DNA from: Carcharhinus longimanus
Lineage: Eukaryota
Assembly (NCBI GenBank): GCA_030264375.1
Contig: JASCQW010000190.1
Coordinates: 44,046,321-44,106,283 of the forward strand
Reading direction: 5' to 3'
Length of the DNA: 59,963 nucleotides
Of this stretch, positions 1 through 59,963 are shown piece by piece. The translations under genes were made by a program, and so were the position numbers. Within the stretch, counting starts at the first letter, position 1. Every line of letters starts with the position of its first letter. The notes under the pieces were generated by a model, which saw only the letters and a program-made list of their open reading frames with translations, did no database searches and had not been told where the DNA came from.

Positions 1-78
1 AACTCCAACGAGTACAGACCCAGTCTATTTGGTCTCTCTTCATAGTCCAACCCCCTCATCTCTGGTATCAGCCTAGTA
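1..78 (-). mobile_element. CR1 LINE ORF2 C-terminal fragment (cut by window edge)
   Basis: Reverse strand translates FTRLIPEMRGLDYEERPNRLGLYSLE, the typical CR1 post-RT motif. Confidence 0.85.
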
Positions 79-94
79 AATAAATAGTAGTAAT

Positions 95-428
95 CATCAA
101 GTTCACAAGTCTCTTTAGACAGCACCTTTCAAACCCATGAGCATTGCCATGTACAAGGACAGTGGCAGCAGAAACACAGGAACACCACCATCTGAAGGTT
201 CCCCTCCAAGCCACCCACCATCCTGACTTGGAAATATATCACCGTTCCTTCACTGTTGCTGGATCTAAATCCTGGAATTTTCTCTGAAACAGCACTCTGA
301 GTGTACCTACACCACAGTGACTGCAGCGGTTCAAGAACACAACTCGCCACCACCTTTTCAAGTGCAATGAGCATTGAATGCTGGGTTATCCAGTGATGCC
401 CACATCTCGAGAACAAACTTTTAAACAA
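95..428 (+). mobile_element. 3' end of a CR1/L2-group LINE (family B)
   Basis: Homologous to the minus-strand copies at 9025-9695 and 29912-30365 (caccatcctgacttggaaatatatc...ctgcagcggttcaagaa...gatgcccacatc); A-rich end. Confidence 0.75.
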
Positions 429-459
429 AATCAGGCCTGAGCATATTCTCACCCTACAC

Positions 460-572
460 AAAAATTAAAATACTGCAGATTCTTTAAATCTGAAACAAAA
501 ATAGAAAATGCTGGAAATAATCAGGAGATCAGGAGACCTTCTGTGGAAAGAGAAACAGGGGTGGACATTTTT
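460..572. mobile_element. Short Penelope-derived repeat remnant
   Basis: aaaatactgcagat...aaaatgctggaaat...tctgtggaaagagaaacag, similar to 59695-59800, 30366-30440 and (inverted) 1250-1345. Confidence 0.55.
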
Positions 573-629
573 CACATCTAGTCTGGGAGCAAATGACAAG
601 TGGAGGGCATAATGTAAATGGCATGGTGG

Positions 630-1220
630 GGTAAGTCATACCCATTGTCTAGCCATCGCCACAGGTATTTTACCAGCAGCAGGGTGGGTTCAGATGATCC
701 ACCTATCCTAGGCCAATTCAGGCCCTTAATGGTAACTTTTGGATCTCTTCCTGCAGCACTGATATTTTAGCAGTGGCAGGATGCCCAGGCCATGTAGCAA
801 GCTGTCAGGTAAACCTGGTAGCCTAGGTGCAGGCTTAAGGGGTAAGAGAGGCCCATTCCTTCCATTTAGGCACCCTGTGCTGAACTCCTCAAAATGATGA
901 TTGTCACCCTCACTTATCTCTCTCTNNNNNNNNNNNNNNNNNNNNNNNNNNNNNNNNNNNNNNNNNNNNCTGGCCTCAATTAAGTCACCTTGACTCATCT
1001 TTGAATCTGGATTTCATGGTGTCCCTGTGGTGGACTGCAGTACTTCCACACTGGGAAGGGCATTGCTGAAACTGGGCAGCTGCCCACTGTCTGGTTGGCA
1101 ACTCTGAGTAGGTCATCCTCCCAGATTGGGGCAATAGCCTCAACCACTTAGAAGGCCGTAAAATCATCATGGCTTCTCAGCCAGTGGTGGAACTGCTACT
1201 GTTTCTGTAAAAATGTTGGT
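630..1220. mobile_element. Non-autonomous DNA-transposon-like repeat (ggccaattNaggcccttaa family)
   Basis: Shares the ccaatt-gaggcccttaa motif with 13385-13680, 27430-28040 and 29390-29570. Confidence 0.45.
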
Positions 1221-1249
1221 CCTAATTAATGCTTCAGATCTACTGTGGC

Positions 1250-1345
1250 CTTTGAAAGATCACAAACCTGAAATGTTAACTATTTCTTTCACCTTTCTGA
1301 CCTGCTGAGCGTTTCCTGCATTTTCTGTTTTTATCCCAGCATTTT
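1250..1345 (+). mobile_element. Penelope-derived remnant with decayed hammerhead-like 3' half
   Basis: gaaagatcacaaacctGAAAtgttaact followed by ctgacctgctgagcgtttcctgcattttctgttttt; inverse of the 460-572 and 59695-59800 repeat. Confidence 0.5.
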
Positions 1346-2721
1346 CCGATTGCCGCCTTGTTGCCTTTGTCAGTGTTTGGTCCTTTTTATTAACTTTCGA
1401 TTTGACCCACAGCAGCTCATTCAGCTTCTCTGGAGAGATCAAAAGATTAGATATTTCTGCTCTCGCTTCCTCTGCAATGAAAGGTGTTGCCCTGAGGGAG
1501 AGTCCACATTCAAAACATTATTTTTTCTGTCTTCTCCGTAATGTCCGACATGCTTCCAGCATCTTTGGTTTCAGGTTCCCAGCACCTTGAGTGATTTGCA
1601 ATTTTAAGTTTCAGTTTAACCCTTTGAGTACAGGTCTTCAACTGAACTAAAAGGTTTTCTCGCTAATGCATTATCATGTTGAAAATTGCTCCCACGCCAT
1701 AAAACCTCTGTGCTGATGTTTAATTAAAGATTAGATTTTGACGTGTGACTGTACAATGATGCAGAATATTGACGCATCCATGTGTGAAGTAATCTTGTGT
1801 ATTTGGATACAATCATGGCTAACACATGATGAGTGTCCAATCTGTTACGCCATCATGGATAGTCTCCAACCATAAGCAGTTTTTGCCCAGAGGCAGAGAA
1901 ATGTGGAGAAGTTTCCATTGATTATAATCTGAAGGGTGAGGGTAGGTGAGCCACTCAGGCACTTGTGAATCCAGATGGTGTATGTTGCAGGAAAACAGCA
2001 TAAATCAGAGTCTCCCTCTGAGAAATAATTAAATAGGAACCAGAATTGTTTTTGATTTGCTGCATTATTCTTGTGTATCTCTTTTAATGTTTCTTTAAAA
2101 GCAGAAGTTGCTGATTACAGTGTTTATTGCATTAATCGAGGCATTGTAGATTAGCTTAAGGTTTTACTTCAAAACTAGTCTTGACACGTCAGACTTTATG
2201 TAATGTTTTTTAACCTTTCTCACTGGCTTTCTGAATGTGCGCTCAATCAAGCAAAGCTTTCTGCGTTTAAAAATCTTCTGATAGAACAGAATTTTTAAAA
2301 ATCTTTTAGGTTGTTCACTAAAATTTATTGCAGCAGTTTCATGCTGGGGCTAATTCTTGCCATATGGCCCTTGATGAATAGTTGTAAAGGAGGAAATTTA
2401 AACAAATACTGCGCAGACCGGTCATTTCAAGTTGCTATTTAGGAAGAGTATTGCATCTCACAATATGACAAGCAAATTGCAACATTGCCCTGTCTTGTCC
2501 TGTGCTTTATCTGAAAGAAGATCATCTGTCTGTACGTACTATAACACGAGATGGGAGCAGCAGTTTAGAGCGATCCACGTTTTCAGCAGCAGTAAAGGCA
2601 AGCTGAAGTGAAATGTTACATTTCACTATATGCCGACCAGATTTCTGTAATGTACGAGTACAATGATAATTGCACTTTTGTCAATGTGTTTTACTATGTC
2701 AATATGCTGTTACCAGTAATG

Positions 2722-3350
2722 TCATCATCGGCTATCCCTCAATTCGAGGATGATGTTGACTCAGGATGGTGAGTTTCTGCATGGATTTTCATCTGATTGA
2801 ACAGGCCCATTCTTGCCCCCCAGATCTTTCGACACATGGGGCAAGACCTCCCACAAAGTAGTGGGATCTGGAGTGCAGGATTTGCTCTCTGTTCTCCACT
2901 TCTCTGCCTTCATCAATAAGGCATAGTGACTCAAAAGTGTGAGGCAGCTTGATGGACAAGTTGTCACCATTTTGAATGATTCAGAGCAAGCTCCTCCCAG
3001 TCATTATTATCAATGTTACTGATTTTTAAACAGAGTTTCAGAATGTCTGAATTCTGAAGCTCTGTTTAAAATGTAGTAACATTGATTTGTCCCTCCCTGA
3101 AAAATTGACCATTTTGAGTTGAGAAAACAAGATCTGACCAGTGAGATGTTTTTCAATCATCCCACAAAGTATTCCATCCACCAAAATTGATTTTGCCTGA
3201 ATTCCTGTGTAGCACCATAATGCCACATCTGGAACTGCCAGTGCTTCACTCTTTTATATAGCTTAACTGCCCTTTCCAAACACAACACAAATCCAGATCC
3301 TGGCAGTCTTTCACCGTTCAGTTGAATGCAGGGTGACAATTCCACAGCCC
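2722..3350 (-). mobile_element. Degraded RTE-clade LINE 3' portion
   Basis: Minus strand ends in tcatcctcgaattgagggatagccgatgatga (RTE-like 3' end); CIQLNGERLP resembles the RTE 'HVxRMxxxRLPK' motif. Confidence 0.55.
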
Positions 3351-3859
3351 TACAGAGAGCTTTGTTCTATCACCATCTTCAGACTGCAGTTAGAATTCTC
3401 CTGTCGCCAGCTTCAGACTCCATCTGGTATTTTATGAGCTCGCTTGGGCGAGGCTCATGAAATCCCACCCGAGGCCAATGGTGAATCCTGGAATGGGCAT
3501 GCTGGGAAAGCTCTGGTCCATGAAGGTGCATCAGTATTTTGTTCTGGATCCTTGATTTTGATGTGTGTTACTGGCAACATCACCAAGGGCCAAGGTGTCA
3601 GCTTGGCAAAGGTCATCAGCTCCAAGACCCCAGTTTGAATAAGATCATGAAGGATGAGGTGGCTTCCTGGAGACAATCCCTTACTGCCCACTTTCAGCTT
3701 AGAATCAGATTCCTAAGATTTCAACCACCAATGATTTGTCAAAACCCAAAATGACTGACAGTGATCCAAGAGCCACAAAGTAAAGATAGCTTTAAAATTT
3801 CAATATCCAGAATGAATCTTGTCTTCATGATTCTTGACTTTCAGAAGTGTTAAGAAGTC

Positions 3860-4666
3860 TGCTTTGCTGGAGGATGGGTAGAGGAAAATAAAACGTGATA
3901 GTGGTTGTTGAAACGAAAGTGTGAGATATTGCATTTTGGGAAGCTCAATCAAGGTAGGACTTCTATAGTGAATGGTTGGACCTTGGGAAGCATCGTGGAA
4001 CAGAGGAACCTTGAGTTCATGTGCACGGTTCTCTAAAGGTGGAGTCACAGGTAGATAGGGCAGTGGCATGCTGGCCTTCATCTGTCAGGGCAAAATGGGA
4101 AGTTATGTTGCAGTTATACAGGACGTTGGTGAGGCTGCAACTGGAGTATTGTGTTTGGTTTTGGTCGTCTTGCTGAAGGAAAGATGTTATTAAATTGAAG
4201 AGAGTGCAGAAGAGATTTACAAGGATGTTGCCAGGACTCCAAGGACTGAGTTATAGAGAGAGATTGGACAGGCTAGGACTACTTTCTTTGGAGCGTAGGA
4301 GACTGAGGGGTAATCTTATAAAGGTGTATAAGGTCATGAGAGGCATGGATAGGGTAAGTGCACTCAGTATTCTTCCCAGGGTTGGGGAACCGAGAACTAG
4401 GAGGCATAGGTTTAAGTTAAGAGGGAAGAGAATTAATGGGAATCTGAGGAGCAACTTTTTTACATAGAGGGTGATACGTATGTGGAATGAGCTGCCTATG
4501 GAAGTGGTTGAGACAGGGACATTGACAACATTTAAAAGGTGTTTGGACAGATATATGGATAGGAAAGGTTTAAAGGGATATGGGGCTAGCTTGGATGGCT
4601 TTTTGGTCATCATGGACCAGTTTGGGCCAAAGGACCTGTCTCTGTGCTGTACATTCTATGATTCTG
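3860..4666 (+). mobile_element. 5'-truncated CR1 LINE (ORF2 C-terminus and 3' UTR)
   Basis: KRVQKRFTRMLPGLQGLSYRERLDRLGLLSLERRRLRGNLIKVYK...RTRRHRFKL; ends with TTCTATGATTCTG tail; in-frame stop. Confidence 0.92.
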
Positions 4667-5350
4667 TGAAAGGGATTGGAATAATACAATCATACCAACT
4701 TGAATTTATGCCTCGTTAGCAGTCCATTTTAGAATTCAACTGAACCATGGTTGTCATATGCAGAAGCAGGAAGTTTTTTCTTTGGTGTACAGCAATGCTG
4801 GCTTTTGAGGAAGATTTCTTGGAAAAATAGTTGTTTTGCTTTAGACTAGGGAGAGTTGCTGTAATTAGTATATAGAGACAGACTCACAATAGTGAAGAGC
4901 AAGAGTTATGATCACGTGATTTATGGCTAATTTGCATTATTCAGCTGATGAAACCAGGTCCTGTAATCATTTACACTTTAAAGGTGTCAGATGAAAATAG
5001 AGGCATGTGCAAGGGTATATCGAAATACCAGTTCGAACAATAGCACATCCCAGCAAGGTGCACACAGCATGGCTATTTCAGGTAGAGCTGTTTTAATATG
5101 AGAACTACACTAGGTGCATTTTACATCTGAGATCACAACAGAGTGAATCGTGTTAGAAAAGCCACTGTGTTTCAACCTCAAAACGTTCGATGATAAATAT
5201 GATGGTAGTAACACATAGAATGTAGCTAAATGCAAATATGCAACCAGCACAAGGTTAACATTTATTTGTATGTCTGTCACCTTTGTGGTAAATTGATTTT
5301 TGCAAAAACATTACAGCTCACCTTTAAAACTCTGATTACCATGTACTGTC

Positions 5351-5642
5351 CTGTGGTACAGTGGTTAGCACTGCTGCCTCACAGTGCTAGGGACCTGGGG
5401 TTTGATTCCTGGCTTGGATCACTGTCTGTGCAGTTTGCACATTCTCCCCGTGTCTGTGTGGGTTTCCTCTAGGTGCTCCGGTTTCGTCCTGTAGTCTGGA
5501 AGACGTGTTGGTTAGGTGCATTGGTCTTGCTAAATTCTCCCTCAGTGTATCTGAATAGGTGTTGGAGTGTGGCAACTAGGGGATTTTCACTAATTTCATT
5601 GCAGTGTTAATGTAAGCCTACCTGTGAAACAAATAAACTAAA
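5351..5642 (+). mobile_element. HE1-like V-SINE (tRNA-derived) with alternative 3' tail
   Basis: A-box tggtacagtggttagc, B-box-like ggtttgattcc, V-domain tttgcacattctccccgtgtctgtgtgggtttcctct; tail ttcattgcagtgttaatgtaagcctac...aataaact. Confidence 0.85.
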
Positions 5643-5934
5643 AAATATAGTTGAAATAAACGGCAATGAGAGGCAGTCTGCTCCCAACCTCTCCCAAGGC
5701 TGTTTTTTCAGCTGGTTCCAGGAAGATTATCTGACATGACTCTTCCTTCCTGATGCCTGTGAGCTGAAGGACATAAGAATTTGAGAGTGGTGGTCCAGGC
5801 AGCGACTGCAAACCTACCAGCAGATTTTGTCTGTGAGCTAAGTCGGAGAGTCAGAAACACATTTACACAGAATTGATTTGCTATTTTAGTACAACGAGCA
5901 GATCTTCCATGATATTGAATATTTCTCATCCGTA

Positions 5935-6775
5935 TTTATTGTTGAGAAAAGCATGGATGTTAGGGAACTTGGGGAGATAAATATTGATGTCTTGAGGAGA
6001 TGCTGGAAGTCTTAAAGAGCATCAAGGTAGATAAATCTGCAAGACTTGATGAAGTTTATCCCAGAACGTTGTGGGAGGCTAGGGAGGAAGTTGCGGGTCC
6101 CTGAGCTGAGATACTTCAATCATCCGGAGTCACGGGTGAGGTGCCTGAAGATTGGAGAGTGGCAAATGTTGTACCTTTGTTTAAAAACAAAGATGACACC
6201 AAGGTTGGTGACATGGTGGACAGTGAGGAAGGTTATCNNNNNNNNNNNNNNNNNNNNNNNNNNNNNNNNNNNNNNNNNNNNNNNNNNNNNNNNNNNNNNN
6301 NNNNNNNNNNNNNNNNNNNNNNNNNNNNNNNNNNNNNTTATAAGGAGAGGCTGGATAGACTGGGACTTTTTTCTCTGGAGCGTAGGAGACTGAGGGGTGA
6401 TCTTATAGAGGTCTCTAAACTAATGAGGGGCATAGCCAAGGTAGATTGTCAATGTCTTTTCCCAAAGATAGGGGAGTCTAAAACTAGAGGGCATAGGTTT
6501 AGGTGAGAGGGGAGAGATATAAAAATGTCCAGAGGGGCAATCACACAGAGGGTGGTGAGTGTCTGGAAAAGCTGCCAGAGGTAGTAGTAGAGGCAGTACA
6601 ATTTTGTCTTTTAAAAAGCATTTGGACAGTTCAATGGGCAAGATGGGTATAGAGAGATATGGGCCAAATGCAGGCAATTGGGACTAGCTTAGGAGTTTAA
6701 AAAAAGGGCGACATAGACAAGTTGGGTCGAAGGACCTGTTTCCATGCTGTAGAGCTCAATACTCTATGATTCTGT
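5935..6775 (+). mobile_element. CR1 LINE ORF2 fragments spanning an assembly gap
   Basis: PEDWRVANVVPLFK, DDTKVG, YKERLDRLGLFSLERRRLRGDLIEV; tail ctctatgattctg. Confidence 0.9.
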
Positions 6776-6944
6776 AATGTTCACAGCAGTTTTACACTGA
6801 CCAGAGCATTATATCAAACAGTGCTGCTAAAGAGTTAATTTCTTAAAAATTTACATAATTTCTGAGGTAAATTTACAGATCAGCAGATGTTTGTAAATAT
6901 TCAGCTCCAATAGTTGGAAATGAATACCTTTGCTTTTACACTTT

Positions 6945-7607
6945 GGGTGGAATTCACCCATGCCTCTACTAGCAGCTTCAATGGCAAGCAGCAGGGGAAG
7001 AATTTGGCTTCATGACAGCCTGAGTTTCCTGTGGGATCTTCCGTTGGTGCCCACCATGAAGGATCAGAAAACCTGCCGGAGGCTGGTGTGAGATTGATTA
7101 CATACTGCTAATGGGATGCAGATGAGAGCCTAACCAGAATCTTCCACCCACGCCCGACTCTCCACAATGCTAGCGGAAAACATACCTGTTCAGGACACAT
7201 CTGGAACAACATGGCGTGCAGAAGTTTGTGATGGGGGCCAGCAGCAACCCTGGACTCTAGAACACAACAGCAGTGGATGGGGGGGAGCAGCTACAGGCAG
7301 ATCTTCCAGATTAAACATCATCAAGGAAGTCCATCCTCCAGTCTCCAGAACGTTCCTGGAGATCCATCTTTGTCAGGTGGTCCATCTTCTGTCAACAACG
7401 GTGGCTCAGTGATGCTGGGCCCATTTTCAATATGGAACCCAGATATGATGGTGATAAGTGCTCCGTCATGACCACTGCCACGGAATAAGACGCTAACCCC
7501 GGGCTGTTAAACTAATGAAGTCAGGACTGGAAGATGTGACGCAGTTTCCCATCAGCCTTCTCTTCGACCTCACCACGGACCTCATCCCGAATGGGAGAAT
7601 TCCATCT
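6945..7607. mobile_element. MITE / non-autonomous DNA transposon (possibly Harbinger-type)
   Basis: Imperfect terminal inverted repeats GGGTGGAATTCACCC ... GGGAGAATTCCATCT. Confidence 0.55.
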
Positions 7608-8146
7608 TCTGTTTTTTGAGGAGAGATCTGTTAAGTGTGCCAGAGTTAACACTTTTTTATAGACAGACTTCAAGAAGAGGAAATCTTCAACCTCACAAAT
7701 AGCCTTGAAGACTAGAGAGTAACTTATTATTGAAGATAAAATGAAAATTTAATTAAATAAATGAATTGCCTTTAACGTGATCATTAAAACTACCTGAGGA
7801 TTCAATGTCAGTGTTGGGTTTCAGGGGCTTTGACTTCAAGTAGTTCAGACAGATTCTGCATTTTAGAACATTCCTGTAGACAAGTCGTTGCTCCCTACAA
7901 ACCCGACTGGATCTTTACTTGTCCAATATTAGGCTATTTATAACCTAGGACTTGAGAAGAAGACTCTTGCCATTGTATTTCCGTAATCTCTCCATATATA
8001 TATGACCCCACACAACTCTTCTCAAACTTGCACAGGTAGAACAAACAATCTGTTAAACCGGAGCTTGCACTAAAAACTATTAAATAATTATTTATTAATG
8101 GAGATGTAAATAAGATAGCAATGTTGCACTATTGTAAAGCCATCAG

Positions 8147-8518
8147 GGAGGCGATGACCCAGTGGTATTATCGCTGGATTATTAATCCAGAAACTCAGCT
8201 AATGTTCGGGGGATGCGTGTTCGAATCCCACCGTGGCAGATGGTGGAATTCGAATTCAATAAAAAAAATCTGGAATTAATAATCTACTGATGACCATGAA
8301 ACCATTGTCGATTGACACAAAAATCCATCTGCTTCACTAGAGCCCTTTTAGGGAAGGAAATCTACTGACTTTATCTGGTCTGGTCTACATGTGACTCCAG
8401 ATCCACAGCAACATGGTTGACTCTTAACTGCCATCTGAAATGGCCTAGCAAACCACTCAGTTCAAGGACAACTAGGGGTGGGCAACAAACACCCATGTCC
8501 ATGAATAGATTTTAAAAA
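8147..8518 (+). mobile_element. tRNA-derived SINE (family B), near full length
   Basis: A-box-like tgacccagtggta, B-box gttcgaatccc, core tttagggaaggaaatct...gtgactccaga...ggttgactcttaactgcc, tail shared with LINE family B. Confidence 0.85.
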
Positions 8519-8702
8519 ATGGTATATTCAGTACAGAGGGAGGCAATTGACTCTCATATCTGTGCAGTTTCTTCACTAGAGTACTCTGAACACTGATATC
8601 TTCTTCCAAGTTAACTATTTATCCAATTTTCAAGAAAAATGAGTATTATTTGCATGGAGAAGTAAATAAGACAGCAATGTTGCACTGTACTGTAAAGCCA
8701 CT

Positions 8703-8918
8703 GGGGAGGTGATGACCTAGTGGTATTACCGTTGGACTATTAATCCAGAAACTCAGCTAATGTTCTGAAGATGTGGATTCAAATCCCTCGTGCAGATGAT
8801 CGAATTTGAATTCAATAAAAAAAACCTGGAATTAATCATCTACTGATGACCATGAAACCATCGTGGATTGTCGGGAAAAACCCATCTGGTTCACTAATGT
8901 CCTATAGGGAAGGAAATT
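8703..8918 (+). mobile_element. Family B SINE, 3'-truncated second copy
   Basis: Aligns to 8147-8360. Confidence 0.85.
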
Positions 8919-9024
8919 TTTTGCCTCTTTCTCTGAGGCAAAGCATTTCATGTTTCAACAATCCTGTGTGTGAAGCAATTTCTTCTAATTCCTCTCTTCA
9001 CACTTAGTGATAGTTTTTTTGAAA

Positions 9025-9695
9025 ATTCATACATGGGATGTGAGGTTCCCTGGATAGTCTAGTCAGTAAGTGCCCTCGAGAAGGTGGTGAGCTGCTTTCT
9101 TAAACGGCTGCAATCCTTGTAGTGTAGGTACACCGACAATGTTGCTTGGGAGGAAGTTCCAGGATTTTGACCCTGTGACATTAAAGGAATGGTTATATAT
9201 TTGTAAGTCAGGATGGTGAATGGCTTGGAGAGAAATTTCCTGGTGGTGATATTCCCATGTGTTTGTTGCCCTTGCCCTTCTAGACGGTAGCAGTTGTGGG
9301 TTTGGAAGGTACTGCCTAAAGAGCCTTGATGAGTTGCTGCAGTGCACCTTGTAGATGGTACATACTGCTGCCGCTGTACGTTGGTGGTGGAAGGATTAAA
9401 ATGCTGTGGAAGGGGTCAAAGATATTCCTTCCTCCTACAATCAAGTAGGCTGTGTTCAGCTTCTTGAATGTTGTTGAAAATTCATCCAGGCAAGGGGAAA
9501 GTATTCCATACTCCTCACTTGTGCCTTGTAGATCGTGGACAGGTTTTGGGGGGGATGATGGAGGAGAGGGGGGTGGAAATCAAGAGGTGAGTTACTCGCC
9601 ACAGGATTCCTAGCCTCTGACTTGCTCTTGTAGCCACAGTATTTATATGTCTGGTTCAGTTCACTTTCTGGTCAATGGTATCCCCCAAGAAGTTA
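9025..9695 (-). mobile_element. CR1/L2-group LINE (family B) 3' region
   Basis: Reverse complement of the 95-428 and 43335-43750 sequences; decayed ORF2 C-terminus. Confidence 0.8.
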
Positions 9696-9931
9696 TTGCT
9701 GGCTCACACCCCAAATCATGTTTCTCTGTTCACACAATCAAATTTAATAATCTCTTCTAAATCTGCTATTAGCCATCCCTGCTCCAATGGAAGTAGCCAC
9801 ATTATATAAATCCTGAGCTATTAAAAATTTATTGTTTTTCTACTCTCCAAAAGATGGAAAATAATACATGGCATCTTCTGCTGTTCCATGTGAAGTGGAG
9901 TTGACACAAAAGTCCTGATTCAATCTTATGT

Positions 9932-10087
9932 CATGATGTGGAGATGCCGGCGTTGGACTGGGGCAAACACAGTAAGAAGTCTCACAACATCAGGTTAAAG
10001 TCCAACAGGTTTACTTGTTTATTTGTGGGTTTACTATCAAATAAACTGGTTGGACTTTAACCTGGTGTTGTGAGACTTCTTACTGTG
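9932..10087. mobile_element. Mini Penelope-type inverted-repeat element with TSD
   Basis: Arms acacagtaagaagtctcacaacatcaggttaaagtccaac / gttggactttaacctggtgttgtgagacttcttactgtgt; flanked by tcaatcttatgt (9920-9931) and tcaaccttatgt (10088-10099). Confidence 0.8.
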
Positions 10088-10234
10088 TCAACCTTATGTT
10101 GCAGTTCAGTCACTAACTTTTTACATGAGTCTCTGACCTGCCTGTTTTAGGCTTCAAATGGGCTACCCAGTGGGAGGAAGATATGCTCAGGTATAAATTA
10201 CCTATAACGTATAGGTAATTAGCCATTGTACACA

Positions 10235-10430
10235 AAGAGCCATAGGCATCTCTTTCCATTAGAAAGAGAGACAGTTGGTTATATAGCTTGGGGGACATCA
10301 TTCTATGTTAAGTGTGAGCTTATGGTAAGGCCTCTGAACTCCCACTGCTGGTATGTGGACTGAATCTGTGCTGTTGGCGTTATTCTTCTCCAGACTGTAG
10401 CCAGCTAGCCAGCTGAGCTACCCAGCTCCT
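10235..10430 (-). mobile_element. Degraded tRNA-derived SINE
   Basis: Minus strand starts ggagctgggtagctcagctggctag (A-box) with a B-box-like agattcagtcc downstream. Confidence 0.5.
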
Positions 10431-10589
10431 GCATGAACAGAGCCATTGTCTAAATGTGACAGGGAGAAGCTGACCCTGGGGTGACTTTAGTAAATTTTGT
10501 AAGACTCCCAGTAATGTTGCCAACTGCTCCTGGAGGCGCTTGGCAGCCACTCTAGGAAATGGTGCAAATCCCTGTTCAAATTGGACCAT

Positions 10590-11100
10590 GGCCAGAATTT
10601 TCTAGCCCTTTTCCCCACAGTGGGTTTTCCTGAGCTGGAGGTGGCTCACTATTGGCCACTAGCAGGATAGAATCATAGAATCCCTCCAGTGCAGAAGGAA
10701 GCCATTCAGCCCATTGAGTCTACAATGACCATAATCCCACCCAGACCCTATTCCCGTAACCCCACATATTTTCCCTGCTAATCCCCTGATGCTCAGGTCA
10801 ATTTAGCATGGCCAGTCAACCTAACCCGCACATCTTTGGACTGTGGGAGGAAACTGGAGCAACCAGAAGAAACCCATGCAGACGCACGGAGAATGTGCAA
10901 ACTCCACACAAAGTGATCTGAAGCTGGAATTGAACCCGGGTCCTTGGCACTGAGAGGCAGCAGTGTTAATCGTTGTGCCACCAAGCCATTGACCTCGATC
11001 ACGCTGAAGTCTGATGTTTTGCATGGCCTGACCATCCTGCCACTAGGGAACCCATGGTGGAGATCAACTTCACTGGTAGGAAGGACTGGAAAATCTACCC
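10590..11100. mobile_element. MITE-like element interrupted by an HE1 SINE
   Basis: Termini ggccagaattttc ... ggaaaatctaccc resemble the other short MITEs in the window. Confidence 0.4.
10667..10987 (-). mobile_element. HE1-like V-SINE with CR1-type tail
   Basis: Reverse complement of the tRNA head, V-domain and TTCTATGATTCTA tail. Confidence 0.9.
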
Positions 11101-11282
11101 CCCTCCCCCCAAATCACTGTATTGCCAGATGCACAATTATCGCTGAGTTGCCAGCAATTAAGTACATTGCGCAAGTTCCTCCTTCCATTATAATGTTTGC
11201 CATCAGCACCCGATTGTTTTTTAGGTTTATGACTCTCTAGTGATACTAGTTTTTTAACATTGCTGACTCATCACGTATCCAT

Positions 11283-11500
11283 GCAGTAACTCGGCATTCA
11301 GGCTAAGATCAAGTGTTAGACAAAGCCTGAGGTCAGGTGCAATGCATTTTCTTGTCAGCTTGGATTTTGTTTGTCTTTCTTGGGTGACCATGAATTGGAT
11401 TCAATTTGAATTGGTTTTTGGAGCTAGCAAGGAGATGGATTAGGGACTTGCCATGTCCACTCTATGCATTGGCTTTGTAACTTTAAGAAACAAAATAAAA
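11283..11500 (+). pseudogene. RNU2: U2 snRNA-derived sequence (pseudogene or U2-derived repeat)
   Basis: CTCGGC..GGCTAAGATCAAGTGT (11290-11316), TTCTTgTCAG, Sm-like GTTTTTGGAGC, GGAGATGGAtTAGG..CTTGC..GTCCACTC.A.GCAT, collinear with vertebrate U2; then an A-rich tail. Confidence 0.85.
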
Positions 11501-12332
11501 TTAAATATGTATTTCAAGTTCATATTGGACTGCCAATTACATTTAATTCAAATATTAGCATCCGGTAGGCTTGTTAAAATACAATGGTTTGTTCCTTCCT
11601 CAATACCTGTCAGAGTTATGACACCTGTTCTGAAGCTGTCAGTTATCACAACAAATAGGCTGTGTAAGTCAATTTTTAACCCATTATGTATTGCGTTGTT
11701 AAAGAAGAAAGCCTGACATGGTGCGCCATGAACAAAAGGGCTTCATTTTTGTGACAGTGATGCTTATAAAGTTTTGTTTGCTGAATTGCTGACCTGAGCC
11801 CAATGGGATGAGAGGAAATATTGCGATGATTCCTGCACGTGCACACACACATCCGCACCCCCACAAAAGCTGCTGAGACAGCTGCTCACCCATTCAACCA
11901 TATTGAAAGCCCAAAATGGAACAAATCATATTAATATGAGAAAAGCAGAAACTGAAGTGGGACCATAAAGCAGATTATTAGTACATGGCCAAGTTCCACT
12001 CTGTTTTCACTTGGCAAAGCATCATGCCATTAGGACCTGTGTATGGCACAATGACAGTCTTGTCAAGGACCTGAAAATTATTTAAGTGAAGTGATGGCTT
12101 CATAATGGACTCCCAATCTCTGAACAACGTTCCAATTAGCCAGGCTGTTTATTGCTGGAGTCAATGAATCATGTTATGGTCACTTCTCAAAGTGGATTGT
12201 GTTTGATAGTTACCACAGTTATCTTCTTGCTCTCAATGAGAGAATTGTCAGTTTCTGGACTGTTTTTGATTACACCAGTGAAATGTGAAGTGTCTGCCTT
12301 TCTTTCTCCTCTTAAGTCTCCCAACTGTTGGT

Positions 12333-12442
12333 TGAAGAAAGAATTTGCATTATACTGTGCCTTTCATGACACTCGACATCCTAAAGAGCTTTATAAGCAA
12401 TTAAATACTTTTGAAGTAAATTCGCTATTGTAATGTAGGTTG
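12333..12442 (-). mobile_element. Deu-domain (SacSINE1/AmnSINE-like) SINE 3' tail
   Basis: Reverse complement of cctacattacaa...aaagtatttaattg...tttaggatgtc...tgaaaggcac...tgcaa. Confidence 0.6.
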
Positions 12443-13384
12443 TTGACCAGTGGAATTCCACAGATATCCCACCGGGCACCACAATACTGGTTCAGAAGCA
12501 CGATCAGAGGATAAATTTAGAGCAAGTCTGTTTATCTCTTAAGCACTTGAGATGTAATTACCCTTACCCCATTCTTGTATGCAGAGACAGATTAGTGCAC
12601 ATCCTTCCAGAAGATAGCTGAACTAAAACTGTTGTGAAAGCTCCCAGAAGCAGACAGGGTTATTCATATCGAAAGTGCTTGCAACCAGAAATTTCATTCA
12701 GTAGGACAAGTTGGGTTCCTTTAAGCAGGATGTGAAACAGAGAGAGATTTAATGCTGACACAGAAATAGGACAAGGCTTCATCAATGAGAACCCACATTT
12801 CCTGATTCCGAGTTACCCTTCGACCACTTAAAAGTTCAGCTTTGAGACCATCCAAATTCGGCACATAAACAAATTGTCTAAACGGATCATCTGCACACAG
12901 ACACTATGACTCTCCTGGAGAAACTGCAACAGAAGTATTTAATCCTCTTCATTTAGACATTGAAATGATTCCAAGGGCAGGGATATTTAATCCGTGGCTG
13001 CTTTAAGCCCTTGTGCCATTGGTTCTTTCTGTATTGCCTTTATTTTTCCTCAGCTTCCTATTTGTCTTGAGTAAATAATACAAAATTCCTCAAATCACCA
13101 AATTCATACTAACTTTAGTCAGTTTTGATCAGGTAAGGTGCAATTTTGTGATATTGCAGGTAGCTGTGCAGGTCCATGGCAATGTCTCTCAAACCAATGG
13201 AGCAGCTTTTTGTATTGTGTACAGTTCCTAGGGAAAAAGTGCAAGTTTAATCTGTTGCACTCCTGGCTTCTGGTTGTATTTTTCTGAATGCAGGTCATAT
13301 TTGTAAAGCTGAAACTGTTTTTGTCATCAAAGGAAACAAGAGTGTGCAACAATTACAATGCATTTGTTTTTATTTTTGGAGACT

Positions 13385-13680
13385 GTGGATAAAATTTTGT
13401 GGTCCACTACGTGGGGGGTGGGAGGAGGTGGACAAGGCCTTGGGCAATCCACCCATCCTCATCCCAATTGAGGTCCTGAAATGGCCAATTAATGCCCATT
13501 CAAGGGCCACTTCCTGCCTGACTGAAATGCCCTGGCTGGTGGAAGTGGGGTGGGTGGTCAGTGGACAGGCCAGAAGCCCAGCAGGTAAGCCAGCTTGTGG
13601 ATTGGCTGGGAAAGGGGAGGTGCCTTCTTCACGGGCCTCCTTTTCCAAATGGAGGCTCCTTCCAATGTCTATCATAATTT
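13385..13680. mobile_element. Non-autonomous DNA-transposon-like repeat (same family as 630-1220)
   Basis: cccaattgaggtcctgaaatggccaattaatgcccattcaagggcc. Confidence 0.5.
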
Positions 13681-14082
13681 GAGCCCCAACTCTCTACTCA
13701 ATATGGTTGAATTTTCTTTCAACAGCAGCAAATGTGGTAGGAAGAGAGGGGAATGGGAGGGTGGGATTACTTCTATTGGAGAATTGTGTAATTTGGAAAA
13801 ATCTGGTCCCAAACTAACAGGACTGTCCTGGCATGGCATTGAAGGTTTGAATAAATTAAAACACAGAAAGAGGCCCCTTTGTTGACCTTGTCCAAAGTTT
13901 CACTAACAATGAAAACCTACTCTGCAGCCAAGGCAAAAACTCCCATGAATTGCACTTGAAATATTTTGTTTTTCACTCCTCATGGCTTACAATAATTCGA
14001 TTCATTGTTAATGTTCTGGAAAACAAGTGACGGTTAGATTAATTGTTCTGCTTACTTTGGCAGACACTCTGTTAGTTATCCA

Positions 14083-14395
14083 CAAAGTTATCCGCTTTGG
14101 CAGAAATAATAGGCGGGATTACTATTTAAAAGGCGAAAAACTGCAGCATGCTACAGTGCAGAGGGACCTGGGGGTCCTTGTGCATGAGTTGCAAAAACCC
14201 AGTCTGCAGGTGCAGCANNNNNNNNNNNNNNNNNNNNNNNNNNNNNNNNNNNNNNNNNNNNNNNNNNNNNNNNNNNNNNNNNNNNNNNNNNNNNNNNNNN
14301 NNNNNNNNNNNNNNNNNCATGATCTTATTGAATGGTGGGACAGGCTCGAAGGGCTAGATGGCCTACTCCTGCTCCTATTTCTTATGTTCTTATGT
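14083..14395 (+). mobile_element. Young CR1 LINE spanning a gap
   Basis: KVIRFGRNN...QRDLGVLVH; 3' end gatcttattgaatgg...ctcctgctcctatttcttatgttcttatg. Confidence 0.88.
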
Positions 14396-17300
14396 TACAA
14401 AATCCTACCTGAATTTCTCCATCAAATCTTCTCCCCGCAGTATTAAAGTTACCAGCATTCATTGTTACAATGAATTTATGTTTATATTGATATTAAAATA
14501 CTTTACTACCCCTCTCCTTAGCTGCTATTCTTTAAAATGGTGCGATTAATGTCACCGGTCTTGTTACTGCTGTCTAGAAGTGTGATTCCTAGAATATTCT
14601 GGGGTGCAAACTGGACAGTATCGGATTCTCTACACATTACATGCAGTGTCTAATATTCGGCTGCACTGCACCATCCCAAGACTAATTTCTTACCCTCTAT
14701 TTTCTCCTGATCTGACTGGTTTTGAGATAATTCTGCTCAAAATTCCTCATGAAGACTGGCACTCAACATGTTTGCCAAATGCTCTGTCAATTTAAACTCT
14801 AGCCATTGTCTTTTAAAGCCAGTTTGCTTTTATGATTCACCATAGAAACCATCTCTGAGATGTCCCGTGGAGCACTTCACTCACTATATCCAATGCTGAT
14901 TTCAGTAAGTTGGCATCAGAAGTATCATTTCATCTTAACATAGTGTTATTAGGACTGGTCCCATACAGTAAATACAAAAGCTTCTGTGAATATACAGTAT
15001 TTTGCCAATATCTAATTAGAGAAATGGCTGAATTTCTGACCATCAGTCTGAAACATTCACCTGCCTTTCCTCTTTCCATGGTTCTGTTCTTATTTTGAAA
15101 TTGATTTCCAGATTTTTTTCTAGTTTATTTTCTTTTCCCTTTTATCACCACTTTTTTCAATGGTTTTTGGAACTCCCTGAGATCACACAGTGCCTGTCAT
15201 CCTGAATATTAAACTGAAGAAACAAGAAATCTGTGCAAGAAGAAAGCAGGAAATTGAGTTGGTGCTTTGCAGCTTTATAACTGCAATTTAGAAGCTGTGG
15301 GTTGTTCCACGCAACGGAGAAAGCAGAAAGCTGATATACAGCAGAAAACCCCACTGTTGGTATTCTTCAGGCTACGGAGTGAATCTGACTGGGTAAAATA
15401 ATTAAATTGTTTGAGCGAGTGACATAGATCCAGCAGAGAATAGTGCCTTTGAATGTAATGAATTTTTACAGATGTGGAAATGTGTCCCCTCATTCAATTA
15501 GATAATGTCTCATCTGTACTTCTGCCCTTTTCACTTTACCTTCACGTAACCCTTGATAACTTGTTTACCAAAGATGGATCAGTCTTAGACTTGAAATCTT
15601 CAATTGTCCAAAAACCTTCTGAGAGACAGAATTCCCGAAGTACACTTCTGTGTGAAAATTTGCTTCTAGATTTGATGCCATAAATAGTCTGACGTTAATA
15701 TTAAAATTATGTCTTCCTTGTCCCTGGTTCCCTCACCAGAGGAAGCAGTTTCGGAGTTCCTATCCGACTAAATCCTTGTGATGTTTCAAGCATCTCAGTC
15801 AGATCACCCCTCAGTCTTTTGCACTGAGTGGGATAAAAATCATGTTCAAGAAACCTGACCACCTAATTTATTAAGACAAAGATACAATTTTAAATTCTTT
15901 AACTTGATTCCAAGGTGAGCTTTTCAAAGGAATCCATAATGAATTTCTACACTCATGGAATGCTTTTTCCATATTAAAGCAGGGTGAAAAAGACCTTCTG
16001 GTTTATCATCACTTTGATTATCACACAAAGAGCTTTGCCCACTTCAAATCACTAAACTGATGGGCAGTTGGTTGATCTGACCTGCCCCTCACCAAGGTGG
16101 CCTGGGCATCCTAACCAAACACTTTCTACCTTCCCTCCCTGCCAGAGTTATAAACACACAAGTGTGCACAGGCTGTTTAACATCTCTACAATACTTATAT
16201 TATTGCTTCAATGGTCCTTGAATAAATTAACATTAAAGAGTATTGCACAAGCTTTAGAATGTTTTATTCCAATTTTTTTTTGATTTTATGGTATTCTAGA
16301 GAAAGAGTGGCTGTGGGACTAATTAGCTCATTTGCTGAGTCAGCACATGCACAATGAGCCCAACAGTCTCCTGTGTTGTACAATTCTGACTTTTGTTTGA
16401 AGCAAAGCAAGGGATTTGTTGGCAAATGTCATCTTGCAAAGGTGAAAGCTTATTGGAAACTCTTTGTACAAGTTAAGGCTTAGTTCTGTTTTGTCCATTT
16501 AAAAAAAAAAGGTAAGATTTAAATGTAAGAAAATTAGCTCATTGATGCAGAACATTCAATGTTACAATGTCAATTTTACTTCTGATCACTGTAACATACA
16601 ATGCCTAGCTCAGTTTACTCCTGTTTGTGGTTATGCCAGACCTGAAACAGAAAAAATAATGTGGTGAAATAATTCCTCAGAGGCCAGTTTCCCTTCACCA
16701 AATTCCTTTTATTTAGAAATTCTGTTCCACTCATATTCCACTTCAGGTACGCAGTCAGAATCTGGAATGTCAGTGAACCTGACAATCCCATTTTTATATA
16801 CAAGTGAGGCTCCCTGATTGGGCAGGCAATAATTATCAATCTTTTTGGCAATAATGCAGGCAATAATTACCTCAGTCAGGGAGCTCATACTCCAAGAGCC
16901 GAGCTCATGTGTCTTGTTGAAGTCATTACATATGGGGCTGGGCTTTCACAATGTTTTTTCATCTGAACCTTATTCCTGATTGGCCAAAGAAGAAATATCG
17001 CATCAAATTGGCATTCTGATCACGAGGGACCAGAATTGTTGTGGGAACATGAGAAATATTTGGTGGAATTGGGTTAGATTCCTGACCTTGGGATTGGGGA
17101 CCATTAATAGAACAAGCATACAGGAGATTTATGTTAGAAATCATCAAGATTTATTTAATCTTAATGGTGAATGCTTGAAATGGAAAACTGTTTCATTTCC
17201 CAGCAGAGGGGTTACAACACAGAATCAAAACATTTGGCTCAACCTATTCATTCATAAAACAGTTAACTACTCTGTTCCTCTGACGGTCATCCAAACCCAC

Positions 17301-17479
17301 CAGATAGCATCATACTCATCATGGAGCATCAGATACAGGTCACGTCAGATCAAAAACGTCAAGGCCTTTTTGAATGTTATCTTTTTTATAGCATTCCCTT
17401 GCACCAACACGTGCAGAGACCCTAGGTATGATCTTACCACCTTAGCATGCTCAGCGATCAGTGTGGTGAGCTGGGAAAA

Positions 17480-18770
17480 ATAGCATACGAGGTATAAAAT
17501 CCAATGCCAAGCGCAAAACAGTTTGCTATCTTCCTGGAACCTTTTGAACGGCGCAAACTTCTTTGCGATCAGAAAGAGTATGAAGCTTATTAGCGTGAGA
17601 TTGAATGGATTTCAATATCATTGGTGAGCTTGGCTCGCCTGCTTCCCCCTCCGAAAGCTTCCCACCTCTCCAGCATGACATCACACTGGTGGGAACAATA
17701 CTGCTGTCTCAAAGTTTATATCAGGCAAATAGTAATGAAGGAGAGCGAGAAGTACCACTGAGCACCAACCCCCGATATGCAGAGGAGGTGCGGTCTCAGC
17801 CGCTGCCATGGTGCAGGATGGGGCGGGGGCTTTCATGGATGCAGGGGTTGGGGATGCTCATGCCAGTCTGAGGATCGTCAGGTCGGGGATTGCTGCTGGT
17901 TTGGGGCTCATGTTGCCTACATTCCCCCTGCCCACTGGATGACCTTCCCCCAAGGAGTTGCATATTAGGTTGAGTCCCAACCCCACTAATGTCACTGGTT
18001 GCCCTGCTATCTGTCTGCTGGACTGGCTGATATATTGCAGATATTTCATCCCAGGCCCCTCTAACAGTCATGAGCACCAGGTCTGGCAGCTGTTGCCCCA
18101 ATCACAGGAGCTCTGCAGGAGTTAACAAGGTTTCTCACGCTGCATTAACTCTTCAGTGCTCCCTATAATAGCAATTAGCTGCATGAAACTCACGAGGGTG
18201 TTTACCCACCACCTGTCTGATCTGAATGTCATTCCTGGAAGCCACTACACCAGACATTCAGGAGGGTGCATGCAGGTTTATGCTTCAAGGGTTCTCGAGG
18301 GGCTCCCCCTCACAGCCACCCTTATGCTTTCCGTGCCCACCATGGTGAGAATGTGCCAATGGTTGGCAGTCCATTGAGGTGGTGGATGGCACTGGGGATG
18401 CTGTTGGATTGCCAGCATCCAGACTCGTGGGGACACGTTGCTGGGAGGGAGTGAGGGGCTTGGGATGGATTAACCTTATGAGCTGCGCTGCCTCTGTCTC
18501 TGTCTCTCCCTCGTTCTCTGTCCGCCCCCCCCCACCCCCCCCACACCCAGGGCAAATATGGATTTCACTTAAGAGCCAGTTGAGCTGACAGTTTATATTC
18601 GTGGCTACTGAAGCGGAGGAGGGAGATGGCATCCTGCAGCAAGGACAACCCAGGCTGCAGCTGGAGGACAGGGGGCCGCCAGTCAGGAACAGGATGCAGC
18701 CACCCATTGGATTGCGGGGAGGGTGGCAGAGGAGCCAGAAAACTTTTCTGCAGAGACAGAGTTCCAGTAA
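17480..18770. mobile_element. Degraded GC-rich DNA transposon remnant, probably PIF/Harbinger
   Basis: GC-rich block in AT-rich surroundings; minus-strand DLVLMTVRGAWDEI loosely resembles a Harbinger Myb/SANT ORF; no intact ORF. Confidence 0.35.
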
Positions 18771-20129
18771 AACATCATCAAACCAGCTGTGAGTCATACA
18801 AGCAGCAATGTGATAAACAGCAGTACCTTGAAAGCAGGAGACCCCAACCTGAGTCCAGCTGAGAACCAACCTCTACCATTTGACTACAAGAAATCTCACA
18901 GACTACTGAGAATCCCCTGCTTTACAAGACATTCACTTCAACAAAACTCATCTAAGAAACTACAAGCCTGCTACAAAGGAGATGGAGACCGTCATAATTT
19001 GTAATTGTATTATTTTACTTTTACCTTTACCTATATCTAATCTTTTGTGTGTGTGTGATTAGTGTACGTGAATCTAATGAATGAGATCTTGCATTGTCTG
19101 GCTCAAGTATGTGACAATAAATGACTTCCTGATTTTTTTCAAAAATAAATGTTTGCTGCTGAGTTTATTTAAATTGGGATCATCACTTGAGGGTAAGAAA
19201 ATGCAAACATATCCATTATTGGCATTAAAAAGGAAAGAGACAAATTTTATGTGTGACACAAGTAAGGAATGGCTTTTGTTTCTTCCTTCACTGGCTGACT
19301 GCCTATCAAGAATATAACAGTGGAGATGCAAGAGAGGAGGAAGGACAAAAAAGAAATAAAAGTCAAATTTCGTCAGATGATGATTATTTAACCTGACACG
19401 TGGAGACAATGTGAAGTAGAACCCTTCTGTTGACATTGGCAGTTTACTTTAGAATACGGACTCCATAAGTGCATACAATTTTAGTTTAGGCAGGTATCAC
19501 GATTGGTGCAGGCTTGGAGGGCCAGTTCCTGTGCTGTTCTTTGTTCCTTAGGTTGGTTATGTTCTGTATATTTTAAATGAAAAATAAACCTTTAGGTAAT
19601 ACAAAATAAGTGTAATATTGGGAGCAACANNNNNNNNNNNNNNNNNNNNNNNNNNNNNNNNNNNNNNNNNNNNNNNNNNNNNAGAAGCCCAGTTTTGTTC
19701 AGAACCCAAAAGAAGTATAGCCGTGGAATGTGATTGAAATTATATGCACGACAAACTGAGCATTGACCTGTAAATAGAATTACAGAGAAAGGCTAAATGC
19801 AACCCACAGAGCTAGACTTTGCAACGGATGGGCTCCAGTCCAACTTTCTAAATGCAATGTCTGAACTTTAGCCTTTCATCTAGTCTCTGATACAAATCAA
19901 TCTCAGATTTCATGTTAACTTTTTTGAGCTTGCACACTTTAAAGCAGAGGTGTTACTATTCTATTCTATTCTTGAACAAGTTGTATATGTTCTTTTAAAA
20001 CAATGTATTGTCTGGTTATTTGAATTCAGCTATGCAAACAACACAGCAAAGTAAATATCTAATAAACAACAGTTCTTTGACTTACCAAATCATTTAAATT
20101 AAGCAATATCAATTATGTGTAAACTGTGT

Positions 20130-21260
20130 CTTGTTATCTACTATAACCTGCTCAACTTCTCCTTAGCTCAATAGGGGGTACTAGCATCATCAACCCACTC
20201 CTCCATCTTTCAAAACTGTCATCATTCTTATCCCAAACCCTGATGCCTTCAGAACTACTGCCCCATCTCAGTGGTGCCTTTTTAAGGCTTTGGAACATGC
20301 CATTGTCATTCAAAGCTGCCCCCCTGCCCCCACTCCATTTGGCTGAGATCATCCTGTTCAAAATCATCACAAATATTCTGGTGTGTTACATCCTTTCCCC
20401 CAGCCCTTGCTCTTAACGTAGTTGACATAGCCAGAAATATTATTTCCTTTGCAAACTCTTCTCCACAGTCTATCCATGTTGTACCACTCTCGCATGCATT
20501 TCGCCTGTAAAAATACAACCAGAACGTGCGCAATGGTCTTTCCTTCCATGTATGGATGACAGTTGGCTTAAGTATATTACGAGGTTTCATCTTTGGCTCA
20601 CAACTACTACTGATTTGTACATTACAGTTGTCAACATTGTGACAGGATTTTATGGCCTCACTTGTCCTGAAATCATGAAATCCCATCTGAGGTCAACAGA
20701 CCTTTTCATTGTCCATCTCCTCGCAAGTTTCGGTTCCCATGGCAGGTGGGACAGTAAAATTCCAGCCCCATGTTTGTAGAATGGGTCAGCTTCTGTATTT
20801 ATGCTTACAATGTGATGAAGCTGACTATTATAACTGTGATGCCTGACTGCATATCTAACATCATTTTGTGTATTAACTAGAAATTTCTGCTGCTTAGTAA
20901 TGACAGGACTAGGTGTCCTGTTCAACCCCCACCAGAAACCTGATTTGTCTTGAATCCTTCATCTGTACCTTCACATCCTGTGAACTGCACCTTACCTAAC
21001 TTCAACACACCCAGGATGTCACTGCCACAAACTATCCTGCACGTGTCTCGCTCACTTATCACTGTAGACTTTCCCAGCCTCCACCTGTTCTCCTCAACAA
21101 ATCCCTCCATGTAAGACTCGGCAACTTGCCCCACATCCAGAGTCCTAGTTTTTCCACTAATAACAGCATGAGGTGGGCCTTCAGCCAATTTCTTCAGCCT
21201 TGGGAACACTCCTGCACACATCTCACTTCATTCAAGTCTTTTCTCTTGCTGCAGATTACT
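20130..21260 (+). mobile_element. Highly degraded L2-clade LINE RT region
   Basis: Decayed motifs resembling TET.L.K..NDIL, FD.VDH.IL, GVPQGSILGP.LF.IY; many frameshifts. Confidence 0.55.
20641..20768. mobile_element. ~125-bp MITE inserted in the L2 remnant
   Basis: Termini gacaggattttatg ... gtaaaattccagccc; inverted relative of 56992-57101. Confidence 0.55.
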
Positions 21261-23012
21261 TCATCTTCAAAGTCCACCTTGAATCTAGTTCTTTCACCAT
21301 TCCTTTGTCAATGATCTCCACGCACACCTGCCACAATTCAGATACAATCCCAATCTATGAAACATCTTAAAGAAGTTATTTGCATTGACCACTGGCTGAT
21401 GTTAGTCATTTTACATTTGGCAGGGGAGGAGAATTTGCTCATTGTTTAAATCCAGAGCCAAATGTTTTTGTGTCTCTGAAGTTTAACCCATACAGGAAGA
21501 GATGGGCACCAGTGAAGAGTTACCTATTACTTGGAGTAGTGGGTACACATTGGAGAGATTTGTTGGCCTAACCTAATGCTAGGGGATTGATGGGCATAGT
21601 GAGTGTCCACACAAATTATTTCAACATTGTTCAGCAGCACAGTTGAGATTTTTTGGTTCTTATTTATTGTGCAGCACATTGAAAGTGGGATCCAGAACCA
21701 GCATCAGCACTGTAGAAGTTGCAATGATGTGGATGGGGGAAATAGGTGATGGCCACACATCAAATTGTTTCAAAGATTTGCAAATGCTTCATTATCCTGC
21801 ACACGTCTCTAAGTGATTAAGGATTCACATTCTTCAGGGGATGCTGGTTCAGCATTACACATCAGCATTTTAGCTTTGCTTCAGGTTTCAATTACTTTAC
21901 TGCAGTTTGTGTTTCCAGAATACATCAGCTGGAAAATCCCTCTGCTTGGTTGACTGCAAAAGATTAATTGACAGAAATGGTGCCCAAAAATAAAACTACT
22001 CAACATTTCTTTGAATTGGGCATTCCCTGAACTAGACTATTATACCAAAGTAGGCCAAAAATCCATGGCCCAGCTCCAAGCTTAAGTGCACAAATGTGAC
22101 CACCTTAGACTTTCCCTGTTGATGCCTCTTCGGAATTAGCTGCGTCAGGAGGAGGTCACCATGAAGATGCTGTGCAGGAGCAGTAGGGGTATATCTTACA
22201 GGCCCCTCTTCCCAGTTCGGTTTTTACAATTGTATGCTGGGAGTTCACCTTTATTCCCACTTCCTTCTTTGTACCTGCTCTGGTGGTGTACCAGCTCCAC
22301 ATTAATGCTGCACCGAGTCGGGATGTTTCCAGCTTTAGAATTGGGATTTCCCACCTCCCACCATGTTCCAATCCTGCTTTCTATTTTTGGGAGGATAGAG
22401 GTACCAATTCCTCCTAAGGCCCAAATTTTCCAGAAAGATAGGCCTTACACTGCATTCTGGCTGGAATTACAGCAGAAGGGACAGGAAGAGCCACAGATAT
22501 TCAACCTCAGATTGGTCAGTGAATATAATGTGTTAACTGCAAGTTTCTAGCTGAAGCTGTTGTTTATTAATGGGGTGCTTTTTACAAGGATTTTCAGAAT
22601 CTGAGCTACAACGATTAATAACAATAAACCTCAAATCAGAAAGCAGACCAACTTCTGGTCTTGAAACCACAATTCTCTGCAATTACATCCCCACTGAAAA
22701 CTTTCACGTTTCCATTAATTGCTTCGATAGATTTTTGGCTTTTTGAGCACCATCTCAGTTAAAGTTTCCCAAGTGGTGACCTCTGTGGCCTCCTTAACCC
22801 TTGCACCCTGAAGTGTCGAGGGTAGCTTTTGTTGACAGACAAGTACAAGTACCACATGAAAGCTGAGATTCGGGCCCTTGCTCCTGGCTTGAATTGTAAA
22901 TTTTAACCCCGCTGGTGCTTTAATGCAATTCTTGATATACAAAGAAACAGGTTTGAACTAAGTGATCAATATTTTGTTCCACCCGTAAATGATAATGGTA
23001 ATGTAAACAGAT

Positions 23013-23132
23013 GGGAATTTCCACTTCAGCGCTCCAGGTACATGGCAGGAAATCCTGGACTTCCAGCCTATGTTTCTCCAACCGTTAATTCTAGTGGCTG
23101 GAAGTTCCCAAGACTGAGATTTGGAATTTCCC
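23013..23132. mobile_element. ~120-bp MITE with internal hairpin
   Basis: TIRs gggaatttcca / tggaatttccc; internal ggacttccagcc...ggctggaagttcc. Confidence 0.55.
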
Positions 23133-23261
23133 CTTGTGTGTCATTCTGGGAACACCTAGGTGAAGTTTACTGACAGGAGAGAGTGAAGAATGTAGCTGCT
23201 GCAGGACATCTTTCACCCCTCTAGATCCCACACCAGTGCCAATGTGCGTTTATAAATGTCA

Positions 23262-23993
23262 ATAGGATGCAGGACTGGGCGGAGAAGTGGCAGATGGACT
23301 TCAACGCGGATAAATGTGTAGTCGTCCATTTTGGCAGNNNNNNNNNNNNNNNNNNNNNNNNNNNNNNNNNNNNNNNNNNNNNNNNNNNNNNNNNNNNNNN
23401 NNNNNNNNNNNNNNNNNNNNNNNNNNNNNNNNNNNNNNNNNNNNNNNNNNNNNNNNNNNNNNNNNNNNNNNNNNNNNNNNNNNNNNNNNNNNNNNNNNNN
23501 NNNNNNNNNNNNNNNNNNNNNNNNNNNNNNNNNNNNNNNNNNNNNNNNNNNNNNNNNNNNNNNNNNNNNNNNNNNNNNNNNNNNNNNNNNNNNNNNNNNN
23601 NNNNNNNNNNNNNNNNNNNNNNNNNNNNNNNNNNNNNNNNNNNNNNNNNNNNNNNNNNNNNNNNNNNNNNNNNNNNNNNNNNNNNNNNNNNNNNNNNNNN
23701 NNNNNNNNNNNNNNNNNNNNNNNNNNNNNNNNNNNNNNNNNNNNNNNNNNNNNNNNNNNNNNNNNNNNNNNNNNNNNNNNNNNNNNNNNNNNNNNNNNNN
23801 NNNNNNNNNNNNNNNNNNNNNNNNNNNNNNNNNNNNNNNNNNNNNNNNNNNNNNNNNNNNNNNNNNNNNNNNNNNNNNNNNNNNNNNNNNNNNNNNNNNN
23901 NNNNNNNNNNNNNNNNNNNNNNTCTTATTGAATGGCGGGGCAGGCTCGAAGGGCCAGATGGCCTACTCCTGCTCCTATTTCTTATGTTCTTAT
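23262..23993 (+). mobile_element. Young CR1 LINE, mostly assembly gap
   Basis: QDWAEKWQMDFNADKCVVVHFG, then the gap, then the same 3' end as 14318-14395. Confidence 0.88.
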
Positions 23994-24002
23994 ATGCCCA
24001 TG

Positions 24003-24392
24003 CTCACACATTTTCACACACACACACATACACACACTCGCCCTCACATTCGTTCTCTCGTACACATGCATTCTTTTATATACATTCTCATTCACTCTAT
24101 CTTACGCACTCACTCTTACACTCATTCACTCACACTCACTCTTACATATTCTCCTGCACTTGCTCCCCAGTCCCCCCTCTCTCTCTCTGTCTCTCACACA
24201 CACACTCTTGATTGGCTTTACCCCATGCCATTGGGGAAACCCACAATGGAATGCACCATTCAACAGGACTAAAAGGCCCCACCAGTCTAAACAGCCAGAA
24301 AGTTCCAACCTTGCTCTCATGCGCACCTGCTCACGCACTCTCAAACACACTCACTCATACTCTGACACACACTCCCCCTCTCTCACACTCTC
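24003..24392. repeat. Degenerate (CA)n/(CT)n low-complexity tract
   Basis: cacacacacata/cactcactc/ctctctct runs. Confidence 0.8.
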
Positions 24393-24561
24393 TAGGGTGG
24401 ACATTATTTCAACAGTATCTTCCATTGAAATTACAGAGAATGATTGGGAGAAATCCTTTGGAAATGAACAACCTGAGTTTCCGAGAAAATTGCAAGTGTG
24501 TGAATGAGAATGTGTAAAAGAGAAAATCTACATACAACTGTCAGTGTGTGAATAAGACTAT

Positions 24562-24696
24562 TGCCGAAATTCTTTGGTTTTGCATGCCCCAGTACTGCTG
24601 CCAGTCAGAATGGAGAATTTGGCGCTCAGTCAATTCTCCATTCACTGTAGCAGGACCAAAGAATCCCAGCCGTGGGCGAGTTTGGAGGATTCGGCC
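24562..24696. mobile_element. ~135-bp MITE with internal hairpin
   Basis: Termini gccgaaattct ... ggattcggcc; internal gaatggagaatt...aattctccattc. Confidence 0.55.
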
Positions 24697-26029
24697 TTTG
24701 TGCACAAGTAAGAATAGATGAAAATTCACAGGTTTGCAGAGAGTATGTGAGCACTTTGTGAGAATGTGAGAAAATCTTCATGAAAAAGATTTGAGGATAT
24801 GCAGAGATTTATAAAGTTTTGTGATCACAGCAGATTGCAGATGTTAATATACCTCCAACTCTAGGAGCAAGTAAGCTCTTTATATTTTAATATTTTATAT
24901 CATTATTTCCCATTCTTTCAGCTATGGGAACATCTTTTGCAGAAAGTTATTTGAAGTTCTCTTCAAACAAACTTTCAAAGGAATAACATTTGCAATCTGA
25001 TCCAATGGCTATACACGATATGATAAAAGGTTTCATGGAATTAATATTGTCAATAAAAAAATGTTTCATGTTGATAACCAGTTTGTCTCTACTTATGGGG
25101 ATGGTAGGCACAGAGCTGCAGCTATCTTCTCCTGTGCATTGGTACCTGGAAAGAGCGGCAACATTTTTGATTAAATATCCCAATTTAACCATATATGGAA
25201 AGGGAGCAAGTACATCTCTCAATGTTCACCAATTCTGTTCGACAGTGGTAGCTAAATCTGAGACCTGCCATCTCCTAGGGAAGGCAGCAAAAAGGGAATG
25301 CTAAAGCCAAGTTCAGGANNNNNNNNNNNNNNNNNNNTCCTCTGGACTTCAAGAATATCCCAAAGTCCAAGAAAAGTAGGCGTGTACAGGATTGGAAAAC
25401 ACCATTACCACCCATTAATCCAGTCCCACAAGTTACAAACTTCCTAATTCACTTTATTTCTAATGTGCTTTGCTAGACCAGTCTGTCAAAGGCAATGGCA
25501 TTTATAGCACCCTCTGCTTCTATCTATTGTCTCTTTGGGTAGGTATTTCCACACCTTCATCAGCGCTTGTGTGAAGATGTCATCCCTTAGCTGCACATTC
25601 ACCTTCATCTGTCTGAGCTTTAACCTGCATCTCCTTGCCTTAGAGCCTATCCCAGAGCTTGTCTAATGTTGAATACCACTGGGATCCCAGCCGTGAGCGA
25701 GTTTGGAGAATTCCGGCCTTTGTGTAACAAGTTTTTCTAGTCCTGTTAATACCTAAAAGGCTTAGTAAGATCACCTGTATTCACGTTTTTATCCAATGTG
25801 AACTTTACTTTTCCTTTATAGTTCAGATAAGCAGTCGCATTTATTAAATTAGATTCTTTGTACTCCCTCCCAAGATCCGGATGTCATTGGGTGTGTGATT
25901 CTAGGATATCCTCCAAGTGAGGGCAGACAGTGTTTTATATAAACTGATTATAATTTCATAGACTTTGACAGCACAGGAAAATGTGCCAGTGCCAGCTATT
26001 CAATTAGTCCCTGCTCTGTTCCCCACAGC

Positions 26030-26345
26030 CCAGTAATTACCTTCCCTTCTAGAGTATATCCTTCTGAAAGTCACTGTTGAATCACCTACCACTGCCATTT
26101 GAGGTGGTGAATGATAGTAACAACTCTCAACAATTTAAAATAAATTCTNNNNNNNNNNNNNNNNNNNNNNNNNNNNNNNNNNNNNNNNNNNNNNNNNNNN
26201 NNNNNNNNNNNNNNNNNNNNNNNNNNNNNNNNNNNNNNNNNNNNNNNNCTTATCTCTTCTCTGAATCTTCTATCAATCATTTTAAATCTGTGTCCTCTGG
26301 TTACAGATCTTCCTGCTGCTGGAAACAATTTTCCTTGTTTACTCC
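26030..26345 (-). mobile_element. Degraded CR1 3' region spanning a gap
   Basis: Minus ORF KLFPAAGRSVTRGHRFKMI. Confidence 0.7.
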
Positions 26346-26864
26346 ACGCCCCATCCTGTGCTGTTTTCTCCATCTCTTTTATCCAATAATTCCACAGTTT
26401 ATTTCCCTGCCCCAGCTTCTTTGTTTTCTTTTGCATTTATCTACTTTAAACAACATTTTCCTCGGCCCAAATCTCCCAACCTAAACAGATCTCCTTGCAA
26501 TTAGACCATTTCTGTGTGGTATTTACCCTCGCCCACCCCACCCAACACAATTTGATAGATTTAAGATTGGAGAACTTTGTTACCATCTCTTCTTCCAAAT
26601 TATTAATATGCATGAACCCACCACTGGCCCTGGAGCAGCTCCTTGAGGTGCCTAATTGCCTTGTCATATTGATACATTTCTCCTTTAAAATTGCTTTTTG
26701 CATCCTTTATATCAGTCAGCTAATTATCCACTTCAAAGACTTCCCTTCTACCCCACGTCTATCTTTCTTGTAATCTTCCACGCGTGTCAGAGGTTTTGAT
26801 GAGGACTTTGTGTCTTAAATGCATTAAGTTCCCCAATTGTCAACTAAATCCATCATACCAGAAA

Positions 26865-27010
26865 ATGGAATTGGATATATACTGAAGGCTAAATTTACAG
26901 GGCTGTGGGGAAAGAGCAGGAAAATGGGACTAATTGGACCACACCTTCAAAGAACCAGCACAAGCACAAAGGATCGAATGGTTGCCGCCTGTGCTGTATG
27001 ATTCTATGGT
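26865..27010 (+). mobile_element. CR1 3' UTR
   Basis: ggggaaagagcaggaaaatgggactaattgg...tgtgctgtatgattctatg. Confidence 0.7.
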
Positions 27011-27429
27011 TATCCAGTTCTTTGTTGAAATTGTAAATTGAGAGCTGTAAAGCGGCATTTGATTCCTATAATACTATATTTCTCCTGATGCCTCACTATT
27101 CTTTTTCACCTACCATACTCCCTACCAAGGCCAAGCTCATTGGCCTACAGTTCTATGCAGTAATTTTCTGTTCCTTTGATCAATCAACAGGATGTTTACC
27201 TTCCTGTTTGGTGGTTCAGCAGGACCAGGTATTTTTTTTCTTTGTTTTACCATTCTCATTCTGTCAGTTAACTCCTTGTGGCTAATCTTCTGCCTTTCTC
27301 CTTTTTCCCCTTTAACTCTCAACTGCAGTTGAAGGCGGCAAATTCTTAGATTAATTTTGTCTTTCCTACATCTCAAAACATTTAACCTTTGTACTGAGCT
27401 GTACAATCTGAGAAGATTCCGTATTGCAA

Positions 27430-28040
27430 AGCCGTGCCAGAAAGGCCTGTCATATTAAATGTCAATCGGGCACCTAATAGTCAGAGGTGGACCTTTGCCA
27501 GGATCAAGTGCAAGTCCTGCCTGTTGAGCCATCGGCCAATCAGAGGCCAGTAGTTTTTATGAATAGCAGAGACGCTGGCTATTGCTGATACAATACCCAT
27601 CTGAGGCTCAGTATTATTGCTGGATCACAGGCTAAAGGTAAGTGATGGGTGGGTCGCTGAGGAGGGGGTGGGAGTGGGTCACAGTGGAATGGGATGGGGG
27701 AGGTTGGCAAGGATAGGGGGGTGACTCTCAGCAGCACCCTCTTCCTGATGTTAGGTTCCTTGATTTGGCACTGATTGCCTTTCAACAAGGGACCTCCCCA
27801 TAAGTCTGCAAGCAACCCTGCATGGGTTGCTTGTTGGGCTCCCAACATGGTGAGGGCCTGCCGAGGAGTTCATTGGGGGATCAAGTCGTCAAGTAGGCAT
27901 TAATGCCAGACTTAAGGGCCCCAATTCGCTGGGCCATAAGACCATTCATGGGCCTTCCCACCATAGACCTAATTGGTGTGGAGGTTGGAAGGACACAAGA
28001 TCCCCACTTGCTACCCTCCCACCTGATTAACTGCGTTCCA
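27430..28040. mobile_element. Non-autonomous DNA-transposon-like repeat
   Basis: Inverse of the 630-1220 family motifs (acttaagggccccaatt). Confidence 0.45.
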
Positions 28041-28261
28041 GTTACCACACTTGTTACAGCAGAGCTACCAAAGGAGCACCACTGTCTGTAGAACCATATC
28101 AGGGGTGATGTGGTACTTGTGAGGGGAAAGGAATGAGTAGAATAATGAAAGAATAAAAATAACTTTCTTGAGCTTTAGTAAGCATGTACTGGAAAGGTTC
28201 AAAGCTGTGACGGTCATATACCTTTTAGAGATCTTCTTTTCTAAATCATGTTTTTTGCTGT

Positions 28262-28986
28262 TGTAACAGGTCTTTTTGGCTTCAGTTATTTTTTTCATTA
28301 TGGCACTGGTTTGTCTGGAGGGGTCTTTTTATCGCTGCTTAAACAGGGCTCTGTTTATTTTTACTGGGATGTTTGACTCTATATTGTTGGGGTAAAAACT
28401 GGTTGTCGATCAGGTGACAGGAGCTTTTTCGTTTTCAATTTGGAGCAGCAGGTTTTAGAAGAGACAGCAATCTTAAAAGAAGTGTTTCTCTTGCTCCCTA
28501 TTTTATCTGGAAATTCTACTGGTTATCTGAAAACAAGGTCTTGCCTTTTGAAGGGGAGAACCTGCTGTTGGTGGTGTGACCAGAGTCCCTGCCTGGGGTT
28601 CTGGGAAGCCATTCAGACTGTTCTGAGTCCATTAGAGAACTGCTGAATTCATTTGAAGGACCCAATCTCAGTATCATGTGAGCATTAGACTTTGCTGTAT
28701 TGAACTTGTTTAAAGGGGTTTGATTGGAACATCTTAGATATATTTGCTTAAGGGTTGTACACTGTTGTTTTGTTTTTGTTTGTAATTGATAGAAGTTATT
28801 GCTAATTTTCTTTCCATACATGTTAACTATATTCTTAATTAAACTTCCTTTTATAAGGTTCCTGAGTGGGTCATTTGAATCGTTCCTGAAGTGAAACAAA
28901 TCATCCTGGCCAAATTCAAGGTACAAAACCTATGATCCAGGCAGGCTCCATAAAAGACTCTGGAGTTTCTGACCTGAGCCATAACA
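28262..28986. mobile_element. Solo LTR (Gypsy/ERV-like)
   Basis: Begins TGTAAC, ends ATAACA, flanked by a perfect 5-bp direct repeat GCTGT (28257-28261, 28987-28991). Confidence 0.65.
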
Positions 28987-29911
28987 GCTGTCTGATGTTA
29001 ACTCAATTATAAAGGGTCGGCAAAATCTGCTCCATACTATGGAATGTTGTTGTAAGGGGAAAAATGATGTTATTTGAATTTTAAATTAACTTCCAGCACA
29101 GAACGTGATCTTGGCTAAAAAGTTTAGTTTCCTACAGCTCCTGTGTGTAGGAGTCCTGCATTCTCCCCTTAAATGTTTTAAACAGTTCCTGAATGTTAAA
29201 CTTTGGACCTCACTACAAAGGTTTGTGTTCACTCTCACTGTGAAGTATGCCACTTTCCAAAAGTATTAATTTATAGAAGTAGGAAAAAGTGGGTAGTGGG
29301 CTTAACCTACTCCTTTTATTGCAGTGACTGAGTTGATATTTTTCCTGTATTGTTATTGAATCATGTCACTGAAATAAAAATGCCCCCCCCCCCAGCGTAT
29401 TTACAGGCAGAGCGGGGCATATAAAATAAAACAGGTGGTCAGCCCATTGCTTCCCCAGGTTACAGGTGGCAGGTAAGGTGTTGGCAGCCCCCTCTCTCAT
29501 CCTTAAGCTTATTGAGGCCCTTAAGTGTCTAATTAATTGCCACTTCACATGAGGACCCGGTTCCATCTCTACTGCTATAATACATGCAAGGTATTTAAAT
29601 CTCTGTAGCTGTAAGTTTTCCCATCAACTGCCAACCAAAGGCAACCCTGTCATGTGAGCTTTGTTGGGTTGTTTCCTTTGGCCTCTTTTTTATCCGGCCT
29701 AAATATCAGAATGGGATGCAATTGTTAATTCTACTTTTTATTAAAGGGAAGCTAAACAAAATAAAGTTAGAAAGGACCAGTGACTGCAACATTTGGATGT
29801 CTGTGTCAGAGGATTGTTGGTCAGCGTTCCTCAAAGGGGCTGCAAGGATATAAATGTTGGAAAGGAGAAGTGGGGAAGAAAGAGATATAGTACTGATCCT
29901 CCTGGAGATAT

Positions 29912-30365
29912 TTTTCTTTTGAGATATGGGCATCGCTGGCTGGCTAGCATTTATTATCCATCCCTAGATGCCCTTGAGAAGGTGGTGAGCTGCCTTTGTG
30001 AACTGCTGCAATCCATGAGATGTAGGTGCACCCACAGTACTGTTGAGAGAGTTCCAGAGTTTTAACACAGCGACAGTGAAGAAGCAGTGATATATTTCCA
30101 AGTTTGGATGATGAGTGTCTTGGAAGGGACCCTAAGGTGGTGGTATTCCCATGCATCTGTTCCTCTGATCCTTCTAGATAATAGTGGTTGTGGACGGTGC
30201 TGCTTAAGAAACATTGGTGAGTTCCTGCAGTGAATCTTGTAGATTGTGTACATGGCTGCCACTGTTCATCAGTGATGGAGGGATTGAATGTTTGTGGAAG
30301 GGGTAGCAATCAAGTGGGTTGTTTTGTCTTGGATGATGTCAAGCTCCTTAAGTGGTGTTGGAGCT
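29912..30365 (-). mobile_element. CR1/L2-group LINE (family B) 3' region
   Basis: Homologous to 9025-9480. Confidence 0.8.
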
Positions 30366-30746
30366 TCAGTCAGCAGGTTTGGTATCATCTGTGGAGAGAG
30401 ACACTGAACATTTTGAGTAAAATGACTCCCCTTTGGAATTGAGTTATTTTATTTAACTAAAACACAATCACTTTCAATACAAACACCAGGATTTTGCATT
30501 AGTAAAGGATTGTCATTGATGACTAATTATTGTCGTCCAGCACCTGAAGAAATAATTTGCTATGAATCATGCAGAATAATTTGTGTTCAGAGTGCTGATG
30601 GAAATATGCTCAAATGATTAGCAAGTAATTTTTTTGTCTTCTGTTTTCTCCTCCAAATCTCTCTCTTGGGGAATCACCTGACAGGATCCACCATCTCCTT
30701 CTGCAGATTGGAGGCAGAACATACAAAGTGGGGGAAGGGAGAATAA

Positions 30747-30860
30747 GTCCACATCAGTAGATAGGGAAAAAGAGGGATGAAGCCCTGTTGTCAGAATTTA
30801 GGGGGCTAGGTAGAAGACTAGCAAGCAGGACCTCAAAAGTAGTAATCTCTGCATTACTCA
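30747..30860 (+). mobile_element. CR1 ORF1 (SGNH esterase-like) fragment
   Basis: Translates RDEALLSEFRGLGRRLASRTSKVVISALL. Confidence 0.7.
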
Positions 30861-31780
30861 TTTAAACTAACTTCACATGATTATTGATAATTTGACATTT
30901 ATTCTTGATAATTTGCATATCTTTGTTTACCCAGTTATCCCTGAATGCTCAGAGTCAGGATATTGCTTTAATTTTGAATCTTGGATTGGGCTTGAGTTTA
31001 ACTTTACATCCACAAAAGAATATTTTCAACAATTCAACCATTCACTTACAGAGCTTAATAATGCAAAATGTTTCTGTGTTTGTTCAGGGTAAAGTTTGTT
31101 TCTCTCTTGTTTTGAGGTCGTACATGATGCGTCATTCTTTGTGCAAGAATAGCTAATCTGTTTCCAAGTTTCTAAAAATTCCCCATTTTATTTGTATCCC
31201 ATTATCTTCCCCTGAAGACCCAGCCTTGTCTGGCAATCTAATGGTGCTTTAACTGTTTTAAACTTGTGTGGTGAAAAGGCTTCGTCCACTCTGTTGAGCT
31301 CCATATGTTCCCATTCCTTTTGATTTGTTACTTCATCTTTGCATTTAAAGATTTTGATGCGGCAACAACACTGATATTTTTAAATTGGTGTTCAGTGACT
31401 CAAGTTTCCCCTCTATCCATTTCAAAAACAGAATATCAGCTGCTTGTCTGGTCGTGTGTGGCAAAATAGCAACCCAATGATTGAGGTTATTTCTGAAAAA
31501 GCCAAAAATTATTTTTTGATTATAAACAAATAGAATGAGTGGTAGTGTTAACCTCCTGTGAGCCCTCATTGAACCTGTTCCCGACATTCAATAACGGTGA
31601 TCTGATTTTCATTTTGAATAATCACATGTTCGAATGAGCTTTTTTTTGTAATTGCTGTTCCTCTGTTGGAGGAGCTGATTCATGTGGAGGGTATGGCGCC
31701 GTGGATGTTAGCAGTCCTCCAGCACATCAATCAAGGGACCAGTCACAAGCTCAAAAACAGAGAACGTCACTCATCTATAT

Positions 31781-31985
31781 GATCATGTCGGGCATCACAG
31801 CTGACCTATAATTGATATCCACACACACATACATATACCTTCCAGCTAAGATTGCTGAGCTTGGACAGGGAACGTTGCTCATCTGTTCGATCATGTTGGG
31901 TATCACAGCTGACCTTCTCTAATTGTGTGTGTGATATCCACACACAGACCTTTTCGCTAAGATTGCTGATCGTTGATCAAGAACC
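31781..31985. repeat. Two-copy ~108-bp tandem duplication
   Basis: gatcatgtYgggYatcacagctgacct...gatatccacacaca...gctaagattgctga occurs twice. Confidence 0.8.
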
Positions 31986-32084
31986 AAGGCAAATCATTTA
32001 TTTCTGTCTTTCCCAGCTGGATGAGTTCTTGTCACTTGTAATGGTTTCATTGGCGAATGCCGCATCATGTGGGACATTCAGCCA

Positions 32085-32462
32085 CGTGGATTTTAAAATT
32101 CTCATTTTTGTTTGCAACTCCCTCAATGGCCTTGTCCCTCCCTTTCTTTCTAATTTCCTTCAAGCAGACAACCTTCTGAAATGTCTGTTATTTCTTGAGT
32201 TCTGGCCTCAAGAACATTCCCAATTTTAATTGCTCCATTATTGGTGGATATGCCTTTAATTGCTGCAATCCTAATCTCTGGAATTTCCTCCCCAAACTGC
32301 CATCTCTCCTTGGAGATGCTCTTTAAAACCTGACTAAGCTACTGGTCACCTGCTTAGTATCTCCTTATTCCTTTGGGTGAAACTTTGCTCTATAATGCTC
32401 CGGTGTCCTTCGAATGCTTTATTACATTAAAGGCACCATATAAATATAAGTTATTGTTGTTT
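32085..32462 (+). mobile_element. L2 LINE 3' end
   Basis: DFKILIFVCNSLNGLVPPFLS...; ends aaggcaccatataaatataagttattgttg; similar to 55220-55875 and 58420-58800. Confidence 0.7.
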
Positions 32463-34249
32463 ACAATAATATTGGAAGGATTTTTCTTCCTTTTGTGTTG
32501 CATATTTCGAGCTCTGTCTCAATATCTTAATTAAGGATTTGCATTATGTACAGCAAGGATTTGAAAAACTACTATGGCAGTAACTTTCATCGTAAAGTCA
32601 TCATTTATCATCTGATAATTTACTGAGAGGGAACATTTCATCATTAGTTAAGTACTTTGTGTTTATTCTATCTGTTCAAATGTTAAACTGTTGATTCTTA
32701 AAGTTCAGCATTTGCCATGTCGATATTTTAACGAGTTGTTATTGCCATTGTTAATACACTGTACACCAGTCATTGTAAGCCATCTAGGGTAAAATAATTG
32801 TTTTCCAAAACTTATAATTTCAACATGTTTTAAGTTTGTCCACATTTACTATTCCAGTTCATTTTTGTGTATTTTGTCCTTGGCAAAGATTGTGCCAGAC
32901 ACCTGCAGGAACTGGCTGGTTATGTGTAAACCTGGCATTGGTGTTGTATTTGTGTGATATTGAGGTGTTTGGTTCAGCACAATGCAAGCTGGTATGTACA
33001 GATCTTTGGCACCATATTGAAATAAGTTGTCCGTTGTGTGGCTGGTGAAAAAATGAATACTTGTGATAACAATTGCCATCTGAAGGGAGGTTATGAGAAC
33101 ACATGCTCATGCATATAAGCCTCACTGCTTACTATGATTAAGTTGAAGACAAATAAACAGCTACTGGTGAAACTAGACACTTACAACTGATACAATCACA
33201 GTGCATGTTGTGTACCCACGTTATGGCTGGGAGGATGGTGACAATGTACTCGCACATGTTATTCTAAGGTTATGATGTTCACCATGTCATTTTTGGGAGC
33301 TGATGGTATTTGCATTCAGAGCTGAAATTCACACGCATCAGTTGTCTGTTGATTAAACTTTTTGTTGCAAATATATACTTTATTCATAAAATATCTGAAA
33401 GAACATTGCAAACATTTCAAAATAGTTGTCACGGTATGATAATGTTCAGGCTTTCGACATAGATCATATTGCATTCTGAGGTGCTTCAGTACAGCCAAAG
33501 GAATGTTACAGACGTTTCAAGATGAACTAGTGATTACCTTCCTTGGGAGAGAGATAAGAGTCTTGGGGTTCAGGTGATTCTTTCATAAGGGAGAGAAAGT
33601 GGGGTTACATTGCAATTCTAGTGGATCCAAGATGATGTGTCTCATAATGGCAGTTCAGAATGAAGTCAACCAACATAGCTTGTAATTTTTATTTGTTGAA
33701 TGTGAGTGATTTGTTTAATTACAGAGGTCCTTTAAAGTTTATTGTGCTCTCGTGGTAACTTAAAGNNNNNNNNNNNNNNNNNNNNNNNNNNNNNNNNNNN
33801 NNNNNNNNNNNNNNNNNTTTTCCATTCCAGGAAGGCCTAGCTTCCAGGTAGCCAGCAGACTCTGTAATCTGATAGCTGACCCAGGCAGGTCCACACTACC
33901 CAAGGGCACTGTTAAAAATTAACTCACCAACCTGGCTCACAAATGAATCCTGAGGTTAAATTTGATGGGGTCCCAGGACTAAATTCACTCAGGTTTCAGG
34001 TAACTCTACTAATCAATGCCCCAGAGGATAGCACGTTCTCTGGTAAACAAGCTGTAGTAAGCTGCATTGTATTAACTACATAAACACCAGCAATAGCCTT
34101 TCAGACACATCCTAGGATCCTGACTCTGCACCAAAGAGTTCTGGACCTGGGAAAAAGATGTATGCTCCTATGTGTACATTCCAGATTGGACAAATAGATA
34201 GTGGATTTCTCAACTCGATTTAGGTTTAGTTGCTGCACATTTTTGTTTG

Positions 34250-35020
34250 CAAGAATGTACTTTATTCAAAAAAATCTGAAAGAAACATTACAAAACATTT
34301 CAAAATGTCACAAGAAAGTAAAATTATATTCACATCAGGATGCACTCTCGAGATGCTTCAATTTAGTATTGAAATATTGCAAATATTTCAATATTTTCAT
34401 TAAAGAGTACAATTCTGTTCAAATTATATACATTGGTCATGTTGCACTCAGACGTGTTTCAGCACAGTTATATATGATCAGGATTAAGCACACAATCCAC
34501 GGGGTTTCAATGGTTACTAGCCCCTTGGTGTACATTGGCTCAAGAGCCTTACACTGTGAGCTTTCCCCATTGCATTTTGGTGATGGCTGTTCCAAGCTTA
34601 ATAGCGTCCTTAAGCACATAGTCCTGGACCTTGGAATATGCCAGTCTGCAAAATCCAGTGGAGGACAATTCCTTGCATTGAAAGACCAATAGGTGTTGGG
34701 CAGCCCAAGGAGCATCTTTCACTGAGTTGGTGATCCTCCAGCAGCAGTGGATGTGTGTCTTGGTGTGCGTCCCCGGAAATAGCCCACAGAGCAGAATCCT
34801 GCGTCACAGAACTGCTTGGCGTGAATCTTGACGAAAACCGTTACGTCTCTTCAGACTAAAGACACATTTCAGAAGGCAGATTCCACAAGGAGGTGTGCAA
34901 CCATCTCTCTACTACCACAACCCCCCCCACCCCCCAAACAGTTGCTTCCAGTGCAGCATGATGTTGAGCGTGCATGGAGGATTGATGGGGAGTTCCCTTC
35001 TCACCAGAAGCCAAGCTGCA
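34250..35020 (-). mobile_element. Tx1-clade (L1 group) LINE ORF2 C-terminus and 3' UTR
   Basis: Minus strand reads ...GLFPGTHTKTHIHCCWRITNSVKDAPWAAQHLLVFQCKELSSTGFCRLAYSKVQDYVLKDAIKLG; AATAAA near the 3' end. Confidence 0.75.
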
Positions 35021-35089
35021 CATGTCAGACACAGTAAGAAGTCTCACAACATCAGGTTAAAGTCCAACAGGTTTATTTGGTAGCACAAG

Positions 35090-35130
35090 CCACTACCTTT
35101 CGGAGTGCTGCCCCTTCATCAGGTGAGTGG
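35090..35130 (-). ncRNA. Minimal type I hammerhead ribozyme motif (Penelope-associated)
   Basis: Minus strand: ccactcac-CTGATGA-aggggcagcactcc-GAAA-gg-TA-gtgg (both core boxes intact; stem III palindrome AGCT changed to AGGT). Confidence 0.7.
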
Positions 35131-35561
35131 CATTTCAGCTTACAAACAGGGCACATAAAGACACAAATTCAATTTACAAAGTAATGGTTGGAATGCGAGT
35201 CTTTACAGGTAATCAAGTCTTAAAGGTACAGACAATGTGAATGGAGAGAATGTTAAACACAAGTTAAAGAGATATGCGTTGTCTCCAGCCAGGCCAGTTA
35301 GTGAGATTTTTCAAGCCCAGGCAAATCTTGGGGGTTACACATGTCACACCATCTGCCCCCACGACTTGCCTGGGCTTGCAAAATCTCATTAACTGTCCTG
35401 GTTGGAGACAATACACATCTCTTTAATCTGTGCTTAACCCTCTCTCCACTCCAGTTGTCTGTACCTTTAAGACTTGATCAACAGTGAAGACTCACATTCC
35501 AACCATTATTTTGTAAATTGAGTTTGTGTCGTTATATACCCTGTTTTTGTGAACTGAAATC

Positions 35562-35602
35562 CCACTTGCCTGATGAAGGAGCGGCACTCCAAAAGCTAGT
35601 GG
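35562..35602 (+). ncRNA. Minimal hammerhead motif, degenerate copy
   Basis: ccacttgc-CTGATGA-aggagcggcactcc-AAAA-gc-TA-gtgg (GAAA to AAAA, consistent with CpG decay). Confidence 0.6.
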
Positions 35603-36968
35603 CTTGTCTACCAAATAAACCTGTCGGACTTTAACTTGGTGTTGTGAGACTTCTTGTTGTGTTTAACCCAGTCCAATGCCAGCATTTCCACATCATGTCA
35701 GACACCCAGCTAGAAGTCACCCAGCTGACAAGAAGACAATGCAACTAAGGAGAAAAGGCTTCAAATTTCATGACCCCAGGATCAGAACCACATCTCTTAC
35801 ACTGAGACTAGGATCAAGAACTTTCCAAGGGTAACCTCATATGCAAAGATATCCATTTCCTGCCACAATGTCAACGTCACAATGTAGTGTTTTATTGGTT
35901 TCCTATGCCAGACCTCTTGTAGCCTACCTTAAAACATTATCAATTTTACCCACGAAGAAACTGGATTGAGATTACCTAAATACATTTAATACAAGAACTT
36001 CACAGCCAGCAGGTGGATTTAACCAATTCCCAATGATGAAAGATAAGTAGATAATCAACAATGCTACCTAATCATGTTTTTCTAATGTTTGTTCATTTTG
36101 TATTGTAAACAAAATATCTGTAATTAAAAAAAATACAGGTAATAAACTATCTCCTTTAGTTTACATCACGTAGGGCAACTAAAAAGGTGAATAGCTATTA
36201 ATCTTTTTACTATTACTGGATGCTGGCTCTTTCATGGCTACAGCTTGTTGATACGCTCTGGTCAGCACAATCACTCACTAAGGTCCACAAGTGACAAATC
36301 TCTAGATTCATTGCTGTACGTGATCTGCCATTTTTATACTGTGCCTTGTGCACCTACTGTTAACTGTTCCTCTTGAATTGGCAGGAATTAAGGGAAGCTA
36401 TGGTCTAGAACAAATGGTGTAATTATATTAACAAGAACACACTGGTGCACAGATTCATTTATATGTTGCGATTGGCTAAGTGCATTACTATATCCTTGAT
36501 AGCCCCTCGAATTAAAAAATATCCAAATTGCCCAAGAATCCAATCTAGTTAATCATCACTACTAAGAATGTTGATTTTGTTTGTTCATTACTTATAGAGA
36601 TTATATATTTTAAGAGCAATAGATTGCCTCAATAAGATGAGGGATTTCTATTTGCGCCTCCCTTTCTTTTTGGGACACTGCTTGCTTGGCCCATATACTA
36701 CCTCCCACAAAGGAATTTGTTAATTGAATGTAAAGCCGAATTGTCCATTGTATTTCACATAATAGTTGATTTGAATTGGCTTCTGTCCCAAAGTATGCAT
36801 AAGAACCAACAAGATGACTACAACCAATTGAAAATCCATACCGTCAACAGTGTAGATTAAATCAATTTTAATCCCCTTAACCCTGCCCCTTCCAGTTCTT
36901 CACTAATTGATTTCTTGGGAGAGTCACAGAGACGTCTAGTTTGTCAGTCAGTGTCTACTGACCCACTG

Positions 36969-37081
36969 CTGATTGGTAAAATAATCCCTAATTGTCTGTC
37001 AGGATAAAATGGGTCAGGATGATTATTATTGAATTACATCACTGTCAGCATGCATCACCTAGAGCTGGTTGCCATAGCAAC
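36969..37081. promoter_or_regulatory. RFX X-box with an upstream inverted CCAAT box
   Basis: GTTGCCATAGCAAC at 37068-37081 (one mismatch from the palindromic consensus); CTGATTGG at 36969-36976; non-repetitive context. Confidence 0.5.
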
Positions 37082-37949
37082 TGATGGTAGTGGGAAAGAA
37101 GACAAAGTTCCTTTAAGCTGTTTGGTAAATCTCCGTGAACATGGTGTTCAAGGCTATACCTTTGAATTGTGGTTTAATTCACTGCCAGAGTAATGATTTT
37201 CTCTGAAGAAATCAATATCAAAGTAGTTCCACTATGCAGAAAGAATTTAAATTACTAGGCAGCTTTAATCCACTGAAATTCTTACAATAAAGTTGGCTAT
37301 TTTTAATTTAATTGAAACTGGGTGCATCTTCAGGACAAAATTATTTTCATTCCACGACAACTTTGTTATTTTACGTTTTGGATTGCTATTGATTTTGCGT
37401 GCACAGTTTTAGTGACAATATTGCAGATATTGATAAATTATATGTGAAATTTTGACAATGAAGAATCACCATAGCCTTTCAAACAAATTGCAGTCGCTGA
37501 TGGTTTCAACTGCTCCTCATTTCAGAGTTCCATGTAACCTACCCCACCACTATTACTAGTCCTAGGAGTGAACCAATTCCTCCAAAGGATTTGACTCGGG
37601 TAAAAAGATAACACTGGTGGCCCACTGGAACCATTCATGGAGCCTAGTCATGACTAAGATCACTGCACACTGAGAGATTGCACAGCTGATCTGCTGCTGC
37701 TGCTTCTGTGCATTGAGAAGGAACCCGCATACTCCCTGTTTTTGATGTATCATGTCTGCCTCAGTAATGAGGCTAGGAGCATGTTCTCACCATGTGGTGA
37801 ATCCTAGACTCTCGCCCAACATCTAATCATCCCATAGTGTGGTATATTGATACACCTGACATACAACTAAATAGAAGTAACCATTTCTTTGTTGTTATTT
37901 TCTTTTGCTGTATTAAATTCTGGTTTGATATTTTACTTTTTCCCTGTAG

Positions 37950-37964
37950 GTGTTGACAGAGAAT
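37950..37964 (+). other. Candidate 15-nt microexon
   Basis: ttttactttttccctgtag|GTGTTGACAGAGAAT|gtaaga. Confidence 0.35.
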
Positions 37965-38129
37965 GTAAGATTGTTTCCTTTGTTGCTATTTTGTCCATTG
38001 AAACAATAGAGCAAACAGTGACTATACTATAATTTTGATTCCTTGATGTTGTGCTAGATGTATTTCAACAAATTGTTGCACTCTGTGCCAGATAGGACAG
38101 GGATAACGGTCAGAATGATTGGAGCTTAT

Positions 38130-38453
38130 TGGCGGCATGGTGGTACAGTGGTTAGCATAGCTCAGTGCCAGGGACTGGGTTCAATTCTGGCCTTGGGTGA
38201 CTGGTCTGTGTGGAGTCTGCACATTCTCCCCATGTCTGCATGGGTTTCCTCTGGGTGCTCCACTTCTCCCACAGTCCAGAGATGTACAGGTTAAGTGGAT
38301 TGGCCATGATAAATGTGTGGGGCTACGGGAATAGGATGGGCTGGGGGTTGGGGGCGCTGTGGGCCTGAGTAAGATTCTCTTTCGGAGAGTTGATACAAAC
38401 TCAATGGGGAAAAATGGCTCCCTTCTGACTGTAGGAATTCTTTGATTCTATGG
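38130..38453 (+). mobile_element. HE1-like V-SINE with CR1-type tail
   Basis: ggcggcatggtggtacagtggttagc, ggttcaattc, V-domain, ttctttgattctatg. Confidence 0.9.
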
Positions 38454-39943
38454 NNNNNNNNNNNNNNNNNNNNNNNNNNNNNNNNNNNNNNNNNNNNNNN
38501 NNNNNNNNNNNNNNNNNNNNNNNNNNNNNNNNNNNNNNNNNNNNNNNNNNNNNCATTCATCCATGTGCTGCCAATAAGATACAGTAAGCAATACCATTAT
38601 TGGTATTGCTCCATCAGAAATTCCCTTAAATAAGAATCGCTGTTCATACAGTTCATCCAGTTTTCTGAAATCAACAAGGGGTGTCATTCCCTTTCGTTTC
38701 ATACACTGATTATCATCAGGTCATAATGTTATCCTCGGTTGTGTTGGTGTGCAATTCTTTCAGGCTCATTTCAGTACTGCTGGAGGAAATGGAACCTGCC
38801 ACTTTCTGATGGGAAGCAGATGAGAGACAAAATGGTGGGGAAGACACTCCCAGCTGTGGTCATGGCAGAGGGTTGGTCTCAAATAGTCTATCCTTGTAAA
38901 TAAGTAAGGGGAAGAGAAAGCTGAAACCAGTTGGACTTGAGCTTCATCTCGTATGCATTTGCAAGAATATTTATCAGTAAATTCAATCTAAAGGAAGTGA
39001 AAAAATGTTTTAACAATATCAGTGAAAAGTTCACCTTTTTTGATTTCTTTGTCTTTCACTAGAACAATCTAAAGTAAAAGGATAGGATATTAATAAGTGT
39101 ATGTATCCAATCTTGCTGTCTGAAACAATGCATCAAGAACAAGCTTCTGGTCTGTTGGGATGTCCTCAGGTTACCAGCCTTTGATCGATAATGACGTGTA
39201 TCCATTCATTTTATGGCGCCCTCATTTAAACATTNNNNNNNNNNNNNNNNNNNNNNNNNNNNNNNNNNNNNNNNNNNNNNNNNNNNNNNNNNNNNNNNNN
39301 NNNNNNNNNNNNNNNNNNNNNNNNNNNNNNNNNNNNNNNNNNNNNNNNNNNNNNNNNNNNNNNNNNNNNNNNNNNNNNNNNNNNNNNNNNNNNNNNNNNN
39401 NNNNNNNNNNNNNNNNNNNNNNNNNNNNNNNNNNNNNNNNNNNNNNNNNNNNNNNNNNNNNNNNNNNNNNNNNNNNNNNNNNNNNNNNNNNNNNNNNNNN
39501 NNNNNNNNNNNNNNNNNNNNNNNNNNNNNNNNNNNNNNNNNNNNNNNNNNNNNNNNNNNNNNNNNNNNNNNNNNNNNNNNNNNNNNNNNNNNNNNNNNNN
39601 NNNNNNNNNNNNNNNNNNNNNNNNNNNNNNNNNNNNNNNNNNNNNNNNNNNNNNNNNNNNNNNNNNNNNNNNNNNNNNNNNNNNNNNNNNNNNNNNNNNN
39701 NNNNNNNNNNNNNNNNNNNNNNNNNNNNNNNNNNNNNNNNNNNNNNNNNNNNNNNNNNNNNNNNNNNNNNNNNNNNNNNNNNNNNNNNNNNNNNNNNNNN
39801 NNNNNNNNNNNNNNNNNNNNNNNNNNNNNNNNNNNNNNNNNNNNNNNNNNNNNNNNNNNNNNNNNNNNNNNNNNNNNNNNNNNNNNNNNNNNNNNNNNNN
39901 NNNNNNNNNNNNNNNNNNNNNNNNNNNNNNNNNNNNNNNNNNN

Positions 39944-40455
39944 CCTATGCCTCCTAATTTTAGACTCCCCTACCTTTGGGAAAATATATTGACCTGTGCC
40001 CCTCATTGTTTTATATACGTCTGTAAAGTCACCCCTCAGCTTTCTACGCTCCAGAAGAAAAAGTCCCAGTCTATCCAGCCTCTCCTTATAACTCAATTCA
40101 ATCCATCAAGTACCGGTAGCATTCTAGTAAATCTTTTTCTGCACTCTTTCTAGTTTAATAATATCCTCCCTATAATAGGGTGACCAGAATTGCACAGTAT
40201 TCCAAGTGTGACCTTACCAATGTCTTGTACGACTTCAATAAGATGTTCCAACTCCTGTATTCAATGTTCTGACAGATGAAACCAAGCATGTTGAATCCCT
40301 TCACCACTCTACCCACCTGTGACTCCACTTTCAAGGAGCTATGAACATGTACCCCTAAATCTTTGTCCTGTAACTCTCCCCAATGTCCTACCATTAACTG
40401 AGTAAGTCGTGCCCTGGTTCAATCTACCAAAATGCATTACCTCACATTTGTCTAA
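39944..40455 (-). mobile_element. CR1 LINE ORF2 fragment next to a gap
   Basis: DKCEVMHFGRLN, DLGVHVHSSLKV, YKTLVRSHLEYC, SYKERLDRLGLF. Confidence 0.9.
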
Positions 40456-40619
40456 GGAACCTGAGGAATTACACTCCATCAGGAACCAACGTCTTGAGGG
40501 AAGCAATGGAAAGGACATGAAAACCAAAGAAAATCATGGAAGAATTATCCCATGCAGCAAGAAAAGAACATGGAAGCACAAAAGAGTGGTTCAAAGTCAA
40601 ATATTTCTGATAGTTTCAT

Positions 40620-41324
40620 GAAGAATTGTTTATGAACATTTTGCAAGGTAGCTGTGTTTTGAAGTGTATCCCTTACTTTAAGGTTAAAAGTTGGGACTTC
40701 TGGGAGCACCCAAGTTCAGACACAGGCCTGGTTGCCATGGGGGTGAAATTCAAATAGCAACCTTTTGAAATTTAGTGACAGCTTTTACACTTTCAGTAAA
40801 CGAACAGATGGTTTTGTGAGACGCAGGTAGAGACAAGGCAGATACTGCTATGGAGAAGTAGGTGCTTGTAAGAATTCATTTTCTGTTCAAAAGGAAGAGA
40901 ACAGAATAGATGGAAATTTTGCAGATTTATGGAACAACGATTTGCTGTTGTGGGCCTTGCTGGTGAAAGTTGGATTGGAGAGACTAGGGATCAGTGGAAA
41001 GGCGTTAGAAGAACATTGGAAGTATTGACTGAGCCTTCTGAAGATCTGGGAGTAACAACAGTGTTGATCTTGTCTGCCAGAAGTGTGGTACGCAGCGAAA
41101 GAGTTTGTATGATGTATTTCAATAGTATTAGTTAGTTAATGTAAACATCCCTTTCTTTAGTTCTGTGTAGTTGTTGTCTGGAAATTAATGTTCAGTCTAC
41201 ATTGATTTTAGATTGTTATAGTAGAAATCTTAAAACATGCAAGTAGTGTCAGTTGGTTATTTCCATTGCTCATTTGGGGAATTCATTTATTTTTAAAAAT
41301 TATTGATCTCTGGTGAACATAACA
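40620..41324. mobile_element. Probable degraded solo LTR
   Basis: Ends ...cataaca like 28262-28986 and has similar composition; 5' end and TSD unclear. Confidence 0.35.
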
Positions 41325-41404
41325 GAAGGGACATGTTAACAATGCAGATTATTTGAAAATAATTATTTAAAATTCATGGCAGATTTGCTAACAATTGTCT
41401 TCAG

Positions 41405-41752
41405 AAAATATATAAAAAGGAAGAGGCTGGCTAGGGTGAACGTTGGTCCCTTAGAGGATGAGAAGGGAGACTTAGTGGTAGGGGATGGGGAAATGGCTGA
41501 GGTCTTGAATAACTTTTTTGTTTCGGTCTTCACGGAGGAGGACGTNNNNNNNNNNNNNNNNNNNNNNNNNNNNNNNNNNNNNNNNNNNNNNNNNNNNNNN
41601 NNNNNNNNNNNNNNNNNNNNNNNNNNNNNNNNNNNNNNNNNNNNNTGTGGAACTGAGCCACGACAGATCAGCCATGATCTTATTGAATGGCGGGGCAGGC
41701 TCGAAGGGCTAGATGGCCTCCTACTGCTCCTATTTCTTATGTTCTTATGTTC
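41405..41752 (+). mobile_element. Young CR1 LINE, collapsed across a gap
   Basis: YIKRKRLARVNVGPLEDEKGDLVVGDGEMAEVLNNFFVSVFTEED, then the gap, then the same 3' tail as 14318 and 23923. Confidence 0.88.
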
Positions 41753-43159
41753 TAATAACCATGAAAGGACATACACAGGAAAAATACAGAGTTATTACTT
41801 GAGGGAATCTGTATGTTTGTGCACCTGTAGTCCGCTTCTCTTTCTCATAAATTTGCTTCACTCATCTTCCTCTACTGAATGCGGTTGACTCCTTGTACAG
41901 TTTCGTGGGCATCAATCACTTTCTGGTATCTCATTGTGAGTTTATTTAATGACAACAGAATTGCAGTTGAGTCCAATTCTTTTCTTATTTGCAGACATGC
42001 ATACCTCCAATGGGGATTAATGGCTAGTAATCAAAAGCTGGCACTCAGTGACTAAGTTTTCTTCCTGACACACTCATGCTGTGGTCAATTTCAACATGCT
42101 GAGTTATGCACAGATTGGCAATTAAATCTTAAATTTTGCTTACAGGAATGAATTTACAGAGCCATCAGGAAAGCTTTATAATGCAAATCAGTCTTGACTT
42201 CTGACCATTCATGACTTCATGACTTTAAAATGAATGCATACCTGTGCCGATCCCACAAATGAATACTTAACGTACCATATCTTTAAACAGGTGGGCCTAG
42301 TTTAGAAATGATGCAGACAAAACATTGATCTTTATCTCAATTGGGATATGGTTCTCTAAGATATTAGCAAACTGCATTAGGTATCATCAGAAGGACAGAA
42401 TGTGAAGCTGCAGCTACCTGTTATGTATTGTACATATAGCTTTTATGTTGGCAGGACTGCACTTTTCATAAAAATGAGTACAAGGCAGAGTGTTACCAAA
42501 AGTATTTTTCAGGGTAAAGTTAGCTACCCTAAAGTCTGAAAAATACGCTTTCCAGTCCAAACCCATCTCCAATCCACACATATCTGGCTTAATTTAACTG
42601 ATGCTGGAGGGTGTGTGCAACAGACCAATCACTCAAGGAGATGTGTTGGAACTATAAATATGATAATGAGGCTGTGAGCCTTTCTTCCCTAGTCTTGTCC
42701 ATACCGGGGTGGCCTTGGAAGACGAGTGTGTGGTGTCCACTGGCGTGCTTGAGGCCTTCCAAGGAGCACTGCAGGAACTGGAGGGTATCATTGTTAGTAG
42801 AAATAATATGATTTAATTTATGATTCCTTTAACTTGTGTATATTTTGTATTTTCAATTAGCTGTGTCTCTGAAAAGAAGGCACTTTTTTTTGAGACACTT
42901 GATGACACTGGAACAACTCTTCAAGGTTTCAACTAAAAAATTGTTGAAGAGCAATTAACTGAGATGTGCTGTTCTACTTGGGAAATTTGCTGAGGAACCC
43001 ATCTAATACGAAAGAGATGTGAATCTGACAATGGAGTAGGCCAGAGATAATAGCTAACCATCTGAGGACTACGGTATTATTTTTGTATCAAATAGGCACA
43101 AAAAGATGTCATGTCCTGCAATTAAAAATCTTGAGTTTTACAGAATAAATTTTACAGAA

Positions 43160-43262
43160 AAAGGGTGGGGGAAAATGGGGAAGGGTGAAAGAGGTTGGGG
43201 GAAGGTGAAACAGGGTAAAAGAGGGTGGGGCAGTGTGAAAGAGGATGGGGGAGGGTGAAAGA
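43160..43262 (+). repeat. Purine-rich degenerate tandem repeat with G-runs
   Basis: aaagagg-tggggg-agggtg units. Confidence 0.7.
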
Positions 43263-43334
43263 TCTCAAAATATATGTTTCTATTGAAGCAGTCCCTGTCC
43301 ATTGATAAATGGTAAGTAGCACTCACGTCACACA

Positions 43335-43750
43335 AGTGCCAGACCATCTTCAGCAGGAAAGAACCTAATCATCTCCATATATCATTCAATGGTGTCACTA
43401 TCACTGAATCTCCCTATTATCAACATCCTGGGGTTACCATTGACCAGGAACTGAACTGGACTAGCCGTATAAATACTGTGTATACCAGACCAGGTCAGAG
43501 GCTAGGAATTCTGTGGTACACAGCACACTTTACTCCCCAAAGCCTGTCTATCATCTAAAAGTCAGGAGTGTGATGGAGTATTCTCCACTTGCCTGGGTGA
43601 CTGCTGCTGTAATAGCACTCAAGAATCTTAATACAATTCACAAAGCTGCCCACTTGATTGGCACCCCATCCACTACTTTAAATGTTCACTCCCTCCTCCA
43701 CTAATGCACAGTGGCAGCAGTGTGTACCATTTACGAGATGCACTGCAACA
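43335..43750 (+). mobile_element. CR1/L2-group LINE (family B) ORF2 fragment
   Basis: NILGVTIDQELNWTS, VRSVMEYSPLAW; reverse complement of 9350-9695. Confidence 0.8.
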
Positions 43751-44379
43751 TTGTGAGCTGTATAATGCCTACCAGCAGTAATGATGAAATATACACATAT
43801 AATACAGGCCAGAGCTTCCATGGCCATATCACAACAGACAAGGGAACTTGTTTCAAGAGTAAATTTACATTGATAGGATGGTGTTTGTTTTTTTTTACAT
43901 ATTCTCAGTATAATAAAAATTGAGAAGGCTATAAATCGATTGTTTATATTTAATGGTCTTCATTTAATTATTTATTGTTCATTGCATTCTAACCCGCTCT
44001 TCTCACTGTTGGGAAATTTATTCTTTCATTTACCCTAATTGAAAAAAATCACTTGAGATCATGTGGTAGTTTCAGTGAAGCAGAATAGTGTCTCTGGGTT
44101 TTTGTTTTGAGCTCAGGTTTGCAAGCTTTACCTAGAAATTAGGCAGAGATACACTCCAGATTGTAGGGAATGGGAAACTGGTAACTAAGTATTTCAGGAA
44201 ATTTCTAAGATGGTGACTACATTGCTGTATGTCTTTGAGAAAAACTTGTACTTCAAATCTGGTTACGTTTTATTCTGGAGGACTGAGTACTTTGTATAAT
44301 AAATAAGTGGAAGGCTATTTAATTTCTCAAGGCTGTTCGTCCATTCAGTGATATCATGGCTGACCTGTATCTTAACTCC

Positions 44380-44700
44380 ATCTACCCACCTCTGTTACTT
44401 AAGCTCATCTGCTGAAACCCTCATTCATGTCTCTGTTACCTCTAGCTTTGACTATTCTAATGCACTCCAGACCAGCCTCCTCCCTTCTACTGTAAGTAAA
44501 CTTGAGGTCATCCAAAACAGTCCTCCCATGTCCTAACTCGCATCAAGTCCTGCTTGCCCATCAACCCTGTGCTCACTGACCCAATTGGCTCCCAGTTAAG
44601 CAACACCTTGAATTTAAAATTCTTATCCATGTTTTTGAATCTGTCTGTGGCCTTGCCCCCCTCTTTCTCTGTTCAGTAATGCCCTCGAGGCTCAAAACTT
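44380..44700 (+). mobile_element. L2 LINE fragment
   Basis: AETLIHVSVTSSFDYSNAL...KLEVIQN. Confidence 0.75.
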
Positions 44701-44711
44701 TCCAAGATGTG

Positions 44712-45285
44712 GATGATGGGGGTATAGTTGTAACATCATTGGACTAGTAATCCAGAGGTGCAGTTAAGCACTGTGAGGACTTGGGTTCANNNNNNNNNNN
44801 NNNNNNNNNNNNNNNNNNNNNNNNNNNNNNNNNNNNNNNNNNNNNNNNNNNNNNNNNNNNNNNNNNNNNNNNNNNNNNNNNNNNNNNNNTGCAGTTAAGC
44901 ACTGTGAGGACTTGGGTTCAATAACCATCAGCTGATGGAATTTAAATCAAGTTAATATAAATTTGGAGTTGAAAGCTGGACTCAGTAATCTATTGGTGTA
45001 AAAACACATCTGTTTCACTGTGTCCTTTAGGGAAGGAAAATTGCTATGCTAATCTGGCCTACGTGACTTCAAACCCATAGCAATGTGGTTGACTCTGAAA
45101 TGATCAAACAGGTCCCACAGTTACACCAAGCCACAACAGGAGTCTAATCGATTTTAATAAAAACCATTTCAACCAGATGGACAATAGCAGTTGAAGGCAC
45201 AAGACCACCTTCTCAGAAGGGCAGCTTGGGGTGGGCAACAATAGCTGGCCCTTCCTCCAGAGTCCACATCCCAGGAAAGAAAAAG
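44712..45285 (+). mobile_element. Family B SINE inserted in the L2 remnant, with a gap
   Basis: ggactagtaatccagagg, ggttca, cctttagggaaggaaa, gcaatgtggttgactct, tail gggtgggcaacaatagctggcc...ccacatccc. Confidence 0.7.
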
Positions 45286-45707
45286 ATATCTGCTCTTCTC
45301 CAATTCTGGCCTTTTGAGTATTCTTGTGTTCATTGTTTTACTATTGATGAGTGTGCCCTCAACTGCCAAAACCAAAAACTCCAGGATTTCCTCATTAAAC
45401 GTTCTTGTCTCTTCTATTTCTCTCTCTTCTTTCAGACACTTTAAAATCTGCCTCCATGACTAGGGGGTTCCTCTGCCCCAAAAACTCCTATCACTCACTG
45501 TTCAGTTTTGTTAATTCTGCCACAAAGAACCTAATGATATTTTATTACATTTGAGGTTCTAAATAAATACAAGCTGTTGTTGGGTTCAGTTATATCAATT
45601 CCAGTAGACATTTTTAATTAACCCAGCCTCCACAGCTTGTTGGCAATGTTCTGGATTTCCCCCACCATTTGTATGAAACACTACCTCAAAACAGCCCAGC
45701 CCTCAAA

Positions 45708-46036
45708 GGGTGGCATGGTGGCAAGCACTGCTGCCTCACCAGTGCCAGGGGCCCAGCCTTGGGTGACTGAAGTTTGCATGTTCTCCCTGTTTCTGTGAGA
45801 GTTTCCTCTGGGTGCTCTGGTTTTCTCCCACACTCCAAAGATGTGCAGCTTAGGTGGATTGGCTATTGCTAATTGCCCTTCAGTGTCTCAAGGTGTGTAG
45901 GTTGAGGAGGGGCGAAGGGGTAAATAAATAGGGTTACAGGGATAGGGCAGGGGGAGAAGGCCAAGGTAGGATACTCTATCGGAGAGTTGGTGTAGTCTGG
46001 ATGGGGCGAATGGCCTCCTGCACTGTAGGGATTCTT
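45708..46036 (+). mobile_element. HE1-like V-SINE nested in a degraded minus-strand CR1 (about 45590-46330)
   Basis: gggtggcatggtggc...gcactgctgcctcac...tttgcatgttctccc...cactgtagggattct. Confidence 0.8.
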
Positions 46037-46439
46037 CTAAGGTTTATTGCCCCTGTTTTGAGATCCTCACCACAGCAAATAGTTCCTCTCCACCTGCCCA
46101 ATCAAATCCTCCAATCATCTTAAAAACTTCAATTAGATCACCCACTAAACTTCTATCCTCACAGGAATCTTTACCGAGTCTATGCAACTGTTCGATAATC
46201 TAATCCTGTTAGCTAGCCTCAGTGTCCTGCCAATTAATCTATATCTTGACTGTCCCAGAATTGAACCCAGTATTAAAATAGGGTTGAAGCAGATTTTATA
46301 CAACTGTAGCTAACTTCCACCTAATCCCTGTGAGATTAAGGTTAGCATTTCTTTAAGCAAATCAACGTTTAACTTTTTAAAAGGCCGTAAATGTTGCAAG
46401 CTGTAAGTAAATGGTAAAATAAGCAAACTTTTTTTTTAA

Positions 46440-47260
46440 AAAGTCAGTAAATTGTGCTGGGAATGGAGAGTTTGCTTCCCTTCGTACGCTCGGAAAAATA
46501 CAGGGAAACAATTTGGAGTGCAGCTATTATTATTTCTCTGCAGCTGCTCTGGCTGGCTGCAATGTGTGACAGGGGCTGGGCTGTGAGCACGGGCGGCGCT
46601 TTGAGGCTGTGCAGCCTGAACTTGCCGCCGCTGGACTGGAGACAAGTCTGGCTCCGAGAGGTAGCTTCACAGTGAGGCACAGACTGCAGAGAGAGAGGCT
46701 GGCTGCTGATCGCCCCTCCCCCCAAAACCCTCTGTCAGCAGCTCTGTGCACAACTGGTGGCTCCGGCTCGCCCAGCGCTACAGAGAGGAAGGGAAGGGAA
46801 AAGAAGGAGCAGCGAAGTGGGAGAGGGGAGGAAGCAAATTCTTGAGAGGAGTGAGTAAGTGAGCGAGCTGCTTCTCTGTGGACCGGGATATGCTGCCAAA
46901 CCGACTCCTTCCCGTTTCAAGCTGCTGCCTGCCCGCAGGAAACGCTGCAGAGCTTCGTTTTTAACAGACTGACTGGCAGCTGGACTCCCTCTGAAGCTAC
47001 ATTGCAGCCATGTAAGAACTGTTTCTGCATTCTCGCTTGATTTTCTTTTTATTTTTCACCCACCCCTTCTCTTTCTCACACACATTGCGTTGAAGATTTA
47101 TTTTCTTGGCATCAAGTTGCCCCGAGAACGCCTTTGTAAAATGGGTGGAAAATCTGCTGTAACGGAACGTGGGCGCCTCCGGCCCCCAGGACTTTGTTTT
47201 CGTTTCCCAAGCAGAAATGTGTTTAAAAAAAAAGCTGGAAAGAGTGGGATCCAGAGGCGA
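46440..47260 (+). promoter_or_regulatory. CpG-enriched promoter / first exon of an unidentified gene
   Basis: Local CpG and GC enrichment, GC-box-like gggcggcg, AG-rich UTR-like sequence, donor-like sites gtgagtaagt (about 46851) and AT|gtaaga (47012); no repeats. Confidence 0.6.
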
Positions 47261-47619
47261 GGTTAAAATAAATTCTTGTCATTTGAAGTGATCCCTGGGA
47301 GTGACTGTGAATCTGGGTCCTCAGCAGATTCAGATTCAATGCTTTGAGGAGGGGAAACAGGATTGCCACGAATAGCAGCCAGTGTTACATTGTTCAGATT
47401 GAAAACTTTCCGTTTTTATTTTTCTTTTGAGGAGATTGTGGGGAAGATAGAGGCGAGTTGCTGGGAATGAGATGTTTGCCAGTGGATTGTGACATTTTGC
47501 TCCTCAGATGCCAGTGAAGGGAAACAGGATTGGCCACCGAGAGAGGGAAAAGCTTCAACATTGGAGGGGGCAACAGCTAGTGGCAGGAGGCAACAAGCTA
47601 GACTTTGCACCCTTACCTT

Positions 47620-47960
47620 TCATAAACACTGTCACATACCCACCCTCTGCCCTCTCCCCTAATTGCCTCCACCCCTGCCTCTCCCATGGTTGCCCCACTC
47701 TCTTGATTGCTGCCCCCCCCGCATGGTTGGCTTGGCCCCCTCTCCTGGTCACCCTCCCCTTCCCCTTTCTCATGGTGAACCCCTGTTCCCCCTCGTCATG
47801 CCTCCCCTCCTGTCACCCACTCGACCCCTTTCTTTTAACAGCCTTGCCCACACCACCTCCCCGTCATATAATATTTGTCCACCCCTTCCCAAAGTGTGTG
47901 TTTGGCCACCTCCTCCCTCCTGTACCTTTCCATTCACCCCTCCCTTTCCTGTTTCTTTAT
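47620..47960. repeat. C-rich polypyrimidine low-complexity tract (G4-prone on the minus strand)
   Basis: Many CCC/CCCC runs. Confidence 0.7.
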
Positions 47961-50536
47961 TCCTCACGTGTGAGTGTGGGTGCTGGGAGGTTGGTGCACT
48001 TGTCATGAATTATAGCCTTTGGGGATTTGTAATTTAGTACATTATTCTCTGTAAAGTGGCAGCGGCTGAGCAGACTACATCACAATGCTGAGCTGCTTGT
48101 TGGGGACCGGCTGTATCTGTTTCCTCCTTCGTGTCTGTGCACACTGGAAACTTGGATGAAGGAACTGGCTGGGTTGCTGGTTCGTTTTGCATGTTGTCAT
48201 GAATTGATTTTCATACTTTATGAGAAATATTTTTGCAGACAAAGAGTAACCTTTTCTAATTAAATTATAGATGCCCACAATTTATTACTCTGCAGCTACT
48301 GTTATAATGCTGATGAAATTTGATAACCTCAAACTAGTAAAAGTTGATAGCAAACAAAAATGCTGATAAAGCCCTCAAAACAAGTGGGCAACCAATTAGC
48401 TTTGAATTTACATTTGAAATGTCACTGAAAACAAGTTCATTTGTTACGCCATACAGCACGATTAGTGGGATTCATGTTGTGGCTAAGATTCCAGCACTTG
48501 TATGTGGTTTTGATCCTGTAATACCAAAGTGCTATTTATAGCAATTTTAGAAATGCAGGGGAGCTTGGTGATGAAGAAGAATCCAGCTTTATTTTCTGGA
48601 TAAGAGGCAAATATTGATTTTTTTTTTTGGGGGGGNNNNNNNNNNNNNNNNNNNNNNNNNNNNNNNNNNNNNNNNNNNNNNNNNNNNNNNNNNNNNNNNN
48701 NNNNNNNNNNNNAAATGACCACAAGTGTTCAGACTTGGTGTGATTTTGTAAGGTTCAGTACCCAGCTTCCCACTCCCAAAATAAGTTGCCTTTTGAAATT
48801 AAACATTTACAACACGTCCATGAAAAAAATGATTAGTTTAAGGTGCCTAACACTTTGTAGTGTGACTCAATATGTATTGGATTGCATTATTAATGAGACA
48901 TGATTTCTTGCCACCTTCATGCACGGTGGTAGCAATCATTAAAAACAGATATGTTTATATGTTTATCCCATCCAGTGTTGTGTGGATTTGGACCTTTGTA
49001 CTGTGATGTCAGTGTAATGGAGGTGAATGCATTTTGCTATCCACCTTTGTTTCAGCTATGTTTTATGCCAACGACTGAACATTAACATGATTAGTTCAAT
49101 TGTGAATGTATTTTAGAACTATTATGTGTAAATCACTCACAGCCACTCCATCTGAGATATATGTATGTAATCCAGGAAATTTGAAAGAGTGTAGTGAGAG
49201 TAATCTAACTAAGATTGTTCAGGTGAAATGTCGGTGGAGGTTGAGCTGTGCAGTGTTGACAACTTTTGGCTTCTGTCATTGCTGCTTTGTAGTTGACCGG
49301 CAGGAAGTTCATTTCTGTGGGACTAATTACTTGCTCACTCCATCGATCATTTTGATTTTATTAGTATCCAACGTTATTCTGATTGGAATTAGTTATTGTA
49401 TGCAGAGAAATCAACCTAATATTCTATATATTGTGAAAAAAAATCTGGCTGGTCTTGTGAAGCCTGGGTCTCCCCCCAGAACTTGACATTTCCTTTTTAA
49501 AGTTCTTTTAAAAATTGGTAATGTGTGCCACTTGACTTGGTAAAGTGCCATATATAAGCCTTGGTACCATATTAACCAGTAGAAGTGATTAAGGATGAGG
49601 TTGTAAATTCAAAGCAACCCTAAGTTTAAATGAAAATTTTTAAATTTGAATTTGGGAAAAATTGGGAAAAATTTGGGATCTTTGTCAGCTATTCCATGAA
49701 GTGCATTGTTCACCAGTTCATTGTTTCCCATCACCAGTTTTAAAATAATGTTGGTAACATGTCTGATCATTCACTTATACACAAGTTGTCCACCTTGCAC
49801 TTCCTCTAGGTGAGAAGAAGAAAAACACAACTTTACATTTTTGGGAACACCAGTTCAGTCTTGGCTATGTGTGAGCCAGGAACTGCAGTGAGTAATTAAG
49901 ATGTGGAATGCAGGATCTTAACGTTTTAATGCAGGTAGTTTGAATCCGGCTGTGTGCAGGCTTTTGAAGTGCCAAAGCGGACATGAATCTGAATGCTATT
50001 GATGTAAATTATGAATAGTTGGCGTGTCTGAGCTGGCTATCCAAAATTTATTGATGCATTTTGGAGCCAGCTCTAAGCCCGATTTTAGTTGCCAGGACCA
50101 TGACACATTTGTTTTGCCTTTTTGTTTGATGATTATGTGGATACTTTAGTTCTATATTGACATGTCTATCTCAAAGGTTTAGTAATAACTTCCAATTCTC
50201 TGACAATCTTAGCTATAAGTCTAATAGCTGAATCACTATTTGGATCTCTGGTTACATTCCTTACAGTCTGGCTTGCATCTTATTCAGAGGTTCTGTTGTT
50301 GAAACATCGCAAGGAAATTGGAAATTTGGAAATTATGTTGTGTCATTTAAACTCATGATAGGTTATTGCTTGAATTTTCTGACATGTCTCTGGAGTGTCA
50401 GCCATTAGGATATTAGGTCAGAGAGCTGGATGGCATATAGCCTCTTAGCTGCAATTAAGATATGTTTCCACTAACCCTATCCAAAAGTTTTTGCTGGTCA
50501 ATACCATTTATCGGGTGTACCCCTTTTAACACATTT

Positions 50537-50851
50537 CTTAGATTCCCCACAGTGCAGAAGGAGGCCATTTGGCGCATCAAGTATACACCAACAACAATCC
50601 CACCCAGGCCCTAACCCTGTAACCCCATGTATTTACCCCACTGATCCCTCCAACCTATGCGTCTTGGGACACTAAGGGGCAGTTCAACATGGCCAATCCA
50701 CCTAATCCGCACATCTTTGGACTGTGGGAGGAAGCCGGAGCACCTAGAGGAAACCCACACAGACACAATGTGTAAACTCACTGACAGTGACCAAAGCCAG
50801 GAATCAAACCCAGTCCCTGGAGCTGAGGCAGCAGTGCCATTGTGCCACCAC
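50537..50851 (-). mobile_element. HE1-like V-SINE
   Basis: Homologous to 10667-10987. Confidence 0.88.
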
Positions 50852-51554
50852 TGATTTCAATCAAGTACTACTGATTAATTTCAAACAATACAGTAACTGG
50901 GCAATGATGAGATATTCTTAAGTTCTGGCTGTGACTGTATTTTATCGTTCAGATGTAATCTTTAAAACAAAACAGCTGAAAATATTAGGCTGAGGTACAT
51001 TCCAATCTTACTGTTTGACTGCAATTTTGAAAACCTTCAGTGCTTAACTCTGAGTAAGTTACAGCGTGTAGTGGTGTGAGACGATCTGCACAGCACATTG
51101 AAAAGATGGAGATACGTTACTGCTAGGGGAGACTTATGTAAATTGGAGTGAATGTAAATAGTGTACAAGTATTTCTTTTTGTTTCACTGTATGCACTAGA
51201 TGTATAAAAATAAGGCATTTAGACTTCTGGTTATACATTGTGTAATTTAGCCTGCATCTTATCAGACATAGTGTTGTTAACAGCAGCTCAGAAGTGATAT
51301 TGCCAAAATAGTGCCGTGAAATTGGAGACCAAAAGATTATAATGTTTCATTTCATCCTAACATAACTTTTGATCTGTGATCTGCAGTCTTACTGAGAGCT
51401 GTTAAATAGTGCATGTTTTTTTTGAAGGAGTGGTTGCCTCGTGAGTAATGTGATCCATTTAAAAATGTTAGACCAGTAGTGGTTGTGTGTAATTCCAGTG
51501 AGTATGTGTAGATAGAAAATAAACCCTCTCTTTTTTTAATGAGGACTGATTCTG

Positions 51555-51750
51555 ACAGGATTGTTACCTGCATCACATGTCAATTGGCAAAGGGTCAAAC
51601 AAATTAGGGAATTAAACCCCTGGCTTAAAGGGTGATATGGGAAGAATGGATTTTGACTCGTGGTGCACTAGCACCAGCATAGGGGAAAGAGGGAGAAGTT
51701 CTCTTGGGATGTGCTCCATTTAAACCAGGCTAGGATCAGCATCCTGGAAT
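51555..51750 (+). mobile_element. CR1 ORF1 esterase fragment
   Basis: NWQRVKQIRELNPWLKG...FSWDVLHLNQ (SGNH 'DGLHLN' block) with stops. Confidence 0.65.
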
Positions 51751-51752
51751 TT

Positions 51753-52062
51753 CATAGAATAAATCATAGAATCCTACAGTGCAGAAGGAGGCCATTCTGC
51801 CCATCGAGCCTGTACCAACAATAATCCCACCCAGGTCATATCCCCGTAACCCCACGTATTTGCCCTCCTGATTCTCCTGATGCTAAGGGTCAATTTAGCA
51901 TGACCAATCAACATAATCAGCACATCTTTAGACTGTGAAAGGAAACTGGAGCACCAGGAGGAAACCCACACAGATAGAGAATGTGCAAACTTCACACAAA
52001 CAGTTACCCAAGGCCAGAAATGAACCAGGGTCCTTGGTACTGTGAGGTAGCAGTGCTAACCC
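51753..52062 (-). mobile_element. HE1-like V-SINE inserted into the CR1 remnant
   Basis: catagaat tail, V-domain, tRNA head (reverse). Confidence 0.88.
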
Positions 52063-52236
52063 TAATTCTGAAAATTGTATGAGTAGGGCTAGGGAGGAAT
52101 TAGTTAAAGGGAGATTTGGAGAAAAAAGTCAAGGCAATATAGCAATGTAACAATTTGGGTAAAGACAGACAGCGGGGCAGGAAGGGGTAAAGAGTTTAAT
52201 GGTAACTGTGCTTCAATAGATAAGATCTTTGCTACT

Positions 52237-52572
52237 GGGGAGGCAATGACATAGTGGCATTGTGGCTAGACTATTGATCCAGAAACTCAGCGAATGTTCT
52301 GAGGACCTGAGTTTGAATCCTGCTGTAACAATGGTGGAATTTGAATTCAGAAATAAATATCTGAATTAAGAATCAGCTCATGACCATGAAACCATTGTTA
52401 GAAAAACCCATCTGGTTCAATAATGTCCTTTAGGGAAGGAAATCTGCCCTCTTTACTTGGTGCTTCAGCAATGTGGTTGACTCCTAACTGCTCTCTGAAC
52501 AATGGCAGTCAAGGATGGGTAATAAATGCTGACTAGCCAGCAATGCCTGTGTCCCACAGGTGAATTAAAACA
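52237..52572 (+). mobile_element. Family B SINE
   Basis: Aligns with 8147-8518. Confidence 0.85.
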
Positions 52573-53614
52573 AGAACCATACCAGGCTTGAGCACTCCCA
52601 TTATATTTCTGACTGACTTTTATTGAGCTTTTCACTCTGAAGCTAGGTATGAAAGATTTGCTGTGACCATTTGGTGGTATTGTTGCAGACATTCAGCCAC
52701 GAAGATATATCAGAGAAGGACTTGATTGAATTGCTGTTATGTCTGCTACCATTTTTGGGTTTGATCCCAGACCAGAGGCTGTTGCACACAGTTGTGTAAA
52801 GTTGACAAACAACCCCATTTTTAAATTGAGAACAGGTTCCAACCTCAGAATCATAGATTTGTGTTGCACATAAATCTTCCATGGAAATACACACCACTGC
52901 TGTTAAGTGGGTGAATGTGTTTGATTTCGCAGGCAGAGAGGAATTCATTAGGCTGGTTGAAAAAAAAATTGAGCTGCCTTTTACTCTCACTGGATAACTC
53001 TGGCCTGCATTGTGAAGTTATTGGTAGGCACACTCTGCTACACCTAGTGACAGGAAATCAGTGTTTTGCTTCAAGTTTTTTCACTGGTAAATTGAAATGG
53101 ATCAGAGGACTGTGTTTCACGGGGAAACTTGTTGTGAGCAGACGAAGAACAGTAAATTGCACCATGCCTTTTTAATGATATCCAAGTTAATTACCGATTT
53201 TGTGTTGAGACTGTGGTATGTTGAAAATGCAGTTCAGTTACTGGATGGTGTTGCTCGTGCCCTGCATATTGTGTTGAACATTTCTCATTCAATGCAGCCA
53301 GAATTCACCATTCAGTGTGCAGGTTATCATAAAGTAAATTGCAGGTGTGCACATGCTGCTTAAACAGTATTATTTTTGTTAACTGCTTGCAGGGTGTTTT
53401 GATCTGAAGAGGTCATTTTGATTGCTTTGGCTAGCTTCTGTCGGCCTGAGCTGGGCCTGAAGACTGGAGAGAGGATGTGTGTGCCTCATAAATGAATGAC
53501 TTGTGTTTAGAATCTTTCACTACCGTAAACATTTGATTTGATTTATCACATGTACACAGTGAAAAGAATTGTTTTTTGCGCACTATGTAGACAAAGCATA
53601 CCATACATCCAAAT

Positions 53615-53900
53615 GTTATTTGAACTGCATTCACTGTTATAAAATGAGAACATGACAGCCAATGTGTGCATATCAAAGAACCATTAACAGCAATGTTGAG
53701 AGGTAAATATTAGAGAATTCTTCTCCTGAATTGAAGTAGAGCCGTGGGTTATTTTCTGTTCGTCTAAATTGATGTGTGGGACCTCAGTTTAAAACCTCAT
53801 CGGAAAAGTTGTACTGGGGTGTTAAGCTAGGTTTTATGTTCAGATCTCTAGAGTGGATCTGGAACCCACACATCTGACTCTGAGGTAAGAGAACTGCCAC
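53615..53900 (-). mobile_element. Degraded Deu-domain (SacSINE1-like) SINE
   Basis: Reverse complement shows a tRNA head (tctgactctgagg), gaggttttaaactgaggtccc and a Deu-like core. Confidence 0.55.
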
Positions 53901-54324
53901 ATCTGTTATCTGAGAGTGCAGATTTGTAAGAAATATTTCTATCCCCACAATACCACAGACTGTCACATGGGTGGGCCAAGTTGACTGAAGTGCAGAGATC
54001 GTTCTTCAACATCAACATTGCAAGCTGCTGATTTTTAGTTATGTGTTTGGTGATGAGAGGGGTGATAAAAGGATTTTTAAAAACCTTTTCTTCATTTGGA
54101 AGCTTCTTTTCAGATCTGTTCTAATTGATTAGTACCATATGTATATAATAGAAAGCTGCATTCACTTTGGATTCTATGGCACTCGATGCAGTTGCTCAAG
54201 TGTTTTACTCCAAACTGTGATTAATTCAAGTTTGTGTACTGGTTGGTGTTGGATTATCTCGTATATTAATATCTGTTAAGAATAAGAGACTAAATATTTA
54301 AAATGGCCCTTTTTTAAATTTTCT

Positions 54325-54720
54325 CAACTACAGAGAGAGGCTGGCTAGGCTGGGTTTTTTTCTTGGAGCAGAGGAGACTGAGGGATACATGATCGAGGTG
54401 CATAAAATTATGTGAGGTATACAAAATTGTGTGGGATGTAGGGTAGACAGGAAGAAAGAGGTCAATAATTAGGGGGCATAGATTTAAAAGGGAGTTGAGG
54501 AAAAGCTTTTTCACCAAGAGGGTGGTGGGAATCTGGAGCTGTCAGCCTGAAAGGGTAGTAGAGGCAGGAATCCTCACAACATTTAAGAAATATTTAGATG
54601 AGCACTTGAAACACCATAGTATGCAAGGCTACAGACCAACTGCTGGAAAATGGGATGAGAATAGATAGGTCCAGTGTGGGCAGAATGGGCCACAGTGCCT
54701 CCTTTTGTATTGTAAAATTT
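54325..54720 (+). mobile_element. CR1 3' region
   Basis: RLARLGFFLEQRRLRDT-like sequence, tttttcaccaagagggtggtgggaatctgga, 3' UTR. Confidence 0.8.
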
Positions 54721-55219
54721 GATGCAACAAAGTGTACGGTTGAACAATCATTGCATTTATGTCGCTTTTATCCCAAATAATGGTTGAAGTGCTGTGACAG
54801 TAATTAAGCTAAATAAAAGCAGCCCTTTCCCTATGCAACATGTTTCTAAGTGTTCTACTCCCCAATTTAAACAAAATATTTGCTTTTCTATGTTTTGAAT
54901 GGTACAGTTCTTTTTAATAGTGTGGTAATGGCTGTATGAGAGAATGGATGGTTTGGATGTCTTGAAAATGTCAATCAGTGATTTTTGATGAAAGAAGAAT
55001 AAAGAATGACCCAATTGAGATGTTTAAGAAGATTAAAGGATTTGATGGGGTTGATAATTTTGGTGAAAGAGTCGAGAACAAAGGGTCATAACTGTCAAAA
55101 TTTAGAGCTCGGCAGTTTGAAGCCATTCGTTTTTCGTCTTTGCTCCAAACTGTTTCCGAGATATCAACTCTATCTCGCTCTCTGGTAACAATCTGAGATT
55201 AAACTATTCTGTTTACAGC

Positions 55220-55875
55220 CTTAGTGTCACATTTGATCCTGAGGTGAGCTTCTGACCTCCTAATCGTGTTATCACCGAGATCACCTATTTACACAACATC
55301 TGTTGAAATCCTTGTTGATGCCTTTATTTCCTCTAGACTTGATATTTCCACTACCCTCTTGACTGGTCTCCCACATTCTACCCTCTGTAACCTTCAAGTC
55401 ATTTTAAGCCTTTGCTACCTGTCTTAACACAGCAAATCCTGTTCCCTATTACCCCTGTGCTCACTGACCTAGACAGGTTCCCAGTCAAGCAACATGAGTT
55501 TTAAAATTCTCACCCTCATTTTCAAATTCCTCCATGACCTTGTCCCTCACTGCTGATCTCCTCTAACTGCACAACCCTCTGAGATATCTGCCTCTCTATT
55601 TCTGCTCTCTTGTGCATTCCCAATTACAATTGCTGTCCTATTGGTGGTCGTGCCATTAGTTGCCTAGATCCTATGCTCTGGAATTCCCTCTCTACACCTT
55701 GCTTTCCTCCTTTAAGACGCTCTTTTTAAAATCTGCCTTTTTGACCAAGCTTTTGATCATCTGACCTGATTTCTCCTTTTGTGACTGAAGGTCATATTTT
55801 GTTTTATAGTGTCTTGTGAAACATCTTGGGCAGTTTCATTATGTTAAAGACACTGTGTGACTATAAATTGTTTTG
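55220..55875 (+). mobile_element. L2 LINE 3' portion
   Basis: Homologous to 44380-44700 and 32085-32462. Confidence 0.75.
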
Positions 55876-56168
55876 TCCATCAATAAGGCAGAATGGAAAT
55901 CTGGAACTCCATCTCACAGAAAGCTTGGGTCAATTGAAAATTTCAAAACAGGTTGAACTGAACTAATTGTGATTACATTACAGAATGACTTCAGTCGTTG
56001 TAAAGTGCTTTGGGACATCCTGCTATCACGAGAGGCACTATATAAATGTCTTTTTAGCTCATTTCAGTACTTCCTCGTGTGACCTCATCCTCTACTGCGG
56101 AAAGAGGAGTTGCCAGTTGTGTCAATGGCAGAGGCGTGTCTGTAGGTACACAAGGATAATCTGATTTG

Positions 56169-56303
56169 TTTTATTATTTCATGGGCTGTTGGGTGTCACT
56201 GGCTCAGACAGCATTTATTGCCCATCCCTAATGGCACTTGGGGATGGGTGATAAATACTGGACTAGCCAGGGATGCTTGCTGCAACCTGTGAAAAAATAA
56301 AAA
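56169..56303. repeat. Head-to-head inverted pair of family B 3' tails
   Basis: cagcatttattgcccatccc ... gggatgggtgataaatactgg; T-rich left end, A-rich right end. Confidence 0.65.
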
Positions 56304-56991
56304 TGATGTTCTCCCTCTTCAAGCAAACACCTCCCTTACCAGAAGCTTGGGCAGCGTATCCCTGTGTACTTGCAGAGATTTTGCATGTTGAGTGTTCAAA
56401 CATTTAAACAAGTGGATGTATTTAAGTTTTGATGGATTTGGTTGCAGAACAGCTGATGGCTGTTTCATTTTGCTTAGTTTCGATATTAGTGACACTAGGA
56501 TAATAAAGTAATAAAAACTGATTTATAGTTTTCACCCTTCCCACCTACTGTATTCCCACAAAGCACAATTGTGTGCTACAAAGTAGTAGAATTTAGAGAT
56601 GGGAATATTTTAAACATTTTTGTCTTTTTGTTTATGTTGAAAGTGGCAATTGCTTACAATCTTATCATTTGCACACTGCTTGCTGTCTCAATTCTTTAGG
56701 TATTAATTTATGCAGAAAACTAGATTAAAATGAAGCCAATAATGCTTCAAAAAATAGGATGATTAATATGTGAGACCAGTCTTCTATGCAAATAATTTTA
56801 CAATCTATATGCCTGTAGAGGATTACAGTGACTCTTGCTACAATGGTGAATTGGAAATGCACAGGATTACATGACTGCATAACATCCACTTAATTGTTGT
56901 TATGCTGGACAGGTAATTGGACAGTTTGTAACAAAATTGAAGGTGGTCATCTGGGTGTGTAGCAAAGCATATTTCCTGGAATATAGCATAT

Positions 56992-57101
56992 AGGCTGGAA
57001 TTTTACACCCTCCAGGGCGGCCGAGGCTTGTAGAATGGTATTCTCTTTGGCTTTCGATGGGATTTTACTAGCCTCATCCGATCAAAGTCGTAAAATCCTG
57101 C
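56992..57101. mobile_element. ~110-bp MITE
   Basis: aggctggaattttac ... gtaaaatcctgc. Confidence 0.55.
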
Positions 57102-58419
57102 AGAATCACAATCATTACAATGCAGGAGGCAGCCGTTCATTCCATTGTGTCTGCACCGACTCTCCGAATGAGCAATTCACTTAGTCCCCATCTTCTTCCT
57201 GTAACATATTTGGCAAATGCAAATTCTTCATAATTAAGCAGGTCACTGCAGTGTAAGTATCTTTCATGTGGCTTTCTCTCATCTCCATGTACTGAAACGG
57301 ATCCCAAGAGTCTGTTCAATGACTTTGAGGCCAGTGAACTGACCAAATTGTTTTTTTGCACAATACCTCGGGTTGCTTTGAAAAATGGGAAAGGAGACAA
57401 ACTGACCAGGGATTTGTAGAAAATGCGCTGTGCTGGGACAACTTTAACTCTAAAGTCACGACATGCTGATCTTGATGCAATGAACTTGAAGTTTTTGATT
57501 TCCCTTTACTGTGTGGTACCTCTGTGTAGGGGTTCTCTGCACTTCACTTCTTATCCAAGTGCTGCTCAATTCCTCTTGTATGAAGCTGTTGTTTTCAAAT
57601 TTGCTTGTGATGTTCACACACTAATCCTAACACAGTAGTTTCCACAGATATTAATCCAAAAAAGTCTTTTTGGTTTAGTGATAATTCTTCTGTACTTCCG
57701 GTGATTACAGAAACAAAGGGTTTTTGAAACAGTATTTTACCATTGCCAGTTGATGAATTTTGAAACTCTAATTTCTTTGCGTGGCCATGCCAAGCAAACA
57801 GTGAATGGTCTCGATCCCTTAAACCTTTTGAAGGTCATTCACATTTAACAACTTGTGCATCATGATTTGCTCCTGAAGAGCATGGAGCCTTGTTGGAGAT
57901 GCATGAGTTGGAGTTTGTGCTTTAAGGCCATCGTACCATTTAGTTATCCATGCTGCAGTTCAATAATGCTCTGAATGCAACATTGCTGAATTTGTCCTTT
58001 TGAATTTTGATTCCAAATTCATTTCGTTGACAGCTTTTGCTGCCGTTGCCTTGGGAGGTCAGTGAAGCGTGGCATTGTTTGAGGAGTCCCAGTCGCCACA
58101 TTTTTCATCAGATTGTTGAATTTAGTTCCTTGCTGTGGGGCTGTACTGATTATGGACCATTATAAACTGGAACATTATTTTCATCTTGACATTGTGACTT
58201 ACTGAGAATTGGAAAACAGTCTTTTGATGCTTTGCTGTTCAGGCACAGTTGTCTTTTGTCTTGAAAATTCGTGCCTCTGTATTTGTGTTGAATGAATCTA
58301 CCTCCTGACCTTATCCAAAGCACTGCTACCTGTTCCTCAACTTTATTGCAGTGTGAATGTAAATCTACTTGTGACTAATAAGTAAACTTTGTTCCAAATA
58401 GTCGTTCACCTTTCAGACC

Positions 58420-58800
58420 CATGCTCATTGATGGACATGGCTCTTTCTGGCCACATCTTTATTTAAAAAAAGCTCTCATCCTTGTTTTCAAATGCAGCCA
58501 TGACCTTGCACTTCTGTGACCTTTTCTGTGAGCCAGTGCTCCTCCAACTCTCACATCCTACATTTTTACTGCTGCACCAATGGGGACCATGATTTCAGCT
58601 GCTTAAGCTCTGGAATTCCCTTGATGGCCTTTCTGCCCCTCTATCTCTCTCAAGTTTCTCCTTCAAGCCAATATGTTGAGCAAGCTTTTAGTCACCTGAC
58701 CTCATTATCCTCTTATGGCTTTGTCAGATTTTGTCAGTTAATTCTCCTGTGAAGCCCACTGGGATGTCTTTACTCTGGAGATGCTATATAAATGCAAGTT
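58420..58800 (+). mobile_element. L2 LINE 3' end
   Basis: Ends gatgctatataaatgcaagtt; homologous to the other L2 ends. Confidence 0.65.
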
Positions 58801-59694
58801 GGATATGTTTGAATGTGCCTCTGTCCATATTCAGCTGATGCCTCTGACACTGATTATATTGAAACCACCAGTTAGAAGTTTCTGCTTGTTTTCTGCATTG
58901 TAGCTGCCAAGTTTGTTTTCAACAGAATTTAAGAACAATCAATGCTGGAATGATACAGGAAGGAGAAAGAATATGATACATTGTGGTATATTTTCACACA
59001 CAACTACTTGATGGAGAAGAAAAGCCGATTGTAACTTTAAACCAGTAGTTCCAAATTGGCAGATATTTGGCCTTGCACATTCTTCTGAAATAACCTCTCC
59101 AGCAGAGTTTGGCCGCACAACCCTGTTTTCACTGTGACAAAAATACTTCAGAACAGAGGTGCAACCATGTATTTAAATAGGATTACTGTTCAAAAAGAAA
59201 CATGTTTGCAGCCAAATGTAATTTAAATATACCTTTGCAAACTGCATGTTCAGGGAGTGGGAACAAACTGGACAATTCTTAAGTTCACAATGGGGAGGGG
59301 TGGGAGTTGTAATATTTGAAACTGAGTAGGAAAGAAAATGACTTAAAGGTTTGTTCACTTCTCTCTGCCGCAGCCCCCCCACCCCTTCAGTTGTACCTAC
59401 GTCTTCTGGAATGGACTAGTGCAAAGCCATAGATGGGATTATTCCTTCACAAAAACATTTGCAGTCATTTGTAATTCAAATCTACCTTGGCAAACTGTAT
59501 GTACGTAGTCTTTGCAAATTATAAATAACTGGCACTACATTGGAATTTGGCTAGATAATTTCCATCTGTTTGCAAAGGTTTTGGAACATCTGAACTGATG
59601 CATTAAAGCAGGAGAGAGTCAGTTGGAATGATTTTTGTCCTTTTGGATGTGGAAGTGTGGCTAAATATGTTTGGTCAGGATTGAATCTTTTTGA

Positions 59695-59800
59695 CAGCAA
59701 AAACAGAAAATTCTGGAAAATCTCAGCAGGTCTGACAGCATCTGTGGAGAGAGATTAGAGGCAGTGTTTTGAGTCGGGGATGATCTTTTGTCAGAGCTGG
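59695..59800. mobile_element. Penelope-derived short repeat with decayed hammerhead (minus strand)
   Basis: aaaacagaaaattctggaaaatctcagcaggtctgacagcatctgtggagag; minus strand agct-CTGACAA-aagatc...actc-AAAA. Confidence 0.55.
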
Positions 59801-59884
59801 TATCTTTTCGGATTGCGCAGCTGTATTTTGGCCAAAATAAGTGCAGAAGGTTGTGAATAAACATTCAGCACAAATTGACATGCC

Positions 59885-59963
59885 ATGAACATAGAACATA
59901 GAACATTACAGCGCAGAACAGGCCCTTCGGCCCACGATGTTGCGCCGACCAGTTAAAACAATG
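59885..59963 (-). mobile_element. 3' end of a young CR1 LINE (runs off the window)
   Basis: (catagaa)n repeat, the reverse of the TTCTATG tail; CpGs retained. Confidence 0.8.

What the first reader, a model, noticed from the sequence alone, without database searches (positions are those of the whole stretch)
11283..11500. U2 snRNA-derived element with a duplicated branch-pairing segment and an A-rich tail
Seen: collinear similarity to vertebrate U2 from the 5' stem to stem-loop III. After a perfect GGCTAAGATCAAGTGT come 'tagacaaa' and a second, transition-rich copy of the same segment (gcctgaggtcaggtgcaatgc versus GGCTAAGATCAAGTGTAGTAT). There is extra sequence before the Sm site (GTTTTTGG), stem-loop IV is missing, and aagaaacaaaataaaa follows. 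Known: Keno (Tx1 clade) and Utopia retrotransposons target this part of U2, and U2-headed SINEs (SINEU) exist in crocodilians. Inference: it could be a plain retro-pseudogene, the scar of a U2-targeting element, or a member of a U2-derived SINE/variant snRNA family in sharks. The unequal divergence of the two duplicated segments is odd for a neutrally decaying copy.
Basis: partly seen in the sequence, partly recalled or inferred. Interest (0 to 1): 0.7.

Follow-up and report, generated by a model that had tools for sequence, protein, structure and literature searches.

The report
Abundant U2-derived shark retroposon family
This is one old, decayed copy of a short jumping element built from the splicing RNA U2 that is scattered in hundreds to thousands of places in a probable shark genome and was likely pasted in by a neighbouring class of LINE retrotransposons, a kind of element I found described only in crocodilians.

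Summary
U2 origin holds, although the Rfam score is weak (15.2 bits, cut-off 46). This is not a lone pseudogene: it is one copy, 91% like the working consensus, of a dispersed family of about 215 nt (904 matches to a 29-mer at up to 2 mismatches, control 0, sister family included). The 'duplication' is a 12-nt unit present three times and belongs to the family. Copies decay equally in head and body, so the unequal divergence is the master's. The branch-point sequence, the Sm-site A and stem-loop IV are lost. The consensus folds into a long hairpin (z -3.6) that this copy has lost (z +0.8). TSDs occur in 10 of 78 copies (null 0.9), not here. An APE-type LINE tail directly precedes a copy in 7 of 29 LINE loci. 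A sister family sits at U2 nt 39, the Keno site, at 5 loci; this family at none of 86. Verdict: inert copy of a SINEU-like family with no young copy seen; SINEU is in print only for crocodilians in my searches; Repbase and Dfam unchecked. The scan noted this family and its sisters before, in this and other genomes.

The parts
11290..11317 (+). U2-like head (U2 nt 8 to about 35: stem I and first 12-nt unit); stops inside the branch-point recognition sequence
11306..11341 (+).
   Evidence: sequence; alignment; three of 42 aligned copies lack about one unit (L024, L116, L118)
11318..11367 (+). Hairpin module (GATCAAGCC-stem-TCAGCTTGGATC in the family consensus), shared with sister families B and C; decayed in this copy
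11368..11421 (+). Remodelled U2 stem IIb region, 11-nt insertion and degenerate Sm site (11413-11421)
11422..11479 (+). U2 stem-loop III homologue and U2 nt about 145-160; stem-loop IV absent
11480..11506 (+). Family-specific end and A/T-rich tail with an AATAAA hexamer (11494-11499); no TSD found at this copy

Best explanation
This stretch is one decayed copy of a dispersed, roughly 215-nt element made from U2 snRNA, likely an extinct SINEU-type retroposon that was likely copied into the genome by the enzyme of an APE-type (Tx1-like) LINE. Shown: a U2 derivative with a tripled 12-nt unit, no branch-point hexamer, a degenerate Sm site, no stem-loop IV and an A-rich end; at least several hundred copies with the same layout; TSDs of 9-16 nt in a minority of copies; strong stacking with one LINE family at the same sites; no copy closer than 94% to the working consensus among 86. 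Inferred (about 0.7): that LINE family, or its U2-targeting Keno-like sister, supplied endonuclease and reverse transcriptase. Inferred (about 0.6): the master RNA was a Pol II, polyadenylated transcript folded into a long hairpin that buries the U2 head, so that it would not enter the spliceosome, while the hairpin module would serve as the conserved handle of the RNA. Inferred (about 0.4): the master was transcribed from a U2 gene promoter, as the layout of sister family B (U2 1-40 head, insertion before U2 nt 39) suggests; this is not shown for this family. This copy itself is most likely inert.
For: Family: 40 other places scored at 79-89% over the element, 2731 first-look candidates; 4749 candidates with a second copy as query, best non-self 88%; 44 exact and 904 near-exact 29-mer matches on both strands, reversed control 0; about 2000 contigs laid on the stretch, with depth piled on the element, in each of three runs of organisms B, C, D. 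Retroposition: TSD score 9 or more in 10 of 78 copies against 0.9 (max 2) in 12 shuffles of flank pairing; variable 5' starts with a fixed 3' end (70 of 86 reach consensus nt 210); AATAAA in 21 and AGTAAA in 16 of 74 tails. Partner: LINE tail within 110 nt upstream in 5 of 59 copies against 3 of 1106 background windows; from the LINE side 7 of 29 other loci have a copy directly behind the tail, one more directly in front; in L150 the copy carries its own TSD at the LINE's 3' junction. The LINE pieces hold zf-RVT and match proteins with APE endonuclease plus RT domains. Structure: consensus nt 24-97 folds at -24.9 kcal/mol, z -3.6; 56 of 2000 random substitution sets of equal number fold as well; the module closes on two different stems, CAAGA/TCTTG and TTGGA/TCCAA, and 40 of 41 distinct interiors keep at least 4 of 5 closing pairs. 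Neutral decay: this copy's hairpin z +0.76, whole copy z -0.99; no covariation among 42 copies beyond shuffles (145 of 500); orthologous contig of organism C differs at 2 of 82 element letters and 6 of 177 flank letters. U2 site: family B followed by U2 from nt 39 at five loci, with two different U2 paralogue types (L059, L060); LINE tails at the same site (L122, L125, L129).
Against: No TSD at this copy; an earlier TSD test on 59 copies was not above its null (6 against 2.85, max 8). No copy of this family is followed by U2 nt 39 (0 of 86; the tail-plus-U2 pattern gave 3 hits, all family B), and its head ends at U2 nt 34-35, not 38-40. No master locus or shared upstream promoter was found. 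The element shares no tail sequence with the LINE, and the LINE's clade was not placed on a tree; stacking could reflect insertion into the LINE's poly(A) by another enzyme or template jumps. Family B shows no such LINE adjacency (0 of 29). The whole consensus folds only modestly better than shuffles (z -1.8), RNAalifold on the copies did not recover the hairpin, and the stem swap between modules is two lineages, not many events. The 904 count includes sister family C (4 of the 29 distinct exact-match loci fetched). Copies were sampled by similarity, so identity figures are biased upward.
Confidence: 0.82

Rival explanations
1. The copies are processed pseudogenes of a lost or unassembled variant U2-like small RNA gene with its own promoter, which the host kept for a function; they never were a selfish family.
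For: The master kept stem I, stem-loop III and a T-run at the Sm position and gained a compensated hairpin. Ordinary U2 retro-copies are common in this genome (48 RF00004 matches over cut-off among 48 scored). U2 arrays may be collapsed in this assembly.
Against: No near-identical or young copy (best pair 88-89%); Sm-site A and branch hexamer lost; the same module is reused in composite families B and C with U1, U4 and U2 pieces and up to four tandem modules, as in SINEU evolution; poly(A)-signal-like end.
Confidence: 0.08
2. The family is a true Pol III SINE whose internal promoter arose from U2 itself: the head gives an A-box-like stretch and the tripled unit created a B-box-like GATCAAGCC.
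For: The one match in the family A consensus, and the two in family B, to a B-box consensus (recalled, not from a call) are exactly the conserved 5' arm of the module; U2 is one letter away from it; sister families multiply the module.
Against: A 9-letter degenerate match is expected by chance in about 1 of 20 sequences of this length (my estimate); the two boxes would lie only about 19 nt apart in family A; runs of 4-5 T inside the consensus would stop Pol III (same argument as in PMC4494074); the arm is paired with a conserved complementary arm, which points to RNA structure.
Confidence: 0.07
3. The locus is an independent U2 pseudogene or the scar of a Keno or Utopia insertion in a U2 copy.
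For: Keno-like LINE tails do sit at U2 nt 39 in this genome.
Against: The same rearrangement is shared by all sampled copies; no U2 1-38 / 39-end split at this locus.
Confidence: 0.02
4. This particular copy has been exapted as a regulatory element or RNA.
For: The insertion is shared with at least two other organism labels.
Against: Hairpin decayed; divergence from organism C no lower than expected from the flank, on few letters (2 of 82 against 6 of 177).
Confidence: 0.02

Closest known systems
SINEU-3 of crocodilians (Kojima 2015, PMC4494074; parts 1-4 of 5 of the text read, figures and supplements not available)
   Same: Short element that is essentially a rearranged U2: about 32 nt of U2 5' end, a downstream U2 block of about 83 nt, a unique 3' end and poly(A); about 1,600 copies; old; shares target sites with Tx1 LINEs.
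   Different: SINEU-3 has an internal deletion of about 50 nt; this family keeps that region, remodelled into a long hairpin, with a 24-nt insertion. No Mariner target seen here. Host is a probable shark. Sequence homology to SINEU-3 could not be tested.
SINEU-1 and SINEU-2 of crocodilians (PMC4494074)
   Same: Repeated addition of U1 or U2 pieces at the 5' end and partial duplications; sister families B (U2 1-40 head plus inner U2 head) and C (U1, U4 and U2 pieces) show the same logic.
   Different: A shared hairpin module, a U4 piece and insertion at the U2 nt 39 site are not described in the parts of that paper I read.
Keno (Tx1 clade, APE) and Utopia (RLE) U2-targeting LINEs (PMC4640811, parts 1-2 of 5 read; PMC4494074)
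   Same: Same target junction (U2 from nt 39 follows the 3' end) is used in this genome by APE-type LINE tails and by family B.
   Different: The element here is non-coding, 215 nt, and was not found at that junction.
U2 snRNA and its processed pseudogenes (Rfam RF00004)
   Same: Collinear homology from stem I to stem-loop III.
   Different: Far below the gathering score; splicing-critical motifs lost in the family master; shared derived layout in hundreds of copies.

Membership tests
SINEU (snRNA-headed SINE) | 5' head derived from U1 or U2 snRNA | tested here: met
   Consensus head 32 of 34 letters like this genome's U2; copy alignment
SINEU (snRNA-headed SINE) | Many dispersed copies that share one derived structure (not independent chimeras) | tested here: met
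SINEU (snRNA-headed SINE) | Short (<500 nt), non-coding, A-rich 3' tail | tested here: met
   About 215 nt; tails
SINEU (snRNA-headed SINE) | Signs of LINE-type insertion (TSD, 5' truncation) | tested here: met
   Family level: 10 of 78 against 0.9; not above null in the smaller first test; absent at this copy
SINEU (snRNA-headed SINE) | Target sharing with Tx1-clade LINEs | tested here: inconclusive
   Strong stacking with an APE-RT-zf-RVT LINE family; Tx1 clade not placed by phylogeny, the name rests on the Keno definition in PMC4640811 and on recalled look of the ORF2 end
SINEU (snRNA-headed SINE) | Common descent with crocodilian SINEU-1/2/3 | not testable with these tools
   No SINEU sequences available (supplements not held; no Repbase)
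SINEU (snRNA-headed SINE) | No internal Pol III promoter; transcription from outside | tested here: inconclusive
   Internal T-runs present, but one B-box-like match; no transcript data
Functional U2 snRNA gene | RF00004 score at or above 46 bits | tested here: not met
   15.2 bits
Functional U2 snRNA gene | Branch-point recognition GUAGUA, intact Sm site, stem-loop IV | tested here: not met
Functional U2 snRNA gene | PSE upstream and 3' box downstream | tested here: inconclusive
   No flank shared with the best U2 locus or among 86 copies; no PSE model for this organism was available
Keno/Utopia insertion scar | U2 nt 1-38, then insert with poly(A), then U2 from nt 39 | tested here: not met
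   0 of 86 copies; met instead by family B and by LINE tails

The most novel reading that the evidence does not exclude
Sharks carry their own radiation of snRNA-built retroposons, assembled from U2, U1 and U4 pieces around a conserved hairpin module that hides the splicing-active U2 head and is the handle for a Tx1/Keno reverse transcriptase; master copies are transcribed by homing into U2 genes at the Keno site and using the U2 promoter, which would answer the open question of how promoter-less SINEU elements are transcribed.
Probability: 0.35. Interest if true: 0.7.

Novelty: new variant of a known kind. Interest (0 to 1): 0.5.

Why it matters
SINEU is the only described SINE class with snRNA heads, and the paper that named it found it only in crocodilians and left its transcription open (PMC4494074). 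A second, abundant set in a probable shark, with a shared RNA module, a LINE family that stacks at the same sites and a sister family sitting at the Keno site of U2, gives an independent case and a testable route to transcription. The single copy in this window matters only as a member; it is also a usable presence/absence marker among related species. The scan has noted these families repeatedly, so this report adds counts and tests rather than a first sighting.

Tried and rejected
Rfam at gathering level and with wider context: no match. Repeat search around the copy: no TSD-like pair. RNAalifold on 42 copies: 9 pairs, -1.96 kcal/mol, not the consensus hairpin. First pair count used a structure string shifted by one column and is void; corrected. 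Expression: no RNA holder listed for the locus; X1, only guessed to be RNA, has contigs of other family copies and none on the flanks; neither is evidence on expression. Occupancy of the U2 site in other species' runs was left untested. Unplaced contig C30935 was fetched as a possible master: an ordinary old copy. The protein atlas gave no answer for the LINE piece. No intact LINE ORF in eight extended loci. Long open frames in the window are repeats or gaps; no host gene was identified. The idea that the tail derives from the U2 3' flank, as in stem-loop-IV-less U2 copies L046-L048, was not supported by the global alignment and is left open. Literature: searches for U2 snRNA + SINE + shark (5 papers), SINEU + snRNA (45, 20 listed), Keno/U2/shark/retrotransposon (12), SINEU whole word (23, 21 listed), snRNA-derived + SINE + cartilaginous fish (1), Tx1 + Keno + shark (0), U2-derived/retroposon/shark (51, 20 listed) showed no shark SINEU in listings; passages checked in PMC4455052, PMC5786205, PMC5381603, PMC5499810 name none.

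Full report
Observation. Rfam gives U2 as the highest-scoring match but weakly: 15.2 bits, E 0.56, gathering score 46; nothing reached E 1 with 1.8 kb of context and the window has no match at gathering level. A direct alignment to this genome's best U2 locus (L031, 188 bits) settles the origin: collinear from U2 nt 8 to 160, score 89 against at most 42 in 500 shuffles, with insertions of 24, 11 and 4 nt.

It is a family. A search of the own genome (2.68 Gb) found 2731 candidates; the 40 scored places include 39 others at 79-89% identity on many contigs. A 29-mer from the body matches 44 times exactly and 904 times with up to 2 mismatches, with 0 for the reversed control. Of the 29 distinct exact-match loci fetched, 4 belong to a sister family C that shares this segment, so 904 is a floor for A plus C. 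A binomial reading of the two counts is self-consistent near 5,000 copies, and the first-look candidate numbers were 2731 and 4749; I take 2,000-5,000 as a rough estimate. With a second copy as query the best non-self match was 88%; 86 distinct copies average 88.7% and reach at most 93.6% to a working consensus. The family is therefore old, and no young copy was seen. This copy is 91% like the consensus. Contigs of organisms C and D bridge flank and element at this locus, and about 2000 contigs per run are laid, with depth piled on the element, in organisms B, C and D: the insertion predates their split and the family is abundant in them too.

Anatomy. The family is U2 nt 1-160 rebuilt. The head stops inside the branch-point recognition sequence, and the third unit carries a changed version, so GTAGTA occurs in 1 of 80 copies. 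The Sm site has G for A in 34 of 42 copies. Stem-loop IV is replaced by a short unique end with AATAAA (21 of 74) or AGTAAA (16 of 74) and an A/T-rich tail. Against U2, the consensus head matches at 32 of 34 letters, the inner part at 38 of 58, the 3' part at 67 of 82; against the consensus, copies match 88.4% in the head and 87.6% in the hairpin. So the unequal divergence lies in the master, and the copies decay evenly. Head positions 32-33 show a CpG decay pattern (TG 16, CA 15, CG 8 among 59 rows), so one letter of this copy's perfect U2 match is likely a reversion by decay.

Structure. The consensus folds nt 24-97 into one long hairpin (-24.9 kcal/mol, z -3.6, 2 of 300 shuffles as good) that pairs the U2 head with the body; this copy's version has decayed (-12.9, z +0.76). 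Of 2000 random sets of the same number and kind of substitutions on U2, 56 fold as well as the real set, modest support for structure-directed change. Among 42 copies 87.6% of cells pair, without covariation beyond shuffles (145 of 500), as expected of dead copies of one master; RNAalifold alone did not find the hairpin. The stronger sign is between families: the module GATCAAGCC-stem-TCAGCTTGGATC occurs once in A, twice in B and up to four times in C, and closes on two different fully paired stems (18 interiors CAAGA/TCTTG, 7 TTGGA/TCCAA; 40 of 41 keep at least 4 of 5 closing pairs). That is two lineages, not many events. The reading that the fold masks the U2 head came to me from earlier notes of this scan; I tested it only by folding.

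Mobilisation. TSDs of 9-16 nt score 9 or more in 10 of 78 copies against 0.9 in shuffled flank pairs; a first test on 59 copies with a lower threshold was not above its null (6 against 2.85, max 8). This copy has none. Five of 59 copies have the 3' end of one LINE family within 110 nt upstream, against 3 of 1106 background windows. Searching with that LINE's 3' UTR alone, 7 of the 29 other loci fetched have a family A copy directly behind the tail (2 of them already seen from the A side), and one more has it directly in front. In L150 the A copy is bracketed by its own TSD right at the LINE's 3' junction, the layout of two insertions at one cut. The LINE pieces carry zf-RVT and their homologues carry APE endonuclease and RT domains, so they are L1-group, not the RLE-type Utopia. 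I call them Tx1-like; no tree was built. The element shares no tail sequence with them, and family B does not show this adjacency (0 of 29).

Transcription. Kojima left it open (PMC4494074, part 4). Family B (about 300 nt, 2271 candidates, TSDs in 8 of 30 against 0.65) starts with U2 nt 1-40 and is followed by U2 from nt 39 at five loci (L059, L060, L126, L128, L202), two of them with different U2 paralogue types. PMC4640811 gives nt 39 as the Keno and Utopia junction. Of 9 exact hits for poly(A) plus U2 nt 39, three follow B, three follow a LINE tail (one through a 28-nt spacer), one follows a short tail remnant, one follows a bare U2 head and one an unidentified sequence. The RT piece upstream of one of these LINE tails is 72% identical to that of an A-associated LINE. 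An element inserted there in a real U2 gene would be transcribed from the U2 promoter and would acquire exactly such a head. For family A this is inference only: 0 of 86 copies are followed by U2 nt 39 or share an upstream flank with the best U2 locus, all 3 hits of a tail-plus-U2 pattern are B, and the head ends at nt 34-35. A Pol III route is a minor rival: the module's 5' arm fits a recalled B-box consensus, but internal T-runs argue against it.

Comparison. It works like SINEU, closest in layout to SINEU-3, and meets the structural features tested; common descent with crocodilian SINEU could not be tested (supplements not held). Seven literature searches and passages of four reviews or shark SINE papers showed no shark SINEU; Repbase and Dfam were not searchable and may hold it. 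Earlier notes of this scan describe the same family and its sisters in this and other genomes; none is near this window or matched by sequence. They are not independent support.

Verdict. An inert copy of a real, abundant, old U2-derived retroposon family; new variant of a known kind; interest 0.5.

Noticed in passing
L059, L060, L061-L090, L126, L128, L202 (e.g. G000:C133:42340120-42340555): Sister family B, about 300 nt: U2 1-40 head, a stretch predicted to pair with it, an inner U2 head, two hairpin modules, poly(A), clear TSDs (8 of 30); five loci are followed by U2 from nt 39.
   Followed up: yes
L092, L099, L107, L114: Sister family C: diverged U1 piece (RF00003, 18.5 bits, E 0.015), a 23-nt U4 5' stem-loop piece (17.1 bits), then a U2 head and one to four hairpin modules, ending at the Sm-like site.
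   Followed up: partly
L122, L125, L129 (G000:C32:64140250, C132:8291570, C12653:33): APE-type LINE 3' ends followed by U2 from nt 39: Keno-like elements in a probable shark; no paper with Tx1, Keno and shark was found.
   Followed up: partly
L046, L047, L048 (small contigs C14265, C1651, C27885): Three U2 copies that lack stem-loop IV, joined to the U2 3' flank, inside a larger repeated unit with shared flanks and a tRNA-like piece upstream.
   Followed up: no
L035-L044, L049, L051, L056, L057, L060: Many dispersed U2 retro-copies carry the same 35-40 nt 3' extension of the gene, so 3'-extended precursors or read-through transcripts were the templates; several start at or near U2 nt 38.
   Followed up: no
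L023, L191: Tandem stacks: two family A copies head to tail followed by the LINE (L023), and a module-bearing element directly before an A copy (L191).
   Followed up: partly
window 33365-34785 (- strand): Three pieces 69-76% like the 3' end of the same Tx1-like LINE family, 22 kb from the element.
   Followed up: no
window 10670-10990: A common repeat (75-80% matches in flanks of several other loci) that looks like a CR1-type tail plus an HE1-type SINE; the names are recalled, not tested.
   Followed up: no
L124 (G000:C105:26661117): An unidentified sequence ends in a short A-run followed by U2 nt 38-93; possibly a further element using the same site.
   Followed up: no

What the first reader, a model, noticed from the sequence alone, without database searches (positions are those of the whole stretch)
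35021..35705. ~680-bp TSD-flanked palindrome carrying a hammerhead ribozyme motif in each arm
Seen: two ~300-bp inverted arms with almost no spacer, a 12-bp direct repeat catgtcagacac at both ends, and a CTGATGA...GAAA..TA core closed by a short stem in each arm (core intact on the minus strand, GAAA to AAAA on the plus strand). Known: Penelope-like elements carry minimal type I hammerheads in their pLTRs and often insert as inverted structures; these minimal hammerheads are thought to cleave as dimers. Inference: this is a non-coding, ribozyme-bearing mobile unit. Transcription from either side would give a long dsRNA hairpin that pairs each ribozyme with its own antisense, a possible self-inhibiting switch and a substrate for ADAR or Dicer.
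Basis: partly seen in the sequence, partly recalled or inferred. Interest (0 to 1): 0.7.

Follow-up and report, generated by a model that had tools for sequence, protein, structure and literature searches.

The report
Decayed head-to-head Penelope retrotransposon ends
This 685-base DNA palindrome is two back-to-back end pieces of a very common Penelope-type jumping gene, a known and ordinary insertion shape, and both of its self-cutting RNA motifs carry mutations predicted to disable them.

Summary
The palindrome is real: arms 271/316 identical, a 12-bp direct repeat at both ends, and a minimal hammerhead (HHR) in each arm. It is not a separate non-coding element. Both arms are the 3' end (pLTR) of a high-copy RT + GIY-YIG Penelope-like family with Neptune-type motifs, about 10^5 insertions by sampling. 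They are 86% identical to the pLTR of a full-length copy. Head-to-head pairs are a usual insertion form (10 of 40 unselected insertions). In 41 of 45 classifiable pairs one arm has the ~35-nt tail and the other lacks it. This junction has no second match in the genome. Both HHRs are damaged: G12A on the right, a broken dimer palindrome on the left. The arms differ as much as unrelated copies (12.4% vs 10.8±2.8%), so there is no sign of a selected dsRNA switch. The architecture is published (PMC3846280, PMC8557442, PMC4209133), and this scan noted it in at least 21 genomes. One small addition: the one-tail rule, longer tail-less arms in 19 of 41 pairs, and microhomology at both outer ends favour priming from both cut strands.

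The parts
35021..35032 (+). Left copy of the 12-bp target-site duplication; its last 4 bases also match the outer end of the left arm
35029..35339 (-). Left arm: 5'-truncated pLTR without the tail; 7.9% non-CpG divergence from the family majority (24 of 304 sites)
35090..35126 (-). Minimal type I hammerhead: core boxes intact, helix II 4 bp, helix III palindrome broken (AGCU to AGGU, base 35096)
   Evidence: one search shows about 98% of family depth with the other base at 35096
35325..35345 (.). Head-to-head junction. Two bases of the left arm (35325, 35328) match the ORF-end sequence instead of the pLTR, hinting at annealing through a natural imperfect hairpin of the template
   Evidence: inference from one locus
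35340..35697 (+). Right arm: last codons of the PLE ORF + pLTR + tail; 6.4% non-CpG divergence (22 of 345 sites)
35340..35355 (+). Last codons of the RT/GIY-YIG ORF (other copies read ...DLGFMSHYL-stop); the stop codon is deleted in this copy
   Evidence: table 4
35566..35602 (+). Minimal type I hammerhead with G12 changed to A at 35591 (CpG decay; 40 of 117 sampled copies share it)
35663..35697 (+). ~35-nt PLE tail, ending at the ATG that opens the ORF in a full-length copy (L210)
35694..35705 (+). Right copy of the TSD; its first 4 bases also match the end of the tail

Best explanation
The palindrome is a single, old, 5'-truncated insertion of an abundant endonuclease-bearing Penelope-like retrotransposon, in which two pLTR copies lie head to head between a 12-bp TSD, and it was likely built at this site and is likely a neutral relic. 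Shown: both arms are the pLTR of an RT + GIY-YIG family; the head-to-head, one-tail layout with a ~12-bp TSD is a usual product of the family; the junction has no second match; both hammerheads are mutated; the arms have diverged like unrelated copies. Inferred (about 0.55): the element's protein cut both target strands about 12 bp apart. Each 3' end primed reverse transcription of element RNA, one at the tail end and one about 35 nt upstream, helped by a few bases of microhomology. Both cDNAs stopped near the ORF/pLTR border and were joined there. The hammerhead was functional in the active master elements, likely as a dimer or with protein help, and is a passenger here. A read-through RNA would form a long hairpin, but as a by-product.
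For: Copies run upstream into GIY-YIG and RT sequence with 5' truncation. RVT_1 hits at E 2e-6 and 3e-6, just under Pfam's cut-off. Homologues are shark proteins, 4 of 10 with PF00078. A full-length decayed copy (L210: inverted pLTR, tail, ATG, RT, EN, pLTR) has pLTRs 86% identical to both arms. At least 9,880 candidates; 41 insertions in 570,038 unselected bases. Head-to-head: 10 of 40 unselected; 0 tail-to-tail among 165 non-edge insertions. One tail plus one tail-less end in 41 of 45 classifiable pairs, p = 5e-9 against 0.5. The tail-less arm reaches over 30 nt further in 19 of 41 pairs, which simple fold-back from a tailed cDNA cannot give. TSD in 21 of 47 pairs vs 1 of 270 controls. Microhomology sums to 39 nt over 27 clean ends vs 10.5 expected, reached in 0 of 200,000 simulations. 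Junction found once. Arm-to-arm divergence 0.124 vs 0.108±0.028 for 3,001 unrelated pairs. Core plus palindrome intact in only 29 of 105 copies not picked for the HHR. In vitro, a PLE protein cuts and extends both strands and starts RT at two sites flanking the tail (PMC11167929).
Against: For this copy the arms reach almost equally far (360 vs 349 nt from the 3' end) and the junction is a mosaic, so fold-back or self-priming is not excluded here; 14 of 41 pairs are of this equal class. Arms of one insertion share subfamily alleles (35 of 68 vs 15% between loci), which fits one RNA as well as fold-back. PMC11167929 saw no strand difference in RT start site and initiation without homology, unlike the one-tail rule and microhomology seen here. 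Core non-CpG positions are slightly less mutated than the rest (38/981 = 3.9% vs 5.3%). No empty-site allele was seen (only 15 of 731 joints were shown). Pfam gave no GIY-YIG hit for 3 of 3 EN fragments, so the EN call rests on motifs. 26 of 47 pairs show no TSD at my threshold.
Confidence: 0.86

Rival explanations
1. Same element, but the inverted arm was made by fold-back or self-priming (the cDNA snaps back and copies itself, or an antisense RNA self-primes, as proposed in PMC3846280), with the endonuclease trimming the tail-less end.
For: Equal arm reach here and in 14 of 41 pairs. Shared subfamily alleles between arms. A mosaic junction at a natural imperfect hairpin. A pile-up of arm ends at the HHR start: 10 of 29 unselected two-orientation arms end 124-142 nt from the 3' end.
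Against: In 19 of 41 pairs the tail-less arm holds sequence absent from the tailed arm. One insertion (L068) has arms discordant at 11 of 11 subfamily sites.
Confidence: 0.3
2. The 685-bp palindrome is itself a non-autonomous, ribozyme-bearing mobile unit (retrozyme- or MITE-like) that is copied whole.
For: It has its own TSD, no ORF and two HHR motifs. Other tight palindromes exist (L031, L032, L059).
Against: The junction 20-mer matches only itself at <=1 mismatch. At 14% pairwise divergence each sister would be caught about 1 time in 5 (my estimate), so a family of 15 or more is unlikely to be missed. Other palindromes have different junctions and reaches, 58 to 1,989 nt. It is not a head-to-tail tandem, and each strand has one sense HHR.
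Confidence: 0.04
3. The hairpin has been kept by the host as a regulatory dsRNA (self-inhibited ribozyme switch, endo-siRNA source or ADAR substrate).
For: Very stable predicted hairpin. The insertion appears shared with at least one related organism: run X19's contig 35661-36300 crosses the right junction. PMC3846280 reports small RNAs from rotifer Penelope copies.
Against: The arms are no more alike than unrelated copies. Only 3 shared derived sites of 299, equal in number to the 3 subfamily alleles the arms share. Both HHRs are mutated. The shape is present in about a quarter of unselected insertions.
Confidence: 0.03
4. Two independent insertions landed back to back, or the arms are TIRs of a DDE transposon.
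For: The arms differ at 3 of 6 informative polymorphic sites.
Against: One TSD spans both arms. The one-tail rule and the lack of tail-to-tail pairs argue for single events. The arms map to the pLTR of an RT element, not to a TIR.
Confidence: 0.02

Closest known systems
EN+ Penelope-like element insertions with inverted 5'-truncated pLTR, one-sided 30-40 bp tail and TSD (Adineta Pen2/Pen2a, PMC3846280; PMC8557442 fig. 2 legend; passages read)
   Same: Head-to-head pLTRs, tail on one arm, inverted arm about 35-37 bp shorter, TSD of 8-16 bp.
   Different: Both arms are truncated at the ORF/pLTR border, so no ORF is left. The host is likely a shark. The one-tail rule is counted here (41 of 45).
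Minimal type I hammerheads of metazoan PLEs (Cervera & de la Pena 2014, PMC4209133; parts 1-2 of 4 read)
   Same: CUGAUGA, one extra base before helix II, G-C closing pair, palindromic helix III stub, 4-bp helix I. That paper already notes dual min-HHRs 100-700 bp apart on opposite strands.
   Different: Helix II is 5 bp here, shorter than the 7-8 bp of Schistosoma. Both copies in this locus are mutated. Cleavage was not tested.
Poseidon_Ac / PAc of Anolis (Frangieh et al. 2024, PMC11167929; parts 1-2 of 4 read)
   Same: Two end classes about 35 nt apart matching two RT start sites; HHR in the pLTR upstream of the tail.
   Different: This family has a CX4CxxC linker (Neptune/Nematis type). Its long ORF starts at the tail end; the AUG inside its HHR opens only 8 codons. 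Genomic ends show microhomology, whereas PAc initiated without homology in vitro.
Non-LTR retrozymes (bioRxiv 10.64898/2026.07.22.740005; parts 1-2 of 5 and passages read)
   Same: Non-coding, pLTR-derived, type I HHR, similar unit length (363 bp average in their one chondrichthyan).
   Different: Retrozymes are head-to-tail tandems with an intact HHR in each unit. This is head-to-head with damaged HHRs.

Membership tests
EN+ Penelope-like element | PLE-type RT with DKG motif upstream of the pLTR in family members | tested here: met
   (RVT_1 E 2e-6, 28.2 bits, below the 29.6 cut-off; KPADKGG in L201)
EN+ Penelope-like element | C-terminal GIY-YIG endonuclease with two Cys between the GIY and YIG boxes | tested here: met
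   Motif VYLIRCRKGCPEVWYIGE and downstream R/H/E/N residues in L048 and others. No Pfam hit in 3 of 3 fragments, so this is by motif only.
EN+ Penelope-like element | pLTR, optional 30-40 bp tail, inverted 5'-truncated copy, TSD | tested here: met
Neptune clade | CX2-5CxxC Zn-finger-like linker between RT and EN (shared with Nematis, absent in Penelope/Poseidon) | tested here: met
   CHSNLCKTC-type motif in several copies; definition from PMC8557442
Neptune clade | RT phylogeny groups with Neptune references | not testable with these tools
   No Repbase or Dfam reference set was available; no tree was built
Minimal type I hammerhead (family level) | Core boxes, helices I and II, palindromic helix III stub | tested here: met
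   2,730 genome matches vs 0 for the reversed control. 92% of cells paired vs 22-46% for slid controls.
Minimal type I hammerhead (family level) | Covariation in helix II | tested here: met
   3 of 5 helix II pairs change on both sides. Third pair: A-U 63, G-C 28, G-U 22, A-C 7, other 3 of 123 (includes loci picked for C). These reflect few independent events.
Minimal type I hammerhead (family level) | Rfam hammerhead model hit | tested here: inconclusive
   No hit here and none in 8 other loci, 6 of them picked for an intact core, so Rfam does not see this minimal form
Active hammerhead (these two copies) | G12 present and dimer-competent helix III | tested here: not met
   Right copy G12A; left copy AGGU. 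G12 as general base: PMC6155905 passage.
Active hammerhead (these two copies) | Self-cleavage in vitro | not testable with these tools
   Needs a bench assay
Non-LTR retrozyme | Head-to-tail tandem of units, each with a complete HHR | tested here: not met
   Head-to-head, damaged HHRs
Mobile palindromic unit (MITE-like) | Same whole unit, with the same junction, at several loci | tested here: not met
DDE transposon TIR | Arms are termini of a transposase-bearing element | tested here: not met
   Arms map to the 3' UTR/pLTR of an RT + EN ORF

The most novel reading that the evidence does not exclude
These insertions record an asymmetric double-primed integration. A PLE dimer cuts both target strands about 12 bp apart and primes two RNA-templated cDNAs, one obligatorily from each of the two RT start sites, with short microhomology at both ends, then joins the truncated cDNAs head to head. 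This would explain the inverted pLTR and the one-sided tail of PLEs without antisense self-priming.
Probability: 0.5. Interest if true: 0.5.

Novelty: new member of a known kind. Interest (0 to 1): 0.17.

Why it matters
The locus itself is an ordinary repeat relic. Its family matters a little. How PLEs make inverted pLTRs and one-sided tails is still called undefined in PMC8557442, and a genome with about 10^5 such insertions gives countable rules (one tail per pair, microhomology at both ends, either arm longer) that the existing in vitro PLE assay can test. It also means that many long imperfect hairpins are scattered through this genome as possible background substrates for dsRNA pathways.

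Tried and rejected
Rfam: no hammerhead hit at E<=10 in the region or in 8 other loci; only miRNA-like chance hairpin hits. Uninformative. Monomer folding of four HHR segments gave z from +0.5 to -1.7, as expected for a motif without a stable helix III. Expression: no RNA holder listed. Four runs guessed to be RNA held family-level contigs, with no cover of the right flank; this says nothing about this locus. Empty site: none among the joints shown (most joints were not shown). Host gene: 0 of 109 stop-free stretches of >=78 aa scanned hit Pfam at E<=1e-4 (4 of 113 low-complexity ones were left out), so whether the site is intronic is unknown. PDB search with the RT gave nothing under E 0.6. 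The protein atlas gave no result. Paper searches: 'Penelope + shark + hammerhead ribozyme' gave 1 review; 'Penelope-like + twin priming + inverted' gave 2 papers, seen as listings only; 'Penelope + Neptune + cartilaginous + transposable element' gave 1, seen as a listing only. None of these listings or the passages I read describes this shark family or double priming of PLEs, but most subscription papers, Repbase and all supplements were not seen. My first guess of Penelope/Poseidon was dropped once the linker Cys motif was found.

Full report
1. Observation. The arms align at 271 of 316 positions, the 12-bp repeat sits at 35021-35032 and 35694-35705, and the predicted RNA hairpin is far beyond shuffles (-441 kcal/mol, z -36.5). 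A hammerhead core lies in each arm. Three refinements: 4 bases at each end of the repeat also match the element's ends; the arms are asymmetric, the right one carrying a ~35-nt tail and the last codons of an ORF; and the minus-strand hammerhead has lost the self-complementary AGCU of helix III.

2. What the arms are. The right arm has at least 9,880 candidate matches in the 2.68-Gb genome, and the best non-self copies are 86-91% identical. In most of the 29 other top copies the sequence continues upstream, with varying 5' truncation, into an ORF end. Longer copies show RT sequence (RVT_1 E 2e-6 and 3e-6, just under the curated cut-off), a DKG motif, a CX4CxxC linker and a GIY-YIG-type segment with two internal cysteines (Pfam did not score the latter). 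By the definitions in PMC8557442 (passages) the linker points to Neptune or Nematis rather than Penelope/Poseidon; no tree was built. L210 is a decayed full-length copy: inverted tail-less arm, tail remnant, ATG, N-terminus, RT, EN, then pLTR running into a gap. Its pLTRs are 86% identical to both window arms. All 10 protein homologues are annotated from sharks, so the host is likely a shark.

3. How common the shape is. I sampled 61 stretches not chosen for the element: the window, 200 kb beside it, and 40 spaced 10-kb pieces, 570,038 non-N bases in all. They held 41 insertions. The 40 spaced pieces alone give about 1.5 x 10^5 genome-wide (18 in 322,251 bases). Of 40 not cut by an edge, 10 are complete head-to-head pairs, all with one tailed and one tail-less end. 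A second, smaller one lies in this window at 9933-10088. Adding loci picked by similarity or by HHR pattern (15 loci duplicating another were dropped) gives 165 non-edge insertions, 47 pairs and 0 tail-to-tail. Of the 47 pairs, 41 have one tail, 3 none, 1 two, and 2 are unclassifiable. TSDs of 8-16 bp (median 12) were found in 21 of 47 pairs vs 1 of 270 controls. This is the layout described for EN+ PLEs in PMC3846280 and PMC8557442 (passages). PMC4209133 already mentions dual minimal HHRs 100-700 bp apart on opposite strands.

4. Is the palindrome a unit that moves? Arm reach varies from 58 to 1,989 nt and junctions differ from locus to locus. A tight-palindrome pattern found 3 loci with 3 different junctions. 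The window's junction 20-mer matches only itself at <=1 mismatch. A very small family could be missed, but the simplest reading is that it was made at this site.

5. The hammerhead. At family level it is real. There are 2,730 intact-core matches vs 0 for the reversed control. In 30 aligned copies 92% of cells pair, vs 22-46% when partners are slid, and 3 of 5 helix II pairs change on both sides (28 of these rows were picked for an intact core, and 2 loci with a longer loop were left out). The third pair runs A-U 63, G-U 22, G-C 28, A-C 7, other 3 of 123; these reflect few independent events. Rfam misses even intact copies. At locus level it is decayed. The right copy lost G12, the general base (PMC6155905 passage), by CpG decay shared with 40 of 117 copies. 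The left copy cannot form the palindromic dimer helix. Only 29 of 105 copies not picked for the HHR keep core and palindrome. In the one PLE tested in vitro, the HHR needed protein and was dispensable for insertion (PMC11167929).

6. Is the hairpin selected? Each arm is 6-8% from the family majority. Arm-to-arm divergence is 0.124, against 0.108±0.028 for 3,001 unrelated pairs. Across all same-insertion pairs it is 0.111 vs 0.114. The arms share 3 derived sites of 299, the same number as the subfamily alleles they share. There is no sign of homogenisation or compensation. Contigs of a related organism (X19) cross the right junction, with about 2% flank differences; those of X15 and X16 reach only 29 letters into the element. 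The insertion therefore likely predates that split. Expression could not be judged.

7. Mechanism (inferred). The one-tail rule (41 of 45, p 5e-9 against the 0.5 maximum for independent choice) and the two end classes match the two RT start sites and both-strand extension reported for PAc. In 19 of 41 pairs the tail-less arm holds sequence that the tailed arm lacks. Fold-back from a tailed cDNA cannot supply that, and a tail-less cDNA cannot supply the tail. Overlap between TSD and template sums to 39 nt over the 27 ends without untemplated bases (of 42 ends), vs 10.5 expected; it is 4 + 4 in this element. I therefore favour priming from both cut strands, usually on RNA of one subfamily (35 of 68 shared alleles vs 15%; one insertion discordant at 11 of 11). 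Against it: 14 of 41 pairs, including this one, have equal reach; this junction is a mosaic at a natural imperfect hairpin; microhomology at the second end is also expected when a second strand is primed on a cDNA end; and PAc showed neither strand asymmetry nor homology in vitro. For this copy alone fold-back stays open (about 0.3).

8. Novelty. The architecture and motif are known. I found no description of this family in the papers I could search; Repbase and supplements were not seen. The scan's own notes list 108 similar findings in at least 21 genomes, several with the same double-priming idea. I had reached the PLE reading before that look-up and counted the one-tail rule in the same turn; those notes are not independent support. 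Verdict: an ordinary decayed PLE insertion with modest value as mechanistic data; interest 0.17.

Noticed in passing
window 9933-10088: A second, 156-bp head-to-head insertion of the same family (tailed arm on -, tail-less on +) with a 12-bp TSD carrying one mismatch; both arms stop short of the hammerhead.
   Followed up: yes
family-wide: Arm 5' ends pile up 124-142 nt from the 3' end, at the start of the hammerhead: 10 of 29 unselected two-orientation arms and 2 of 18 solo arms, vs 1-5 and 1 in neighbouring bins. This could be an RNA 5' end, an RT stop at the ribozyme fold, or annealing at the imperfect palindrome around the core's start.
   Followed up: partly
L068 (G000:C190:42381000-42390999), 1268-2443: Head-to-head insertion whose arms disagree at 11 of 11 subfamily-type sites: two different templates in one insertion, or two insertions. 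No TSD was found.
   Followed up: partly
L210 1139-4402: Decayed full-length copy of the partner element. The tail ends at the ATG of the long ORF, while the AUG inside the hammerhead core opens only an 8-codon frame.
   Followed up: partly
proteins P0003, P0006-P0009: Fragments of this family's ORF appear inside annotated shark host-gene isoforms (NOXP20-like, CYP2C31-like, septin 5a, XRCC5, PPP1R12A-like); these are either exonised pieces or annotation artefacts.
   Followed up: no
window 8287 and 8843 (+): Two near-identical CTGATGA...GAAA motifs 556 bp apart in a direct repeat, with no helix II; likely another repeat, not a hammerhead.
   Followed up: no
window 33359-33423 and 34241-34306: Two ~60-nt direct copies 882 bp apart (72% identical) just left of the element; possibly ends of another repeat.
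   Followed up: no
window about 46000-48000: The most GC-rich 2-kb bin of the window (49%), a possible promoter region; no host gene was identified by Pfam.
   Followed up: partly
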